A program made the position numbers and the translations under genes. Of a stretch of DNA of 64,000 bases, positions 1 through 64,000 are shown one piece after another. The stretch spans positions 9,796,001-9,860,000 of the forward strand of contig NC_135262.1 in the NCBI RefSeq assembly GCF_964204865.1, read 5' to 3'. Source of the stretch: Styela clava (lineage: Eukaryota). Numbering within the stretch: position 1 is the first letter of the stretch; every line of letters begins with the position of its first letter. The notes beneath the pieces are model-generated. The model was not told the origin of the DNA. It did not search any database and was given only the letters and a program-made list of their open reading frames with translations.

Positions 1-660
1 TAACCATTGATCGGCACCACTTTTTTTTCAAGTACACGAGAAAGTCCTGCCAGAGATCGTCCCATGACTCTCAATATAAAACCCCAAGCTAATCCAACAG
101 TGTTGCTTTACGTCAGGACAAGAGTAAAGAGTTGTGTCGTAGGAATTCTTCATCTATGCTGTTGCACTTAGTGGATCTGTCCTATTCTATAGCAAGAAGA
201 ATGATGACTATTCTATGTCTTTAGGCACGTTTCACACGAATGCATTAATGTAACGTTCCATCTAACTCGGGCATAAATTGCAAAATGTTCGGCTGAATGA
301 TCATGAATAAATATAAGAAACAATGTAGAATCCAAAATGAGACCCTAAAAAACTCCAGAAAAAAATTGGGTATGTCTGGCCACTGGCTTTTGCAAAAGAA
401 TGTTACTTTTTGAGAATGCATCCCGCCTTAACAGTGAGAAGATATTTTTCGTTTCGCTATACCGCCGTAGCACATTCCCAAGAACACCATGTTGCAGAAT
501 ACGATTTCAGCTGGCGCCGTCGATGAGGAATGAACTCGTTAATCTCAATATTACAAATTCGCACATTTTCCCCGTGGAATGGGACTTGCGGCCATTTGAC
601 TTGTTCACTGAAGATACGAGAAGAAATAAGAACCACCAACTTCAATGCAGAGAGTAATAT
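1..660 (-). mobile_element. Degenerate non-LTR retrotransposon (CR1/L2-like) reverse-transcriptase remnant, truncated at the window edge
   Basis: Minus-strand translation across stops and frameshifts gives ILQHGVLGNVLRR ... SGVF*GLILDSTLFLIFIHD (cf. CR1 RT motif SGVPQGSILGPxLFLIFIND) and, near the window start, GFILRVMGRS...VVP. Boundaries approximate. Confidence 0.55.
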
Positions 661-3002
661 ACACACCTTGGACGATAGTTAGGAGTCGCTACTACTTATA
701 ATTTTATGTGGTCATCTCAAACTTTGTAATCTGCTAGCTCAACGGCAAAAACCCATATATATCTCTCCCTATTTTATGCTTTAATTCAATTCATGAAAAC
801 ACCTTCTATGAAGTGTTAAAACCCTTTATTCCGTTACACCTGTCTTCCTCCGTTACGCTTGTCGGTCGATCTCCTGAGCAACACGGTGCTCAACTAATTC
901 CCTTCCGTACCGTTGCGCAACTTTCCTGTTCGTATATTTGAGTATAACTCTGTTGTTAATTTACAATCTACATGATTGTTAATGTATCACTGCTGAAAAT
1001 TTCTGATTTTTAAATCTTGTAATTCGCCCTTTCGGTATTTCATGAGAAGTTAGATAACTCCAAAAATAAGACATGAGATGGTATTTACTCCAAAATATCC
1101 GGATGGCCATATCCGGATCTATAAGCATTCGGTAGAGCTTGCGGCTAGATTGAATGTTAGAAAGATTGAATGTTCATTGATATTTCATATTAAAGGACGT
1201 AACTGCGAGTAAGGCCTACTTGACATCATTTTCATCCAGTCACTAATCCCTAAGGGATTTCCCAAACGATATGTCAACATCGGACTAAAATACAATGCTT
1301 TGCAGAAGAAACTATTAATGGCAACACTTAATATACTACCATTGCAGGAAACCTTTGGTGGAATTTGTAATTTTGCAAGGCCATTTAGGTCACTCTTCGG
1401 GTGTTTGATACAGGTTTATACACCAGAGCATTAACCTGTGCTGTGTATTAGAGGTTAGTGGTCTGGTGGTATGCAGGTTAGGGAAGTGTGGAACGTAGAA
1501 CCGCCAAAAGGTGCGCAATTTTTGACGCTGTCACGGCACACAAATAAAGAAGACATAGATTTAAAATTACAAAGTAATTATATAGTCCAGTAATTAAGGA
1601 GAAAAGCGATTTTCCATAGTAATAAGAAGAAAAATAACGACAAGAACAAAATCAACAAAATAACAAAATGATCTATAGATACATTTCGTGTCCAAAAAAC
1701 ATCGTTATCGCGTCCTCAATACAATAAAGCAAGTTTTGATCAAAGAAAAGAGCTGGCTGCAAGATGTCGTTTCGCTATTTCATGTTTTAAAGCTATTCCG
1801 TCAATAAACATGCATACATATATCTGAGTGGCAAAATCTAAAATACGTTTTCGATTGCATCAACCTATTCATCATACTCGTTGATGTATATAATAATGCG
1901 TTCTAGATATTTAAAGCTTTGTGTGTTTAGTCAACACAAATATCGTGGATGGATTCAAGACTTTGATGAGTAATTTGTTTTTCCATTTTTCTATTGATCT
2001 TTAACCCTACATAGCCCAAGTAACTGCTGCATATCACGATTGCATTAGTAATTAAGTGACTGTTGTTTTCATGTCGAAACAACCAACGGGTTATTATTCC
2101 AATGCGATATAGCCTACTTATATATTCAACATGTATTAAAAGTATTTCGTCGGACTACAATTGCCTGTGCATGTACTTCACGGGTAAAGGTATACATATT
2201 TTAAAAATGAGACAACAATAAAAGTTCAATTATTTGGAAATATGGGAAGTTTGGATGTATTACCCGTGTTTCCATATCGTGATCGACAAATGGCATTCAC
2301 CTCCAAATTAGTATTTACTTAAACAACATGCTACAGATTATTCATTTTCAGTCTATGAAATAAATTGGTTAACCACAATGTGGAACCGTAGTTCACTAAT
2401 CTGCGATGTCTCCATTTGCTCCATATCGAACCCCTTGAGACCCCTTGATAATTGTGTGTGGAGTCGCTTTAAGTTGTAGCAAAAATAAATTTGCTGAAGC
2501 CGCCTGTGATAAAAGTAGTACATTGATGGATAAATAAACAAACATGACACAATCTAGCTGTCACTCAAGTTGCATTTTGCAATCGATGCAAGGAAAATCT
2601 CATCAATCGATTGTATCTTGAAATATGAGCACACCCTGGCCGGTACGAACAGCGTAATGTTTTAGCTTCACTGTGTTGTTTATTGCGATACATCTTTTGA
2701 AGTAATTATTCAGATTAATCGCTACAAAGTGTATCAAAACAGATTGTTTTTCACTTGAGATCAATTTGGACGAGAGGTAACAGCTTTTAACAGGGTAAGA
2801 TTCTCTGCTGTCAAACGGGTTAGTCTGTACGCATGTGTGTGTGGATTTAATGGGGCGAAGAGGTATATTCAAACGTAAATTTACATGATAAATTGTTTAT
2901 CAGTTGGTATTTTAACAGCCCGATATAATAAATTGCTTGTCCAACTCGGTTGAGATTAATAATACAATTAGCAGAATTTCATATTCTCATTTGCAACTGA
3001 TA

Positions 3003-5233
3003 ATGTCAACATTCGGGGTGAAATGCTTTGTCTTATTGGCACTTTATCATAGTTCGGTAATATCGGGTGAAAAATGTTTTCTACCACATGGTCAGCCAAA
3101 CTTGGACTTCAAAAAGGTAAGTATATCTGATCCGTACAAAATTACAGAAAAATATATAATACTTATATCATATATATCGCGGTAGTTGTATCAGTACTAG
3201 TTACCGTGTTGAGCAATTGGAGCAATTCTTTATTCTTTACCGTAATAACAATTAGGATATGTTGGATTTTGACTTGAGAATATCTTAATATGATGGATCT
3301 GTCACATTCTGGTTTAGTGATAAAGTTACCAACATGTTTGAAATTATTACCCTGCATTAATTTTGATCATTAAGTTACCTCATCATGTTTTTTTTAAATC
3401 TTGTATATATACGAATACTTTAGAATAAGAAAGATATTTTGAATATATTTATTGTTGTAGATATCAGAAACATCTTGGTTCGTCGGTCTCCAGACACATG
3501 ACGCGTTGGCTACCAAAGTTCAGTGCGTCAAACTTGATAACTTTACAACAACAATCACTGGATTCAAGTTCATTGCCGAAGAATATGGCGACGGGTGATA
3601 ATCCAATTTTTAGACACGTCATACACCATCCTTTGAATAGTACAGATAAATCTAGACTTATCGATATTGATTTTGCTAGGAATTGATGTGATTAAATGTG
3701 TTGTGACAATTATTACATTGTTAAGATTGACATTTAGCTATAAGACGATTGATTTATACTAAACAAAAACTAGCCATAAAGAACATTATTTGTCTGACCG
3801 AACCAATTTACAGTGGTAATCTTTGATATATATTATTCTTTCTTTACATTTATTCAATGTATACGCAATGTATGACCTCGATATTTTGTTTTTAAAATAC
3901 CTTCTATTCCGTCACGGTTGCAAATTTTTGATCTTCTAATTTTTTAATAGGCCCGTGGATGTGAAATATTCGGTGAATTTTGTTCGTCGTGGAGCGAATG
4001 GACTATACAGTTTTGATAAACAAAAAGACGGTGAGTATTTATAAAAATCATACACAAAGTCAGTTTAATTAGTTATTTATGTATTTTTGTTTTCAGAAAT
4101 TTCGTTGATATCTTCTCATCGGCTCATATTTCAAAACGATTACACAAAAAAAGTTCACGACACAGGTGAGTTTTGTTCGGTATAAATAATAAATATATCG
4201 CTAACCACGGTGGTACAGTTTTTTTTTTTAAATCTCAATCATGATTGCCCAATAGGAGCTTGTGTAACGACTCCGTTTTAAGGATGTAAGAGCAAAAGCG
4301 TCAAAAACCAGAGAGCCTCTTATGAAGTGCAAGACAAGGAATCATGCATTTTGTACACCATAAATTTATATATTGTCCTACCAGTTCATATTACTATTTA
4401 TCTGACGGTCAATTTTATCATAGATAATGATGAACTTACCGGGAACGGTGTTGTATTCTGGACTGATTACAAGAATTACTTTGCACTGATTGAATGCCGT
4501 AATAACGGTAAGGTTATTCGAAAAAATAATTCATATATAAATTAGCAAAAGTAATTTTTCCAGAAATTGCAGATTGTATTTCTGAATCCTGAAACGACAC
4601 ATTCATAAATGCAGCGCTACCGACTATCATCGGAGTTCTTTCAAATATTTTCCACTGCCTAAGTATCTTCGCTAACTGTAGTCAGCGGGGAATACCCTAG
4701 TTAGCCATGTGGTGGTTTGCGTGGATTTCAATATATTCTCCAGTGGGCGATGTTGCTTTCGACAACGACAGTTTCCCAAAAATGAATTTTCGGTTCTTTA
4801 AATCTTACTTAGATGTTAGAACTTGACTGCCTGATATCGAGCTTTAGTTTCCTGCAAATTCCCTTCCCTAGTAAAATTGTGCGTTCATATTTACCCTGTC
4901 ATTTTGTATGGTATCGTCTTTATACTGATTGGAAAAAATAAAATTCACTGTGATCATGGTTACAATTTCAATAGTCCCAATAAACCTAATCGTTCTATTT
5001 TCACAAGCTTCGACACTTTTTTCTTTCATTAACTGAATTGAAAGTCTAATTATAACTTTAATCTTCCAGGTGGATGGATCATATGGGTTTATTTTCCAAG
5101 TATAACACCGTCTGTGACAAACCTTGTTGCCTTGTACAATAAATTACACGAAATTGGAGTGTCAACCACCTTTCACATTTCTCGTTGTTCGAAACATGTT
5201 GATTTAATAGATTTAGAAAACCATATATTTTAA
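3003..5233 (+). CDS. Secreted divergent lipocalin (ApoD-like fold), 214 aa, 6 exons
   Basis: Exons 3003-3116, 3461-3594, 3951-4030, 4097-4165, 4424-4507, 5070-5233; all GT-AG, phase-consistent, 645 nt. Signal peptide MSTFGVKCFVLLALYHSSVISG; SCR1-like QPNLDFKKISETSWF; SCR2 FWTDYKNY; SCR3-position WIIWVYF; C-terminal Cys (HISRC). Confidence 0.8.
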
Positions 5234-5807
5234 CTCATTTATTTATAAAAAAAAAAAAAGTGCGGCATCAAATTTTTGATGACTACATAAATCGTGTTAA
5301 AAAATAATCGCATTTATTCGGATCGAATGAATTGTAGTAACAAAAATGTAAATATATATCTGAAGAATATAGTTTTAAAATTATATTCACATTTTAAGTA
5401 ATGAATAAAAAAAAAATCTGACGAAGTGCATTTGCCCATATCGCTTAATGCTGAATTTCCCACTAATAATTAAATCTTATTCGGGATTTCAAATTAACGT
5501 TAGTTTATCGAAAATGATAAAATGTTTATTTTCTTTCAATTTGAATCGTATTTATAAATTTTGCTGTTCATTAAAAAACCTACTATTATTCGAAGTCGAC
5601 TTATTACTTGGAGAAGCAAAAATTTAATCCATGTCTCGGTGGTGCAGTTATTCGAGTCGAATTTGGAAACGAGCTTTAGGAATTTTCTGCGGACCAGACC
5701 GGAGCTAAAATAAATTAAGCCTAAACTATCTTTAGTGTCTTGCTCAGAATTAACCATTTTACTTCAAGATCTTTACTGCATCAAATTCGCTATATGATTG
5801 ACTAGAT

Positions 5808-6706
5808 CAGGGGGGGGGGCAACCTTTTTTGGCTCGCGTGCTAAAATCGACTAATTTTAACGATAAAATTCTCCCACGTGCCGACCAAACATAAAAACAA
5901 TGCTTTGCTACTTTCAAAGCAAAAGTACTCAATATTAAACCTCCTAAACATGTACAGACAGATCAGTATTCGGGAAAATGTCAGTCCGACGAATAGATTT
6001 GATTACTTTTTTAGTTCTATATCAGTTAGACCTTTGCTGCAGAATTACCGTGACGCTGATAGAGATTTTACATTGGGTTTACATTTTGTAACTTTAAAAG
6101 AAATACACGAACTACTGGTTGTTAATTGAGAAAAAAGATTTACAAGCATATTGTGTAGATAAAAACATGGAGAGTTACACAGTTGCAAAGCTTTTAAGAC
6201 ACGACAAATTTACGAGAATGGCATCCCAATCACGCACTAGTTCGTTTTCTGCAATTCTCTCTTGTATCTCCTTCCCTAATCGCTAAGATTTCTTTCGAAA
6301 TCAATTTATAACAGTAAGTTAGCGAGTAACTATAACCAACATGAGCTTAACAGCTTAAACAAGCAGGAATGAAGAAAAATGGTGGCACAGCCGGCTCATA
6401 TAAGAATGTAGCCAAATGAATGCTGCGATCTTCTCGACAAAATTTCTCGAGAGCTCACTCATTTTTACGTCATAATAGGCCTATAGTTCTTTGTAGCCGT
6501 ATGTCATGAAAGTACAAAAAGAGTTTAAATAAATAACGAACTGTTAAACGATAATGAATAAGCCAATATCTCGTACCATCAGATAATATAGAGTCTTGAA
6601 ACTTTTTATCTGAAGGAGAATGATCTCGTCTTCGAGGCCTCGCTCGCTTGCCAAGTTTTGCTCGTGTGTCAAGTTTGGCACGCGTGCCAGGGGTTGCCCA
6701 CCACTA
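5808..6706. mobile_element. Non-autonomous hAT (Charlie-type) element
   Basis: Imperfect TIRs CAGGGGGGGGGGCAACC / GGTTGCCCACCACTA; perfect 8-bp TSD GACTAGAT (5800-5807, 6707-6714); subterminal CGCGTGC motifs. Confidence 0.85.
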
Positions 6707-6838
6707 GACTAGATGAATGACAAATTCAGAAAAGCAACAAAACATTTTCACAAGACTCTAGTAATAAAATTACATTTCATAAAGCTATCGTGATTGTTAA
6801 AAGGTGGATTTTCGTTTTTTACGCTTTTCCATTTTGAA

Positions 6839-9800
6839 TCACAATTTACTGAGGATATCAGAATGAACTGGGTGCTCCTGAAAGAACGTTGTGATTTCCT
6901 CCGCCGTTTCACTTGGCGTGCATAGGTGCAAATGATGACGTCCTTCGAGGTTTACCATCTTAAACTGTAAATTTTAAAATATTTTTATCTCAGGCTGTGT
7001 TACAGGCATGCTGTTCTTAATTGCTTCGATGTCAAGAAAAATGCGCTGACTGAGCCACTTGACATTCAATCAATTAATGGAATATTTCTTTACAGGCTTG
7101 AAATAAAAACTAAAAAACTAAAAACTATTTATGCACTGCTCAGTTCACCGCACAAATTGATAGTTACATAAATATTCTTTCTTGCAAACCCTGAGCATTT
7201 ATATGATTCTCAGAAGAAAATTTTGGACGACAAGCATTGGTTGCAAACACTTGCAGTGGTTTTTATGCTCCGAATGTGATTAGTCGCCTTGTCGGCGTGT
7301 CACTCATACACATTAGATATGAATATTACTATAAAATTCATCACAAATCATTAACAGACTCCAAACAGACGTATTGATTATCGTACCGATTTGAAGAATT
7401 TTTCAAATATGTCCAGAGATCTACTGAATTCTTTTGCGAGCATGTTTTTTACTCCAGCAATCACCCCATTATCAGCCCTGTAAAATTGTGCAGTTCTAAT
7501 TTGACAAATAATTTTGAAATAAAATGAATGCTTATAACAAACAATGAAAACAACAAAAAATAAAAAAAACTTTAATTATCTTATATAGTTCCAGTTTTGT
7601 TGGTCTTCATAGGATGCTTCTAAACTGAGGAAAGTTTTCATACCAAAATGGACAAAGAATTTTGAAATGTTCTTTGGGGAAAATCAGTCATGAATAAGGC
7701 GATTATTAAACTAGGCGTAAAAAAGGTTCATGCTTCAGGGATGAACAAAATATTCTACTTACTCAATGAAAAGAACATCAGCTCTGACGTTTTCAACCAA
7801 CTTTAATGATGTTTTCAAAGTTCGTTCGATTGGTAACATGGTATAATTTCTTACATCTCTTGTGAATATTCGCTTTCCTGGAAATTGTATACTTAATTGT
7901 TTAAATTTACAACAATAACATTATAAGAATATATAAATCTAAAATCCTTATACCATTTTCCAGTTCTTTCGTAGATCTTTCTAGTAAGATTTTGCCCGAT
8001 TCATCATACAGATGACTGCTGGCACCTAGTAATCTGAACGAACATTATTAGGTTATTATAAACGTTAAATACCAACTAAGAGATGTTTCATATACTAACA
8101 TTTTGGCAAAAAAATGTGGGACTTTGTACACGTTTGAACGCTATGTCTTGTTTTAATAAAGTCATGAACGCAAAGACGAATTATATTCATTCAAGCGCAT
8201 GGGAAAATTGAAGTATACGTATATGAAATCAATCCCCAAAAAATTATCCAACAACTTTGGGGCTGCATATCAGCGATCAATCTTGGCCCCCTGTCTAAAT
8301 TGATATAAACTAGGTATGCCACAATGTAAATATAATTTTTTCCAGACATAAAAGCTTCTTGGAGATTAATTAAAGTGGATCCTTGCCTATTTCGGAAGCG
8401 GATAAATATATTTCTTACGGAACTAATATTTTGCGATAAATGACCGAGATTAATATGAATTATTTGAGAAAATGTACAAAATAAAATATGGGGGAACTTT
8501 GTTTACTAAAAAGGAACAACGAAATATGTGTCTTTACAAATATGCAGTATTACAATGATCTTATATTCACCTAAGCGAATCTCACTATCTTATGAATAGG
8601 AACGTGATCTCAAGAAAACAGATAAAGAAAATAAATTTAACAAGTTCAATTTTATTGTTTACTTTGCTTTAGCTTCCTCGTAAGTGTATTGTTTTTCTTC
8701 GCGTGGTTCAGCATCATCGAGTTGCATGTTGTCCGTTATCCAACGCCGTAAACTATCGGCCAAGGTATCCTACATTTTTAAACAGAGATCAGGAAGAGCA
8801 GAAAAGAAACAATATCGAGTTGCTCATCACCTTATTCATGGTATTACATGAGAATATTTTGGATAGATTTTATATAAACATTGAATTATTATAATATATA
8901 TTTATATCGTGAATCCTATTTTTCGTAGTCCTAACAAAATTTTGTCTCTATAAAAATCATTGTCTAAATTAATCGTTTGCATTGTGCATGAACAGTTAAA
9001 ATAGAACATAGTTAAAACAGCAACCTACACTTTTTATTTTTAGCAATAATTTGAAAAAAAAAAGATTGGGTTATTAAATGTGCTTACTTCAAGTATTGTA
9101 AAGACTCCAAAGGTATCGATAACAACAACTCTTTTTACGATATCAGGATATATTGCAGAAAACTAAAAACAAAATTTTATTTCCGCTTGTCGAATTACGG
9201 ATTTGTTTTAACAATAGGGATATGTAGGATTTTCAGATTTTTTTTTATAACAGTGTACATCTTGTGTAGCTGATCGAATAATCAAACCCATTCTCTATAG
9301 TCCCATAGCCTAATACGGCGGGGCCATCCATGTCGTGATTGGAACCAATTCTTTACTCCTATATAGCTATAACGTGCATTCAAAAAAGATCTATTGACAT
9401 GATAACTTTATTTATCTCTCAATAGCCCTTACGCAAATAATATATATATTAGCCAAAAATATTCCACCAGTACCGACAGCATTTAACTATTTTAAATTAA
9501 TAGAATATCTTACATGAAGAGCCATGTTTCCGCCTGTAAAAGAAAGGGAGATTTTATTATTAAAATCTTTGGGGAATACACAGAAAAAAGGGTATTTTTG
9601 AAATGAAAAGCGGCCCATGACAGTCTGATCTCATTCGGGATTTGGCATACTGAATTGGTCCATATTCATGAACTTGATATACAATGGGAAAGAGTTCTCT
9701 CCTAAGTCATTATTTTTCCCGAGATACCAACCTGCGACTCGCGCAGGGTAATTATTTAAATAAATATGCAATTAAAGGGATCTGGATGGCACTATTTAAA

Positions 9801-11841
9801 AGTAAGATTTGAATCAGTGGATGCTATGCGGATGTGACTTCGTTTCTCGGGGCGGAAGTGGCTGAACTGAACTTAACACATCACCTGATTAAAAGTATCT
9901 AGTCCAGTGTTTCCCAACCTTTTTGGCCGCGGACTATTTTCACACCAGGGAAAATATTTGCGGACTCAACGTGCGTTAACTGTAAAACCGAACTCTGTGT
10001 GAAGGAGCAATAAGCAATTTCTATCGAGTCTATGTTTTTTTTTTGCTTTGAAACAAATCCTCCGAAATGTTGTTACTGCGTATCCATTGAAATCTGATAG
10101 AACTCACCTAATGGTATTTCATATTCAAATTAATATATCCGCTCGGAAAATTTTGAATTGTTACATTTTTGTTATTTGTATTGGTGATTCGAATTTTACC
10201 AAATGGCCCACTGAAAAGATATGAAATTCATGCGATATTGGCGCACAATAAGATCATTTAAAAATGTAGCAATGATGTTACAGGAAACAAATATATAAAA
10301 AACCCAAATATAACACTTAATTTTAACGGAAGCGAAAAGTACGTGTAAACTCGTGTTTTTGTCAGAAATCTGCGAGTCCGTTGTGCAATCCAATCGTTTG
10401 ATTCAGCGCGATTGACGTGATGTGTCCAATTCACATGTTACCAGGTATTCTAATAGTTTGCTGTTCGAATATTTTGCCCAGCCCTCAGTAATCGGTAATT
10501 ATTGACTCGATTAATAATATGTGAATAAACTTGCCTTTTATGTTTTATGTAAATACTAACGTAAATCGTAACTTGGCTGGTACTTTAAGTCTGGTAAAAA
10601 CGTTTTCGCCCCGCAATGAACTTCGCGATACTGAAAAGGTTAGTGACCTACATTAAATATACTACTACATAACTTTCCAATTTGGTCGTTGCGGATTCAT
10701 ACGAACGCTCTGCGGACTCATTTGAGACCGCGGACTCGGGTTGGGAAACACTGCTCTAGTCAGTAATCAGCGTGGAACGAAATTAGCATTTAAATTGAGT
10801 GCATTCTCATCATTCACTAGTCGCAAGAGAGTCACTCATCTCGTAAATTTAATTGAAATCAAATGAATTTTTTAATAACTAAATTACCACTATAATTACT
10901 AAAATTAAAATGAACACAAATTTATTAAAAGCTCACCCATGCTATGTCCTATCATCGATACCTCTTCGATATTGAAGTCTGCAACCAACAAAATTATTTA
11001 TTCATTACCATGATATTCAGATTATTCAGATTTCAGATTGGTTTTGAACAAATTTATCTCGATATATATCATCATTTAGCATGACCTGTATACCAATAAA
11101 AGATTGTTGAAAGGTTGAGTGAGTAAAGTGGTATTCAGCGAGGATAAAATTAGCTTCTTGTACTAACGCAGAAACAACGAAGAATATTGAACTATTGAAA
11201 TACCAAAGGATTTAATCACTTACAATTTAAAAGTCGTTTTATAGCAATGCATATGACAAGCTCTGTGTAATACATTCCTTTCGACAAGTGGGATGACAAA
11301 CCATGTCCGGGAAAATCCATAGTGATGTAATAATAACCTGCAACATTAAAATGAATTACACTCCACACTTTTTCCACCTCCATATTGGATGAAAACTCGT
11401 AGAATTTTCAGAGTCTATATCCTGTCAAGGCAGCGTATGACCATCAGCTCAAAGTTTGAATTATTAACGTATTGTAGTTCGTGATATACGGATTGAAAAC
11501 ATTGCACTCGTGTACGCAGAAAAATTGATATTGCAGCAATGTTGTTTAGATCATGAACCTAACACGAAATACTTACTTTTAGGCAACAATGGAATAAGTT
11601 TATCAAAAGTATTGCAATTATCCAACCATCCGTGTAAACAAATAATCGGTGGATTCTTTTTATCTCCCCATGTTTTTCCTGCCACTAGTCCCCATGAAAC
11701 AGGGAACGTGAATTCTTTCGTTAAACCTAGGAAAATAAATTTAAAAAAGAAATGTAATAAAATACCGCTCGTCTTCAGCAAAAATGGTAAGGAAATAGTC
11801 TGGACTAGAGAAGTTACAGTACGAGTTTCCATGGTCTTCAT
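6839..11841 (-). CDS. SERHL: Serine hydrolase-like alpha/beta-hydrolase (SERHL/kraken family), copy A, C-terminal PTS1 SKL
   Basis: Exons (minus): 11577-11726, 11224-11337, 10937-10978, 9514-9533, 9088-9162, 8663-8769, 7954-8033, 7763-7877, 7387-7477, 6839-6964. In-frame ATG at 11841; the 5' end is uncertain. Motifs LHGWLDN, DFPGHGLSSH, GHSMGG, VIDT, GRHHLHL; ends DILSKL*. Confidence 0.9.
9905..10753. mobile_element. Non-autonomous hAT element in a SERHL-A intron
   Basis: Perfect 15-bp TIR CAGTGTTTCCCAACC / GGTTGGGAAACACTG; TSD ATCTAGTC / CTCTAGTC (7/8); subterminal GCGGAC repeats. Confidence 0.9.
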
Positions 11842-12831
11842 TTAGAATTTTAAAAAGACAAAATTTCGTTTTGTCCTTTCAGTTCAGCATGCATGAAACC
11901 ATGAAACTTTTTTAAATTGAATTTATGCTGGATGTGTCCCAACGGAGTAACTAAGTTGCTGCACCACGATGTGATTTATACGGAAGTACCCAATCTCCGC
12001 ATTTGTTGTGCACTAAGTGGTATGGCTCGATAAATTTCTAATTGCTGATCTATATTTAGTAGATTGTGATTATTTCGCCCGGAAATGATTTATTATGCAC
12101 ACTCGTCACTTGTCTATTTCCAATACAGTATTGTGACATAACAATATGAAAGTCACGGTTATGATTCAGTCGATTGCACAAACTTTGATTTGAACTAACT
12201 CATACAATTACAACAACTGAGTTAAATTATTTTGAATAATCTCGCTGACTTCACTTGAACAAAGTGACTTACTACGAAATACTTTTGTTTGACTGTTTCA
12301 AGTGAAAAATTTTGACTGTATTTACATTTTGGGAAAGATTATTGAGATCAAGTAATATACTGTACAAACCTCGTTCACTTGTCCCGACGTACTTTGTGCT
12401 GTTCGATGTCATTGCTTTGCGTCGACGAAGAGTACTAATATTAATCGATGTAGACTGCTAAACGTATGTAAGGAAATTGATTAAAAAACGTCATCAAACA
12501 TGCATTGATTCATCAGTACTATTCAGTCATTGATCACGTGATCTGTCGCTTAGCTAGACTGATAATAAACTGAAAATGCCTTCGATATTTCTATATAAAA
12601 TTACCGTAATTTAGCCTGAGTTTGGTGGAGCTGCAAATGTTTGCCTATTCAATCTATAGATTATTCACTGGGAGTAGAAACATATACACAATTTTAGATA
12701 CAAACTATGCGATATTACGTCACTATTAAACAGAAAGTCTACGACGTATGGATCGCTTTCCTAAATTTTTGTTGTTGTCAAGGAAACAGCTTTTCTCCAC
12801 AACAAATAAAGCAATCGAATATTGTTTTTTT

Positions 12832-12943
12832 GGCGCGCCGGAAGTATTCGTACCAAGATGACGCACAACCTGAAGAACCTAACCTGGTACACATACTATG
12901 TTCAGGTTGTGCCTCATCTTGGTATGAATACTTCGGGAGCACC
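12832..12943. repeat. 112-bp fold-back (hairpin) MITE-like element
   Basis: Arm GAAGTATTCGTACCAAGATGACGCACAACCTGAA pairs with TTCAGGTTGTGCCTCATCTTGGTATGAATACTTC (32/34); about 43-bp arms including the imperfect outer ends; 26-nt loop. Confidence 0.8.
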
Positions 12944-14318
12944 ATTTGTAGTATATACTTAACATGGTTAAAGCGCTAAAAGGCTATTGTTTTTGACTTA
13001 AAATTCCCTATGAGCACCGCTACAAAATTCGTTGGAACGCTTTTATTCGGCGCTTTTATTTAAAATAACAATTTAGTAATTATTCAGTTAGGGTTCGAGT
13101 CCGGGGTTACGAATGGTTTGAAATTTGAATTTTCATCGCAATCCGCATTTCTAGCTCTCACCTAGCCAAACTGGATAAATACTATTTTCCTTTATTTTGA
13201 CCTTGGCCGGGGCTATGTACAAAAGATCCGAAACTAGTAATTTCCCGTTATTTCGATTTGAATATTTACTTATGTTCGAGTATGTTGCAACTTTCGAGTA
13301 CTAGTTAACAAGTTAGTGCTCATACTGGCACTAAATGCGGGCTTTCATCGCGCTAATCAGTCCAACTTGGAGGACTCCTAATTCCAGTTTTCATATTATA
13401 AATGTATAGCTCACTGCTATAAGTATGACCACTGGTCAGTGGTCATGTACAGTTACGTTCAATACTACGCCATATATCCTATTTTATTCCGTAGATGGAA
13501 CTTAATATAAACGCTTTCCTTTTCTAAATATTTCTGCGTCTGCCCATAAGGTCATTCCAATTTAAATCAAATCATAGTAGATAGAAATCGGTGTATTGCC
13601 AGAGGCGAACTTACTTCGCAAAGTTGCATTCCGCCTGGAGCGGGTAATGTCCACAAGCTTTGCAAAATCTTATTCGTCGCCGCATTCGTATATATAATTC
13701 CCCACTCTGTGTGAATTCATGCAACTAGCCGGCCTGATATTATTTGCTTATACTTCTATCTGTATCTAATCTGTGGTACATCTGTTTCCCTCGGCACAAT
13801 CAGAACTTTAATATCAAAGCTAGAAAGAAGATTGAAACGGAAATTATTTCAATGGCAAAACGCATGGAAGTATCATTTATGTCCGATTTCCTATATCATC
13901 CGCGGATTTGGCATCGAGAGAGTTTGAACTGACATACATTTATCCACAAAAGGCAAACTAGAGAAAAAGCCTTTCGAATGAAGCAACATCCTGCGGATCG
14001 CATAAAATTATGGGTATTTGAACGGGCTTTCAAAATACAAACAGAAAAGAAACACTGACCATTAACTAACTTTTTGATCTCCTACAAACAGCCAACAAAC
14101 AAGTGTATATGCATAGGTATGAAGAATTATAATATTTAACAAACCAAATATTAAAATGATTCAATAGGCAAATTAACAAAAAACATCAGATAAAATAACG
14201 AAAACGTACTACTTAATTCACCAAACAATGATAGATAATTTGGACTCATTGACGATCTTGACTATAACATAATTAATCTATGAAGTTGTACATGAAAAAT
14301 ATATGTTACTCATGGGCA

Positions 14319-17300
14319 CTATAAATTAGAACCATTGCCATTCTCTCCTTCCTTTTGCACGGGATGGTTTCTTAAAAATTCTGTAATATGTTTGGCTGAT
14401 TCCTCTGGCGTACATAAATGCAAATGATGATTGCCAGCAATCTCAACATAGCTGAACTGAAAAAAGTGATATATTATTTAAGCAAAACGGAAGGCTACAG
14501 AACATGTTAATTGCGGGATTTACATGCTACACAAATAAAGATATACCCCAGTGGGAAGGAATAAGCATTAAAGCATTGGAATACTAGACAGAAATTCTTA
14601 AGTCATCATTAGTTGAAAGTCAAAATGAAATGTAAAACCCACAGCATCTAAAACTACCTAGTGGTTCACCATAGGATTGAGTCGTCTTATATAATAAACA
14701 TGAAAGTTAGTAGATTTATGTTTTTCGAAAAATATCCTTTTTGAGAATTTGATTGGAAAATAAATATATTCAAACTTACAGATTTAGTATTCTTTTGGAA
14801 AGCTTTATGTACTTCAGCTATATCTGGGTACCTTTCTTTGATTATCTTGTATAAACCTTTCTTTGCCCTGAGTTAGTACAAAAATAAAGTTGGCTTACAC
14901 ACACTTCAAAATAAAAAACTCAATCCCAAACCATAGAGGTACATTGCATAATATCCAAGCAACTGAAATAAGTTATAACATTCAACAACATGGACTATTC
15001 TTAGAGAAATCAACAATGTTGCACAGAGACGTCAAAATTTTGCAATATTGCTTAAAACTTGACCTAGAAAATAAACAACAAATATATATCTATAAAGACA
15101 AACAGAACTGGTGTGATCAGTTTTTCAACATAACCACCATATTCCTTGTTCTCTATATCAAAAGGCTTAATTTTTGCCCAACCATTCGTATGAATTGTTA
15201 AAACAGGAAATGGAAATTTTAAAATAAATTTACTTTCCATAATCATATCTCTCTAGCAATTTTTTTATGATATGACCATTCATTTTCAACACCAAATCTA
15301 AAAATCATCAACTTCAATTATCAATTACACATAGATATCTCACCATACAAAAAAGATATCAGCTTTTAAACCTTCTGCAATAGTTAATGAAGTTTCAAAA
15401 CCCCGCTCCAACGGATCCTTGAACAAATGTCTGATATCTCGCCGAAAAATGAAGTTTCCTTATAAAGCAATCATACACGGAGTTGAAAGATTTATATAAA
15501 TTGGATTTACAATGACATCACTGGAAAATGATATAAGAGGAGCATGTTATTGCTCTTTAAAAAAATGAAACATTCCTGATATAAATAACCTGCGAAGAAC
15601 CAAAAAAATTTCGTGTGACCTGAACATTTGTGAAAATTTTGCAGCTTAAGCAATACTTGAATAAAATGAGTGTTAATGATGAATAAGTGGAATAAATTTA
15701 CATAAATTTAATGTTTTCAGACATATAACACTTTTAGAATGATGTTTAAATCACATTGAAGCACTTCTTGAATAAATTATTGATTGCAAAAAATATATTT
15801 GGTTCAAAGTGTAATCTGCAAGATTTATGGAATTACCATTATCAAGCTCTCTCATCCCACGTTCAAGTAAAATTTCGACAGATTCATCATTTAAATTTTT
15901 GTTAGCTGCTCGGAGTCTGTACAGATAAAATTTGAAGAATTTTAACATAACAAAACGAGAATATTCGATCGAAAGTTAGGGGATCCCCCAAAACAGCGCT
16001 CTTACTCCATAGTGACAAATTGTGCCCCATCACTAATTAATTAAAAACTCGCTTGTTATGCAACATAATTCGTCCAAAATCAATAGGCTTCTGGTCCGAG
16101 ATGAGATTAATGCACATGCGAAATCTGGAGCAGATTCAATCTCGCTTTCGTGAGATATCGCGTGCGTCTAACAGACATACAGACAGACAAATACCTATCA
16201 ACATACTTACCGATTAAAATCTATAAGTAATAAGAAAATCAATTTTGATGACAAAAACTTCTGTGTATGCAAGCCTTCTTTCATAGACTGTTGAGAACAC
16301 TTGGTAAACTTTGCTTTTCGAATTCGGTTGTAAAATTCTGACTTCGTTACACAGTCATCTGATATCACGACTCGACAGAAATTGAAATTTTGACTCCAAC
16401 TCTGGAGGGTGACCCCGGTGGAAACATGACAAAGTTTGACGTCACAGCCCTGTCTACTACGAACCCCCAACCCAACCCCCTCGCGTTTTTCTCAACATAA
16501 AATTAAACACGAATCGCGCAATTGAAACTGAGTTGATACCTTCCTTTTGCTTGTTCGTAAGTATATTCCTTTTCAGGTCTAGGTTCCGCCGTTTCAAAAG
16601 CTAGATGTGTATCAATGCATGATCGTAACCCAGTAATCAGATCCTCCTTAATGTAATTATAAGAGGTTTATGGATAATTCAGAAGCTTCAATTAACACTA
16701 TACTAAACTAACCGCTGAATAAGAAATAATGATATTCAAATTATGTAGATTCTAATTCCGCATGCTAAGCCTTGTACTCATTTCAAAGAATTAACATAAT
16801 TTATATTGTGAAAAGACAATTACCATATATAATTTCTCATCTTTGTTCTTTCTTTTGTTATTAGAGCATTATTTTGGTTGTCAAATGTATGTGAAGATTG
16901 TTATCGTGTGGGACTTTATAGGCTTATTTTGATAACAGGGTGGCTAGTGATTACACTCTTCAATCAATTAAATTCAATACTCGATCTAGACTGGTAATAA
17001 TATGATCAGCAATCTCGTACATACCATCCCACCCAATATATACTGTTCATTCAGAATATCTCAAATAAGATTGTAAAAGATTTTAGTAAGTTGAACCATT
17101 GTGGATCAAAAATGCAAAATTTACCTTCTGTCGAAACCATATGCCGGCTGTATCAATAGCTATGATTCGACTAACTATTTCAGGATAGATTGCCCCAAAC
17201 TGCAAAAGTTAATATAAGCTTAAGAAAATATCGAAGAAGGGATTTAACAAAAGCAGTACTGAGCGGTCAAAATCAGAATTAGCTAGCTGACTTAATTTAA

Positions 17301-19597
17301 GCCATTGGGTTCCACAAGTTATAATGATTTTACTGGTGATTTTCCATAATATATGTATCAACTTTTCATAGAGTATTTCCACATACCAATTATAATGAAT
17401 GGGTGAAATATTCATTTTGCTGCAATAAATCTAGGTAAAGTTGGAGCATTTTAGTTACAAAAACAAGACCAAAGAGCAATAATTTGTGATTTTGTTAGGC
17501 TTTCCAATGGATCAGTATATGAACATGATACAGAAAAAAGTTCTGTAGAATTGATCTCCAATTAAAGTCAAATCAACCATCCTTACCAGCTACAAGTTGA
17601 AATAATTTTACTAGAATTGTAGTCACATGGGGGAGTTTTTAAATGCCTTATTCACAGGGGAATAGTGTTAATCAGGATTAATGTTGTATGGCAATTATGC
17701 AGAAAATAAGCCTTTGACATAAGCCGCATTATAATAAAGGATTAAATTCCAGAATTTGGGTAATAGAAATAAGATACTCTTTTTTTTTTTATTCCCGTAT
17801 GTATTTTAATATTCAATTTTATGCATTTTTTCAAATACTCACATATGTTGCAATATTGGCCCCTGAAAGTAGATAACAGCCATAAACACCGAAGCAAATT
17901 CTTAATTTACTAGTTTGGGTTAAAACATGAGGTTTGCATCTCATGTGAGAAAATTATATGTGAGAAGATTGCCCAACTCATCATCGCTGTAAGGTGGTTC
18001 ATGAAACCACTTGTCAGTTACAGCTTCCTCCACCATCAAGTGCATCTGAAAGGAATAACTGGGTAACTATTCCTTCATCCCATGTGGTTAATATAAATAT
18101 TTACCCAGCAATTCGAAAGCATAAACTATGAACTCTGTATTGCAAAAATGAGCATTTTTGTTCGCTTTTTAAACATGATGCCATTTACATTCAAAATATT
18201 GCTAAGAGAAGAAATGAATAACAAATCTTACCCATGCTATGACCCATTAGCGACACATTGTCATATTTGAAATCTGCAAAAAATGCGATAATATATTTCA
18301 AAAATCTGTACTGAACATACAAACAGCTGGATTGGTGCTATATGCTAATCGTTGGTAACAAATTTGAAATCACATTGTGTGCAGAGAAGTATGTGTAACT
18401 CCAGGTTTGTCATGGTTTCTTGCACCATATTTAATTATACAAATCATAAAAGATGTTTAATTTTACTTACGATCAATTACTCTTTTTAAAACAGAACTGT
18501 ATGCAGCAGTGAAATAGAAAGATCCTTTAGGAAAATGAGATGAGAGTCCATGACCAGGCACATCAAATGTGACGTAATAGAAATCTATTGGAAATTGATT
18601 GAATAATTTACGTTTATTGGCATAGCACAAATACACATAAGATTTGGATTTGACAGCGATCAATAATAATATTATGAATACTCAGTAGCCTACCAATAAG
18701 CATGACAAGAATTAAAGCTTTAGCACAATGCTCATAGGTCAAAGTTTCGAATACAAGATATAAAAATAAATTGTTTGCAAGAATATTTTCGGAATCTTCA
18801 TCAAAAATAGTTCATTTAACCGCTAAAGGATACAACGTTCTCCCAATTAAATCCTGGGTATCAGAAACTTTAGCCTAGCGATTAATGCATCAGATGTATC
18901 TATGATGGCGTCGTAGCTTAATTAGGATGGGGTGAATTGGACAGGCATAAAGATTCTGGTCATTCTTTTAAAATTAAATAGTTCCTTACATATCAGTGAC
19001 TGCCTGTGCAGAGCCTTGTTCTAAGCAAAAGACTATGAATGCATTGTATAAAAACGCTGTTGACTATGACCATACCTAACTAGGAATTGTATTCATAAAG
19101 ATACTATAGACAGATAGGCCTAATTCTGTGATTCTTGTGAGTGGATCAAAATCAGAGAGGTAGAGATTAACAAGATATTGCAGAAAAATGATGAAACACA
19201 TTTAATCAACTTATAACCTGAACAATGAAAATTTATTGTATATCCCATTTTTTCCTATAGATGTATTACCTTGAGGTAAAAGTGGAATAAGTTTATCAAA
19301 AGTATTGCAATTATCCAACCATCCGTGTAAACAAATAATTGGTGGATTTTTCTCATCTCCCCAGGTTTTTCCAGCAATTTCCCCCCATGGTACAGGGACA
19401 GAAAACTCCTTGGTCAGACCTAGAATAAAAGAGATTTTCATCAATAATTTTGTATTGAAATTTTTAGAGTGGGATCTGTTTTTTTGTGAATTCCAAATTC
19501 TGGGCTATTTCAAAAATATTAGCCAAAATGAGTAGACCTACCACAACTACCACTTACCTCGTTTGGTTGTCCCAACATATTTTCCAACAGAAGCCAT
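14319..19597 (-). CDS. SERHL: Serine hydrolase-like alpha/beta-hydrolase (SERHL family), copy B, ends SNL
   Basis: 11 exons (minus): 19558-19597 (MASVGKYVGTTKR), 19270-19419, 18471-18584, 18232-18273, 17843-17862, 17125-17199, 16540-16646, 15837-15916, 15344-15458, 14780-14867, 14319-14456. Exons 2-9 have the same sizes as in copy A. Motifs LHGWLDN, DVPGHGLSSH, GHSMGA, GNHHLHL; ends GNGSNL*. Confidence 0.92.
15965..16233. mobile_element. Helentron/DINE-1-like non-autonomous element, family 1, copy 1
   Basis: Closely matches 33169-33406; carries an (ACAG)n microsatellite and a terminal stem-loop TACTTACxGATT-AA-AATCxATAAGTA; no TSD seen. Class assignment is inferred from architecture. Confidence 0.65.
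17915..18090 (+). repeat. Degenerate SINE-like repeat copy
   Basis: Shares AATTATxTGxGAAGATTG...AAGGTGGTTCATG...TTAC.GCT.C.TCCACCAT with the reverse complement of 54870-55170, and part of this with 59125-59370. Confidence 0.45.
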
Positions 19598-21790
19598 TGT
19601 TCGTCTAAAATCAACAAACACTCTACTGCATATAACACGAAGCATAGACCTTGGCAATCATTCGAATCGATTGATACAATCAAAAATTTAAAAGGTGATG
19701 AGTAACCATTACTCAGCAAATTTGTTGCAACGCCCATGTACCGCCCATAAATTGCCAGAACGTAAGCAATGTTTAGTTTTTGAAACTAGTGGTGCTGCCA
19801 CTGAACTGGAAATCTATATCTCTGTGGGTGCTGCGGAGTCGCAGTTTGGCATGTTTTGGTGACGATGAGAAAAAGTGGGAGTCTTTTTATCATAATGATG
19901 AAAAAAATTGCGTACAGAAATTAAAAGAAAATTAAGTTCACTATTCGTTCATAACAGTTTATTAAAAAAGGTTTGAATACGCCAGCGTTTTCATCATATA
20001 TCAAATTTAGTTTCCCGGTGAGTTTAGATATGTAGTCGGAGTCGAATTTCCGTCAACCTGAAAAAGGGAGCCAGAGTCGAAGTCATATATTTTTTAACAA
20101 GCAGTCGGCTTAAAAAAAAATTTCCACACCCGTGAAGACTAGTGTAAATCACCATCAGGTTTTATTGTAGAACACACGACTTATGTTTATGTTTTATTTT
20201 ATTCTTATTTATTTTAAAAAGAACGTGCTTTGGACATATCTCCAATTTGAATCTAGTTACATGGGTAGGCTAGTGTCAGTATAATAATATAATATCTGGT
20301 CACAGGTAATTCTAAAACTAGTTTCAGACACGGAAAGGTGAATGCAACTTCTTTTTGTACAAACAAACTCTATATGGCGCTATTAATGATGTATAGATAT
20401 GATATTTTGATGAAATCATTCCATCTCCGCGTCAATACTGTAAATATAACTTTCAATTTTGTTATCGATGGATGAAAGTTTTCCGGTCAGCCTGCGACTA
20501 ATTGCTGTACTCATCCGCATACTGTAGACGCCAACGCTCGTCAACGAAAATGGCAAATCCCTATATAGCCGCTCTAGGGCATCAATCAATGAATTGTCCA
20601 CGGCCTTGCACTCAACAGAAACAAAGTCTGTTATCTTTAATGATATCAAATGCTTCAGATAGCTGTTTATTTTAAGACAGCATCGTTAAATATAATAAAT
20701 ACGCAACAACAAGGAAATAAAACGTGCATTTTGGAGTGCTGTACAGAAACGTGAGTGAAAAACATCTGCATTTAAATTTTAATGAATGTAAACAACATGT
20801 AAGTGCTGATAATAAACTCAACACAATTTGTGAATAGACATGATGTACCAGAGGTATCTGGGCAAAGTAAAATGTGGATTGTAAAAATACAATGCGCCGT
20901 TTTCAAAGCACACTAAGAAAAAATTATGCTGGTTCGTCAAAATATTCATTTTTGAGTGAAAAGAGAAAGGAATGTATTTTGTCAATGGTAATTTAAAATC
21001 AGTGAATATAACAAGTGCATTTGAAAATAAACACCTGGTTGCAAATATAAAAATACTGTATTTAGATACAAATATGCTATCTCAACGATTCTAAGTAGGG
21101 TTAAAAACTGAATTCTACGAGAATGCCTTTATGAGGTTAAATGCATACAAAAGTAACAGCCAGAAATGTTTGCTATATAACCTAAATTCGGATAGATAAT
21201 AATTCATTAACCATTCGTTTAGTTGTTGTTTAAAAATATATGAAATCTAGTATATTATACAATATGAATAATAATAACAATATAAAACATTATAACAGTT
21301 TTTCGAAACTTCATTACAATATAGTAGCAAATTAGATGATAAAGTTGATCCAAAAATGAATGAGAGTTAGGCTAAAACATCTGCTGCAAAACTCAATTCT
21401 AAAACAAAAGATGAAAATGCTGTCGTTTCCAAACTATCAAGATATGGACGGTGTGAAGAATTATGAAGTGAGTGACAAATCAAATAGCCTACGTGTTGCA
21501 CTAGGGCCATGTATGCACAAGCGGAGGAATGAGACGGTCCGAAACAATTTCATAGAATGAATCAATTCATTGCGAATCAACAGGAACAAATATTGCAAAC
21601 ATTTTCGTGAAAAAGGGAAATACAAAGTACATTTGAACAAAATATGCCAGTGACTTTTAGTCCTTTTAAACTGCAATCTACCTCAACTAAACAAATGCAT
21701 AGAAAAGTGAGCAAATTTCACGCCAGGACTCCGTCAACAGTATTCAAATGAATAATCAAGTAGTGGAAAGTCAAAGGCTGCAAAAGCTCA

Positions 21791-23683
21791 TCAGTGCGAA
21801 TGAAAATGTGTTACACAGCAAATCAAAAGAGAAAAAATATATACAAATGAGTTATAAATAGTACAATTGAGAGAATAGCCTTTCGAAGATACTCCTGATA
21901 TGGTTGCTCCAATGGTCACGTTCAAATGTGAGATTTGACCATTGCGTAATAGTTGTGCCGCCATTTTCCCATCTTGACGTGTTATAGTCAGAGCTGAAAT
22001 TTTTGTGCCTGTAAAATTGTAAACAAAAACATAAGCAACTGAAAGCATGTTGCACATCCTGCTATTTCACAGTGACATTAATTATTATCATCGCTGCTAT
22101 GATTTTAGAAGTAGCAATTGAGGTGACGATTTATATGACTTTTTGGCGTGATTAAAATCATTTATGTGAATATTTTTCAAAAATAATATAACTTAAAAAT
22201 AATCCTACCTATAGTGTTCATCACGGTTGGCTCGTCTTTGAAATCTTCATCATAAATAATAACGGCTTTAGCCGAATACTTTTCGGCAAGTTTTATTTTT
22301 ACAACATTGTTGCACTTTCCAGCTTCAATCAATGCGATCCATTCACCCTTCGTCGATTTGATTTCTTCCTCATTCGAAAATGCTCCCGTGCATCCGAAAT
22401 GAGAGTTTTCAGTTCCCACGTCTATGACATGGACCAGACGCCCAGAAAAAGCAATACGTGGTGAATACCGACCATATCTAGCAGTCGTTCTTTGAAATGG
22501 AATTTTACCAACTTCGACAGGATTACTTGAATCGAGACGAAAATCGACAATAGCCTCTGTGTAGCTGTATTCTGCAACCTTCGGTATCAAGTCCGATGCT
22601 TCGATGTTTATTGCGCCGACACTTATGTTGATATATATTTTGTTACCTTGTTCAATTTTCCGTACCAGTGCTCCGCCGTCAGCGGCGTTCACCATCAGAG
22701 ACATGATTTTTGTACCTACAAGTAGAAAAGTATGGCTCAATTATTTACGATTTATTTATTGTGACACACACAACACAACAACTCTTTGCAGTCAGACTAT
22801 TTGAATTAAAAATTACACAGATGTTTTCAATATTTTTGCCAATGCGCAAAAGGCTAGTTAAGGATATAATATGTGGGTCGGTTTTATGTATTTGTATATC
22901 GGAAAAGACTTATGTGTTTAGTACGTGTATTTATTTTTGCTTTTAAATAATGCACTTACCGATAGTACGCATTACTTCCACAATTCTCCGAGGTACCGTG
23001 TCGTAAACAATAACAGCTCTTGCGCCATATTTTTCCGCCAACTTGATCTTGAAGAAAAACTTGCATTTCCCTCGAGCAATTAGGGCAATCCACGGACCTC
23101 CGACGTTTGCAACTTCTTCCTCGTTAGCAATTTTGCCACTGCATCCAACATGAGAATCATTGAAACCAGCATCAGATACATGAATTATTCGGCCAAATAC
23201 GTTACTGTGGGGAGAATGAAATCCAAATTTTCCTTTAAAATGCAGCTCGGAAGCGGTCGATACGCTAGACATGATCTCGGTTTTATTTTGCACGGGAATT
23301 GGAATAACAAACGCGCTCAACAAAGCCTCGGTATAATGATTTGTTGTGTTGCTATTTCTGAGACTTGGCAAGTTGTCAAAAAGACTTTGTCCGCCTAGCA
23401 ACGAAGTACGTCGGCCTAAAAATTCCTCAATATATTTGCTCTTTATGTTTTGTAAATCTTCAACAAGCAGAGCTGAATCGTCGGTAGTAGTTGCTAATGA
23501 CGAAGTTGTGACTTCATGTTCACGGTTGCGCTTCTTTCCCCTAAGTCGCCCTTGATTTCTCAACTTTCTCCTTTCGTTCTTTGACCTCGCACGTTCGGAG
23601 GATTTTCTATTCAATCGACACTCCGAGATCTCAAGCAAAGCGACTGCGAGCGTTAAAACCAACAGAAGATGAATCAACCTCAT
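21791..23683 (-). CDS. Secreted/surface protein with two tandem Goliath (RNF130/150)-type PA domains and a GPI-like or TM tail, no RING; 482 aa, 3 exons
   Basis: Exons 22960-23683, 22209-22715, 21791-22008; both introns phase 1, GT-AG. Signal peptide MRLIHLLLVLTLAVALLEISEC. PA1: GKFGFHSP...HVGC...WIALIARGKC...AVIVYD. PA2: ARYGRYSP...HFGC...WIALIEAGKC...AVIIYD. Tail ISGVSSKGYSLNCTIYNSFVYIFSLLICCVTHFHSH*. Confidence 0.85.
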
Positions 23684-26600
23684 TGTGAAAGACTTAGTTG
23701 TAAACAAAACGTATAATATAACTGGAAACAGAAAGGCTTAGTTATTACATAAACAATATAATCTATTATGAGTTTTGAAAGTCGCGTGAAGGAATGCACT
23801 ACACGATTGAAGATTGTCCACCGAAACGTCACTCACATCGAGGGTATAGTGCCCTATTTGTAACCTTCAATCATAGCAGGCCATCCCGAACGTTCATAAT
23901 GATTAATTCCGAAAGACCAAAATGAATACAACCCTCTATTTGGATAACTTTGAGAAGATATTCTATATCCTACATATTTTCTACCTGCTAGCATTCACGG
24001 AATTTATATCTCGAGAGTGCTTGGTACTCACTGCTATCACATATGGGTTTGTACCAGTTCAAAATTACTGCACATAATTGGCAAGGGCGGTGAGCTCGGA
24101 AACTCGGAGCTAGTCCTGCCTGATTAGCTGAAATATTCCTCGTCAACAGCTTATGTCCCGTACAAACTTTTTTGCGAACTACACCTAATCACTTGTTTAC
24201 CGCTAATATTGCACCAGCTTGCACTGGTAATTCAATATACTGATACAAACATTTCTTATCTGTAGTTTTCACAGAATTATTCTTGATTGCCATACGTGAA
24301 ATGATTAGTGACGCCTGCGCTTAAGCTCCGGGAGGTTTATCGCCACAAGATAACTTTCCTGTTTCACAATTGTAAACAAACAATATCTCGACAGGGTCGA
24401 ATAATGAAGTGCAGTGAATAAGTAGTGTCGATGATTATAATAGGCTTATGAAACTTATTATATACTTATTTTTTCTAGGAAAGATAACAGCAGGATAAAC
24501 GGAAACGAAATGCTCATTCGATATGTACGCTACAAATCAGTACGATTCACACTGAAGTTAGATTGGTAATCATTTTCTCCCTGTGCTATGTTAATCTATT
24601 TGTTTTCCTGCCTTGTTTCTCCTCTCACTATTTTTGTAATTCCCCCTATAATATTGAACACCAAACCAGTTATTTTTACTCCCTTGTAGTCATTATGTAT
24701 AACCATGCGTGCCTATATGCTTTCTACGTTTTATAATTCAATAACCTACATACGGAAACCAAACTAAAAAGTTAGTTGTTGCTAGGATAATGGAAAGCAT
24801 CTATTCTAAACCCTCATCAACATCATTGCAATGATTTCTCACGTAAACGCTCCAAAGTTTTTATATAAAAATCTATTGGTTAACACGGCAAACTGTTACT
24901 ACCGGCAAATAGATAAACCAAAACAAAAATTATTTCGAAGCCGCGAGTTCACAGGAATTCCTTGCTGTTGACGAGAGGAAATTCCACGTTCCGCCGCGCC
25001 TCACGCCATCCCCACTTTTGAAGAGTGCGTGCTTTCGGGGAAGAGATGTTTCATTTTGTTTCAAATTCTATTTTTATAAAGGCTTATGATTATTTTCCCT
25101 CGCGACTATCTCGCTTCAAGCGTAATGTTTTTACAAACGAGTCGCCACTTCGACTAGCGCGTTTTTTTAAAATAATAGGTGACCAACCAACCATGGGACA
25201 TATAAATGTTACACTTCACTTATGGGGTTCAAACATGATCCACACATAGAGTTTTAAAACATTCGCGGACGTTCAAGGGTGAATACTTTGTATGGGTCAA
25301 GGCGCGCATTAGGCGGCTAATGGATCTTCCGCGTGTTGTCATATTTTTGTCTTTATCAAAGTATTTTTGAAGTTCGTGTTCATAAATACATTAAATTGTC
25401 AACAGACGTAGAATTATTATATTTTTATAAGCATTTGATCATGCTTTACACGTCGTCTTCTCTGATTTTTAAATATTTCGGATGACTATATCAGTTTTGG
25501 GACACAAAAACAACCTTTAAATTAAAGCGCCGAAACTTCACACTCGCGTGTACGCGTTTCATTTTTGAGTGCTTGAAACGTTCAGGTAATACTTACCATA
25601 AAAATTATTGCTAGGAGCAATTCTGCCTTAATTTGGTAGTTTTAGCAGGAAAACGGCAATAAGTTACTATTGAATAAGATATCAATATGAGCCCTCCCAC
25701 TTCTTATTAACTTCTTTTTATAATAATTTGTAAAGTGTGATTAAGTTCCTTTCAAATAGTTTTGATCTGTTGTTAAGGTAGATTTTTCACCATGGCTCCG
25801 TAATTAGTTATACTTTGTTTACCAATTTACAATAAGAGCGTGTAGTCTATCAACCTCGTTGCCTATTAGTCGCCACTGTTAAAATCATAGCGTTTTTATA
25901 GTTTTCAGGAAGCCAATCCCCGCAGAATTAATCAAAGTTGTCAAAAAACAACCAAATTTGGAATGTCATTTGGGATATAAGTGGCATCTTTCTGTATCGA
26001 GTACTTCGGAAGCCGCTCCTACGCATATTGGTCTCATCCCTGTTGATTAGTCCTTCTCATTAACGCATATGGCGCCATTTGTTCATTACCCGCTACGCAG
26101 TATGCACATCCCAACCCCTGGCGCTCACCCGCAGATGAGACCGAAGGTGCCAAATGAAGATATTCGCTGTCAGGGGTGACCGTTATGATTTATGAGGAAT
26201 ACAAAAAATATTTGAGGATATAATAGTTTCATGGGTGTGACGACAAACGACAACATCTCCGAAGAAAACACTTTTCTGTTGGTAGCCCTTGCCAAAATTA
26301 TCACCAATGGTATTCTAGAAAAAACTTAAGTTCTTTTGATATATTTCCCGAGTGATTTGAATTTCTTTCAACTCTTTGTCTTTGGTGAAATCGATGGCGT
26401 TATGTCATAACTAAACGGATAGCCCATTATATTCATGCTATAACGCTCATTCTTAATTGAACTACTGTATGACACCTTGCAATGATGAAGTACTTTAAAT
26501 TTAAGATAATTACACTGATGCTATCAAGTTAAATATGTTTATTCGGATACGTTCAGGCAAATTTTTCTTATATGAATTGGAAATCATTTCATTCACTTTC

Positions 26601-28759
26601 CATTATTAATCTGTATGCGGTTGTGTGTCAAGTGATGCAAACTTTCAGTGAAGAAAAACATTAACCTCGCTCATCAATTAACCGAACAAGCACGAAACGG
26701 TTTTGCGCGTGCTTTCAAATATGTGACCCATGATAGGAAACGGTTGAACGTGCGACCAAACTATATTTCCTAAAATATTCATTGTTTTTGTTTGTCGTTT
26801 GTTGCAGCGGCTCTTGTATTCAAGGAACGGCAATTAACCCATGTGACCCATTCATGGTTCGCTGGTAACCACGAAATCGAAATGAAACACACGCAAAATA
26901 TGAACCATGTCCCACAATACGTGAACCGAACATAAATAGAGTATAATACTCCTTTCACAAAAAATATGAAGTCAGTTTATAGTACACAAATATGAATAAC
27001 GAAATCGACATAAAACGACGAAAATATCCAGAGCAAAATATTGCATCAATGCTATAAAAATGCCGATGAACTCACAGCATTTTTGTAAATCTTAAATTGA
27101 TCACGTACAAAAGTTTGCATTTTAGTTTATTTTAAGTCGTGAATCATTCTACTGGTAATGCACACAAAATATATTGTTTTGGCTCTCAAGTTTAAACCGG
27201 ATGAGCGATCGAGTCACTAGCAATGGCATTGGATTTTATTTTACTTCAAGCTAATGAGTTACTTTGTATTGAAACTTATAGTCGGCCGTGCTATTGTAAG
27301 AGTACATGCAATATATATATAAATAAAATCATGGAATGGGAAGTTTAAAAAATTTGTAAAGTAAAATATTGTTTGCTTTCCAATATGCATCTACAGGCAA
27401 TTAAGTTTAGGCTATTGATTGGACAAGTGCAGATCACATTCTGTGACGTTATTTCTAGACTAATGCAAATATTTTTACAGCCCAATATATAATTGTATGG
27501 CTGGCCTTTACTCGGGTTTCAGTCAGTAATAGGAATAATAAACAACAATAAAGCCTTTATATATATAACTTTTGACCTTGGTGCAAAATAACGAAAGTAA
27601 TTTTACGTTTACTTGTCTTACGAGTCTGGTTGAATTTAACAATTTACACCTAGAAAAAATTCGGAGCCTATATGAAAAAGTACGGGGCTCACTGCAGCCA
27701 CATGGGTAACTGTGGCCTAAGGTCGCCTTGTATTTCAAAAGTTGTACTATATGCGAACGGTAATGATCATTTGAGTAAAGCTCGACCATGTGTGTTTTTG
27801 TAACCTTAATATTATGACGGAACAATCTACAAAGATGGGCTCTAAAACAGGTTGCAACACCCAAGGTACTTTGAAAACGGGACGTCCTCAATCACCCCCG
27901 AGACCGATGTTGTGCTGTTGTTTTACGTTGTATATTGAGTGGAACGTACGGTTAGACATGACATAATTGATATTGAGATCCCTCGGGATAGTTTTCTCGA
28001 CGTATGAAATGCGCCGTCAGGAAACGGGTAGGCCTACTACTTCTATCGGATAGCCTAGGTATAATAAAGGTTTACGATGAATACCAAGCTGTGCACAAAT
28101 ACTTTTTGAGCATATTCATGACTGAACAGCTATCTCAATTGAGTTATCCTGAACTGTATTTCAAATATTCCTGTATGATTATAAGTTTAGAATTTATATT
28201 AAATAGTCATCCACTCAAACCACAGAGCCTAATATAAACTGCAGTTGCCATTACACTCGATATCTTTCTTGAAACTGGCAATATTGTTTTAAAATCTATC
28301 CCTTTTAAACTGAACCTCAGATATAATCCGACCCGACCGATAATCCTTAATTATTTTTATTTTCCGTATGAAGATTTTTCTTTTGCAACCATCAATGAAA
28401 TATAATCTGTAATTCACTCCGGAGTGCGTTGTACGACAGCATGTCATTAGGTAGCGCATGTTATCTTGGAAATTAGGCAAGTAAAATTACGAAACGGCTG
28501 ATATGTATTGAACCTATGTGTAAATTTCCAAGATAACCAATGGTTCCAATGGTTTTTTTCACCATATAAGGCAAATTGAGTTATTGGTGTACCTGTGGCT
28601 GAGTTCCCTTGGGGTCTCTCCGCGCGGGTTTTCATAATTGTCAACAGGGATTATGGCGTTACGAAAGGAGCTAGCTAGATATCGTACTTCAAGTCGTCAA
28701 TCTAATATAGTAAAATGGCCTGTAACTAGAAAAACACCTAAAAACCGCATGCTTTAAAT

Positions 28760-30155
28760 TAGGAGTGTGCAAAATGCGGCCCGCGAGGGAAAATTATGCG
28801 GCCCGCGGAGAAGTGCCAATTTTGAATGTTGTGCGGCCATCTAAACTAGATTTTAATTTAGTTTGATCTGGTTCCTTTTGCGTATTCGAGCTTATATTCG
28901 AGTCTAATTTATTTTCTATGCCGGGGTGCACAACCTTTTTGCTATTAGCGGCCACATTGCATTTATTTGTATTCAATACGGCCGAAGGGGCGTTGATGAG
29001 CGCGTCAAAGGCGCGCGAATTTTTTATTTAGATTTCATGACGTCATAATCGCGTATTTGACCCATGCGAGGTGCAGTCTGCCCAATTATAAAGTATGTAG
29101 GACTACTTGAAAGTATAATATTCTAACTTTAATAGGATTTTTTTTTGGTGAACCTATTCTTGAGCAGATATATTGCAGCAAGTTGCATAATGGTTGCACA
29201 ATTTTGAAAAAAAAATCGAAAGTCGGGGAGGGGGATAGGGGCGGTCGCTCTCATTTTCTTGTCCCCAAAAGTATAATAAAATGTCAACTATTTTAATGAA
29301 TTTATCCTATAAAAGTTTGCAAAGCATCGAAGCAATTTAATGACTCCCTTGGTCTTGCATGTGGGCAAAGTCAGGTAACTGGCTGGATACCATCAGCCTT
29401 AGTTCAGACTCCAGATTGACGTCTAACAATCTGATTCGGTACTCATTCTTCAGGTACGTCATTCTTGAAAACGTTGCTTCGCACGTGTACGTGCTTCCAA
29501 AAAGAACGAGAGTTTTCTTGTCAATTCTTGTAGCACTGGATATTTAACTGCGCCTTTCCATGTGTCCAGCAGATTTTCCTCGTCTTTAAATTTCTGCACA
29601 AGCTGTTCATCATTCTTTTTGTACCAGCAAAGCCGCCAAATCCTATATTTCGAATTTATTTTTTGTTCTTAAGATTTCATATGTGGACGGCCCCATTATT
29701 TTGTCACGAAAGCCGCATGCGGCCGTACGGCCGAAGGTTTAGCACCGTTGATCTATGCCTATGACGTTACAACGTCCTAACAGCGAAGCGAACAACGCGG
29801 TTCACAAAGCTGTCACTGGCCGAGCAGCGAACAATTAAAAGGAAAATGTGGAGCAGGCGCTAATTAAATTGTAAGAAGGGGCAAATGAATATTAGGCAAC
29901 TGGAAAGCAGCTTGAAAAAACTTAATATCAAGAGATACAAAAGCTAAATGAGTTTTGGTTTCAGCCTATCTGTTGATTAACGCAAAATTTCTGCGATTTC
30001 TGCAAGGACCCCTAATGCTGATGACATGAGATCAATAACAAAAAGACACTATTTTGTGCCTGCAACTAATAGAAAGCCTATGTTAAATGAAGGTGCGGCC
30101 CGCGGTTTTATTGATATTTGGCCTGCCTGCAAAAAAGGTTGGTTGCACACCCCTG
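28760..30155. mobile_element. Non-autonomous hAT element (outer)
   Basis: TIR TAGGAGTGTGCAA / TTGCACACCCCTG; perfect TSD CTTTAAAT (28752-28759, 30156-30163); GCGGCCCGCG subterminal repeats. Confidence 0.85.
28922..29750. mobile_element. Non-autonomous hAT element nested in the previous one
   Basis: Degenerate TIR CGGGGTGCACAACC / GGTTTAGCACCGTTG; TSD TTCTATGC / ATCTATGC; GCGGCC motifs at both ends. Confidence 0.65.
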
Positions 30156-30967
30156 CTTTAAATCAGTTATGTTCAAGTTCTTTTTGTTCTATATGAGACA
30201 AATGCTTTGTAATATTCATGTGGTACCAATTAGTGAATTCCACAATGGATTATTCAAATATTATTCAAAATTATTCAAATTCTTCTGATCGCTATGTATG
30301 TTTTACCTTTATCCGATTGATTCTATCGTCAACCTCAAAAATCGATTGGTCGATATTGAAGAAAAATCCTTACTAAGTGCTGAAGCTAGGTTTTTTTAAT
30401 ACAATTAAAGGTACTTCAGCGTTAGCAAAGGTGTTTTAAAGCTTGCTGATTAAAACATGAGAGGATTATATGACGTCAAAGCGTAGGTGGTTACGTGGGG
30501 AAGATGCTACAGTATTAAGATAATTCATTTTTCTTGTTTGCAGCATGAGTTTACTGCAATAATGTTGTCCTTCGCGCGTGACCCTTATACCGCAATAGAG
30601 ATTAACCGCAATTTCGATAATTGGATGACTGGATTCTGGATTTTCTCAAGTTGTTAAAATATACGGCGCACCATTACTAACCACATTGAATAATTCAGTA
30701 TATATAATTGTTTTGCGATATAATTAGCGTGTTCGAACAAAATCACTATTTTGTTTTGAAATCATTTAAGCTGCTGCCAATAAAACGCAATAACAATTTA
30801 TGCTTTCTACGTTGATCTAATGTACAATATATCTCTTTAGCGTTATCGACAGAAATTATACTATTTAACAGTCAAAAATACTCTGTGATTTGAGGATGTC
30901 AGTATTGACTGTGTCGAAAAATGATCGGCAAAAGATTAACGAGAATATCGTTCAGAGACCGTATGAC

Positions 30968-33152
30968 CAGTGATTCTCAAACTAGGGTTTGAGAGCCGCA
31001 TGCGGCTCTCAACAACCTTTCCTGCGGCTCCCATTAATGTTTTAAAAATTAATTATTTTCAAAGGAAATTTTTCATTGAAAACTAATCATTGACTCGAAA
31101 TTAAAATGCTGAAGTCTATTAATTAGTCGAATGGATTCCCCCGTGTTTATTTGCGTAGCGTTGACTAACCTATAAGATGCAATAGTGACGCAACAGTGAG
31201 CGTTTTCGCGGCCAATCGGACACTTTTCACTTGAAAAGATTTTTAGACATGGCTGTAATCATTGGCTTGCATTCGTGGATTTTCAGTTTTTGTCGCATTT
31301 TCAGATCTTATGTATAAATCAAATAACTCGATGATTATTTTAATTTCTATAGCATTTTAATTTTGTTCCAGTAATCGAAAATAGTCTCGAAAAATGTGGC
31401 GATCATCTCAAGCAGCTACTGCACCGTACAACCTCAACGATTACGACCCGCTTTGAAAACTTATCAGAAATCAAAGCCTAAATAAATACCTGTTCGGCTA
31501 GGGTGGGCAAAATGGAATTTTTTTCGAATCGAATAATTTGAATATTTTTTTATACATAACAGGGATCCAGAACTTCGGAGGTCGATACTCCATTTGGAAT
31601 TAATAGAAACATTAAAAAGTCGGCAATAAAGCGTTTTTTAATGGGTAATTTTATCATAATTGCTGATTGTTTTTGTCATCGCGATCGTTTTGGCGGCGAT
31701 ATCCTAAAGTTGGTATTCTATATTTCCGCCCTTTCTCGTTTTTTGCAAGAATAAGCGGTCGCCGAATATCAAAATTTCATATTTCTAGTATACCCTTGCG
31801 TTCACATCAGCGACATCTGTTGAATACATTTAAGGACTAATTTTAGAACCAAATTAATTCTATTCTGAGTTTTATCCTCTGCCTTGGATTCGATCTTCCT
31901 TATCACCGCTTGTAAATTAACCGTGCATGTTTAAAGTGAACGGTAACCGAGATGCAGATATTTATTATAATGATATTTGAGTTTCTCATGCTTTTCTATG
32001 GTGTCCGTGTTATTTTAGTATTAGATAGATAAACCTAGCAAATTTACGATTGCGTGAATCCTGCATGTTGATTTAAAATAACGATTAAATAAATTGGCAA
32101 TAAAGGCATTTCTAGGCCTTTGTGCCTAATAGAGGGTCAGACTCTAATTATACCTAATTCCTTCAAGTTTTATCGTTTTTTTTTCAACAAAACAACACCC
32201 CGATGGTTATTATAGCTAAAATACTTACTGGGTAATGCTCAATTTTCTTTACGGAATTTGCAAATTCAGCACTTCGCTTAATGATTTCGATTATGTCATG
32301 CCTTGAGGCTTAATTATTACTGCCCAAATGCTTCAAAATTTAACAATTGTAATCATTTTCGATGATAATAGACGCAACAATTCGTGAACGAGTCAGTGCT
32401 TTAAAGGGAGTAGGACATGACATTTCTTATCCGGTTACAACTTAATCAGTGTTTTCCATACAAGTAACTCATACCAGCTTTTGGAAAAACTTTTGGTCAT
32501 TTTTAAATCCATGCTATTTACATAACTAGAGTGTTTTAACGACCTAAAATTGCCTTTTTCACAATGAAACGCCTAAAAGTCATTTTAACATTTAATTTTA
32601 AGCAAGTTTATGTTCGGTAATGCAAGAAATGGCTAATGACATGCCACCAAGCATGTCGAGTGTAAATCTGGGAAATTTATTTTAAATACCTAATCTGGTT
32701 TGACGTTTCTAAATTTACGGAACGGTCGGTACGTTTTTTTTTTTGCAAAATGATGAATTTAAAGGATACGTTAGGTGCAAAAATAAGCATATAACACCAT
32801 AACGCAAAGACGACTTTTCAAATTTTTCAATTTTTTTCTGATAGCGAGCGCCTTTGGGAAATCTCGCACAATTCACGATTGAGTTGGAGACGCTCGAGTT
32901 CGGTGTCCAAGCAGAGCGGCGCAGGTCACGTGGTACCGGATATCCGAATCGTAAAATGCCATTCGAATATTTTATTATTCGAAAATTTTGCCCAGCCCTA
33001 GTTGTTACGTGTGTTGTTGTTACGGTGACTTAGTATTTTAATTACGCGCTGAAGGTTTGTTGCTATTTTACCTTGCGTTGTTTGTGTGCGGCTCTTCATA
33101 CCTTTGAGGTTTGAAATGCGGCTGTGGGACTAAAAAAGTTTGAGAACCACTG
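30968..33152. mobile_element. Non-autonomous hAT element (outer)
   Basis: TIR CAGTGATTCTCAAACT / AGTTTGAGAACCACTG; TSD CCGTA(T)GAC / CCGTAGAC; TGCGGCTC subterminal repeats. Confidence 0.85.
31499..33000. mobile_element. Nested TIR element (Ac-type hAT ends TAGGG)
   Basis: TAGGGTGGGCAAAAT / ATTTTGCCCAGCCCTA with clustered TTCGAA/CGAAT subterminal motifs; no clear TSD. Confidence 0.7.
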
Positions 33153-33168
33153 CCGTAGACCGTAGTTA

Positions 33169-33406
33169 TCGATCGAAAGTTAGGGGATCCCCCCAAACAG
33201 CGCTCTTACTCCATAGTGACACCTTGTGTCCCATCACTAATTCGCTAATTATATCCAAAATCAATAGGCTTCTGGTACGACATATGATGAATGCACATGC
33301 AAAATCTGGAGCAGATTCAATCTCGCTTTTGTGAGATATCGCGTGCATCTAACAGACAGACAAATACCTATGAACATACTTACTGATTAAAATCAATAAG
33401 TAATAA
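33169..33406. mobile_element. Helentron/DINE-1-like non-autonomous element, family 1, copy 2
   Basis: Homologous to 15965-16233; terminal hairpin TACTTACTGATT-AA-AATCAATAAGTA (11/12 pairing). Confidence 0.65.
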
Positions 33407-34759
33407 AACCATATCTACCTGGATCGTTGCAATCGCCATGGTAGCACAATGTCCAGAGGTCTGGAGAAGATCATTCACAATAAAATTTGTTGAATATTTT
33501 TGTTAAAAATAGTGGGGGACTCTCGAATTTTTGTTGTTGCTGCTGAATTTCTGGAGACAGCAATGAAACAGATAAGTATCTGTTGGTAGTAAGGTACGTG
33601 ACGTGACACATCTACATGTAGCTTTATAGGCATCTCAACGAAGTTCCAGAGTGTGCCTTTATCCACGCTACGCTAATCATTGAAATTTTCAATTTAAACT
33701 TCTTAGGGCTTGCTCAATCAATTTTGATCCCATTTTCCCGTGCAGTTGCCTAGTCGTGTAATATATTGCTGTTTCATTATATGAAATTTTACATTAGATT
33801 TGGCAACAACACTATTATGCATTTAACGCTCTCGGTTGAAAACTTCACACTCACGTGGAAATGAATGGCAATACCCAAAGATGAATAATCACGAATAAAG
33901 AAAACTTGATGACTAAAAACAAGGTTGGGCCCCAAAACGCCGGACTATAATATATATTTATCTGGTATTATTTATTGAATTAATTAACCAGTGAAAAACC
34001 AGTCAAAGATGAAATTATTCAAGTTCTCCTGATCGCTATATATTTATATATATACCTTCATCGCATTACTTCTATCGCCACCTTAAGAATCGATTGGACG
34101 ATATTGGAGCAACATCCTTGCTACGCGCAGGAATACATACATACTAAATATAGATTTTAGAGCAAACAACGTTAGTGGTCAATAGCTAGGTGTTAAGCTG
34201 ACTGATTAAAACATGAGAGGTGGGGATTATATATATATATGTTTGTCAAAGCTACGGTAGTTTCCTGAAGACGATTCTACAACATGTTGGTTCATGTTTT
34301 TGTTTACTACCTGGATTGGATTGAAACACATTATCATATCAGTCTGACAACATTCAAATAGATGAAGAAACTGAATGCATGCATCAATTACTGGCTTATT
34401 TCTCCTGCACTTTACCATTATGAAATTATTGAAACTTATTGTTTCAGTATAATTGTTTCGCGATATAATTAGCGTGCTCAAAACAGTTTCTACAAACAGG
34501 ATCTTCGGAATCAATATTTTGTTTTTAAATCTTTTAAGTTGCTGCCAATAGCAGAAATTGGCAACTGTACGAGGAACCGATCGAAATGATACCAAAACTC
34601 CATTAAAATAAATATCGTAACGTTTAGGAAATTCAGAAGGGCATTTAAATCAGGACTGAAGTTCTTATGAGAAGAATGCATAGTTTCGGTGGTGATAGTT
34701 ACAGGAGTAATGGCGGGTTCACAGTTGATTACCGAGACGTTGCTATTCGCTTGTTTGTT

Positions 34760-35373
34760 TGTTTTTGGACACGTTTAGTGGCCATGACGATAGTTTCAAA
34801 ATTTTGTTGTTATTGTTATTCGTCTCCGTCTCCATTTTTAAAAAATTGCTTTTCTCTTCGAATACTGGACCAATTGCTTTGAAATTTTCAGTGGTTAAAG
34901 ATTAATTTTTTCGCTAGAAGGCTATTACTTTTATTTATTTCAAAATTTTGCGTGAATTCTATGAAATTTGATATTTCGTCTAAAATTTTGCTGTATTATT
35001 TTTTATCCATGGGAACACGGATTTTAATCAGTGTCATGACTGGCTGTACGTTTTGATTCTGCAAAATTCTTGCTACTGGAAATTCAGAACTTTTTTGAGG
35101 GTACCGGTAGCGTCAAAGGTGTCGGTAAGGACTGATTCGCTCTGGTCTAACGTGTCCATATATTTGTGCGTAGCTCTCTTGTTGTTATTTGTCTCCATCA
35201 TTTTTAAAAAATCGCTTTTCTCTTCAAATACTGGACCAATTGCTTTGAAATTTTCAGTGGTTGAAGATAATTTTTTTCCCCAGAAGGCTATTACTTTTTT
35301 CGCTATGACGTTATCAAAATTATTGCCATTGGGTGGCGCTAAGTGTCCATATATTTGAGCATAGCTCACTTGT
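34760..35373 (+). mobile_element. Helentron-like non-autonomous element, family 2 (duplicated core, two 3' ends)
   Basis: Subterminal inverted motif TGGACACG (34766) / CGTGTCCA (35151); terminal GAGCATAGCTC hairpin followed by CTTGTT; a ~100-bp core (AATACTGGACCAATTGCTTTGAAATTTTCAGTGG) occurs twice; reverse-complement homolog at 44933-46293. Confidence 0.7.
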
Positions 35374-37783
35374 TTGTATTCAAATGTCGCTTCCAGAAAT
35401 GAAAAACGGTTATGAATGTGCCATACTGCGTAGAAAGATTGTAGAACTGTGTAGAGTTTTGTTATAAAATTCGTCTGAAAAACTGAAATTATAAGGATGT
35501 AAATATAGCTAAATGTCAAATAAGAAGGGCGGGACAGATGGGTTGGGGGACAGAGTCTGAATACGAAAACAGAGGCCAGACACTGTCAAAGAGAGAAACA
35601 GTAACTCGGCAGCCGAAGTTCATCCACGATTTGGAAATACGCTCACGTTGGCGCTGTGAGCTGAGAGAATTGGAAAGGTCGGTCGCTGAAGCGGGCCAGT
35701 ATGGCTAACACAATTCATAAAAGTTAACGTTAATGTTAGGTTGTTTTGCTGAATGACCGTGACAACCTGGGAACGATTTAGAACCAATCCTAGACTACCA
35801 GTTGCAAGCTATATCAGCTTTAGGAAGACGAAACAAGTGCACATTCAATGTCATTCTCGTAGTGCCATGAAGGGATGCAACAATGTTAAGCACGGACGCC
35901 GTAGTTGCAGCGTGAAAGCCAGGCGAGGACAATAGCAAGCGTGCAATGGAACCCGCCAAGCGATATAACGCTTAAGTCCAACAATGAACAGTGATTTTGA
36001 ACCGGTGTTCCGCGAAACGCGATCCACTGATGTTCCGAGAAAGACCTGCAGCTGCAGGTGTTCCGCTTCAAATTGTTGTTTCACTTCTTTCTGATTGTCA
36101 AATTTTATGATATAAAATATTACATTATGAAGAATCAAAGATCACGTATTTGATTTCGAGATGAGTCTGTGGCGTGATAATTAGAATCAACTGCGCGAAC
36201 CCTGAAATCCTGGAAATCTTGCCAAAACTGACAGAGATAAGAATTGAGATGATCCGAAGAATCCGAAATTTTCATTTGATGTTTCACAAAAAGATACATA
36301 TGGTTTAAAAAAAAGTCTGCGATTTGAAAAAGACTGTAAATCACTACTCTGGGTGTCAATACGATGGTAAAGGCTCTGCCAACAGTAGCCCAGTTTGTCA
36401 CTTTTCTTTGCTTTCGTCGAATCGCCAGAAAACAAAAACTTCAAGAAACATAAGTGTAATCAATTAAGCCAACTGTTTTATACAAGCTATAAGATGCCAT
36501 ACCTGAATCGAGTACTCCGTAGTCACCTTGTAAATAACTTTTAATTTCGATTCCCAACAGATGAGATAGAAACTATATATCGGTCAAACCAGTGGAAACC
36601 ACGTGAAAAGTTTACATGAATAAGGCCCTCGCTTCCAAGAGGCATAGTAAGGAAAGACTATTTAATATTTTTGTATTTCAGTGGTTGATTTTATCAGCGC
36701 AAATGTTTTTCACGCTACATCTAAAACAGCTATATATTTTGACTCATTTCATAAACTATTCCACACCGTCAATCATCCGCTCAATTTATTGCTCGGAGCG
36801 AGGCCTCGGGATTTATCAGAAAAATCCACGAGAGCTTTGTTGTGAAACATTACCATAAGTATTATCAGTTCTGAGTAAAGTAGCTGAGCTTTTAATCTGA
36901 TTTTGAAATCATTGTAGCGTATTGGAAGCAAAAATAGAGTGACAGTTAACTTTCTAACCAACGGAGAATGCAGGTTTGTGATTCACTTCTTTCAAATTAG
37001 GTTCGATAGCATACCTTAACTTCGACTAATTAGGACTAAAGCGAAAAAATAGTCACATAACTGAAGTCATGTGATCCTATAGATTTACTATATTCTGGAA
37101 AATACCTTGTTCTGTAAAGATAATCGATATTTCTCGGAAAATATAGTCGAACTAGTAAATGTTTTATCCCCAAGAAAATATGAATTGTCTGAAATTTAAT
37201 TAGGTATTTATTACAAAAATAATCCCATATTTAAGCATAATGGTCTCAGGATTAAGCATGCTGGCCACGCTAATGAAACACTCAAAGGTCTGCATGTGTT
37301 GCGAAGCCACACAACAGGCTCCATAGCTTGATGAGACATTTAAAGAACTAAATTATCCAACAGAATTACCCATATTGTACATATATAAATAATTAAAAAG
37401 CAACAAAACGACATCTAGACTCATTATCAGTCAGACCACAATCAGATGGTGCTAAAGCGATAGTCACGTGGGCCGGGGTGTTCGGAGTCAATTACCAAAA
37501 GTTAAATCTACTTCATTAGAAATTCATCAAGTCAAAATTAAGGCTCAGTCTTTGAAAACTCTCGAAGGCCTAGCATAATATACACAAGCAAAACAAGAAA
37601 AAAGAACAAAATCCGGTTCTATCACACTATATAGTATATATGAATATACTGTATCTGTGCAAGATAAAGAGTAAAAAGTGCACAAAATATATGCATACCG
37701 GTAAATAAAAACACTAATATCATCTCAGTCTTGGTAAAATTTTTTATTTCAATGGCATTAAAGCAGCAGTAGCCTATTTAGCA

Positions 37784-40700
37784 ATGAGAACAACAATTAT
37801 TATCATTTTTTCTTGGATAACCACACCCCTGTGTCAAGGTGAAACTCTGCTTCACTGTTCACCAAAACCGGGTTGTCAGATTGCTCAATGCGACATAGCA
37901 GCAGAATGGATGCAAGATGTCAATTTGGGAGAATATCTCAACAATAATGAGTATCCTCTCACATGTAAATGGAAGAGTGGCGGAAAACCACACAGCGACG
38001 AAAATTTGCTAAACATAATGTACGAAAACGCAAAAAGTATGTTAGTTTGAATAAAATGACATTGTTCAACTATCAATGTCAATTAATTTTAACGTTATGT
38101 TAAATTACAGATATTGAAAAAGTGAAATCAGAACTGAAAAACTCAGAAAGAAAGTTTGTTAAAACTACAGAACACGAGAAAGGTGAATTCACAAATTTTT
38201 AAGCAAGGCAAATGGTTTGAAGCAAACCAACAAACTTAATGAACGCAAAGATAATATATATATATGTTATTTTATGTGTTAATTACTATCTGCCTGAATA
38301 TTGCTCGGCATCAATTTCCCGATTTGGGTATGGTGCCGAAGATACATCAAAATTATAATGAAAACAGCTGATGATTCAATGTGTACCGTAGTACTTAGTT
38401 TTGATATATATATTATACTCTACTAAGTTCTTACTTATCTGACTGTTTTAAACATTGTACAAATGAATATATCGAACGCCGAATGTTAGAAATCAAATAT
38501 TATATAAACTGGTTGCTTGGAACTATTTGGTCTTGTTTCTTAATTTTAATGTTACACTCTTCCCTGCTATTTTCTTCATTTCAAAAATATTTTTTATATT
38601 TAAATATATATATATAAAATAGAGCTGCAGGCATTACGAGAGAAGAATCAAGAGCAAGATGCTCAAATAAAAGTCTTACGTGCAGGTAATAGTTTCATTT
38701 TTTAATATAAAAGTTACGATGGATCGATCACCTTAATATCGCCTCACTTACCATTGGATAGCATTATCGACAACAGTGCGATAATATTTCATAAAAAGCT
38801 ATATATTTGTAATAAAGTGGACTGGTGTTATCCAATATCAATCGATGTATAAATACTAGGGATGGGACAAGATTCGGATCCGGACTCGGATTCGAGTCGA
38901 ATCCATGCATTTTTGCGACTCGGATTCGATTTCGAGTCCACGCCATTTTTACCGAGTCCCTATTCAATTTTGTTTTACATAATTGACGCCTCCATTATGC
39001 GATTTTAACGTTATAAAAGTCAGTATAAGCAATATTTTTACAAAATAATGTGATTCGTCACGTGAGAGATCTCTGAAAACATACGCACATATTGTATCAC
39101 AGGAGCTTATCAGACATTTCAGTCATTTCGTCGCTAGTGACCATATCCCAATAAAAACATCAAGGCTACTTTTGGTGCGCGAACCAATAAATTACTCTTC
39201 GTAAACAAAACAGATAGGAGAGCATCCCCAAGGAAAAATTTATTAACACGTTTTAATTACAGTTTATTGCATGCAATTTGCTTCTTGAAAAATAAGAAAG
39301 CAAGAAAAATTTGCTAAAAGCAACGAAATTATGTGTGCTACTTGCGAAATAACAGTTTTATAGCTAATAGCATCTGAAATCATGCAAGCGTATTGTAGTC
39401 AAAATTGAGTTTCTTTAGATTGACATGCAAGAATGTTAAAATTTTCGACGTTTTTTGGTTTCAGACGGTTACGTAACAGCGACGTTACAACGCCAGCTGT
39501 GCTAAAAAGACGCTCAGAATTGACGGAAGTAGGCGGGCATGAAAGCAAGCTTACGGCTAGAGCGAACATCGCCTGGCATTCATTTCTGTATTGTGGCCAA
39601 AAAACAAGTGGAGACTTGTGCCTTTTAAGAGTAGGTGCAGCAAGATATTGCCTGACAGCAGTTACAATATCAGCATTCATATCCACCTGTTCCCTGACAA
39701 GACCCGCGTTCTCAGGTGCACCGAAGACCACACTATCTTCGGCCTCTTCTGATGATGATGATTGATATAATTCAGTCCCTTCGTAGAGTTCAACACTATC
39801 CGTGGCAAACTTCTTCACTTCAGTAACAAGCAGCCGTTCGATTTCTTGCCGATTGATAGTTGAGCACCATGACAACTTTAATCTTGGATCAAGTATTGTA
39901 GCCAATAAACAACGGTTATATGAGGCCTGGTTCTGAAAGTATGCGTCTCGGGGCTGAGGTCCATTTCCAGGAACGCTAAATCTCCGTTCTATACCACTTT
40001 TGAGGCTATTCAGAAAATTGTCGAGTCCATAAATATCGCTGTCACCAATGAATGCTTCCAATCTTTTCAACAAATTCTCTTTTACTGGTAGAATGCTTGC
40101 TATTGTCGCCTCCTCAGTACAAACTTCCTTGGTCGCTATGTCAAATAACTTCAAAACTCGAATTAAAGATGAAGCCATTCTCCACTGGTTAGGTGACAGA
40201 GTATTACCAATTCCCCTGAAGGGCATATCATTAATAACTTCTCTCTGTTCCACCATTCGCTGCAGCGCGTAGTATGTAGAGTTCCATCTGGTACTCACGT
40301 CTTGTTGCAATTTATGTTCTGGTGCATTCAGCCTTTTCTGACATTCCCTGAGAGCACGAGCGTCGCGAGATGAGCGGTTATAGTGGGCAATTATAGAACG
40401 GGCATCAGCCACGATATCTTTCACATCAATGTTTGATCTGATAGCGTCGTGAACGATCAAGTTCAAAGTGTGTGCCATACATCGGATATTAAAAATCTCC
40501 CCGTCCTTTAATGCCTTTATCACATTCGAGGCATTGTCGGATGTTATTGTAGCAAACGATACGCCCCACTCACTTTCTTGTCTTCGTATTTCTGACAGCA
40601 GCAATTCTGTATAAGAAGATTTGCATTTCCCACGACTAATTTTAGTTGCGCAAATGCCACATTCGGCCTCCGAACAGTCATCTTCACAAATTTTAAAATA

Positions 40701-42324
40701 CTGCCACGCAAGTGACTTTGCTTTCGGTGATGACATCGCAACAGACAATCAGCAGAAGCGGAAACCTTCTTGAAGTAAAGTTGCCAAAAGCAGTCTAATT
40801 CCACCCGTAAATCTTATCAAAAACAATCAACCTTGAGTAGCTTATTATACAATCATCCAAAAGATTCACGCAATAAGTCGGTAACTGAACTGTACGCGAA
40901 GCATGGCAAGAAAACAGTACGTCACCGATCGCGCATTGTTGCGTCACAATTGAAACCGTGTTTTTGCCGTTTTCATTGTGACGTCACGGACTCGACGGAT
41001 TCGACTCGAGTCCATGACCTATTACTCGGATTCGCCGAATCTCTGTAATGCCGGACTCGTCCCATCCCTAATAAATACCTTCAAAAAACTAGCGTGCTTT
41101 ACGACACACATTTCTGGCATTAGACTCGCTGTTATTTAATTCCTGCCAAATATTTGTATCGCATCAAGATAAAATTGCGTTTCTTTCATTAATTAATGAA
41201 TGTTATCTTATTGAACGTTCCCATTATTTGATGGGTAAATATCTATGCCCCCGGATTAAAAACAGGGTGAATCGATCGAGTCCTCTATATTTTGCGCGAA
41301 CGTAGAGTGGTTTGTGCAGGTTTTCATTACGGCTTGTTATGCGTTTGATCATAGATTACAATAAAAATATATATTTTGCTATTATCTAAGAAAATATCAT
41401 TTATTTGAAATATCTATTTTATTACTAAGCGTTGACAAGTATGGAAGAAAAACTGAAGAAGATCGAAAAGTCAAATCATCCGTTCATCACTCCAATTACT
41501 ACAGCACCACCGATGAAAGATTCAGGTTTGAATAACTAATCAAAGAATATTGAATTCATTTTTGAACGAGTATAATTCAATTCATTTATTATTCCGTAAC
41601 GTAATGTCCATATGAAAACAGAAAAACACGGAACATTTATTATATAAAAAAAATAGAACGCAATAAATAAGCACAGTTGAAAAAAAATGAGATGACGTGA
41701 AATTCACCATAAGCACTCTTGTAGAAAACTCCGTTATAAATATATTATTCAATTGTGTTATATTATATTACTATGAAAACATCACATTACGTTATTTTCA
41801 TCACACGCATTCAACAGTGTGCGAAATAAAGACAACAAACTCGTGTTATTCGATTACGATACATAAGAGGCTCGATATTGATTATTATGAAGCGGAAAAC
41901 ATTTGTAAGAAGAGAAATTCTGTCATTGCTCAGATTTACGATGAAAAATCCTACGAAACTATTATCAATCATTCGAGAAAAACAATGCCAGCACAAGAGA
42001 ATTGGATCCAACTTTGGATTGGAAGTACGATCAACCCACTAGTAAGTTAGAAACAATTTGGAGAAGAGAACTTGATATATATATATATATACAGAATAAT
42101 ATTTTCTATCCTAACTCAACTTTTTTTAGACTGGAGACATAACCCCTACAAATGCATACATGAAATGGTTTCCAGGGCGCCCAAGACGAGGGGAATTAAA
42201 TAATGAACAAACACACATTTATATTTATATGGGACGAGAAGCGACAAATCCTCGGCAAGGAATGGTCAATATACAACCATCATTCTACAGGAATGGAGTT
42301 CTATGTCAACTGCTAAACTACTAA
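37784..42324 (+). CDS. Secreted coiled-coil plus atypical C-type-lectin-like domain protein, 300 aa, 6 exons
   Basis: Exons 37784-38036, 38111-38182, 38623-38685, 41430-41525, 41818-42041, 42130-42324 (903 nt, phase-consistent). Signal peptide; Cys-containing N-domain; heptad neck (ELQALREKNQEQDAQIKVLRAALTSMEEKL); CTLD motifs C..NSCY, YYEAENIC, LWIG, KWFPGRP, GVLCQ. Confidence 0.85.
38857..41070 (-). mobile_element. hAT (Ac/ZBED4-like) DNA transposon, internally deleted, in intron 3 of the lectin gene
   Basis: TIR TAGGGATGGGAC / GTCCCATCCCTA; perfect 8-bp TSD ATAAATAC (38849-38856, 41071-41078); dense GATTCG/GACTCG subterminal repeats; 2214 bp. Confidence 0.95.
39399..40736 (-). CDS. Defective hAT transposase (partial BED finger fused to the catalytic C-terminal half)
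   Basis: ATG at 40736. Partial BED finger AWQYF...CGIC, then SDNASN, CMAH (CxxH), TRWNST, LLDPR-like ILDPR, and C-terminal dimerisation-domain motifs PLVFW and SERLFS. The rest of the BED finger and the first catalytic Asp region are missing. Confidence 0.85.
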   Translation of the reverse strand: MSSPKAKSLAWQYFKICEDDCSEAECGICATKISRGKCKSSYTELLLSEIRRQESEWGVSFATITSDNASNVIKALKDGEIFNIRCMAHTLNLIVHDAIRSNIDVKDIVADARSIIAHYNRSSRDARALRECQKRLNAPEHKLQQDVSTRWNSTYYALQRMVEQREVINDMPFRGIGNTLSPNQWRMASSLIRVLKLFDIATKEVCTEEATIASILPVKENLLKRLEAFIGDSDIYGLDNFLNSLKSGIERRFSVPGNGPQPRDAYFQNQASYNRCLLATILDPRLKLSWCSTINRQEIERLLVTEVKKFATDSVELYEGTELYQSSSSEEAEDSVVFGAPENAGLVREQVDMNADIVTAVRQYLAAPTLKRHKSPLVFWPQYRNECQAMFALAVSLLSCPPTSVNSERLFSTAGVVTSLLRNRLKPKNVENFNILACQSKETQF

Positions 42325-42598
42325 ATAAAAAACATGTTATGCAATTCTTTTTATCAATTTTTTCCACAAATAGAATGAAAATAAAAATATAATGCAAAAT
42401 GGGTTCTTACGACATTGAATAAAACAGCAAAATTTAAAATGAAATAGGTAGGTATAAATTTATTTCGACTGCATAATTAGCATGGTAGGTGATAAAATAA
42501 GCAATAAAAATAAAACAAATAAAAAACTGATTATTGAATCAGACCGGCAGACGGACGCTGAGCAAGGTTCATAATGTGAAAATTTTTAGTACAAATAT

Positions 42599-44568
42599 TA
42601 GGCCGCGAGCCGATGCCCTGAAAACCGCCTAGAAAGTGAGTTTCGTAGCGCACATCAGGTAACTACCTGAAAATGATTTTAAAATGTTCCTTAAAAATTT
42701 AGTAACAAATATTGCCTTGTTCCCACTTCCAAAAGTTGCAGTGACTCATTGTTGGGTGGATAGTATAATCCTTATGTTTGCCAGTGTTAAATACACGTGC
42801 CCTGGTATCATTTACATTCTTCATATCCTCTTCATACAGTGAACAAACAAATTCCTCAGCTTTATTTATTAATGCCTCGTTAACCCTTAATAGATCTTCA
42901 TAGTTGAGACAAAAATGAATTGAAAACCTCAATGAAGTCTCCAACATGAGTTTGATGGGCAGTTCCAATTTCAGAAAATTGCTAAAGCAGTGGTTCTCAA
43001 CCTTTTATGACTCGTGGCCCCCTTTCTGAGGCTTTTAGCACTCATGGCCCCCACTTTAATATTCCAGAGGTATTAATAGGGTTATTTTCATTGATAGATT
43101 CCAAATCCCATTATGTTAAAACAATTTGCACAAAAGAGAGCAAAAACACCCTGCGAAATAACCTTGTTGAGCAGCAAACTAGGAAAAACTGTGAGATTTC
43201 TTTTAAAGTGAAAAGTAAATTCAGATTTCAGCCCATCCTTGTGGCCCCCTCCAACTCCTCTGTGGCCCTCTTAGAGACCGAGGGCCCCCGGTTGAGAACC
43301 GCTGTGCTAAAGTATTTCAATATGAATAGCCCATCTAAGCTGTTTGCAACTATTGTGATTCTCATATACCTTTACGCTTCAAGACTTCTTGTTTAATCCA
43401 TTTTATAGCACTAATAGCAGCAGGGATTAGAGCCTGCGTTAGGTCGGATTGGTGGAACATTGCCGTACTCTTTTGTAGTACAGTATCTAAAAGGAGAAAG
43501 AAAATCATATATGGAACAGCATGAGTGTAAAAATACCACTAAATACTAACTAATACCTTGAATACATAATGCATTTTATCTGATGTACTCAATGACCGTA
43601 TATATGCTCATTGCATGTAGCCTACTACAGTCCAACAGTGTTTGCATACCATTACTAGACTATATCTACACTAAATTTTGATATATCAGTCTGAAATGCC
43701 CTATGACAGTATGAGTATGGACTATAGACTATATTTTAAAACATCAACTGTCTGTCTACAACTTGATTTCTCACCTCTCAATCGTTTCCAATGCTATTTT
43801 CTTTCCACTCCGGCATAACTTATCATTGCTTCCCAGGTTCTTGTCGACTCTATAAATTTAGATTTAGACCAACCGACATTAGTAAAATTGATTATTTTCT
43901 TCTCTTTCACACAACCGTGCATTACAGAAACAGCCATTGATTTCTATTCTCAAATATGCTGTGGCCTATATAATAGTATAAGTCTGTGGAATAGTCATTA
44001 AATTAATCATAAACATTTCATGCAAGCCAGAAAATATCGTTGTTTGTGACATATTATTCTAGGTCTAGCCTTCTTTGAGGTTACCGCACACCGTACCTAT
44101 TTAACAACGTCTCATGAGCTAGTGCTCAACTAAAATTGCTATTCATGGTAAGGATATACAAGTGTTTAATATCTTACTTATACTTTTCAACACCTCCTTA
44201 GAATAACTGAACTAATAATAAATGAAAAAAACTATACTCAACGTAAAAGCGAGCCGTAGTAGTACCGTACATCTGATATTCATCCGACCACTGGGGATCC
44301 ACCCACAGCTGACTAATTTGCTTGTTACGTCATGCAGAAGTCTGCGTTCATTGGCCCATGATACCGGAAAAGCGGAGAAAATAGGACAGATGGTAACACA
44401 TATTTATTGTAGTAAAAGCGTCTTTTTTGTAAAACGTGCAACTTTTGGAAGTGGGAACAATGCAAAATTTGTTACTAAATTCCTAAGGAACACTTTAAAA
44501 TAATTTTCAGGTAGTTACCTTATGTGCGCTACGAAACTGAAAGATAAATGGCCTCGACTCGAAGCCTA
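42599..44568. mobile_element. Academ-like DNA transposon remnant
   Basis: About 110-bp imperfect TIRs starting TAGGC (shared core AGTTTCGTAGCGCACATxAGGTAACTACCTGAAAAT...TTTAGTAACAAAT); 3-bp TSD TAT (42596-42598, 44569-44571); internal minus-strand remnant AEEFVCSLY...VNDTRARVF...IHPT resembling the XPG-like region of Academ transposases. Confidence 0.65.
42988..43304. mobile_element. hAT MITE nested in the Academ-like element
   Basis: TIR CAGTGGTTCTCAACC / GGTTGAGAACCGCTG; perfect TSD TGCTAAAG; GTGGCCC subterminal repeats. Confidence 0.9.
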
Positions 44569-44932
44569 TATTTTCCAAAAGCAGTGTTTATTCACCTACA
44601 AATATGCTGAAAACTTATTCAATTCTTTCCCCGACCTTTGACCCACAAAAAATTCTTTTCATACTTTACCATTGCAAAATTTTCGTGGCTATTTTAAGAG
44701 TGCTTTTGCGAGTGTGCGCCTGCAAAATGGGGATTGCAATTGGCAAAAAAAACAAAAACGGGTTACTGGCAGTGTTTCAAACCATCAATATGATTCATCG
44801 CTTACAACAATCTGTTTTTTAAAATTACCGGTAAAGAATTTTAGCTTAGTCTATCACAGCTATTTCTACACTGTTTTTTCATTACAATAATAATCTTTAT
44901 TTTGATTTTCCCAAAAAAACATGCATATAACA

Positions 44933-46293
44933 AACAAGAGAGCTATGCTCAAATATATGGACACGTAGAGTCACATAATTTTGATGACGTCATAGCGAAA
45001 AAAAAAGTAATAGCTTTCTGGAGAAAATTTTTATCTTTAATCACTAAAAATTTCAAAGCAATTGGTCCAGTATTCGAAGAGAAAAGCGACTTTTTAAAAA
45101 CGTGTCAAGCGGTACTGAGTTAGTAGTCAGGCAGCATCTTACCTGTACACTGTAGGCCATATACGGTAATTGATCACAGAACAGTTGTTCCCGTGCAAAT
45201 TTTATGTTGTTTACACTTTAGGACAGATAATTGATCACAGAACAATTCTTCCCTTTCAAATTTTATGTTGTTTCCAGTAGACTCTCATCAAAATAAACAT
45301 ATATAGTAGGCTACAAGTGCTACAACGCTTGCATTACTGCACTGGTAGGACCGTGAAAGAATAAGTTACGGTAATTTCATTGTGGTAAGACACCGGTACC
45401 GGCACCAGTACCAGTATCGTACTTACGTACTGAGCTACCAGTACCGGTTAGCAGTCAGCCAGCATCTTACCTGTACACTGTAGGCCATATACGGTAATTG
45501 ATCACAGAACAGTTGTTCCCTTGCAAATTTGACAGATAATTGATCACAGAACAATTCTTCCCTTTCAAATTTTATGTTGTTTCCAGTAGACTCTCATCAA
45601 AATAAACAAATATAGTAGGCTACAAGTGCTACAACGCTTGCATTACTGCACTGGTAGGACCGTGAAAGAATAAGTTACGGTAATTTCATTGTGGTAAGAC
45701 ACCGGTACCGGCACCAGTATCGTACTTACGTACTGAGCTACCAGTACCGGTACCGAACCTGTAGGTCTGATATTCCGTTCCGCATACGATAGGCTATAAA
45801 ACTTGCATTGCAGCATTAGTAATACCGCGGAAGGAATAAGTCAATTTCACTGCGTTACGGTACCGGTATGGCAACTTACCAGTGCTATAAAACTTGCATT
45901 GCAGCATTAGTAATACCGCGGAAGGAATAAGTCAATTTCACTGCGTTACGGTACCGGTATGGCAACTTACCAGTACCGACCTACAGTAGCTGTAGTACTG
46001 AGCAAGACAATCGATCGCGAAACCGCTTGAAATAAGTGTAAAACAGTGTTCCCATGAGTAAAAATAAATACCGCGAAATTTTGTATGAAATATCATATCT
46101 CATAGGATTCATATAAAATTTAAGAATAAACAAAAGTAATAGCCTTCTAGCGAAAAAATTATTCTTTAACCACTGAAAATTTCAAAGCAATTGGTCCAGT
46201 ATTCGAAGAGAAAAGCGACTTTTTAAAAACGTGTCAAAGAACAAGAACAACATAATATTGAAACGATCGTTATGTCCACTACGTGTCCAATAA
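44933..46293 (-). mobile_element. Helentron-like element, family 2, carrying internal tandem repeats
   Basis: Begins AACAAGAGAGCTATGCTCAAATATATGGACACG (reverse complement of the 35345-35373 end) and ends CGTGTCCAATAA. Core repeat at ~45007-45108 and ~46135-46237 flanks two tandem dimers: period 328 from 45125/45453 and period 91 from 45793/45884. Confidence 0.75.
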
Positions 46294-46799
46294 TGAACAC
46301 ATAAAACAAACACACAGAATAATGGGAAATCGGGAAAACAGGCAAAACCTCGAGTAGGGTTTAAAACACGTATAAATACATGTGCCTGTTCACCCATGAT
46401 ATTACACTCTCAAAAACATATTACAAAAAAAAGATAAAAACACGAACGGGTTATCGTTCGGGCGTCTGACTTGTGTTACAAACAAAATGCAGGTGCAGTA
46501 GGTTCTAATTTAAAACTGTTTACGTCGAAACCGACATGATCGGGCTGTGTTTATTAAATTGGCGTAAACAAGTGCAAACTGGTGGGTTAGATAAAAGCAG
46601 TGTCAGAATGAGTAATAAATAAATCGAAATGTCTTTGGTTGATTTCCTCATTGTAAATAAAATCCGACGTTGTGATGTGCTGTAGTGTACTAGGTGCAAT
46701 GTTTCATATAAAATGCATGTCCATCTCTTTTTCCTTAGTTCTTTGCGAAGCAAGTATGTAAAATTGGAATCTTGGGTAGCCTGTACAGCAATGCCAAAG

Positions 46800-47119
46800 T
46801 AGTCTTTATTATCCGAATGCTATTATTTCGTTGTCCATCATTTAGAATGTTGATTGTTTCTAATTTTTGTATTCCATTTGTTTCCACTAACCAAGTTGTT
46901 ATCTTCAGCGCTATTACTTTTTGTTTAGTATTCAATTCTAGTATTTCACCTGTTTACCCTTCCATGCCTCTAACTAAGACCTAAAACGAAGTCCACGACT
47001 AGATTCATAAAAGGATCGAAACCTCGCAATATACCCGTAACAGATCGTTCACCATTTAACTTTAAATCAAATTTTTTATCTATAAACTTCTTTAATTCTA
47101 GTGGATGGGCTTTGCTGAT
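46800..47119 (-). pseudogene. SNRPG: Small nuclear ribonucleoprotein G (SmG) pseudogene
   Basis: 46991-47119 translates as (ATC)[42 protein letters not shown], matching the SmG N-terminus [23 protein letters not shown]...[15 protein letters not shown]. The start codon is ATC. A ~130-bp insert with an in-frame stop follows, then ETINILNDGQRNNS (cf. ECVEM..SGQQNNIG), which diverges. Confidence 0.85.
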
Positions 47120-47944
47120 GTTGATATTGCGCGATACAGATTACAGATACCGAAACATACAACGCGAAGTCTTCTCAAGCTGACATGTCCGCACCCGACG
47201 ACGGTCGGAAGCAAAACGACTGTAATTAAATTAAAACTCCTAGGAAGACAGAGTGATCATTGAATTATCTGATTTATATTTTAAGTTTCCGAAACACCAC
47301 TGAAAACTAACGAATAGAGTTCAAAAACGCGAAAACGAAATGTTAACGGTAATGTTTACGACCACGCTTGAAAATCTGTCTGAGTGAGAAAAGTGTCTGA
47401 GCAGATACGAAAAGGGAGCATTGGTACGTCACTTTTTGCACCTTGCTGATTTGCCAATGTCACGAAGTAAACAAGGAAGTCGATTCTCTGAGAAAGGTTC
47501 ATAGAGATAATTGAGTTTATTTCGCCTCCATAATCAGCAAAAAGGAGATAAAATAGTTGATAAAAACAAATTGATAAAAACTGATTATAAAATCAGGAGA
47601 GTAAACAAAACCTTGGACAAGGCTTAAAACGTACAGAATATAAGATGGAAGGTATTGCCAAAAAGAAGTGGTACGTGTTCACTCATCTAAAACTATTAAA
47701 TCAAATCATTTACACTCGCACACACACAAACACAACCATAGGGCATAAATAAAATTAGAAAAAAGAGAGAGGCTTTAGATAAATTACCGGTATATGGTAA
47801 CCAAAAAAAATTAAATAAACACGTAAAAATGAAATTAGAATAAAAGATGAAATGTAAAAAATAACAAGAGTTGTTTGCCACACCATTTTAATAATTTTAT
47901 AAAAATTCCCAAACAAGAGTGAACAGTATTTGATATGCTGACTA

Positions 47945-50010
47945 TGCCATCCAAAAATTATGTGACTACGACTTCACAATCACGTCATAGAGCTTGCCAA
48001 AGTAGGGTCTAGTCTGCTAGTGTAGTTTCATACCTAAAAGTCTGAAAGTACCTAGGCTACTTCTAATGGGCGAAGCATAACAGTTTTTGCATATATCAAA
48101 CTCCCACATGACTTCGCCATCTGAAAATTACGTCACTACGACATCACGGTGACGTAATAGACTCCCTCAAACTATACAAACTGTCATCCAAGGCGCGCAG
48201 ACGATCGCCCGAAATATTTCTCTCGTTTTCTCATTGCAACAATCCTGATATGAGAGAGATCGCTGTCATTAGTGAGTGAGTATTATCGTCGGTGCAGATG
48301 CCATTCCGGGCGATTGTAGGTATACTTTGGCGGGTCTCATGTAGTTTCGTTCTCAAGTAATTCTAGTGGGTGTAGCATAACGATTTTTGTACATGTTGAT
48401 CCATCTTAATTTTGGGTCTCATGTAGTTTCTTACCTAACATACTTCTAGTGGGCGTAGCATGACAATTTTTTCACGTATCAATCCTAACCCCCACCTGAC
48501 TACACCATCCAAAAATTACGTCATTACGACGTCACAGACTCCAGTCTGGATTTCATGGCCTTTTTGAACGTGAAATCGGGCGTGCAATCAGAAATTCCCG
48601 CGTGCAAATAAGAATTCCTGGCGTGCAACTATAGCTCACGACGTGCAAAACAACTGCACTCGCGTGCAACTGACTTTGACATCAGATACCTCTCAATACA
48701 TCCGCGTAAAATTACCGGTATCGGATAAAAAATACGTTGAATCAGAGAAAAAATGGACGTTTGACCTTTGACCCCAAACATTATTTCTACAGTTTGTCGC
48801 TAATTTTGAGAGTGTTTGTGCGACTTTGGATACCGGTACTGTTCAGTACATCCGCGTAAAATTATTGGATAAAAAATACGTTGAACCAGAGCAAAATGGA
48901 CATACTTTGTCATTAATTTTGGTAGTGTTTTTACGTAGAATTAATGGATAAAAAATACGTCAAATTAGAGCAAAATGGACGTTTGACCTTTGACCCCAAA
49001 CATTATTTTCATACTTTGTCACTAATTTTGGGAGTGTTTGAGCAACTTTAGATACCGGTACTGTTCAGTACATTCGTGTAAAATTATTGTATGAAAAATA
49101 CGCTGAATCAGAGCCGTACTTGGCCATTGGTGCGGAGGCGATCTTTTCGTCCATAACTATTCTCACGGGATTCCTATTTCCTATCATTCAACACGATATG
49201 GACCTTTCCCCGAGCATCGACTTCCTTGTTTACTTCGTGACATTGGCCAATCAGCAAGATGCAAAAAAGGACGTAACAATGAGAGGAATTTTTCGCGGGT
49301 CAAAGGTTGGGGAAAGGTCCATGGTCTTTTTGCTTCGCAATATTTCGATCAGACCAAATCTTGCAAGCTGGTATTTGTCGACAATTGTGGAGGTATAATA
49401 TTTTGGCATCTTTATATTACTGGATTATTGATTTTAAAACCATTTAAACCGATTTACATTGGTGAGCAATTGCAAATTTTCGGCGTGCAAAATTGATTTC
49501 GCTCGCGTGCATTTTTGCGGAGCGCTAGCGCCCTCGGGCGTGCACCTGCCATGGAATCCAGTCTGGGTCACAGTGACGTAATAGAGCCCTTCAAACTATA
49601 CGAACTGCCATCTAAGACGCGCAAACGAGAACCCGAAATCGAACAGTTATTTCTCACGTTTTCTCGTCGAAACGATTCCCATAGGAGAGAGACCGATAAC
49701 GTCAGTAAGTTCTTTATCGTCGGCGCCAATGCCATTTCGGTCGATCGTGCGTATATTTGGCAAGCTCTATGACGTGATTGTGATGTCGTAGTGATTTAAT
49801 TTTTGGATGGCGTAATCAGATAGGGGTTAGGATTGACTTATCAAAAAATTGTTATGCTACGCCCTCTAGAAGTACGTTAGGTACGAAACTACACGAGACC
49901 CTTAATTTTTGCATGACGCAGTCAGGCGGGGGTTAGTATTGACATATGCAAAAATTGTTATGTTACGCCCACCAGAAGTACTTAATATACGAGACTACAC
50001 TAGACCCTCA
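47945..50010. mobile_element. Fold-back/MITE-like element with long inverted arms and internal direct duplication
   Basis: CATCCAAAAATTATGTGACTACGACTTCACAATCACGTCATAGAGCTTGCCAAA (~47949) is inverted at ~49757-49810. The ~48020-48330 unit is repeated at 48415-48540 plus 49567-49760. Outer boundaries approximate. Confidence 0.6.
48541..49566. mobile_element. Nested TIR element (possibly P-like) with an internal ~150-bp tandem array
   Basis: TIR CCAGTCTGGATTTCATGGC / GCCATGGAATCCAGTCTGG; GTCACAG occurs on both flanks (3 extra nt on the left); multiple CGTGCA subterminal motifs; degenerate tandem units at ~48697-49112. Confidence 0.65.
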
Positions 50011-50046
50011 TTTTATGACTTCTTCAGTTTTTCAATTTTCTTGGTG

Positions 50047-50783
50047 TCAAGTCGGCAACCTTTTTCAAGTGATGGACCGGTAAAGCCTGACGAAAATTTT
50101 GGCGGACCACCTTTTATACAAACGAACTAAGCTTATGCAATAAATTATACGCGTTAAGAAACTTATGTTGATAATATACTGAAAAAACGAAAACCATGCT
50201 ATTTAATGCGAGATCTGTATTTATTGGCTGGCAATTAACTGTTCCAATATTGGAGATATGATCGACATCGACACATGTAACGTGTTTCATACAGCCTACT
50301 TCGATATTTCCTTTTTTGTAGTTATGTAGTTATCAATATTGAAAACCAGGCCTCACATTAATAAGATGTTGGGATAAGTAACAATGCCTGTAAACCTTCT
50401 GTCTCTAGTCTGGGTATTGATTGAACATTTGATTTTACTATTGTTCGTTTTGCCATAACTAATTTTTTACCCGATGTGTTAACTCATGATTATACGGATT
50501 CCTGAAGTACAGAATTAGCACTGACTAGTCATGACCGGTTAGCTATGAGCAAGTAGTGGAGTAGTCACGTTCCTAGCGAGAATCATTTTGTTCGAGAGAT
50601 CTTATTCCGGCTCATTGGAATTGTTTGTGAAGTCAGACATGCTGCTGAAATGTGTTATGTTTGTCTGGTTTAGTGCTTTTTTGATCGTGGAGTATGTGGT
50701 TAGATTGTAGAGGCTTCATTATGCATTAGGGCCTTGTCCGGTTCAGTGTCACCTCTCTGCGGACCGGTAGTTGCCGACCACTG
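50047..50783. mobile_element. Degenerate hAT non-autonomous element upstream of NIT2
   Basis: Right TIR GTTGCCGACCACTG; eroded left end GTCGGCAACC; GGACCGG subterminal motifs at both ends. Confidence 0.6.
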
Positions 50784-50919
50784 CCCTATAGTAACCGCCC
50801 AATTCTGATCTCAAAAGTGCAAAACCACAACACAAAAAAATTCATTCCCTATCATAATCTTTAAGTTTTTAAATTAATTTTTCGACATTTTTCGAGACTT
50901 AGAACTATAGTAAGAACAA

Positions 50920-51759
50920 ATGGCTATGCAAGCCATTCGAATAGCACTCGTGCAGATGGCCGTTGGCTCGAACAAACTAGAAAATGTGAAGAAAGCCTGC
51001 AGTCTCATTAAAAAAGCAGCTGATGACGGTGCAAAATTGATCAGCTTACCAGAATGTTTCAACTGCCCATACGGAACGAAATTTTTTCCAGAATATGCCG
51101 AAAATATTCCTGGACCTTCTACTGGTTCTTTAGCAAATTCTGCCAAAGAGAATAAAATTTATCTCATCGGAGGTTCGATTCCAGAAAAGGATGGTGATGG
51201 AAAGTTGTATAATACTTGTACAGTTTGGAACCCTGATGGCGAAATGATTGCGAAATATCGAAAAATGCATCTCTTTGATATCGATATTCCAGGGAAAATA
51301 ACTTTTAAAGAATCGGAAGTTTTAAGTCCTGGAAATGATTTTGCTACGTTCGATGCATTTTCTATCAAAATTGGACTGGGAATATGCTACGACATTAGAT
51401 TTGCCGAAATCGGGCAGGTGTATCATAAATTAGGATGCCAACTGCTGGTTTATCCTGGCGCTTTCAACATGACTACTGGTCCAATACATTGGAAATTATT
51501 GCAACAGGCTCGTGCAGTTGACAATCAGTTATATGTGGCGAGTATATCTCCTGCAAGAGATGAGAACGCATCATATGTTGCATATGGCCATTCGATGATA
51601 ATCGGACCTTGGGGCGATTGTGTTGCAAGCGCAGAGGCAGGAGAACAGATAGTATATGCAGATTTGGAATTTACAAAAGTTAGTGAAGTACGAAAAAATA
51701 TCCCCACTTCAGTGCAAAAAAGGTTTGATGTGTATAAATCTTCAGAACAGGCCACTTAG
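50920..51759 (+). CDS. NIT2: Omega-amidase NIT2 (nitrilase superfamily), intronless, 279 aa
   Basis: Glu-Lys-Cys triad motifs [34 protein letters not shown]; NIT2-typical [24 protein letters not shown] and [14 protein letters not shown]; AATAAA at 52005. Confidence 0.95.
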
Positions 51760-52710
51760 ACATGATCTGTGAAAAATTTGTATATTATTATTTGCATTTC
51801 TAGCTTGTATCTCAGTTTTTTTGCATGTGAACTTGCCTTTTATTTACAATCTACCGCAAAACTGTTATCAAATGTTTGAGCTAATTCTTGAAACTGTTAT
51901 ATAGTATCCTAATTTGTTAACTCATGTAATCAAAGTGTCATATTTATTTACAACTTCCATATTAGGCATTATACATGTTTAAAAGAATATTATGTGTTAA
52001 TTAAAATAAAATAGATGTTTCGTACATGTCCCTATGCAGCTATGCGAGCATTCAGGAATCTACAATTTTTGAAATGACCGGAATCTTTCCGGTTGGTATT
52101 GGATTTGAACCCGGTATGTGTAACCTATGATGTCAGCATAGTTAATTAATAAGTCTAACATTTAGGTAATGTTTTAGGATGGTATCATGACTTGTCTCGG
52201 TTTTCTTTATTAAACAGAAGCATACCAACTATCTTGTCAAATTATTAAACTGTGACACAATTTATAAAAATTTGACAAATCTATGATTTTGGTACACAGG
52301 AAACCAATTTAATACCTGATAAATAAATGTTCTAGTTTCACTTTCAATTACTTTTGTTTAATAAAGTTTCTACAGAATTTTGACTAATCACGTCATATGT
52401 TAAGTTTAAGATTTTATTTTTTATTTAATGGTATTATATTCTTAGGTGACTAGTGTTTTTGAATTATGTTCCATTAAGAAAATGTGTTGTGAATTTTGAC
52501 TTGGTGACAAATAACAAATAAAGGTGTTTAGTTTCCCTAAATTAGAACTAATCAAATATATTTCATTTAAATTAGTTAAAAATTAAATAAAAATTAATTT
52601 ATCATCAATCAGTAACACAATGCTTCTTTCAATGGAAGAGTAACAAGGCATCAAATATCACATATTAATTACATTTAATTTCTGGCGAGTGGTTTTGTCA
52701 AACTGAAAAC

Positions 52711-55700
52711 ATGTCGTCTTCTCTTTCTTCAAATTCTTCTCTTTTACGAAGACCGAGGCCACCAATTCAGCATCCAAGTAATTTACCACCGATTATTAGT
52801 CAAAGAAGTATGGAAAGTGATTTAACAAATCACTCAAGTGAGTATATTTGAGTGTCTAAGGGAGGAGTTTACTCAGTATTCAATGGGAAGACTTTCTGCC
52901 TCAATATAGCGAGAATTGCATTCATAATTATTCTTAGGGTTAGATATTTAAATGGCGAAACACATTTTACAGGGAGTGTTTACTCCAGTAGCACAAGAGT
53001 GTCTAATTGGAACTTGTGTAATATGGGAATTCAAGAATGATGTAATGAGTAGTGACAGAAGATATTCTTTTAGATTTGGTTTATTTTTTTGTTCATTAGG
53101 ACAGAAATCACCTTGCCTACCCACTATCACACTCGGGGTGATGTGGTCGGCACAGAATTGTTTTAGAGATATTGACTGCAACTGCTTTAACTGGGCCACT
53201 GCAACCGCTTTATTAAAAACCGATTTTTTGATTCAAATTGAATTACTAAGTTGGTTTCACGATGATTTCTGTAGGCAGATAGTGATTTTTTCAAAACAGT
53301 TTTACATATTAAATTACAACATGGGAAAATAATGCTATCTAAATATAATATTAGTATAAACGAATGTATTGAATAATTAAATAAATATTCGCAGGAGCTT
53401 CGCCTACAATTCGTCCAATGCCAAGTCTCGCTTCACATCAAGATGGTCTTCAATCACCTGTTCCTACTATGCAATCAGAGTATGATCCGGTGTTTCATTC
53501 TCAATTGTCCAAAATTCAAAAAGGACATTCACAAAATGCAGGTTCTGACAATACAACAACAGGTAGCTGACTGAACAATTTTATTTAAAAATTTCATTTT
53601 AATTGCTTGAATGAAATTAATAGATAGGCCCCTTTCTTGTGTACAACAATCCACAGCAGATCCACTCAGGATCTAACCATTTGGGAACTAATCACACTAA
53701 GAAGAACGGAGCTGACATTTTTATTATGGATATACGCTTATTTCTGTTGTTTCCTTAGGTGGTGATACTGGGGATGGAAGTTTGAGTAGGAAGGGCCTTG
53801 TTCTTCCATACAAACCTCGTGGACCTGACCCATTTCCGATGAGAGAGCCTAAACGACCAGCAGATGTGAGAAGAGAGTTCATTTTACCCATCGATTCACA
53901 AAAAGCTTTGCCTGAATTCACGTAAGTTATTTTTATTTATTAAGATTTGATTACATCAAACAGACCTCAAATGATAGCCTGGGGATTTACTATGCGACAA
54001 ACTTGACTGTTTTGCCATCGTAAGTAACATTTTGGGGTTCAAATCCCATGCCCAGCACTTCACCCGAGGTATAATAAAATTGTGGTCCATTCACAATAAA
54101 TAGCAGCATATCGTTATTATATTAGAAGCTGCTTGTTCTGGGCAATGTTCAAAGCGAAACATGAAATTAGCTCTTGTATGTATTTTGAATATTAATAATG
54201 ATCATTTATTATTATTCACTATATTCATGTAATGTACCAATTACTTAGGTTGGAAAATTTTCTCCAAAAAACAAAATACTATTCATCACAACAAAACACT
54301 TTAAAGAAAGTTATTCTGTCAAAAGCGAACTACAAGAAGTTGACATTGTAAGTATAAGTTATAGTATCACAGGGTTGATTTTCTAACTAACTTCAGTGTG
54401 AATATGAAGGGCTTATGATGTTGATTAGTTAGCTGGTGTAACTTTCATCAAAAACATCTCAAAATAGTTTTTTAAAAATATTGGATTTAATATTCATTCT
54501 GGGAGAGAGAAAAGTTTGAGGCATTGGTTGAGTTTGTATTTAAGCACTCAAAACAATTCACTCTTGGCGAGGAAGTTCCTCATGATCACTGACTGACATG
54601 GCTCTTGAACTAACTATCAAATGCTGTCAAACAAGCAATTTGAGTGAATTTTACTTTATTTCGAGGTTACTCGAGAAAGAATTAACTCAAGGAAATCAGG
54701 ATGCTGTAAAAACTGTTGATGTCTCACAACAAGCAGAAATCAAGGATTATCAAAGAAGAATACCCAGGAGGCAATTAATGATCGGCAAGTCTATTTATGT
54801 TGTTTTGTATATTTATATATGAGATTGATGTGGCAAAATAATTTACCTTCAGGTTATATGTAAGATAGAATAAGATTTTTCATATTTATCCTGGGGAGAA
54901 GAACATCATAAGACGGCTTAATCATATGATGAACCACAGCATCACGCTTGGTTACCATTTCAATTTGGTTATGCCAACAGTTGATCAGCTATTTAACTCA
55001 AATGTATATACCTAATGGTGGAAGAGTCGTAATCGTCATGCGATTACATGAACCACCTTGCAACGCCGAGGAGTCTAGCAATCCTTCGCACATAATTATC
55101 ATCCACAGGACTCGAGCTTGCAGCCGAGGCAGGGTAATCATTTTGTGTTCCTAATGCTTAGTCAGATGCTCGAACCTTTGAGCCTATATTTTACTGTTGT
55201 TTTACAAAAATTGGTTCATTGTTCTATTATTGGTAGTGTCATCAGTCATGATGAATATCAATATGTGTGCTATTTGAATATTAATTGTCACCAAATAAGA
55301 CCAAAAATATTCATGTTTTCTGTATAGAAATGAAAAGTATTGTGAACGATCGTTTGAAAGAATTAGGATTGACGTCACCGGGAAAATTTGATGGACGAGC
55401 GAATGATGTTGAACAAATATTAGATGAAATAAAAGAAATTGGAGGTTTTTATTATCATCTTTTCTCACAAGATTACATTAATTTTCATCGAAACCGGCCA
55501 CAACTTTAATAAACGGTTTGCAGCAGACACTTTTGTCAGGTTATACAATATTATTTAAGCCAAGTTCACTTGGATAGGTATTCTGCAAGTTGATTCTCAT
55601 CAGCATTTGTCAGTAGTATAGTTACTCGACCATATATAATTGATATTTACCATGTCTTTCTGTATTTTTACTTCTTGTCTCCACGAAAAGCTAGTTTTTA

Positions 55701-58700
55701 CATATTTTCTAGTTTCATCGAAATAATTTTTCCATTTTAGATGCCGAGGGAGTTGGTCGAAAATCACAAATGTCTTTATTCAATAAAGCAACTGCAAATG
55801 TATTTCAAGAATCTTTTAACAGACCTGGCTCTGTTTTTGATGGGGAAAATACAGAATCCATTATAACTCCATCTGAATTATCTATTTTAAATTGTCTAAT
55901 GGATGGAGGATACGTTTTGAGCCTCAAGGTAAGATAATATGTAGCCTTTTATCGTTTATTCAATGTTGAATTGCAGCAAAATTACTAGAACTTCATCGGC
56001 TCATTATATTGTGTTTTTTTTTTAACTCTCATTTAGGGATTCTGATTCTAGGAAGGCCGTGTGTAAGCAGCTACTGAGCTCTTATTTTTCCGAAGCACCG
56101 GAATGATTGCGACTTGACTATTCTGGCATCACGATTCGCGGGTTATACATCCTGGGTTCAAATCCCATGCATAAATTGATAAATTGATTTCGCAATGCAA
56201 AATCAAAAGATTTCGAACCCCTCCAGTATGGTTGCTCTTTACCTATTGTTAGATAACAGCCGCTTTGTTCAGAGTGAGAAACGAGAAAAAGGGGAGTATG
56301 GAAAAAACATTTTCATATATATTATCATTCTTTTTAGGCTCATTTTATACCTCAAATTCCTGAACTTAGTCCACTTTCTGCTACGTTAGTATACCTAAAC
56401 CTTTCTTTCAACGAATTTTCCGAGTTTCCAAGAGAAGTCCTCTTCTGTAGAGAATTACAAGTGTTGAAATTAAGAAACAATCCACTCAAGGACTTACCTC
56501 ATGATATCAGCAAGTATGCAAATTGATTAATTAATAATTTTAATAAGTTTGATTGCGAGCTGAAAAATAATATAGTTTATAACTATGACCTATTTACTTT
56601 TATATGTACTTATTCCATTCTAATTTAAACTCGATCTCTATCTCATATAATTATTTTTCAGGTTACAAAAACTCAGAACGTTGATCTTGTCGTTTTGTTG
56701 TCTGACTGCTTTACCCGTCTCATTGTTTTCATTGCTGAGATTGGAATTTTTGGACATTTCTTTCAATAAATTAACTTTCCTACCGAATGAAATTAAAAAG
56801 CTTGAAAGATTAAGGCAAGTGTTTCCTATAGTAGAGAGTTAGACTACTGTTAAGTGGTGTTGGGTGGAAGTCCTCAAATCCTGAGTCTCTAGTCTGAGAC
56901 CCGGGCCGATTCATACACTGAGTTAGGTCTAGCTGTCAGTTTCAGCAAGTCCGAGACATTGCATTTAGATGCATCGTTTCTTCGAGTCTTTGATATATGG
57001 TGACTCGAGTTCAAAGTCAAGTCGAGTCAATGAATCCGCCTACCCAATACTGCTGTTATTAGGAAGATTGTTACTTTGATAACTAAATAAGCAAATCCCT
57101 TCTTTACTTAACTACTTCACTCCGGAGAATTGACTTTCTACATCTGATATTTATTTATTATTCGCGCTCGTTGCTTATTTTTGCCTGCGGCAATATTGAT
57201 ATATTTTGTTGTTTATGTGACAGATTAAATAAAATTTCGAATACACCACAAGCAAACATGTTTTGTAGCAAATTGCTTTATATACCTTGCTATATTTATT
57301 GGTTCAAATATCTCGCATCACATTTATGCAAGTTTTTATTCGCTAACATTTTGTCCGATGAAACATCAATCTTCTATGATTCATGGCCTCCTAACAACAC
57401 TCAACAGTTATGGCCCTCTATAAAATATTTCTTTTTGCATTTAGCGATTCTATCAGTTGTTTTATGGACAGCATTTAATTAAAAAAACTAATAAATGAAA
57501 GTAATTAAAAAATAAGTCAAATAATTAAATAAATCGGAATCATTGAATTTACAATAATATAGTCATTGCAAATGGTACCTAGCAAAAGTCACCTGAGAGA
57601 ACTGTATCGTTTCCCCCTAGGGCAGTCGAGAGCTCAGTTTGAAAACCATGTGTGCAAAAAGTATAATGCAAAATAGGTAACAATGTTAAACTTATTTAAA
57701 TGAGAAGTTTTTAGTCGCATGCAATTTCAACCTTCAATTTTCTTTTTATTTTATTGAAAAAATAAATTTGCTTTGCAGATTTTTAAATGTAGAAGGCAAT
57801 GAATTACCTGGTCTTCCGTGTGGATTACTGAGACTAAACCTGTTTCGTATTAGAGTTCGGAATAATTTCATGAGTCCGTTGTTTTGGAAAGAGAATGCGA
57901 AAAACGATCCACAACGATTAACCGATTTATGCTTACTTCAAGTGAAAGTCCATGTTGTGAAGCAAGATGGTGATAAAATGCAACGACTACCACCAGATGT
58001 GATGCGATCCATTCATAGGTTTCTTAACTTCAAATATTTATTCAATTTTTGTCACTGTGTCACCTGCAATGCAGTTTTTTAAGGAAATTGGCTCAAAGCA
58101 AGGTCATGCACACTCACTCGAAAATAAAAAAAATTGATCGAGTGACCACTAAAATACCAGGAATTAGTGTAGAATTACCCATTAGTAAATGACTATTGAT
58201 GCAAATATCTAGAGCAGTTTATGTCAATATGATCAGAAAAACAGCTACAAGGTAATGAATTGCAGTGCCTGGAAAAAATCTTTCCTTGTAAAATGATTTG
58301 TATTGGTTGAAATATCAAATCAGACTAAGTTATATCCAGAAACATAAATTTGGTTTCTGGTTTTTTGAAGTTTTCATTATCAATTATAATTCTTTGTTAT
58401 CCTAACAATGACTTTTCTGTTCTCCCAAAAAGTGTAATTCTCGAGTGAAGATCGTAGTTTTACGACGCTTATTCATTCGCACAAGGCAGCCTTAGTGAGA
58501 TGGAGGCATGGAATTTTAACCGGAAATGCGTAATCTGCATGCTATTATAGTGATATAATATTTGAATAAGTATATGTGTAAACATTACTTAGTAACCTAA
58601 CTTTGTTTTACATTTCAGTTTCAAACCATGCGATTGTTGCAATGGGCCGCGATATGGACCAGGGTTGAAAATAGTTCGGCCTTGCTCTGAAATCTGGGGA

Positions 58701-58889
58701 ATCAAAAGAATTCCATTTATTTTCAAATCTTGTTCTCCGTCCTGTTATTCAAGATTTGTACACAACACTGATCCAAAGCTAACAGAAATTATTTATGGAG
58801 CATCAGAGGAAAAACCTGCTACTCCAATTAAAGAGGATGACAGTGTAGGCAGGCCTCCTTCGCCTAGAGATGGTGCCATCACAGCATAG
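52711..58889 (+). CDS. LRRC63: Leucine-rich repeat protein, LRRC63-like, 606 aa, 11 exons
   Basis: Exons 52711-52837, 53395-53562, 53759-53921, 54249-54347, 54666-54784, 55328-55444, 55741-55928, 56338-56513, 56662-56814, 57779-58018, 58619-58889 (1821 nt). N-terminal LLRRPRPP; LRRs LVYLNLSFN, LQVLKLRNN, LEFLDISFN, FLNVEGN; C-terminal CDCCNGPRYG...CSPSCY. Confidence 0.85.
54870..55170 (-). repeat. Degenerate SINE-like repeat in an LRRC63 intron
   Basis: Reverse complement has a tRNA-like head (B-box-like GCTCGAGTCC) followed by GATAATTATGT..AGGATT..GACTC, shared with 59125-59370 and 17915-18090. Confidence 0.5.
56852..57053. mobile_element. Small degenerate MITE in an LRRC63 intron
   Basis: Inverted ends AGTGGTGTTGGGTGG / CCTACCCAATACTGCT with internal GAGTC repeats. 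Confidence 0.45.
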
Positions 58890-59124
58890 CTGTCTTAATA
58901 TCTGCTATTTATATTATTAAACTGTGTCAAATTTGTATATATTAAAAATTTTTATCTGATGTACCAAAACCATCTTTTTTTTAATATACAGTGACCAATG
59001 TTTCTTTCAGCTTTGTCGACTGTGCACTTACACCTATTTCAATACTGTTTGTAACAAAATTGATATATTTTTATAAATTTCAAGATTCAATAAAGTATTA
59101 TTTTCTTAATTATGTGTTTCATGG

Positions 59125-59370
59125 TAAACTTAGTAGGCGAACATTGAGCTTTGGAACGTAAGTTCGTAGATTCGAGTCACACAGGATAATTATGTAGGAG
59201 AAGATTCCTTGACTCGTCGCAGGGTATGCATCTACTATTCCAATGTGGGACATGGATGAGCTGATGACGGGAGGTTGTGTTTCGCCATCTTGTTGACCTC
59301 CCTTGTGACAAATATGAAATTCCTATTCCAACTGGGGAATGAGTTGGAATGCTACTAGGAGACCTATTTC
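59125..59370 (+). repeat. Degenerate tRNA-derived SINE-like repeat
   Basis: B-box-like GATTCGAGTC followed by GATAATTATGTAGGAGAAGATTCCTTGACTCGTCG, homologous to other copies in the window. Confidence 0.5.
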
Positions 59371-59960
59371 GAGCCTTGAAAAGTTTCGATAGAACTTGTT
59401 AAATGTGACAATAGTCGCTCCCACCATTTTGCTTTGGGCAATGCTACCAATATTCCTGAAGAAAGTGCTCATAGTAATTCGAATCCATGCTAACTGTGCA
59501 ATATAGTTATTTTGGAGATTTGTCAAAGTGACACAAGTTAGCAAATACAGAATCACAGACTTTTCATGTTTATTATAGACTATAATTTAAAGTTGATCAA
59601 TATAAAAATTCCACAAATACATAGTAATCTAACAGAAATTTGTAAAACTTCATCATGTATTTTCTAGTGCCAGTGAATACACCATTATTATTTATAAGAA
59701 AGTCAGTATTGAGTTTGAGCACAACTTCAAATGTACCGGTATATCAATTATAAGAATTTAATATTTCTAATGCTATAGATTCTTTTATTGGCCATATTTA
59801 CAGTGTTGTGTTTTGGGAAGACTGGTTATTAGGACCAGTTATTTTTTTGTCTGTATTAGACATAGATTCTCTTTTATAAATAGCTTTGGTATAAAAAACA
59901 GCGAATCTCGAATAAAAAAGTGATTGCATATAGTTTACACAAAAATTAACAGTGGTTAAG

Positions 59961-60827
59961 TTAAAATCTATGAAGTGCAATTTGAAGTAATCCATATTGT
60001 AAAAACACAGGAAAAGGAATCCATAATTTAAATAAACGCATTCTAGTTGCATGAGTAATTATTGCATTACTACTTTTGAGTTGATTCGCTTGATGCAAAC
60101 GAACTTGTGATGCTTGAAAATAGGAACATGATTTGCATTGAGGATATAACTTCCCTACAATAGATTTGTTTCGTTTCAAATATTGTTCTGCAAGTGCGAC
60201 AGGTGGGTTGTGATCAGCAAAATAGTCAACTTTGACCCTCGAAGACGAACCAAAAAGCTTCTTCCATAGCTTAGAAGCAGTAGATTCAAACCTATTATAA
60301 CGTTTTCCACACGTGTGACATCCATGTCTTTCTCCAAGAAGCTGGATTTTTGATAAGTGAGTCTTTGTGACCCTTGCGGTTAGCGTTGACAACGCAACAT
60401 GCTCAACAGCAAATGCACCAGGATGCAGAATATGACTCGGACACAAACTCTTCAAACGCCCACCGAAAAGCTTGAATACAATAATAGTGAATGCAGCATA
60501 AGAGCATGTATTAAAAAAAGTCTCCTTTTCATCTTTACCAAGAAAATAATCCAATTCTCTCGCATTGATATGCTTTTCGACGATAACAAACGATGTCGCC
60601 GCACATGCACTAGCAACGGTTAATGAAAATGCTCCACATAAAGGTGCAATTTTCTTGTTTGCAGTAACTCTGATAGGTTTCCATACAAAATTCTGCATAA
60701 GCCCTAATATGGTTGGAAATGTCGCCATCCCAGCGAATGAAGACAACAATAATTCGGCTCCTCTTTGTAGGATGTCTGCTCTGAATTCACTGTCTTCTGC
60801 CATGGCTAATATCTTCTGATTCTTCAT
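59961..60827 (-). CDS. Intronless membrane protein with a zinc-binding HNH-type nuclease motif, copy 1 (DH intact)
   Basis: Single ORF; ATG at 60827 or 60803 (gccATGg). Three N-terminal hydrophobic helices, then GCHTCG ... ADHNPP ... LYPQCKSCSYFQ, then a hydrophobic C-terminus. Confidence 0.8.
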   Translation of the reverse strand: MKNQKILAMAEDSEFRADILQRGAELLLSSFAGMATFPTILGLMQNFVWKPIRVTANKKIAPLCGAFSLTVASACAATSFVIVEKHINARELDYFLGKDEKETFFNTCSYAAFTIIVFKLFGGRLKSLCPSHILHPGAFAVEHVALSTLTARVTKTHLSKIQLLGERHGCHTCGKRYNRFESTASKLWKKLFGSSSRVKVDYFADHNPPVALAEQYLKRNKSIVGKLYPQCKSCSYFQASQVRLHQANQLKSSNAIITHATRMRLFKLWIPFPVFLQYGLLQIALHRF

Positions 60828-61456
60828 TTTTTTCACTCACTGAATAGTTAAATTAACAACCTAAGGAGACATAATATTTTAATGAAAAAGTGTATAAGAA
60901 TACTGCAGTAAAAAATTATATGAATACAGTGAGAGATGTGAAATAAATGCTTATAAAAAAAATTACAGTGGTAATATTGCGGGCACTAATTTTTTGATTG
61001 ACATGGATGAAACCAATACACCTTATGTCACATTTTAAAATTGTGCGAAATTTATTTTCTAATTTTGAGTTACCAATGACTTCTCTAAACCTGTACATGG
61101 TAGGAATGTGATATTCCTCACAAAACACCATACAAGTATTGCACCAAACATTGTGTGTTTGAGGATAGATGGAGTACACCCCCATAATTTATTTTGGACA
61201 TGGAACTACTTCACAGGTCACAATACCGAAATTGGGACATATTATCTAGATATCCACCTTAGAATATTGGGTAGTGTTATCAAATCTAGAGAAAACGAAC
61301 AAGTCCATGACAGAAAAAAACTATTTCATAAAAAATGTGACATAAGCTTTTGATTTTACGCAGGCAATTATAATTATTGCAAATAGTAGGAGTAGATTTC
61401 CAAATTCATATTTTAGCAATTGAAGAATCATAATTAAATAAGTCATAAAAACTTAT

Positions 61457-62209
61457 TCAAAATGATATTTTTTGAAGAGCATTTTGCAGAAAACCATATT
61501 GAAATAAGATTGGAAAAGGAACCCATAATTTAAAGAGCCGTAATCTTGTTGCATGAGTGATTATTGCACATTTATTTTTCAAAACATCGTTACTGTAAGT
61601 TGGAAGGGTCTTTGAAATTTCAAGACGAGAACAGGATTTGCATTGTGGGTACTCCGTTAACATAAAGAGTGGATCTTCCTTCGGAATTTTTTCATTAGGA
61701 ATTCTCAGCAATAAGCTTTTAAGTACAGAAATGAATTTTTCGATTTTATTGCCACGTTTGCCACAAATGTGGCATCCATGTTTTTCTCGCAGAGCTTTCA
61801 ATTTCATCATGTGAGACTTAGAGACGACAGTTGTTTCCGGTAGGGGTAAATCTTCATTAGCGAAAGCACCGGCATGCAAAATATGACTAGGACAAAGATT
61901 TCTTAGGCGACCTCCCAACAATCGAAAACTTATCAAAGCGAGAACAGTATAAATAAAAAAGTTGAAGACAGTCTCCAGTCTACTTTTGCATACAAATACG
62001 CCTCGCTTATTTCCATTCAGAAGCATTTCAGTGAGAACAAAAGCAAAAGCTGAACAAGTGTTTGAAATGATTAGAGTCACTATTCCACAAAGTTTTGCAA
62101 CTTTTCTGTGAGCTGTAACATTAATAGGCTTCCATACGTAGATTTGAAACAACCCCAAACATATTGGAAACACCAGAATTCCAGCCAAAGTAGCCAAAAT
62201 CAAATCCAT
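61457..62209 (-). CDS. Intronless paralog of the TM-HNH protein, copy 2, lacking the DHxPP motif
   Basis: 250-aa ORF colinear with copy 1 (VWKPI.VTA, GGRL..LCPSHILH.GAFA, HGCHICGKR, YPQCKSCS, AIITHATR.RLFKLW.PFP..QYG.LQ.AL). The spacer between CxxC and YPQC is 37 aa rather than 54 and has no Asp-His. Confidence 0.8.
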   Translation of the reverse strand: MDLILATLAGILVFPICLGLFQIYVWKPINVTAHRKVAKLCGIVTLIISNTCSAFAFVLTEMLLNGNKRGVFVCKSRLETVFNFFIYTVLALISFRLLGGRLRNLCPSHILHAGAFANEDLPLPETTVVSKSHMMKLKALREKHGCHICGKRGNKIEKFISVLKSLLLRIPNEKIPKEDPLFMLTEYPQCKSCSRLEISKTLPTYSNDVLKNKCAIITHATRLRLFKLWVPFPILFQYGFLQNALQKISF

Positions 62210-63590
62210 CTGAAGCTTTCACATCAATCGATTGCTGCATTCAATTTTATATGTTAATCTCACTAATTTAATAATCTAACAGTAAAAAAAATGTGAAACG
62301 TTATAGAAATAGATAAGGCATAAATCAAACATAAAACCAGGAACGTGCACTAACAAAATGAAATCTCCGAATGATAGAAAAACAATGCTGTGCACAAAAT
62401 TACTGGCAATGAAAAGCAAAATCCACTTATAATTGTTCATCATGATTGATTGAGTGGGTCAGGCATAAAATGTTACAATCGAAACATAAATTTTGAAAAT
62501 ATAATCATATGAAAACAAAATACAATGTTTATACTCAATTCACTACATGATCAATCAGGAATCCACAATGAGAGATACAATTGTCTAGAAATCTGAACTT
62601 TAGGCTTAGTAGTCTGTATTGTGCTAAGCGTTGGTCGCTTGTCATCGCACCTCTGATTACCACAAAAACCTGTGGGATACAATTATGTACAAGAGAATTT
62701 CTGGACTCCTCACCGTTGCAGGATAATTCACGTAAATCAGGTTGGTCACAGCTAGATTGAAGCATTATAACTAGGCAGAAAATTCACCAAAACAACATGA
62801 TAACAAAAAAAAATTAAAAATCAGATGAAATCACAAAATTGAGTTAAATGCCATTTCTGAGGAATTGTATATCGATCATAGTGACCTTGGGACGGGTCTT
62901 TTATTTTTTTTTATTGTAATAAGTAAATACGTTTCCTACTTTTGAATTAAACGACATGCTTGCCAAATTGAAATCATATAGTAATAGTGAATGAATCTCT
63001 TAAATCACACAAAGGCGTGGATTTGAATCAAATAAAATAATTTATGTGTAAGGGGATTACTCGACTCTCGAGTTAAAGTCTGACCGAGTAAATTCAGTGA
63101 ACCAGTGAACATCAAAAAAATATTCAATGTAGAACAGAAATAGCCAAAACAATTTACTATTACAAATGAATTCTGAAAAAATATTGGATGGTATATGAAA
63201 TATCAAACACATTCTCAATTTAGACATCAATTACTAATAAGTTAATGTTCATCAAATTGAAATTTGTTTATATAGAAAAGGAACAGAATTCTATGATACC
63301 CTAATGACATTTTGGTTTTTAAATTCTCAAGATTGAAAATTTTGAAATTTAACTATGGTATACAAAATTTTACTAAGAATAAAAATACACCATATTAAAT
63401 ATATTTAATTTAGAATGTATTCCAATATTCAATTTGTGCGTGGCCCCTTGGTCAAAGCTGAAAAAATTCCAGTTCTTTCAAAATAAAGTAGTTTCATACA
63501 TATCAGTGACTTTGTATATAAAAAAAGAATTGTTCTGAAAATCTTTGCTTCCAGACATAAAATTTTGTAAAATTCCTGACAAAAATTCAA

Positions 63591-64000
63591 CTATTTGTGA
63601 AGATTACTATTAATAGAATTGCACCATTTACTTAAAATAATTAAACCGTCCTGTGTTGCTTCATAATACGTAGTAATATTAGGTTTTGACAGAGCACCAA
63701 AAAGTTTCTTCGGGCCAGGGGTTTCGATGATATGTTTGGTAATACATCCAGTTTTGCACAAAATTTCCAAAAGTTGAAGAATGCAAATTGGTTGAAAACT
63801 GTATGATGCACATAAATGCTGTTGGGTTATCCCAGGTGAGGCAAAGATTTTCAGATATACGCTGAATAATATTGCCTTCGCATTATTGAAACTCACATCT
63901 CCACCTATTGTGTGCCATGGTCGACATAAAAACTTCACCTCCTGATATTTCTTTTTTATTTCAGTGTTTACGGATTGTGTTAAATTGATGTTACGTTGTT
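63591..64000 (-). CDS. GTF3C1: General transcription factor IIIC subunit 1 (TFIIIC220), C-terminal part, running off the window edge
   Basis: Frame is open to position 63998. FLCRPWHTIGG...IFASPGI...QPICILQLLEILCKTGCI.K...KLFG...YYEAT matches the GTF3C1 C-terminal pattern FIGRPW...RPGI...QPVAVLELL..L..LGCI.K...SLF...FYEPT. Confidence 0.85.
   Translation of the reverse strand, partial: QRNINLTQSVNTEIKKKYQEVKFLCRPWHTIGGDVSFNNAKAILFSVYLKIFASPGITQQHLCASYSFQPICILQLLEILCKTGCITKHIIETPGPKKLFGALSKPNITTYYEATQDGLIILSKWCNSINSNLHK

What the first reader, a model, noticed from the sequence alone, without database searches (positions are those of the whole stretch)
21791..23683. RING-less, double-PA, probably GPI-anchored relative of Goliath/PA-TM-RING E3 ligases: a candidate decoy receptor
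Seen: signal peptide, two full PA domains of Goliath type, then small residues (SGVSS), a spacer and a short terminal hydrophobic stretch (FVYIFSLLICCV) ending 6 aa before the stop. No RING-H2 exon was found downstream. Established: RNF130/149/150/128 and RNF43/ZNRF3 use a single luminal PA domain for substrate or ligand recognition and a cytosolic RING to ubiquitinate membrane proteins. Inference: a bivalent ectodomain with no ligase could bind the same substrates or ligands and protect, sequester or cross-link them, a dominant-negative architecture I do not recognise as described.
Basis: partly seen in the sequence, partly recalled or inferred. Interest (0 to 1): 0.75.

Follow-up and report, generated by a model that had tools for sequence, protein, structure and literature searches.

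The report
RING-less double-PA Pen-1 family gene
This sea-squirt gene encodes a probably membrane-tethered protein with two PA binding domains and no ubiquitin-ligase part; it belongs to an ascidian family already in print (Pen-1 / Rnf149-related), so only the doubled domain is new.

Summary
A three-exon minus-strand gene (23683..21791) encodes 482 aa: signal peptide, K/R-rich stretch, two PA domains and a short hydrophobic C-terminus. Spliced transcript contigs from 4 of 4 runs show both introns and run unspliced through the stop into a ~1 kb 3'UTR. No TM-RING exon lies anywhere in the 64 kb window. The model equals RefSeq XP_039256061.2, "uncharacterized protein", Styela clava.

The PA domains are Goliath/RNF150-type. 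However, the RING-less architecture is already described. The gene falls in a starred clade with Halocynthia HrPEN-1. Ciona Pen-1/Rnf149-r was published in 2023 as a PA-only protein lacking the RING. A "natural dominant-negative of Rnf150" idea was tested there and ruled out for that phenotype (PMC10219245).

Three things are new. The PA module is duplicated internally. PA2 has lost the Arg and Phe of the RGxCxF cargo loop. A GPI-signal-like tail is shared by all 5 distinct full-length family members, so the whole protein would lie outside the cytosol. GPI anchoring itself is untested.

The scan also noted the single-PA paralogue on another contig (s1-822933). Interest is modest.

The parts
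23684..23935 (-). 5'UTR. The upper limit is only as far as a transcript contig reaches.
   Evidence: X1 record 5 covers 23502-23935 and X6 record 22 reaches 23720.
22960..23683 (-). Exon 1 coding part: start codon, signal peptide, basic stretch and the N-part of PA1. It ends in phase 1 after T-I-G.
   Evidence: (joint 22712/22957, cut +3).
23618..23683 (-). Predicted signal peptide, about residues 1-22.
   Evidence: Hydropathy maximum 3.10 over residues 7-17. The cleavage site is my estimate; no predictor was run.
23528..23617 (-). K/R-rich stretch, residues 23-52, with 15 K/R in 30 residues.
   Evidence: At least 11 K/R per 30 residues occur in 15 of 19 family rows, against 3-8 in 7 Goliath-type rows.
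22615..23338 (-). PA1 module, residues 116-275, interrupted by intron 1. Its RGKCKF loop lies at 23057-23074.
22716..22959 (-). Intron 1, 244 nt, GT..AG.
22209..22715 (-). Exon 2: C-part of PA1, a linker and the N-part of PA2. This is the fused exon left by the internal duplication.
21908..22566 (-). PA2 module, residues 292-444, interrupted by intron 2. Its loop reads AGKCNN at 22306-22323.
22009..22208 (-). Intron 2, 200 nt, GT..AG.
   Evidence: (joint 22007/22208, cut +1).
21791..22008 (-). Exon 3 coding part: C-part of PA2, a stretch rich in small residues, the hydrophobic tail and the stop.
21812..21847 (-). C-terminal hydrophobic stretch, residues 465-476. It is a candidate GPI-attachment signal or short membrane anchor.
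   Evidence: Other strains carry one more Leu here (a 3-nt insertion at 21847/21848 in X2, X5 and X6; also P0151).
20728..21790 (-). 3'UTR, about 1.06 kb.
   Evidence: Contigs X5 record 17, X6 records 21 and 22, and X1 records 2 and 3. Poly(A)-signal hexamers lie at 20783 and 20671 on the minus strand.

Best explanation
This is the Styela clava member (LOC120332810) of the ascidian Pen-1 / Rnf149-related family. These proteins descend from a Goliath/RNF150-type PA-TM-RING ubiquitin ligase that lost everything beyond the membrane segment.

Shown:
- The gene is expressed and spliced as read.
- It has a signal peptide, a K/R-rich stretch, two PA modules made by an old internal tandem duplication, and a 12-13-residue hydrophobic C-terminus.
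- It has no RING.

Inferred:
- The whole protein lies on the luminal/extracellular side and is held to the membrane by a GPI anchor, or failing that by a minimal tail-less anchor.
- It acts without catalysis, by binding partner proteins.
- PA1, with its intact RGKCKF cargo loop, does the canonical binding.
- PA2, whose loop reads AGKCNN, has a changed or structural role.
- By analogy with Ciona Rnf149-r, the protein would influence cell-fate signalling from outside the cytosol, and its mRNA may be a maternal posterior-localised RNA.
For: Identity.
- A profile search of 1.84 billion representatives returned the model itself (P0001, 482 aa), the paralogue (P0002), and 19 further proteins at E 1e-38 to 7e-16 before generic PA proteins begin at 1.7e-13.
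- P0001 is XP_039256061.2 of Styela clava. P0005's cluster holds HrPEN-1 of Halocynthia roretzi. P0010 is a Ciona PA-domain protein.
- The three exon translations are exact substrings of P0001 at residues 1, 243 and 412.
- In the tree (45 rows, 117 columns) the family forms one clade at 98/97*. PA1 joins HrPEN-1 at 94/89.

Printed family description. Ciona Rnf149-r is Pen-1, has a PA domain and lacks the RING (PMC10219245).

Descent from Goliath-type ligases.
- Searches show the nearest outside relatives are Goliath-type.
- The phase-1 intron after T-I-G is shared with the paralogue. My reading of the exon-only fragments, which end at the same spot, is that Goliath-type genes share it too.
- The family's hydrophobic tails align on the Goliath TM helix.

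Expression and constraint.
- Spliced contigs appear in 4 of 4 runs laid, and 9 guessed-RNA runs of 3 studies hold the stretch.
- Of the 30 listed coding SNPs, 14 are synonymous and 16 are not, over 330 and 1046 sites, giving pN/pS of about 0.36.
- The frame is intact in a second assembly version (P0151: 20 substitutions and one extra residue).

Topology.
- There is a hydrophobic N-terminus.
- Two Cys are invariant across 145 aligned relatives.
- N-x-S/T sequons are present.
- The tails of 5 of 5 distinct full-length family members (plus a second S. clava version) are 12-16 hydrophobic residues, followed by 1-6 residues, with G/A/S/N clusters 7-12 residues upstream and no cytosolic segment.
Against:
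- Orthology to HrPEN-1 rests on an unstarred branch (94/89).
- I could not verify that the Ciona protein P0010 (F6SPQ8) is KH.C2.994. The link to the 2023 paper rests on the name Pen-1.
- Nothing is known of the function or mRNA localisation in S. clava.
- PA2 shows more non-synonymous than synonymous changes among the listed SNPs (6 to 3 by my count). These are small numbers, but PA2 may be drifting.
- A contig of run X1 leaves the reference at 21798. It reads on in frame for the ten codons its printed letters show, so a minority form with a different C-terminus cannot be excluded.
Confidence: 0.6

Rival explanations
1. One reading: the protein is a decoy or dominant-negative for the Goliath-type ligase. 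It would bind the ligase's substrates or ligands through two PA domains and shield, sequester or cross-link them.
For: - The PA domains are Goliath-type.
- S. clava keeps a canonical PA-TM-RING gene of this type on C18, about 12,914,300-12,925,600, so a ligase to antagonise exists.
- The authors of PMC10219245 raised the same idea for Ciona.
Against: - In Ciona, CRISPR loss of Rnf150 gave no overt phenotype and did not rescue loss of Rnf149-r. The authors therefore ruled Rnf150 out as mediator (PMC10219245, passage). The data are in supplementary Figure S6, which I could not see.
- PA2 lacks the Arg and Phe of the RGxCxF loop, whose Arg is essential in VSR1. True bivalency is therefore doubtful.
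- The family PA domains share only about 20-30% identity with the ligase PA domains.
Confidence: 0.2
2. The tail is not a GPI signal. Instead it is a minimal type-I membrane anchor, a relic of the Goliath TM helix, or it is simply cleaved or ineffective so that the protein is secreted.
For: - MAFFT places the family tails on the Goliath TM helix, including the aromatic pair at its end.
- An unnamed relative, P0041, is PA-TM with a short tail and no RING.
Against: - The hydrophobic runs are 12-16 residues. By my own knowledge this is short for a stable helix and typical of GPI signals.
- No basic stop-transfer residues follow in 4 of the 5 distinct full-length members.
Confidence: 0.3
3. The model is incomplete: TM-RING exons exist and the true product is an ordinary ligase.
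For: - One contig of run X1 diverges at 21798 into sequence not found in this assembly.
- The RING of the related gene is split over exons, so simple pattern scans can miss it.
Against: - Contigs of 4 of 4 runs read through the stop codon into the 3'UTR. In X1 this is record 3, alongside the diverging contig.
- tblastn with 17 TM-to-RING queries finds nothing in 64 kb, while the control is 17 of 17.
- The next gene downstream is unrelated.
- 0 of 21 proteins of the family rank block carry a RING.
- The HrPEN-1 record (315 aa) also ends after the hydrophobic tail.
Confidence: 0.04
4. The double-PA copy is a decaying duplicate with no function of its own.
For: - PA2 has lost two near-invariant loop residues.
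- Its listed SNPs lean non-synonymous.
Against: - The frame is intact in two assembly versions and in the transcript contigs laid.
- The overall pN/pS is about 0.36.
- Eleven of the 13 invariant or near-invariant PA columns are kept in PA2.
- A PA2-type exon with the same PA-end/linker/PA-start layout exists in a second, unnamed organism at 31% identity, so the arrangement is old and has been retained.
Confidence: 0.06

Closest known systems
Ciona Rnf149-related (Rnf149-r, KH.C2.994) = postplasmic RNA Pen-1; and Halocynthia roretzi HrPEN-1 (Q8MXW0, BAC10969.1)
   Same: - Both have a signal-peptide-like N-terminus, a K/R(H)-rich stretch, a Goliath-type PA domain and no RING. HrPEN-1 also has a short hydrophobic C-terminus.
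- They share a clade with the window's protein at 98/97*.
- PMC10219245 describes the Ciona protein as having a PA domain and no RING.
   Different: - Those proteins have one PA domain; this one has two, and the second has a degenerate cargo loop.
- The 2023 paper's main text has no occurrence of GPI, transmembrane, signal peptide or secreted. The extracytosolic topology proposed here is therefore not discussed there.
- That paper's supplements (Figure S5, Table S3) were not seen.
- Function and mRNA localisation are known only for Ciona and Halocynthia.
Goliath/GRAIL-type PA-TM-RING E3 ligases (RNF128, RNF130, RNF149, RNF150; Drosophila goliath)
   Same: - The PA domain type is the same.
- Two Cys are conserved, and PA1 keeps the RGxCxF loop.
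- The intron position is shared.
- The tail is positionally equivalent to the TM helix.
   Different: - There is no full-length TM helix, no cytosolic part and no RING-H2.
- There is an extra basic stretch after the signal peptide.
- The PA module is duplicated.
GOLI-like protein of Mya arenaria (WAQ99501.1, P0031)
   Same: It has two tandem Goliath-type PA domains.
   Different: - It keeps the TM helix and RING-H2.
- Its two PA copies are near-identical sisters (100/100*), so that duplication is independent and recent.
'RING finger protein 150-like' of Littorina saxatilis (XP_070197716.1, P0042, 194 aa)
   Same: It has a Goliath-type PA domain followed by a short hydrophobic C-terminus and no RING.
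   Different: - It lies outside the ascidian family in the tree.
- It has no basic stretch and a single PA domain.
- It may be an independent loss or a truncated model.
Plant VSR / RMR PA domains
   Same: They share the RGxCxF cargo-binding loop, which is conserved in PA1.
   Different: - They are distant in sequence (E 0.003).
- They bind C-terminal vacuolar sorting signals. Whether animal Goliath-type PA domains bind in the same way was not shown in what I read.

Membership tests
Ascidian Pen-1 / Rnf149-related family | Sequence groups with HrPEN-1 and relatives, apart from RING-bearing Goliath-type proteins. | tested here: met
   The family clade of 23 rows has support 98/97*, and PA1 joins HrPEN-1 at 94/89. 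In the profile search, E-values of the family run from 1e-38 to 7e-16, and generic PA proteins begin at 1.7e-13.
Ascidian Pen-1 / Rnf149-related family | PA domain present and RING absent. | tested here: met
   PA; no RING.
Ascidian Pen-1 / Rnf149-related family | Signal-peptide-like N-terminus followed by a K/R-rich stretch (my own definition from the alignment, not from print). | tested here: met
   15 K/R in residues 23-52, and 15 of 19 family rows have at least 11.
Ascidian Pen-1 / Rnf149-related family | Single PA domain. | tested here: not met
   Two PA stretches are found. This is the variant feature.
Ascidian Pen-1 / Rnf149-related family | Maternal mRNA localised to the posterior pole (postplasmic/PEM RNA). 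| not testable with these tools
   It is stated for Ciona in PMC10219245, citing Yamada et al. 2005. There are no data for S. clava.
Goliath/GRAIL PA-TM-RING E3 ligases | Luminal PA domain of Goliath type. | tested here: met
Goliath/GRAIL PA-TM-RING E3 ligases | TM helix followed by a cytosolic region. | tested here: not met
   There are 12 hydrophobic residues, then six residues and the stop.
Goliath/GRAIL PA-TM-RING E3 ligases | Cytosolic RING-H2. | tested here: not met
   (control 17 of 17). Transcripts read through the stop.
GPI-anchored proteins | N-terminal signal peptide, plus a C-terminal hydrophobic stretch at the very end with no cytosolic domain. | tested here: met
   by hydropathy only.
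GPI-anchored proteins | Omega site: small residues at omega and omega+2, about 8-12 residues before the hydrophobic stretch. | tested here: inconclusive
   Candidates exist by eye (G-Y-S eleven residues before the stretch). No predictor was available. The rule is recalled, not taken from a call.
GPI-anchored proteins | Release by PI-PLC, or dependence on GPI transamidase. | not testable with these tools
   This is a bench experiment.
PRADC1 (PAP21)-type secreted PA-only proteins | Groups with PRADC1-type PA domains. | tested here: not met
   The genome has its own 193-aa PA-only protein on C2; 'PRADC1-like' is my recalled label for it. It sits on a very long branch outside the family, and its match to the family profile is only E 5e-6.

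The most novel reading that the evidence does not exclude
The whole Pen-1/Rnf149-r family, including the Ciona gene needed for pharyngeal-muscle fate, consists of GPI-anchored, entirely extracytosolic PA 'receptors'. They would have arisen when a Goliath-type ligase was cut off inside its TM helix, turning that helix into a GPI signal. They would act at the cell surface or in the secretory lumen, not on cytosolic MAPK components. The basic stretch would bind matrix or heparan sulphate, or be removed by a proprotein convertase. In Styela and at least one other organism, the PA module was doubled and the second copy lost the carboxylate-binding Arg. That would give a one-active, one-degenerate tandem that binds a new kind of partner or stiffens the stalk.
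Probability: 0.2. Interest if true: 0.6.

Novelty: new variant of a known kind. Interest (0 to 1): 0.35.

Why it matters
The only functional study of this family that I found treats Ciona Rnf149-r as a ligase relative and tests links to cytosolic MAPK signalling and to Rnf150.

If the family is, as the sequences suggest, wholly luminal or extracellular and GPI-tethered, its partners must be sought among secreted and surface proteins. That is a directly testable change of direction.

The Styela double-PA form, with one intact and one degenerate cargo loop, is a natural dissection of which PA features matter. Beyond that, this is an uncharacterised but already annotated gene of a known family.

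Tried and rejected
- Word-based protein search with exon 1: 968 candidates, none at E 0.001 or below. It missed HrPEN-1-like proteins that the profile search later found, so its blank meant nothing.
- Single-sequence PDB searches with exons 1 and 2: only weak matches, best E 0.037. The family profile was needed.
- RING regex: negative, but insufficient once I saw that the related gene's RING is split over exons. I replaced it with tblastn and a positive control.
- Timing of the duplication. The free tree puts PA1 with HrPEN-1 and puts PA2 with two unnamed fragments. The AU test does not reject a tree with PA1, PA2 and those fragments as one clade (lnL difference 5.85, p 0.085). Whether the duplication predates the split from Halocynthia is therefore open.
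- DNA-level comparison of the two copies and of the two introns: identity is no better than shuffles. The duplication is old and its breakpoints cannot be read from the DNA.
- The idea that the downstream exons at 18471-19799 were the missing TM-RING: rejected. They belong to a separate transcript and read like a hydrolase.
- Literature searches:
  - 'HrPEN-1', 'PEN-1 postplasmic', 'Hr-PEN1', 'PEN1 ascidian': 0 papers.
  - 'postplasmic' + 'PEN1': 0 papers.
  - 'postplasmic' + 'PEN-1': 2 papers, two versions of one work.
  - 'Rnf149-r' and variants: 4 papers, 2 of them relevant.
  - 'PA-TM-RING' + 'GPI': 3 papers, with the 2 listed being unrelated by title and abstract.
  - On these searches, in this library only, I found no printed statement that Pen-1/Rnf149-r is GPI-anchored or has a double-PA form. 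The original HrPEN-1 and Yamada 2005 papers are not in the library and were not read.
- Tree rows. Of the 46 domain rows, I dropped P0152 and P0005 (near-duplicates of P0002 and of HrPEN-1), recut the PRADC1-like row and added the RNF13-like row, giving 45 rows. The 18 non-family rows were my own pick from 129, favouring long, high-ranking proteins.
Full report
WHAT IS THERE. The window is G000:C17:9796001-9860000 of a 377-Mb assembly. The organism name, Styela clava, comes from the names of the matching public proteins.

On the minus strand I read a three-exon gene. Exon 1 is 23683..22960, exon 2 is 22715..22209, and exon 3 is 22008..21791. Both introns are GT..AG and phase 1, and both follow the residues T-I-G. 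The product is 482 aa.

Its layout is:
- a hydrophobic N-terminus (Kyte-Doolittle maximum 3.10 over residues 7-17);
- a K/R-rich stretch (15 of the 30 residues 23-52);
- PA module 1 (residues 116-275);
- a 16-residue linker;
- PA module 2 (residues 292-444);
- a stretch rich in small residues;
- FVYIFSLLICCV (residues 465-476), then six residues and the stop.

Pfam finds PA in exon 1 (E 7.5e-8) and exon 2 (1.7e-7), each covering the first two thirds of the profile. The last third lies in the following exon.

IS IT EXPRESSED AS READ? Nine runs guessed to be RNA, from 3 studies, hold 0.26-0.61 of the sampled words. That is about what exons alone would give. Four runs of a fourth study hold 0.99-1.00.

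I laid four of the nine runs, covering the 3 studies, on 18400-24300. All 4 show the joints 22007/22208 and 22712/22957 with CT..AC ends. Within the stated cut offsets these are my introns.

Contigs run unspliced from exon 3 through the stop to 21407 (X5) and 21570 (X6). Others carry on to 20728 (X6) and 20875 (X1). Poly(A) hexamers sit at 20783 and 20671. The 3'UTR is therefore about 1.06 kb.

Depth is about zero between 19976 and 20763. Below that lies a separate minus-strand transcript (exons 19556-19799, 19270-19417, 18471-18584). Its ORFs read like an alpha/beta hydrolase by eye, although Pfam gave nothing on the one exon I scanned.

NO RING. No RING-H2 pattern occurs in six frames. The genome's own Goliath-type gene has its RING split over two exons, so a pattern scan could miss it. 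I therefore ran tblastn with the TM-to-RING parts of 17 RING-bearing relatives against the whole window. The best E was 0.066, with a stop inside. All 17 of 17 hit the control locus at E below 1e-5.

One loose thread remains. In X1 alone (1 of 4 runs), a contig departs from the reference at 21798 and reads on in frame for the ten codons its 30 printed letters show. Those letters are not in the window or in the genome at up to 2 mismatches. X1 also has a contig that follows the reference there (record 3). I take the odd contig for a strain variant or an assembly branch, but I cannot show that.

WHAT IT IS. The word search with exon 1 found nothing. I then built a profile from three natural pieces: the PA N-halves of exon 1, of exon 2 and of the paralogue (alignment A3). 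I searched it against 1.84 billion representatives.

That search gave 546 proteins at E 0.001 or below. The top hit is a 482-aa protein with two matched stretches. Next come the paralogue and 19 further proteins at 1e-38 to 7e-16. Generic PA proteins begin at 1.7e-13.

The top hit is XP_039256061.2, 'uncharacterized protein LOC120332810 [Styela clava]'. My three exon translations are exact substrings of it. An older version, P0151 (483 aa), differs by 20 substitutions and one extra Leu in the tail. The same in-frame 3-nt insertion appears in the contigs of X2, X5 and X6.

P0005's cluster contains HrPEN-1 of Halocynthia roretzi (315 aa). P0010 is a Ciona 'PA domain-containing protein'.

PRINTED KNOWLEDGE. 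Vitrinel, Vogel and Christiaen 2023 (PMC10219245; I read passages) report the following:
- Ciona Rnf149-r (KH.C2.994) 'also encodes the postplasmic RNA ... known as Pen-1'.
- It has a PA domain but lacks the RING.
- Its lineage-specific CRISPR loss disrupts pharyngeal-muscle specification.
- Loss of Rnf150 gave no overt phenotype and no rescue, so they ruled Rnf150 out as mediator.

Their main text has no occurrence of GPI, transmembrane, signal peptide or secreted. Their supplementary figures and table were not seen.

RELATION TO GOLIATH LIGASES.
- Of the 129 hits ranked below the family, 17 have a RING-H2 pattern and 20 have the characteristic Goliath TM motif. Of the 21 that are at least 300 aa, 16 have RING-H2 and 16 have the TM motif. 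Many of the rest are exon-sized fragments. In the family block, 0 of 21 have a RING.
- Names given by the sources include 'protein goliath-like', 'GOLI-like protein' and 'RING finger protein 150-like'.
- A five-member family profile finds the RNF128 PA domain (3icu) first among solved structures (E 1.9e-10). Bacterial aminopeptidases follow at 6.8e-8 and 3.5e-7.
- In the tree (45 rows, 117 columns, LG+C20) the family forms one clade at 98/97*, set among Goliath-type rows whose mutual order is unresolved.
- The phase-1 intron after T-I-G is shared with the paralogue. In my reading, exon-only fragments of Goliath-type genes stop at the same place.
- MAFFT lays the family's hydrophobic tails on the Goliath TM helix.

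Together these fit descent from a PA-TM-RING gene truncated at the membrane segment. That descent is inference.

THE FAMILY IN THIS GENOME. The Pfam PA search of the assembly found 8 matches:
- the two PA domains here;
- one paralogue on C18;
- an intronless PA-TM-RING protein that I label RNF13-type from memory (zf-RING_2 E 8e-14);
- proteins that read like SPPL2 and a glutamate carboxypeptidase, by my own reading of the ORFs, not scanned;
- a 193-aa PA-only protein;
- one multi-exon gene.

The paralogue (P0002, 354 aa) has the same layout with one PA domain and the same intron position. It ends in a 15-residue hydrophobic run plus five residues.

A canonical Goliath-type PA-TM-RING gene also exists on C18, near 12.91-12.93 Mb.

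THE DUPLICATION. Exon 2 is the end of PA1 fused to the start of PA2. That is what a tandem duplication with one breakpoint in old exon 1 and one in old exon 2 would leave. It also explains the twin phase-1 introns.

The two copies share 52% identity over the N-part. They show no DNA-level or intron similarity above shuffles, so the event is old.

PA2 groups with two unnamed fragments (94/90). One of them, P0020 (162 aa), aligns to exon 2 from the end of a PA domain, through the linker, into the next PA domain at 31% identity. A double-PA gene therefore probably exists in at least one other organism.

Whether the duplication predates the split from Halocynthia is unresolved (AU p 0.085). HrPEN-1 has one PA domain.

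THE TWO DOMAINS ARE NOT EQUIVALENT. In 145 aligned relatives, C181, G205, C207 and K212 are invariant. G164, H168, W198, A200, L201, R204, F209, A221 and Y227 are at least 90% conserved.

PA1 keeps all 13 of these positions. PA2 keeps 11 and reads AGKCNN where PA1 reads RGKCKF. In Arabidopsis VSR1, the Arg of this RGxCxF loop makes salt bridges to the cargo's C-terminal carboxylate, and R95M abolishes binding (PMC8740768, passages). Transfer to animal Goliath-type PA domains is by analogy only.

Among the 30 coding SNPs listed (46 more rows were not shown), 14 are synonymous and 16 are not, over 330 and 1046 sites. That gives pN/pS of about 0.36. By my count, PA1 has 7 non-synonymous to 9 synonymous changes, and PA2 has 6 to 3.

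HOW IT MOST LIKELY WORKS.

Shown:
- an expressed, constrained protein with secretory-pathway features;
- two PA modules;
- no catalytic domain.

Inferred:
- The signal peptide puts the whole chain in the lumen.
- The C-terminal run is too short for a comfortable TM helix, is followed by no cytosolic tail, and is preceded by small residues. All 5 distinct full-length family members look like this.
- A GPI anchor is the best guess, at perhaps 0.55. A minimal TM anchor or release is the rival.
- The protein would bind partners through PA1. The basic stretch is a family hallmark absent from the 7 Goliath-type rows I compared. It might bind acidic matrix or be processed. The paralogue has R-x-K/R-R sites, but this protein has none by that strict pattern.
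- If the topology is right, any effect on cell fate is exerted from outside the cytosol.
- The decoy idea remains possible, but it has one negative test in Ciona and a degenerate second domain against it.

LIMITS. No GPI or signal-peptide predictor was available. The link between the Ciona record and KH.C2.994 is by name only. The joined model was not searched by me as such; I used the identical public record that the search returned.

Noticed in passing
window 21798 (run X1 only): A transcript contig departs from the reference seven bases before the end of the stop codon, with at least 255 unlike letters. The 30 printed letters are not in the window or the genome. The contigs meeting there overlap by 30 bases, which looks like a graph branch. 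This points to a possible strain variant with a different C-terminus.
   Followed up: partly
window 21847-21848: An in-frame 3-nt insertion in contigs of X2, X5 and X6 adds one Leu to the hydrophobic tail. The same extra residue is in the older RefSeq version P0151.
   Followed up: yes
window 21526 and 21423: There are 3'UTR length polymorphisms in other strains: 13 letters put in behind 21526 and one letter put in behind 21423, in X5 and X6.
   Followed up: no
window 23625 (run X5): The X5 contig ends with 30 letters unlike the reference, inside the signal-peptide coding part. The region also holds three of the 20 differences between the two RefSeq versions. I did not resolve whether this is a variant or a contig-end artefact.
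   Followed up: no
window 18471-19799, minus strand: A separate spliced gene lies downstream (exons 19556-19799, 19270-19417, 18471-18584, continuing below 18400). Its ORFs read like a serine-hydrolase-type alpha/beta hydrolase. Pfam found nothing in the single exon scanned.
   Followed up: partly
window 39399-40748, minus strand: A 449-aa open frame has a hAT dimerisation domain (E 4e-14) and a BED finger (E 3e-4). It is a hAT transposase copy with an intact frame.
   Followed up: partly
window 50920-51759, plus strand: An intronless 279-aa carbon-nitrogen hydrolase (Pfam E 1e-62). 'Omega-amidase/NIT2-like' is my recollection, not a test.
   Followed up: partly
window 59961-62209, minus strand: Two tandem related ORFs of 291 and 250 aa have no Pfam match. 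I did not test that.
   Followed up: no
G000:C18:1787856-1794114 (L010 856-7114): The single-PA paralogue (XP_039250123.2, 354 aa) has the same intron position, a 5-kb intron, and a tail of 15 hydrophobic residues plus five. It has orthologues among unnamed transcript contigs (P0003, P0004, P0006, P0009, P0012).
   Followed up: partly
G000:C18, about 12914300-12925600 (L023, L024): This is the canonical Goliath/RNF150-type PA-TM-RING gene of the same genome. Its RING-H2 is split between two exons.
   Followed up: partly
P0031, P0036, P0041, P0042 (public proteins, not in the window): Other architectures built on the same PA type: PA-PA-TM-RING in Mya arenaria; a PA protein whose C-terminal part looks like a C-type lectin to my eye (unnamed source, not scanned); PA-TM without RING (unnamed source); and a 194-aa PA-only protein with a hydrophobic tail in Littorina saxatilis.
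   Followed up: partly

Follow-up and report, generated by a model that had tools for sequence, protein, structure and literature searches.

In a 64,000-nucleotide window of the Styela clava genome (the whole stretch of DNA analysed here), two adjacent genes encode members of a widespread eukaryotic family that joins hydrophobic helices to a toxin-type HNH domain. We read copy 1 as a membrane-tethered DNase of a toxin-derived family and copy 2 as its likely inactive duplicate, which seems to have originated within the Styela lineage; taken as a whole, this reading stands in our judgement about evenly between right and wrong. The two ORFs and their motifs (CxxC...CxxC, DHNPP, the second CxxC and the Gln) are as an earlier note on this DNA had written, and their features are as follows.

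59961-60827, minus strand: copy 1 ORF (P0001), 288 aa, with three hydrophobic helices and a domain fitting the NGO1392-like HNH type with all conserved site residues
60684..60752, minus strand: copy 1 helix H1, hydrophobic and predicted transmembrane (aa 26-48)
60582..60647, minus strand: copy 1 helix H2, hydrophobic, Gly/Ala/Ser-rich and predicted transmembrane (aa 61-82)
60465..60521, minus strand: copy 1 helix H3, hydrophobic and predicted transmembrane (aa 103-121), with a basic flank behind it
60078..60440, minus strand: aa 130-250 of copy 1, the nuclease domain, which it has in common with bacterial toxin C-termini
60309..60320, minus strand: copy 1 first zinc-knuckle CxxC (C170, C173)
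60210..60215, minus strand: copy 1 D205-H206, predicted as metal ligand and general base, within the first strand
60114..60137, minus strand: copy 1 second CxxC (C231, C234), with S235 and Q238 where the catalytic helix starts
59976..60032, minus strand: copy 1 C-terminal helix (aa 266-284), moderately hydrophobic and doubtful as a membrane crossing
59569..59574, minus strand: AATAAA, possible polyadenylation signal of copy 1 (an X1 contig ends at 59553)
61457-62209, minus strand: copy 2 ORF (P0002), 250 aa, helices and four Cys retained, active-site face lost
61670..61681, minus strand: copy 2 KEDP, opposite DHNP of copy 1 in the alignment
61631..61777, minus strand: copy 2 GCHICG to PQCKSC, four Cys retained, spacer 17 aa shorter
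62222..62240, minus strand: copy 2 leader with two upstream ATGs, one (62240) opening a 39-codon out-of-frame ORF that overlaps the start, the other (62224) a start-stop

The two copies share 45% identity over 264 columns (E = 3e-78), and they are the sole two matches in the genome when either copy 1 or a Nematostella homologue is used as a query. The pair lies between an LRR gene and GTF3C1. Both ORFs are uninterrupted, as expected of the intronless paralogs described earlier, but this does not set them apart from their surroundings: next to them, GTF3C1 has an open frame of 1,785 codons without interruption, and a nitrilase gene 9 kb off has one uninterrupted frame of 278 codons. No upstream ATG is present within the 43 bases preceding copy 1. 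Both genes are represented among sequenced contigs. Runs X1, X2 and X5 were taken as probable RNA because their contigs join across the introns of a neighbouring gene, which those of X10 do not. Copy 1 is covered by contigs from X1, X2 and X5, and copy 2 by contigs from X1, X2, X5, X7 and X9; RNA-seq had been proposed as a check on copy 2, and spliced runs do cover it. In each of X1, X2 and X5 the two copies lie on separate contigs. One X9 contig spans both genes, which does not demonstrate a single transcript. Contigs of copy 2 from several runs end near 62257-62272, yet no leader sequence was seen, and trans-splicing or an operon structure was rejected.

The model of full-length copy 1 (pLDDT 89, pTM 0.82) has strands at residues 203-207 and 226-230 and a helix at 232-246, and a beta-beta-alpha fold with zinc binding through the four Cys is predicted from it. 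In a VIA search of 48,161 chains with the domain model, rows 1-18 are all HNH-bearing proteins, which upholds the HNH fold claimed before, although every Z-score is below 8 and, according to the tool, such scores may reflect a common arrangement. The top row is the HNH of the repair enzyme ZRANB3 (5mkw; Z 5.1, rmsd 4.2, 90 aligned); EndoVII (Z 4.1, rmsd 3.3, 72 aligned) and the GVE2 HNH are tied with it within about 1, and further top rows include McrA, Cap5 and Cas9. Cap5, IscB, Cas9 and retron Ec83 are carriers of HNH domains. Foldseek gave no match at E ≤ 0.001, and a sequence search of solved structures gave nothing significant (domain profile against the 4h9d HNH, E = 0.53). Whole-model fold searches were set aside, their results being filled with unrelated helical proteins.

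D205-H206 sits in strand 203-207 of the model, the first strand, where His-Me finger nucleases have their catalytic His behind a D, E or H; it is absent from copy 2. Ser235 occupies the canonical Asn/His metal-ligand position after the second CxxC (by alignment to 4h9d; Ser in 186 of 197 sequences), and the active site of copy 1 is therefore non-standard; the invariant Gln238 may fill the metal-ligand role. Among zinc-knuckle His-Me finger nucleases, copy 1 resembles the ZRANB3 HNH (5mkw), T4 endonuclease VII (1e7d), Gme HNH (4h9d) and McrA (6ghc) in its predicted knuckle, hairpin and helix, in the first-strand DH and in the four Cys. It differs from them in that the second CxxC is followed by Ser where they have Asn/His, an invariant Gln comes three residues later, the conserved loop Asn is missing, identity is only 13-22%, and membrane helices are added.

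Copy 1 is unexceptional within its family, which is spread widely across eukaryotes (sponges, cnidarians, echinoderms, tunicates and stramenopiles). A profile search recovered 62 member proteins, and the family clusters number 2,087 at E ≤ 0.001 and 271 at 1e-30, the larger count probably taking in bacterial domains. Named members come from animals (Amphimedon, Halichondria, Nematostella, Oculina, Asterias, Lytechinus, Anneissia, Amphiura, Ciona and Clavelina) and from stramenopiles (Mucochytrium, Pythium and Lagenidium); Chlorophyta and diatoms were seen as Atlas cluster labels only. In a set of 197 sequences, which includes the best 150 of the 2,087 clusters under a ranking that favours intact motifs, CxxC-DH-CxxC-Q is present in 193, copy 1 among them, and the individual site residues are kept in 196 (H), 195 (D), 195 (Q) and 186 (S). 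The tunicate members are only about 30-50% identical to one another. Scans of both copies (Pfam and NCBIfam) and of 54 family members (Pfam) gave no weighty family match, and in these scans the typical member carries no additional domain for DNA binding, helicase activity or targeting. A recent horizontal transfer into Styela was rejected because the tunicate members cluster together (support 99), the GC content equals that of the window, and neighbouring genes are also intronless.

The clade that the domain fits has been described before (the papers cited here are taken in excerpt). PMC3482391 tabulates the NGO1392-like (Tox-SuFu-Nuc) clade with the signature CxxC, DH, CxxC, Q and lists metazoa, stramenopiles, plants and apicomplexans among its holders, and PMC3113570 mentions it too; choanoflagellates are also among the eukaryotes attributed to it. 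Zhang et al. noted its transfer to eukaryotes in 2011-12 (PMC3113570, PMC3482391), and the family of copy 1 is therefore neither undescribed nor specific to animals, contrary to the earlier note; the named stramenopile members likewise lie outside animals. For the eukaryotic members a toxin role was argued to be unlikely given their conservation, and DNA repair was proposed (PMC3113570). Our search of the literature found no member of the clade with an activity test. Imm21 is listed in the table of PMC3482391 as an immunity gene for this clade alone.

The suggested kinship with RHS and other polymorphic-toxin C-terminal domains holds. Against a profile built on 8 domains from bacteria and phages, copy 1 reaches 45.9 bits, and the proteins of sponges and cnidarians reach 70-78 bits. 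In bacteria, the related domains form the C-termini of RHS, SitA5 and PT-HINT toxins, with an RHS core in L023 and L033 and a SitA5 escort in P0065 and L025, and a Pfam scan of 22 ORFs gave RHS matches in 6 and PT-HINT in 1. Imm21 is present in 8 of the 33 downstream ORFs scanned (picked from 50 non-duplicate ones) and also follows the domain in L023, L025 and L033; SuFu, Imm13, Imm33 and Imm38, the other immunity genes attributed to the clade, are present in none of the 33, a narrow sample in which 22 have no Pfam match at all. The D, H, S, Q pattern is also found in bacterial toxin domains with immunity genes. By the published signature, the toxin context and Imm21, copy 1 fits the NGO1392-like clade, with which it also has metazoan and stramenopile members in common. 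Copy 2 would be a member by its descent (45% identity to copy 1) and lacks the signature, its D, H and Q being replaced by K, E and E. The domain tree separates 40 eukaryote-type domains from 22 bacterial or phage domains (support 99), and this tree is silent on the direction of transfer because it has 91 columns, no outgroup and many unnamed rows. A search of 400 additional genomes sampled from the phylum of G001 did not turn up the domain, nor did one of GenBank phages. An Imm21 search of the Styela genome gave no match, and its control likewise matched nowhere. Two other sources, the Rehh preprint (10.64898/2026.09.22.753552) and the SitA paper (PMC8546572), were set aside, as the excerpts either deal with different HNH clades or leave this one unidentified.

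The three N-terminal hydrophobic segments also recur across the family. Across 180 sequences, the three N-terminal segments reach a best 15-residue Kyte-Doolittle mean of at least 1.5 in 74-88%, and the C-terminal one in 22%; thus the membrane anchor described in the earlier note agrees with the first three, while its hydrophobic C-terminus is weak. H1 has a family mean of 1.34, and 0 of its 23 positions are charged in more than 20% of sequences. The helices of copy 1 are moderately hydrophobic (1.4-1.6), and H1 and H2 are nearly without charged residues and have hydrophobic moments of 0.13 and 0.30, versus 0.51 and 0.86 for the soluble helices of the domain. The net charge of the H1-H2 loop and the post-H3 flank averages +2.1 versus 0.0 for the opposite flanks, and the nuclease side is the more positive one in 175 of 184 sequences, which are related and hence not independent. 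Under the positive-inside pattern, the nuclease is predicted to lie on a cytosol- or matrix-facing membrane surface, in keeping with the anchor proposed before; the basic flank after H3 could instead serve DNA binding. An Atlas search with the N-terminal helices gave no usable match, a result that speaks neither for absence nor for novelty. The literature gave no description of a membrane anchor or of the pair (the supplements of PMC3113570, outside this scope, may show helices), and three conserved helices with a positive-inside pattern on a toxin-type nuclease are a feature that we did not find in print.

Copy 2 has kept this architecture and lost the active site. It is without the first 23 residues of copy 1, and its Cys-to-Cys spacer is 38 aa compared with 55 aa in copy 1. 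The spacer is 17 aa shorter, as noted earlier, but the alignments set the DH against KE, in a stretch that has diverged throughout and has a gap on either side (about 4 and 13 aa); the alignment there is uncertain. A Glu stands at the conserved Gln238, so that D, H and Q are all replaced, and copy 2 is the sole His-less sequence among the 197; at 7 of the 14 second-knuckle and catalytic-helix positions where four near relatives agree, copy 2 deviates. In the tree copy 2 is sister to copy 1 (support 87) with a branch 3.6 times longer (0.83 versus 0.23). Ancestral positions have changed at 16 of 18 sites on the active-site face and at 13 of 67 elsewhere, with region boundaries drawn after the data had been seen; off that face, changes fall on 1 of 22 highly conserved and 12 of 45 other positions (P = 0.047). 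The DH segment shares 22 of 54 nucleotides and 4 of 18 residues between the copies, whereas the C-terminal 30 codons share 72 of 90 and 23 of 30, and the scaffold of copy 2 therefore outlasted its active site.

Whether copy 2 is still under constraint is less clear-cut. Between the copies dS is about 1.9 and dN about 0.45; when neutral drift amounting to 0.2 substitutions per site was simulated, the frame stayed open in 12 of 2,000 runs, and no stop or frameshift is among the variants listed for the copy 2 ORF. The listed coding variants of copy 2 are non-synonymous in 8 of 10 cases (neutral expectation 0.77), compared with 4 of 7 in copy 1, a difference that is not significant. Relative to the RefSeq allele, 10 of the 250 residues of copy 2 are different, five of them within aa 158-185. 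A word-limited search for a copy-2 orthologue (717 candidates) returned copy 2 itself alone. Given the neutral look of its polymorphism and the lack of a recovered orthologue, copy 2 has no support as an inhibitor, and slow decay is roughly as probable.

These results could be explained by the following mechanism. Copy 1, the ascidian member of a family presumably acquired in a single ancient event from bacteria, would be a DNase tethered by its three predicted transmembrane helices, likely cutting or clearing DNA that arrives at the cytosol- or matrix-facing membrane surface. His206 would act as the general base while Asp205 and Gln238 hold the metal, DNA would be the substrate, and tethering would keep the nuclease away from nuclear DNA. 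Copy 2, with its scaffold kept and its active-site residues lost, may have a non-catalytic role in the same membrane, for which we see about the same likelihood as for slow decay.

The closest contender is that copy 2 is simply a decaying duplicate, retained for a time, now under little constraint and with no role alongside copy 1, which we think somewhat less probable than its opposite. Its neutral-looking variants, allelic differences, long branch, upstream ATGs and lack of a recovered orthologue all agree with decay, as does the loss of a His kept in every other relative seen; the survival of the scaffold, the sparing of conserved positions off the active face and the intact frame are less easily accommodated. 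That copy 2 instead binds and inhibits copy 1, an immune or cell-death effector, like the partner in a toxin/immunity pair, was the proposal of the earlier note and now seems very improbable. The toxin ancestry, the adjacency of two genes both covered in spliced runs, and the existence of antiviral membrane-bound nucleases (SNIPE, PMC13190303) are in its favour, but none of the other 196 sequences (best 150 of 2,087 clusters, ranked in favour of intact motifs) is a His-less partner, and most species therefore appear to manage without one. Moreover, the copy 2 domain is net basic (16 K/R, 11 D/E) and not an acidic DNA mimic, and the family is not expanded in this genome.

For the family itself, a nuclear or organellar enzyme of DNA repair or processing, anchored by its helices at the inner nuclear membrane or an organelle's inner membrane close to the DNA of the cell itself, is an unlikely alternative. 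The conservation argument of PMC3113570, a site invariant across distant eukaryotes, a genome with two copies only and the ZRANB3 top row all suit it, and the charge pattern fits a nucleoplasm- or matrix-facing orientation equally well; the typical member, however, lacks DNA-binding, helicase or targeting domains, and the tunicate members have diverged widely. It is improbable that the eukaryotic domain is no DNase at all (cutting RNA, or binding nucleic acid or metal without cutting) and that the helices form a soluble bundle. Such a view would account for the Ser at the canonical ligand position, the moderate hydrophobicity and the low structure scores, but the identical D, H, S, Q pattern occurs in bacterial toxin domains with immunity genes, and the nearly uncharged H1 and H2, with their low moments, are unlike the soluble helices of the domain.

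Toxin-derived HNH domains are already known in animals, in the teneurin Tox-GHH and in CAD/DFF40 (HNH-CIDE) (PMC3482391, section 21). They parallel our family as toxin-type HNH domains in eukaryotic use, and that of teneurin is inactive, as copy 2 probably is; both nevertheless belong to other HNH clades, teneurin retains its RHS shell, and CAD is described as an apoptotic DNase. SNIPE, a membrane-bound anti-phage nuclease of E. coli (PMC13190303), is similar in principle only, in that membrane confinement could spare the cell's own DNA; it is bacterial, we claim no homology to it, and no viral target is indicated for copy 1. A bolder and rather doubtful extension is that from sponges to oomycetes a membrane-bound DNase of this kind, SNIPE's counterpart in eukaryotes, destroys DNA that comes in or has strayed, whether of viral, bacterial or organellar origin, and leaves the nucleus untouched, and that in Styela a dead twin evolved from it, residing in the same membrane, tunes it.

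The pair matters less than the family because it seems confined to one lineage. A nuclease-type site that is near-invariant from sponges to stramenopiles and has no Pfam model is an easily tested target. Excerpts of the published accounts (PMC3113570, PMC3482391), which propose DNA repair, mention neither membrane helices nor an inactive paralogue; the predicted anchor alters that proposal and suggests instead a DNase controlled by its location. Finally, what copy 2 has lost coincides almost exactly with the predicted active-site face, and the pair therefore provides a natural contrast and an independent mark of where catalysis should occur.

The two adjacent open reading frames reported in the earlier note are confirmed on the minus strand of the window:

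59961-60827, minus strand, copy 1, 288 aa
61457-62209, minus strand, copy 2, 250 aa

They share 45% identity and are the only matches in a genome-wide search; the RefSeq protein of Styela clava that clusters with copy 2 differs from it at 10 of 250 residues. The pair is flanked by a plus-strand LRR-like gene on one side and GTF3C1 on the other, and because the GTF3C1 frame is uninterrupted over 1,785 codons, the intronless state is no sign of foreign origin at this locus. The surroundings hold the following features:

L003 (sequence outside the window):2-5356, minus strand, GTF3C1 (TFIIIC largest subunit), a single open frame
63594-63998, minus strand, apparent extension of the GTF3C1 frame into the window, 135 further codons, the joining codon aside
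50923-51756, plus strand, carbon-nitrogen hydrolase (nitrilase family), one 278-codon frame
39402-40748, minus strand, hAT transposase-like frame, 449 codons, carrying both a BED finger and a dimerisation domain
56336-58889, plus strand, LRR-like gene with introns, transcribed towards copy 1; the ends of its intron at about 56815-57776 appear to be GC..AG

Three sequencing runs from three studies (X1, X2 and X5), judged to be RNA from their splice joints rather than from a label on the record, join across the introns of the neighbouring gene, and X10 reads through the same introns. Because each of the three spliced runs covers copy 1 and copy 2 with separate contigs, both copies are indicated to be transcribed, the contigs being silent on level and strand.

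Residues 130-250 of copy 1 align with the extreme C-terminus of bacterial proteins, namely SitA5 lipoproteins (P0065, L025), RHS proteins (L023, L033 and 6 of 22 ORFs scanned), one PT-HINT protein and prophage-borne toxins. A profile built on 8 such bacterial and phage domains gives 45.9 bits for copy 1, 22.6 bits for copy 2 and 70-78 bits for sponge and cnidarian members. Of 33 downstream ORFs scanned (out of 50 non-duplicate ones), 8 encode Imm21 and none SuFu; Imm21 also comes directly after the toxin domain in three more loci. The available portions of PMC3482391 give CxxC, DH, CXXC, Q as the signature of the NGO1392-like (Tox-SuFu-Nuc) HNH clade (Table 2). Imm21 is one of the clade's immunity proteins, HINT and RHS occur among the partners, and the clade is recorded from metazoa, stramenopiles, plants, apicomplexans and choanoflagellates. 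Judged by this description rather than by the NGO1392 sequence itself, our family very probably belongs to the clade. The kinship with bacterial toxins proposed earlier is thus upheld by the matching RHS, SitA5 and PT-HINT C-termini and the adjacent Imm21. In a tree of 91 columns, 40 eukaryote-type domains, many of them classed by architecture, are split from 22 bacterial or phage domains with support of 99. As read from these sequences, the split shows a single origin of the eukaryotic form; because the tree has no outgroup, it gives no direction of transfer.

In many of the prophage and RHS loci, the toxin domain is followed by a conserved protein of roughly 120 aa, frequently with a V.IGWG ending; it has no Pfam or NCBIfam match and is likely an unnamed immunity family. 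DUF7003 (PF22535) is found in 3 of 33 loci, and its position directly behind the toxin domain suggests an immunity protein.

L006:3296-3655, protein of about 120 aa
L009:2118-2480, protein of about 120 aa
many of L016-L090, protein of about 120 aa
L085:1056-1862, DUF7003
L094:243-932, DUF7003
L096:740-1747, DUF7003

Pfam scans gave no match for either copy and no family match of weight for 54 family members. Profile searches returned first 62 proteins and then 2,087 clusters at E<=0.001, with 271 of the clusters reaching 1e-30 and the best 150 being listed. The named members are sponge, cnidarian, echinoderm, tunicate and stramenopile proteins; Atlas look-alike clusters carry diatom, cnidarian and chlorophyte labels, a lead only. 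After 4 sequences without the GCH anchor were removed from 201 eukaryote-type sequences, CxxC-DH-CxxC-Q is present in 193 of 197 and His206 in 196, copy 2 being the sole exception; inactive paralogues elsewhere may be under-sampled, because sequences with intact motifs rank higher by profile score. P0066 (281 aa) carries the nuclease domain twice in tandem, with no hydrophobic helices seen. The oomycete members P0205 and P0217 (Pythium, Lagenidium) are annotated as the N-terminus of HECT-domain proteins of 1,561-1,711 aa, through either real gene fusion or an artefact of merged gene models.

The full-length model of copy 1 is a confident one (pLDDT 89, pTM 0.82), with three long helices at the N-terminus, followed by strands 203-207 and 226-230 and helix 232-246. 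Structure searches with the whole model returned unrelated helical proteins. With the isolated domain (pLDDT 85), Foldseek gave no significant match, and in a VIA search of 48,161 chains rows 1-18 are all HNH-bearing proteins, headed by the ZRANB3 HNH (Z 5.1, 90 aligned at rmsd 4.2), endonuclease VII (Z 4.1, 72 aligned at rmsd 3.3) and the GVE2 HNH (Z 4.1, 66 aligned at rmsd 3.9). The individual scores being low, it is the concordance of these rows that argues for a predicted HNH fold, and the HNH reading of the earlier note holds. By the His-Me finger rules (PMC5714182, available in part), the general base would be His206, with Asp205 as a metal ligand. The position after the second CxxC is Ser instead of the usual Asn/His ligand, which the invariant Gln238 may replace.

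Hydrophobic segments at the three N-terminal helices H1, H2 and H3 are common in the family (74%, 87% and 88% of members), in line with the membrane anchoring proposed earlier, whereas the hydrophobic C-terminus, also noted there, is found in only 22%. Charged residues are almost excluded from H1 and H2, and their hydrophobic moments are low. Mean net charge is +2.1 on the H1-H2 loop and the flank after H3, against 0.0 on the opposite flanks, and in 175 of 184 sequences the greater positive charge lies on the nuclease side. Under the positive-inside rule, the nuclease is predicted to face the cytosol, nucleoplasm or organelle matrix, a placement that suits a four-Cys zinc site. Since the sequences are kin and their hydrophobicity is moderate, the anchor is still a prediction. 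Literature searches, including the available portions of PMC3113570 and PMC3482391, found no mention of a membrane anchor.

Copy 2 groups as the sister of copy 1 (36 sequences, 226 columns; support 87), with a branch of 0.83 versus 0.23. At the 32 columns with 80% or higher conservation among 33 further sequences, copy 1 retains all 32 and copy 2 retains 27, the changes being G165R, D205K, H206E, P209L and Q238E; the active-site loss noted earlier is thus borne out. Counting only positions shared by copy 1 and four near relatives, copy 2 departs from them at 16 of the 18 lying on the strand-loop-helix face and at 13 of the 67 found elsewhere; the face boundaries were set post hoc. Beyond the face, the changes fall on 1 of 22 positions that are highly conserved and on 12 of the other 45 (p 0.047). 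Between the copies dS is about 1.9 and dN about 0.45, 22 of 45 fourfold sites differ, and under simulated neutral drift at 0.2 substitutions per site the frame stays open in 12 of 2,000 runs. The scaffold was thus maintained by selection even as the active site eroded. Three observations speak against a function that continues today: among the coding variants listed, a small and shortened set, 8 of 10 are protein-changing in copy 2 (as neutrality predicts) versus 4 of 7 in copy 1; the leader contains two upstream ATGs; and an orthologue search found none. For copy 2, the odds of a non-catalytic role and of slow decay are roughly equal. Over the eroded segment, run X3 carries a divergent allele (61626-61768; 11 differences in 143 bases), and the RefSeq allele likewise departs at five residues there.

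We consider copy 1 most likely to be a membrane-tethered DNase whose position would restrict its targets to DNA arriving at the cytosol- or matrix-facing membrane surface, a statement that, taken whole, we hold at about even chances. The main rival, distinctly less probable, is that it repairs or processes endogenous DNA at the membrane of the nucleus or an organelle; this agrees with the available part of PMC3113570, which holds a toxin role unlikely for the eukaryotic form and proposes perhaps a repair enzyme. That copy 1 is an immune effector and copy 2 its dedicated inhibitor is possible but unsupported, and rather improbable: the copy 2 domain is net basic, unlike the immunity proteins described as acidic DNA mimics in the accessible part of the Rehh preprint (10.64898/2026.09.22.753552). 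To the tethered DNase, the bacterial membrane-bound nuclease SNIPE (PMC13190303, seen in part) offers an analogy and is not a relative. The earlier note called this nuclease undescribed and animal; the clade and its eukaryotic presence are already known, having been published in 2011-12 (PMC3113570 and PMC3482391, as far as available), and named members include stramenopiles. What is added to the published clade is a predicted membrane anchor and a likely inactive duplicate.
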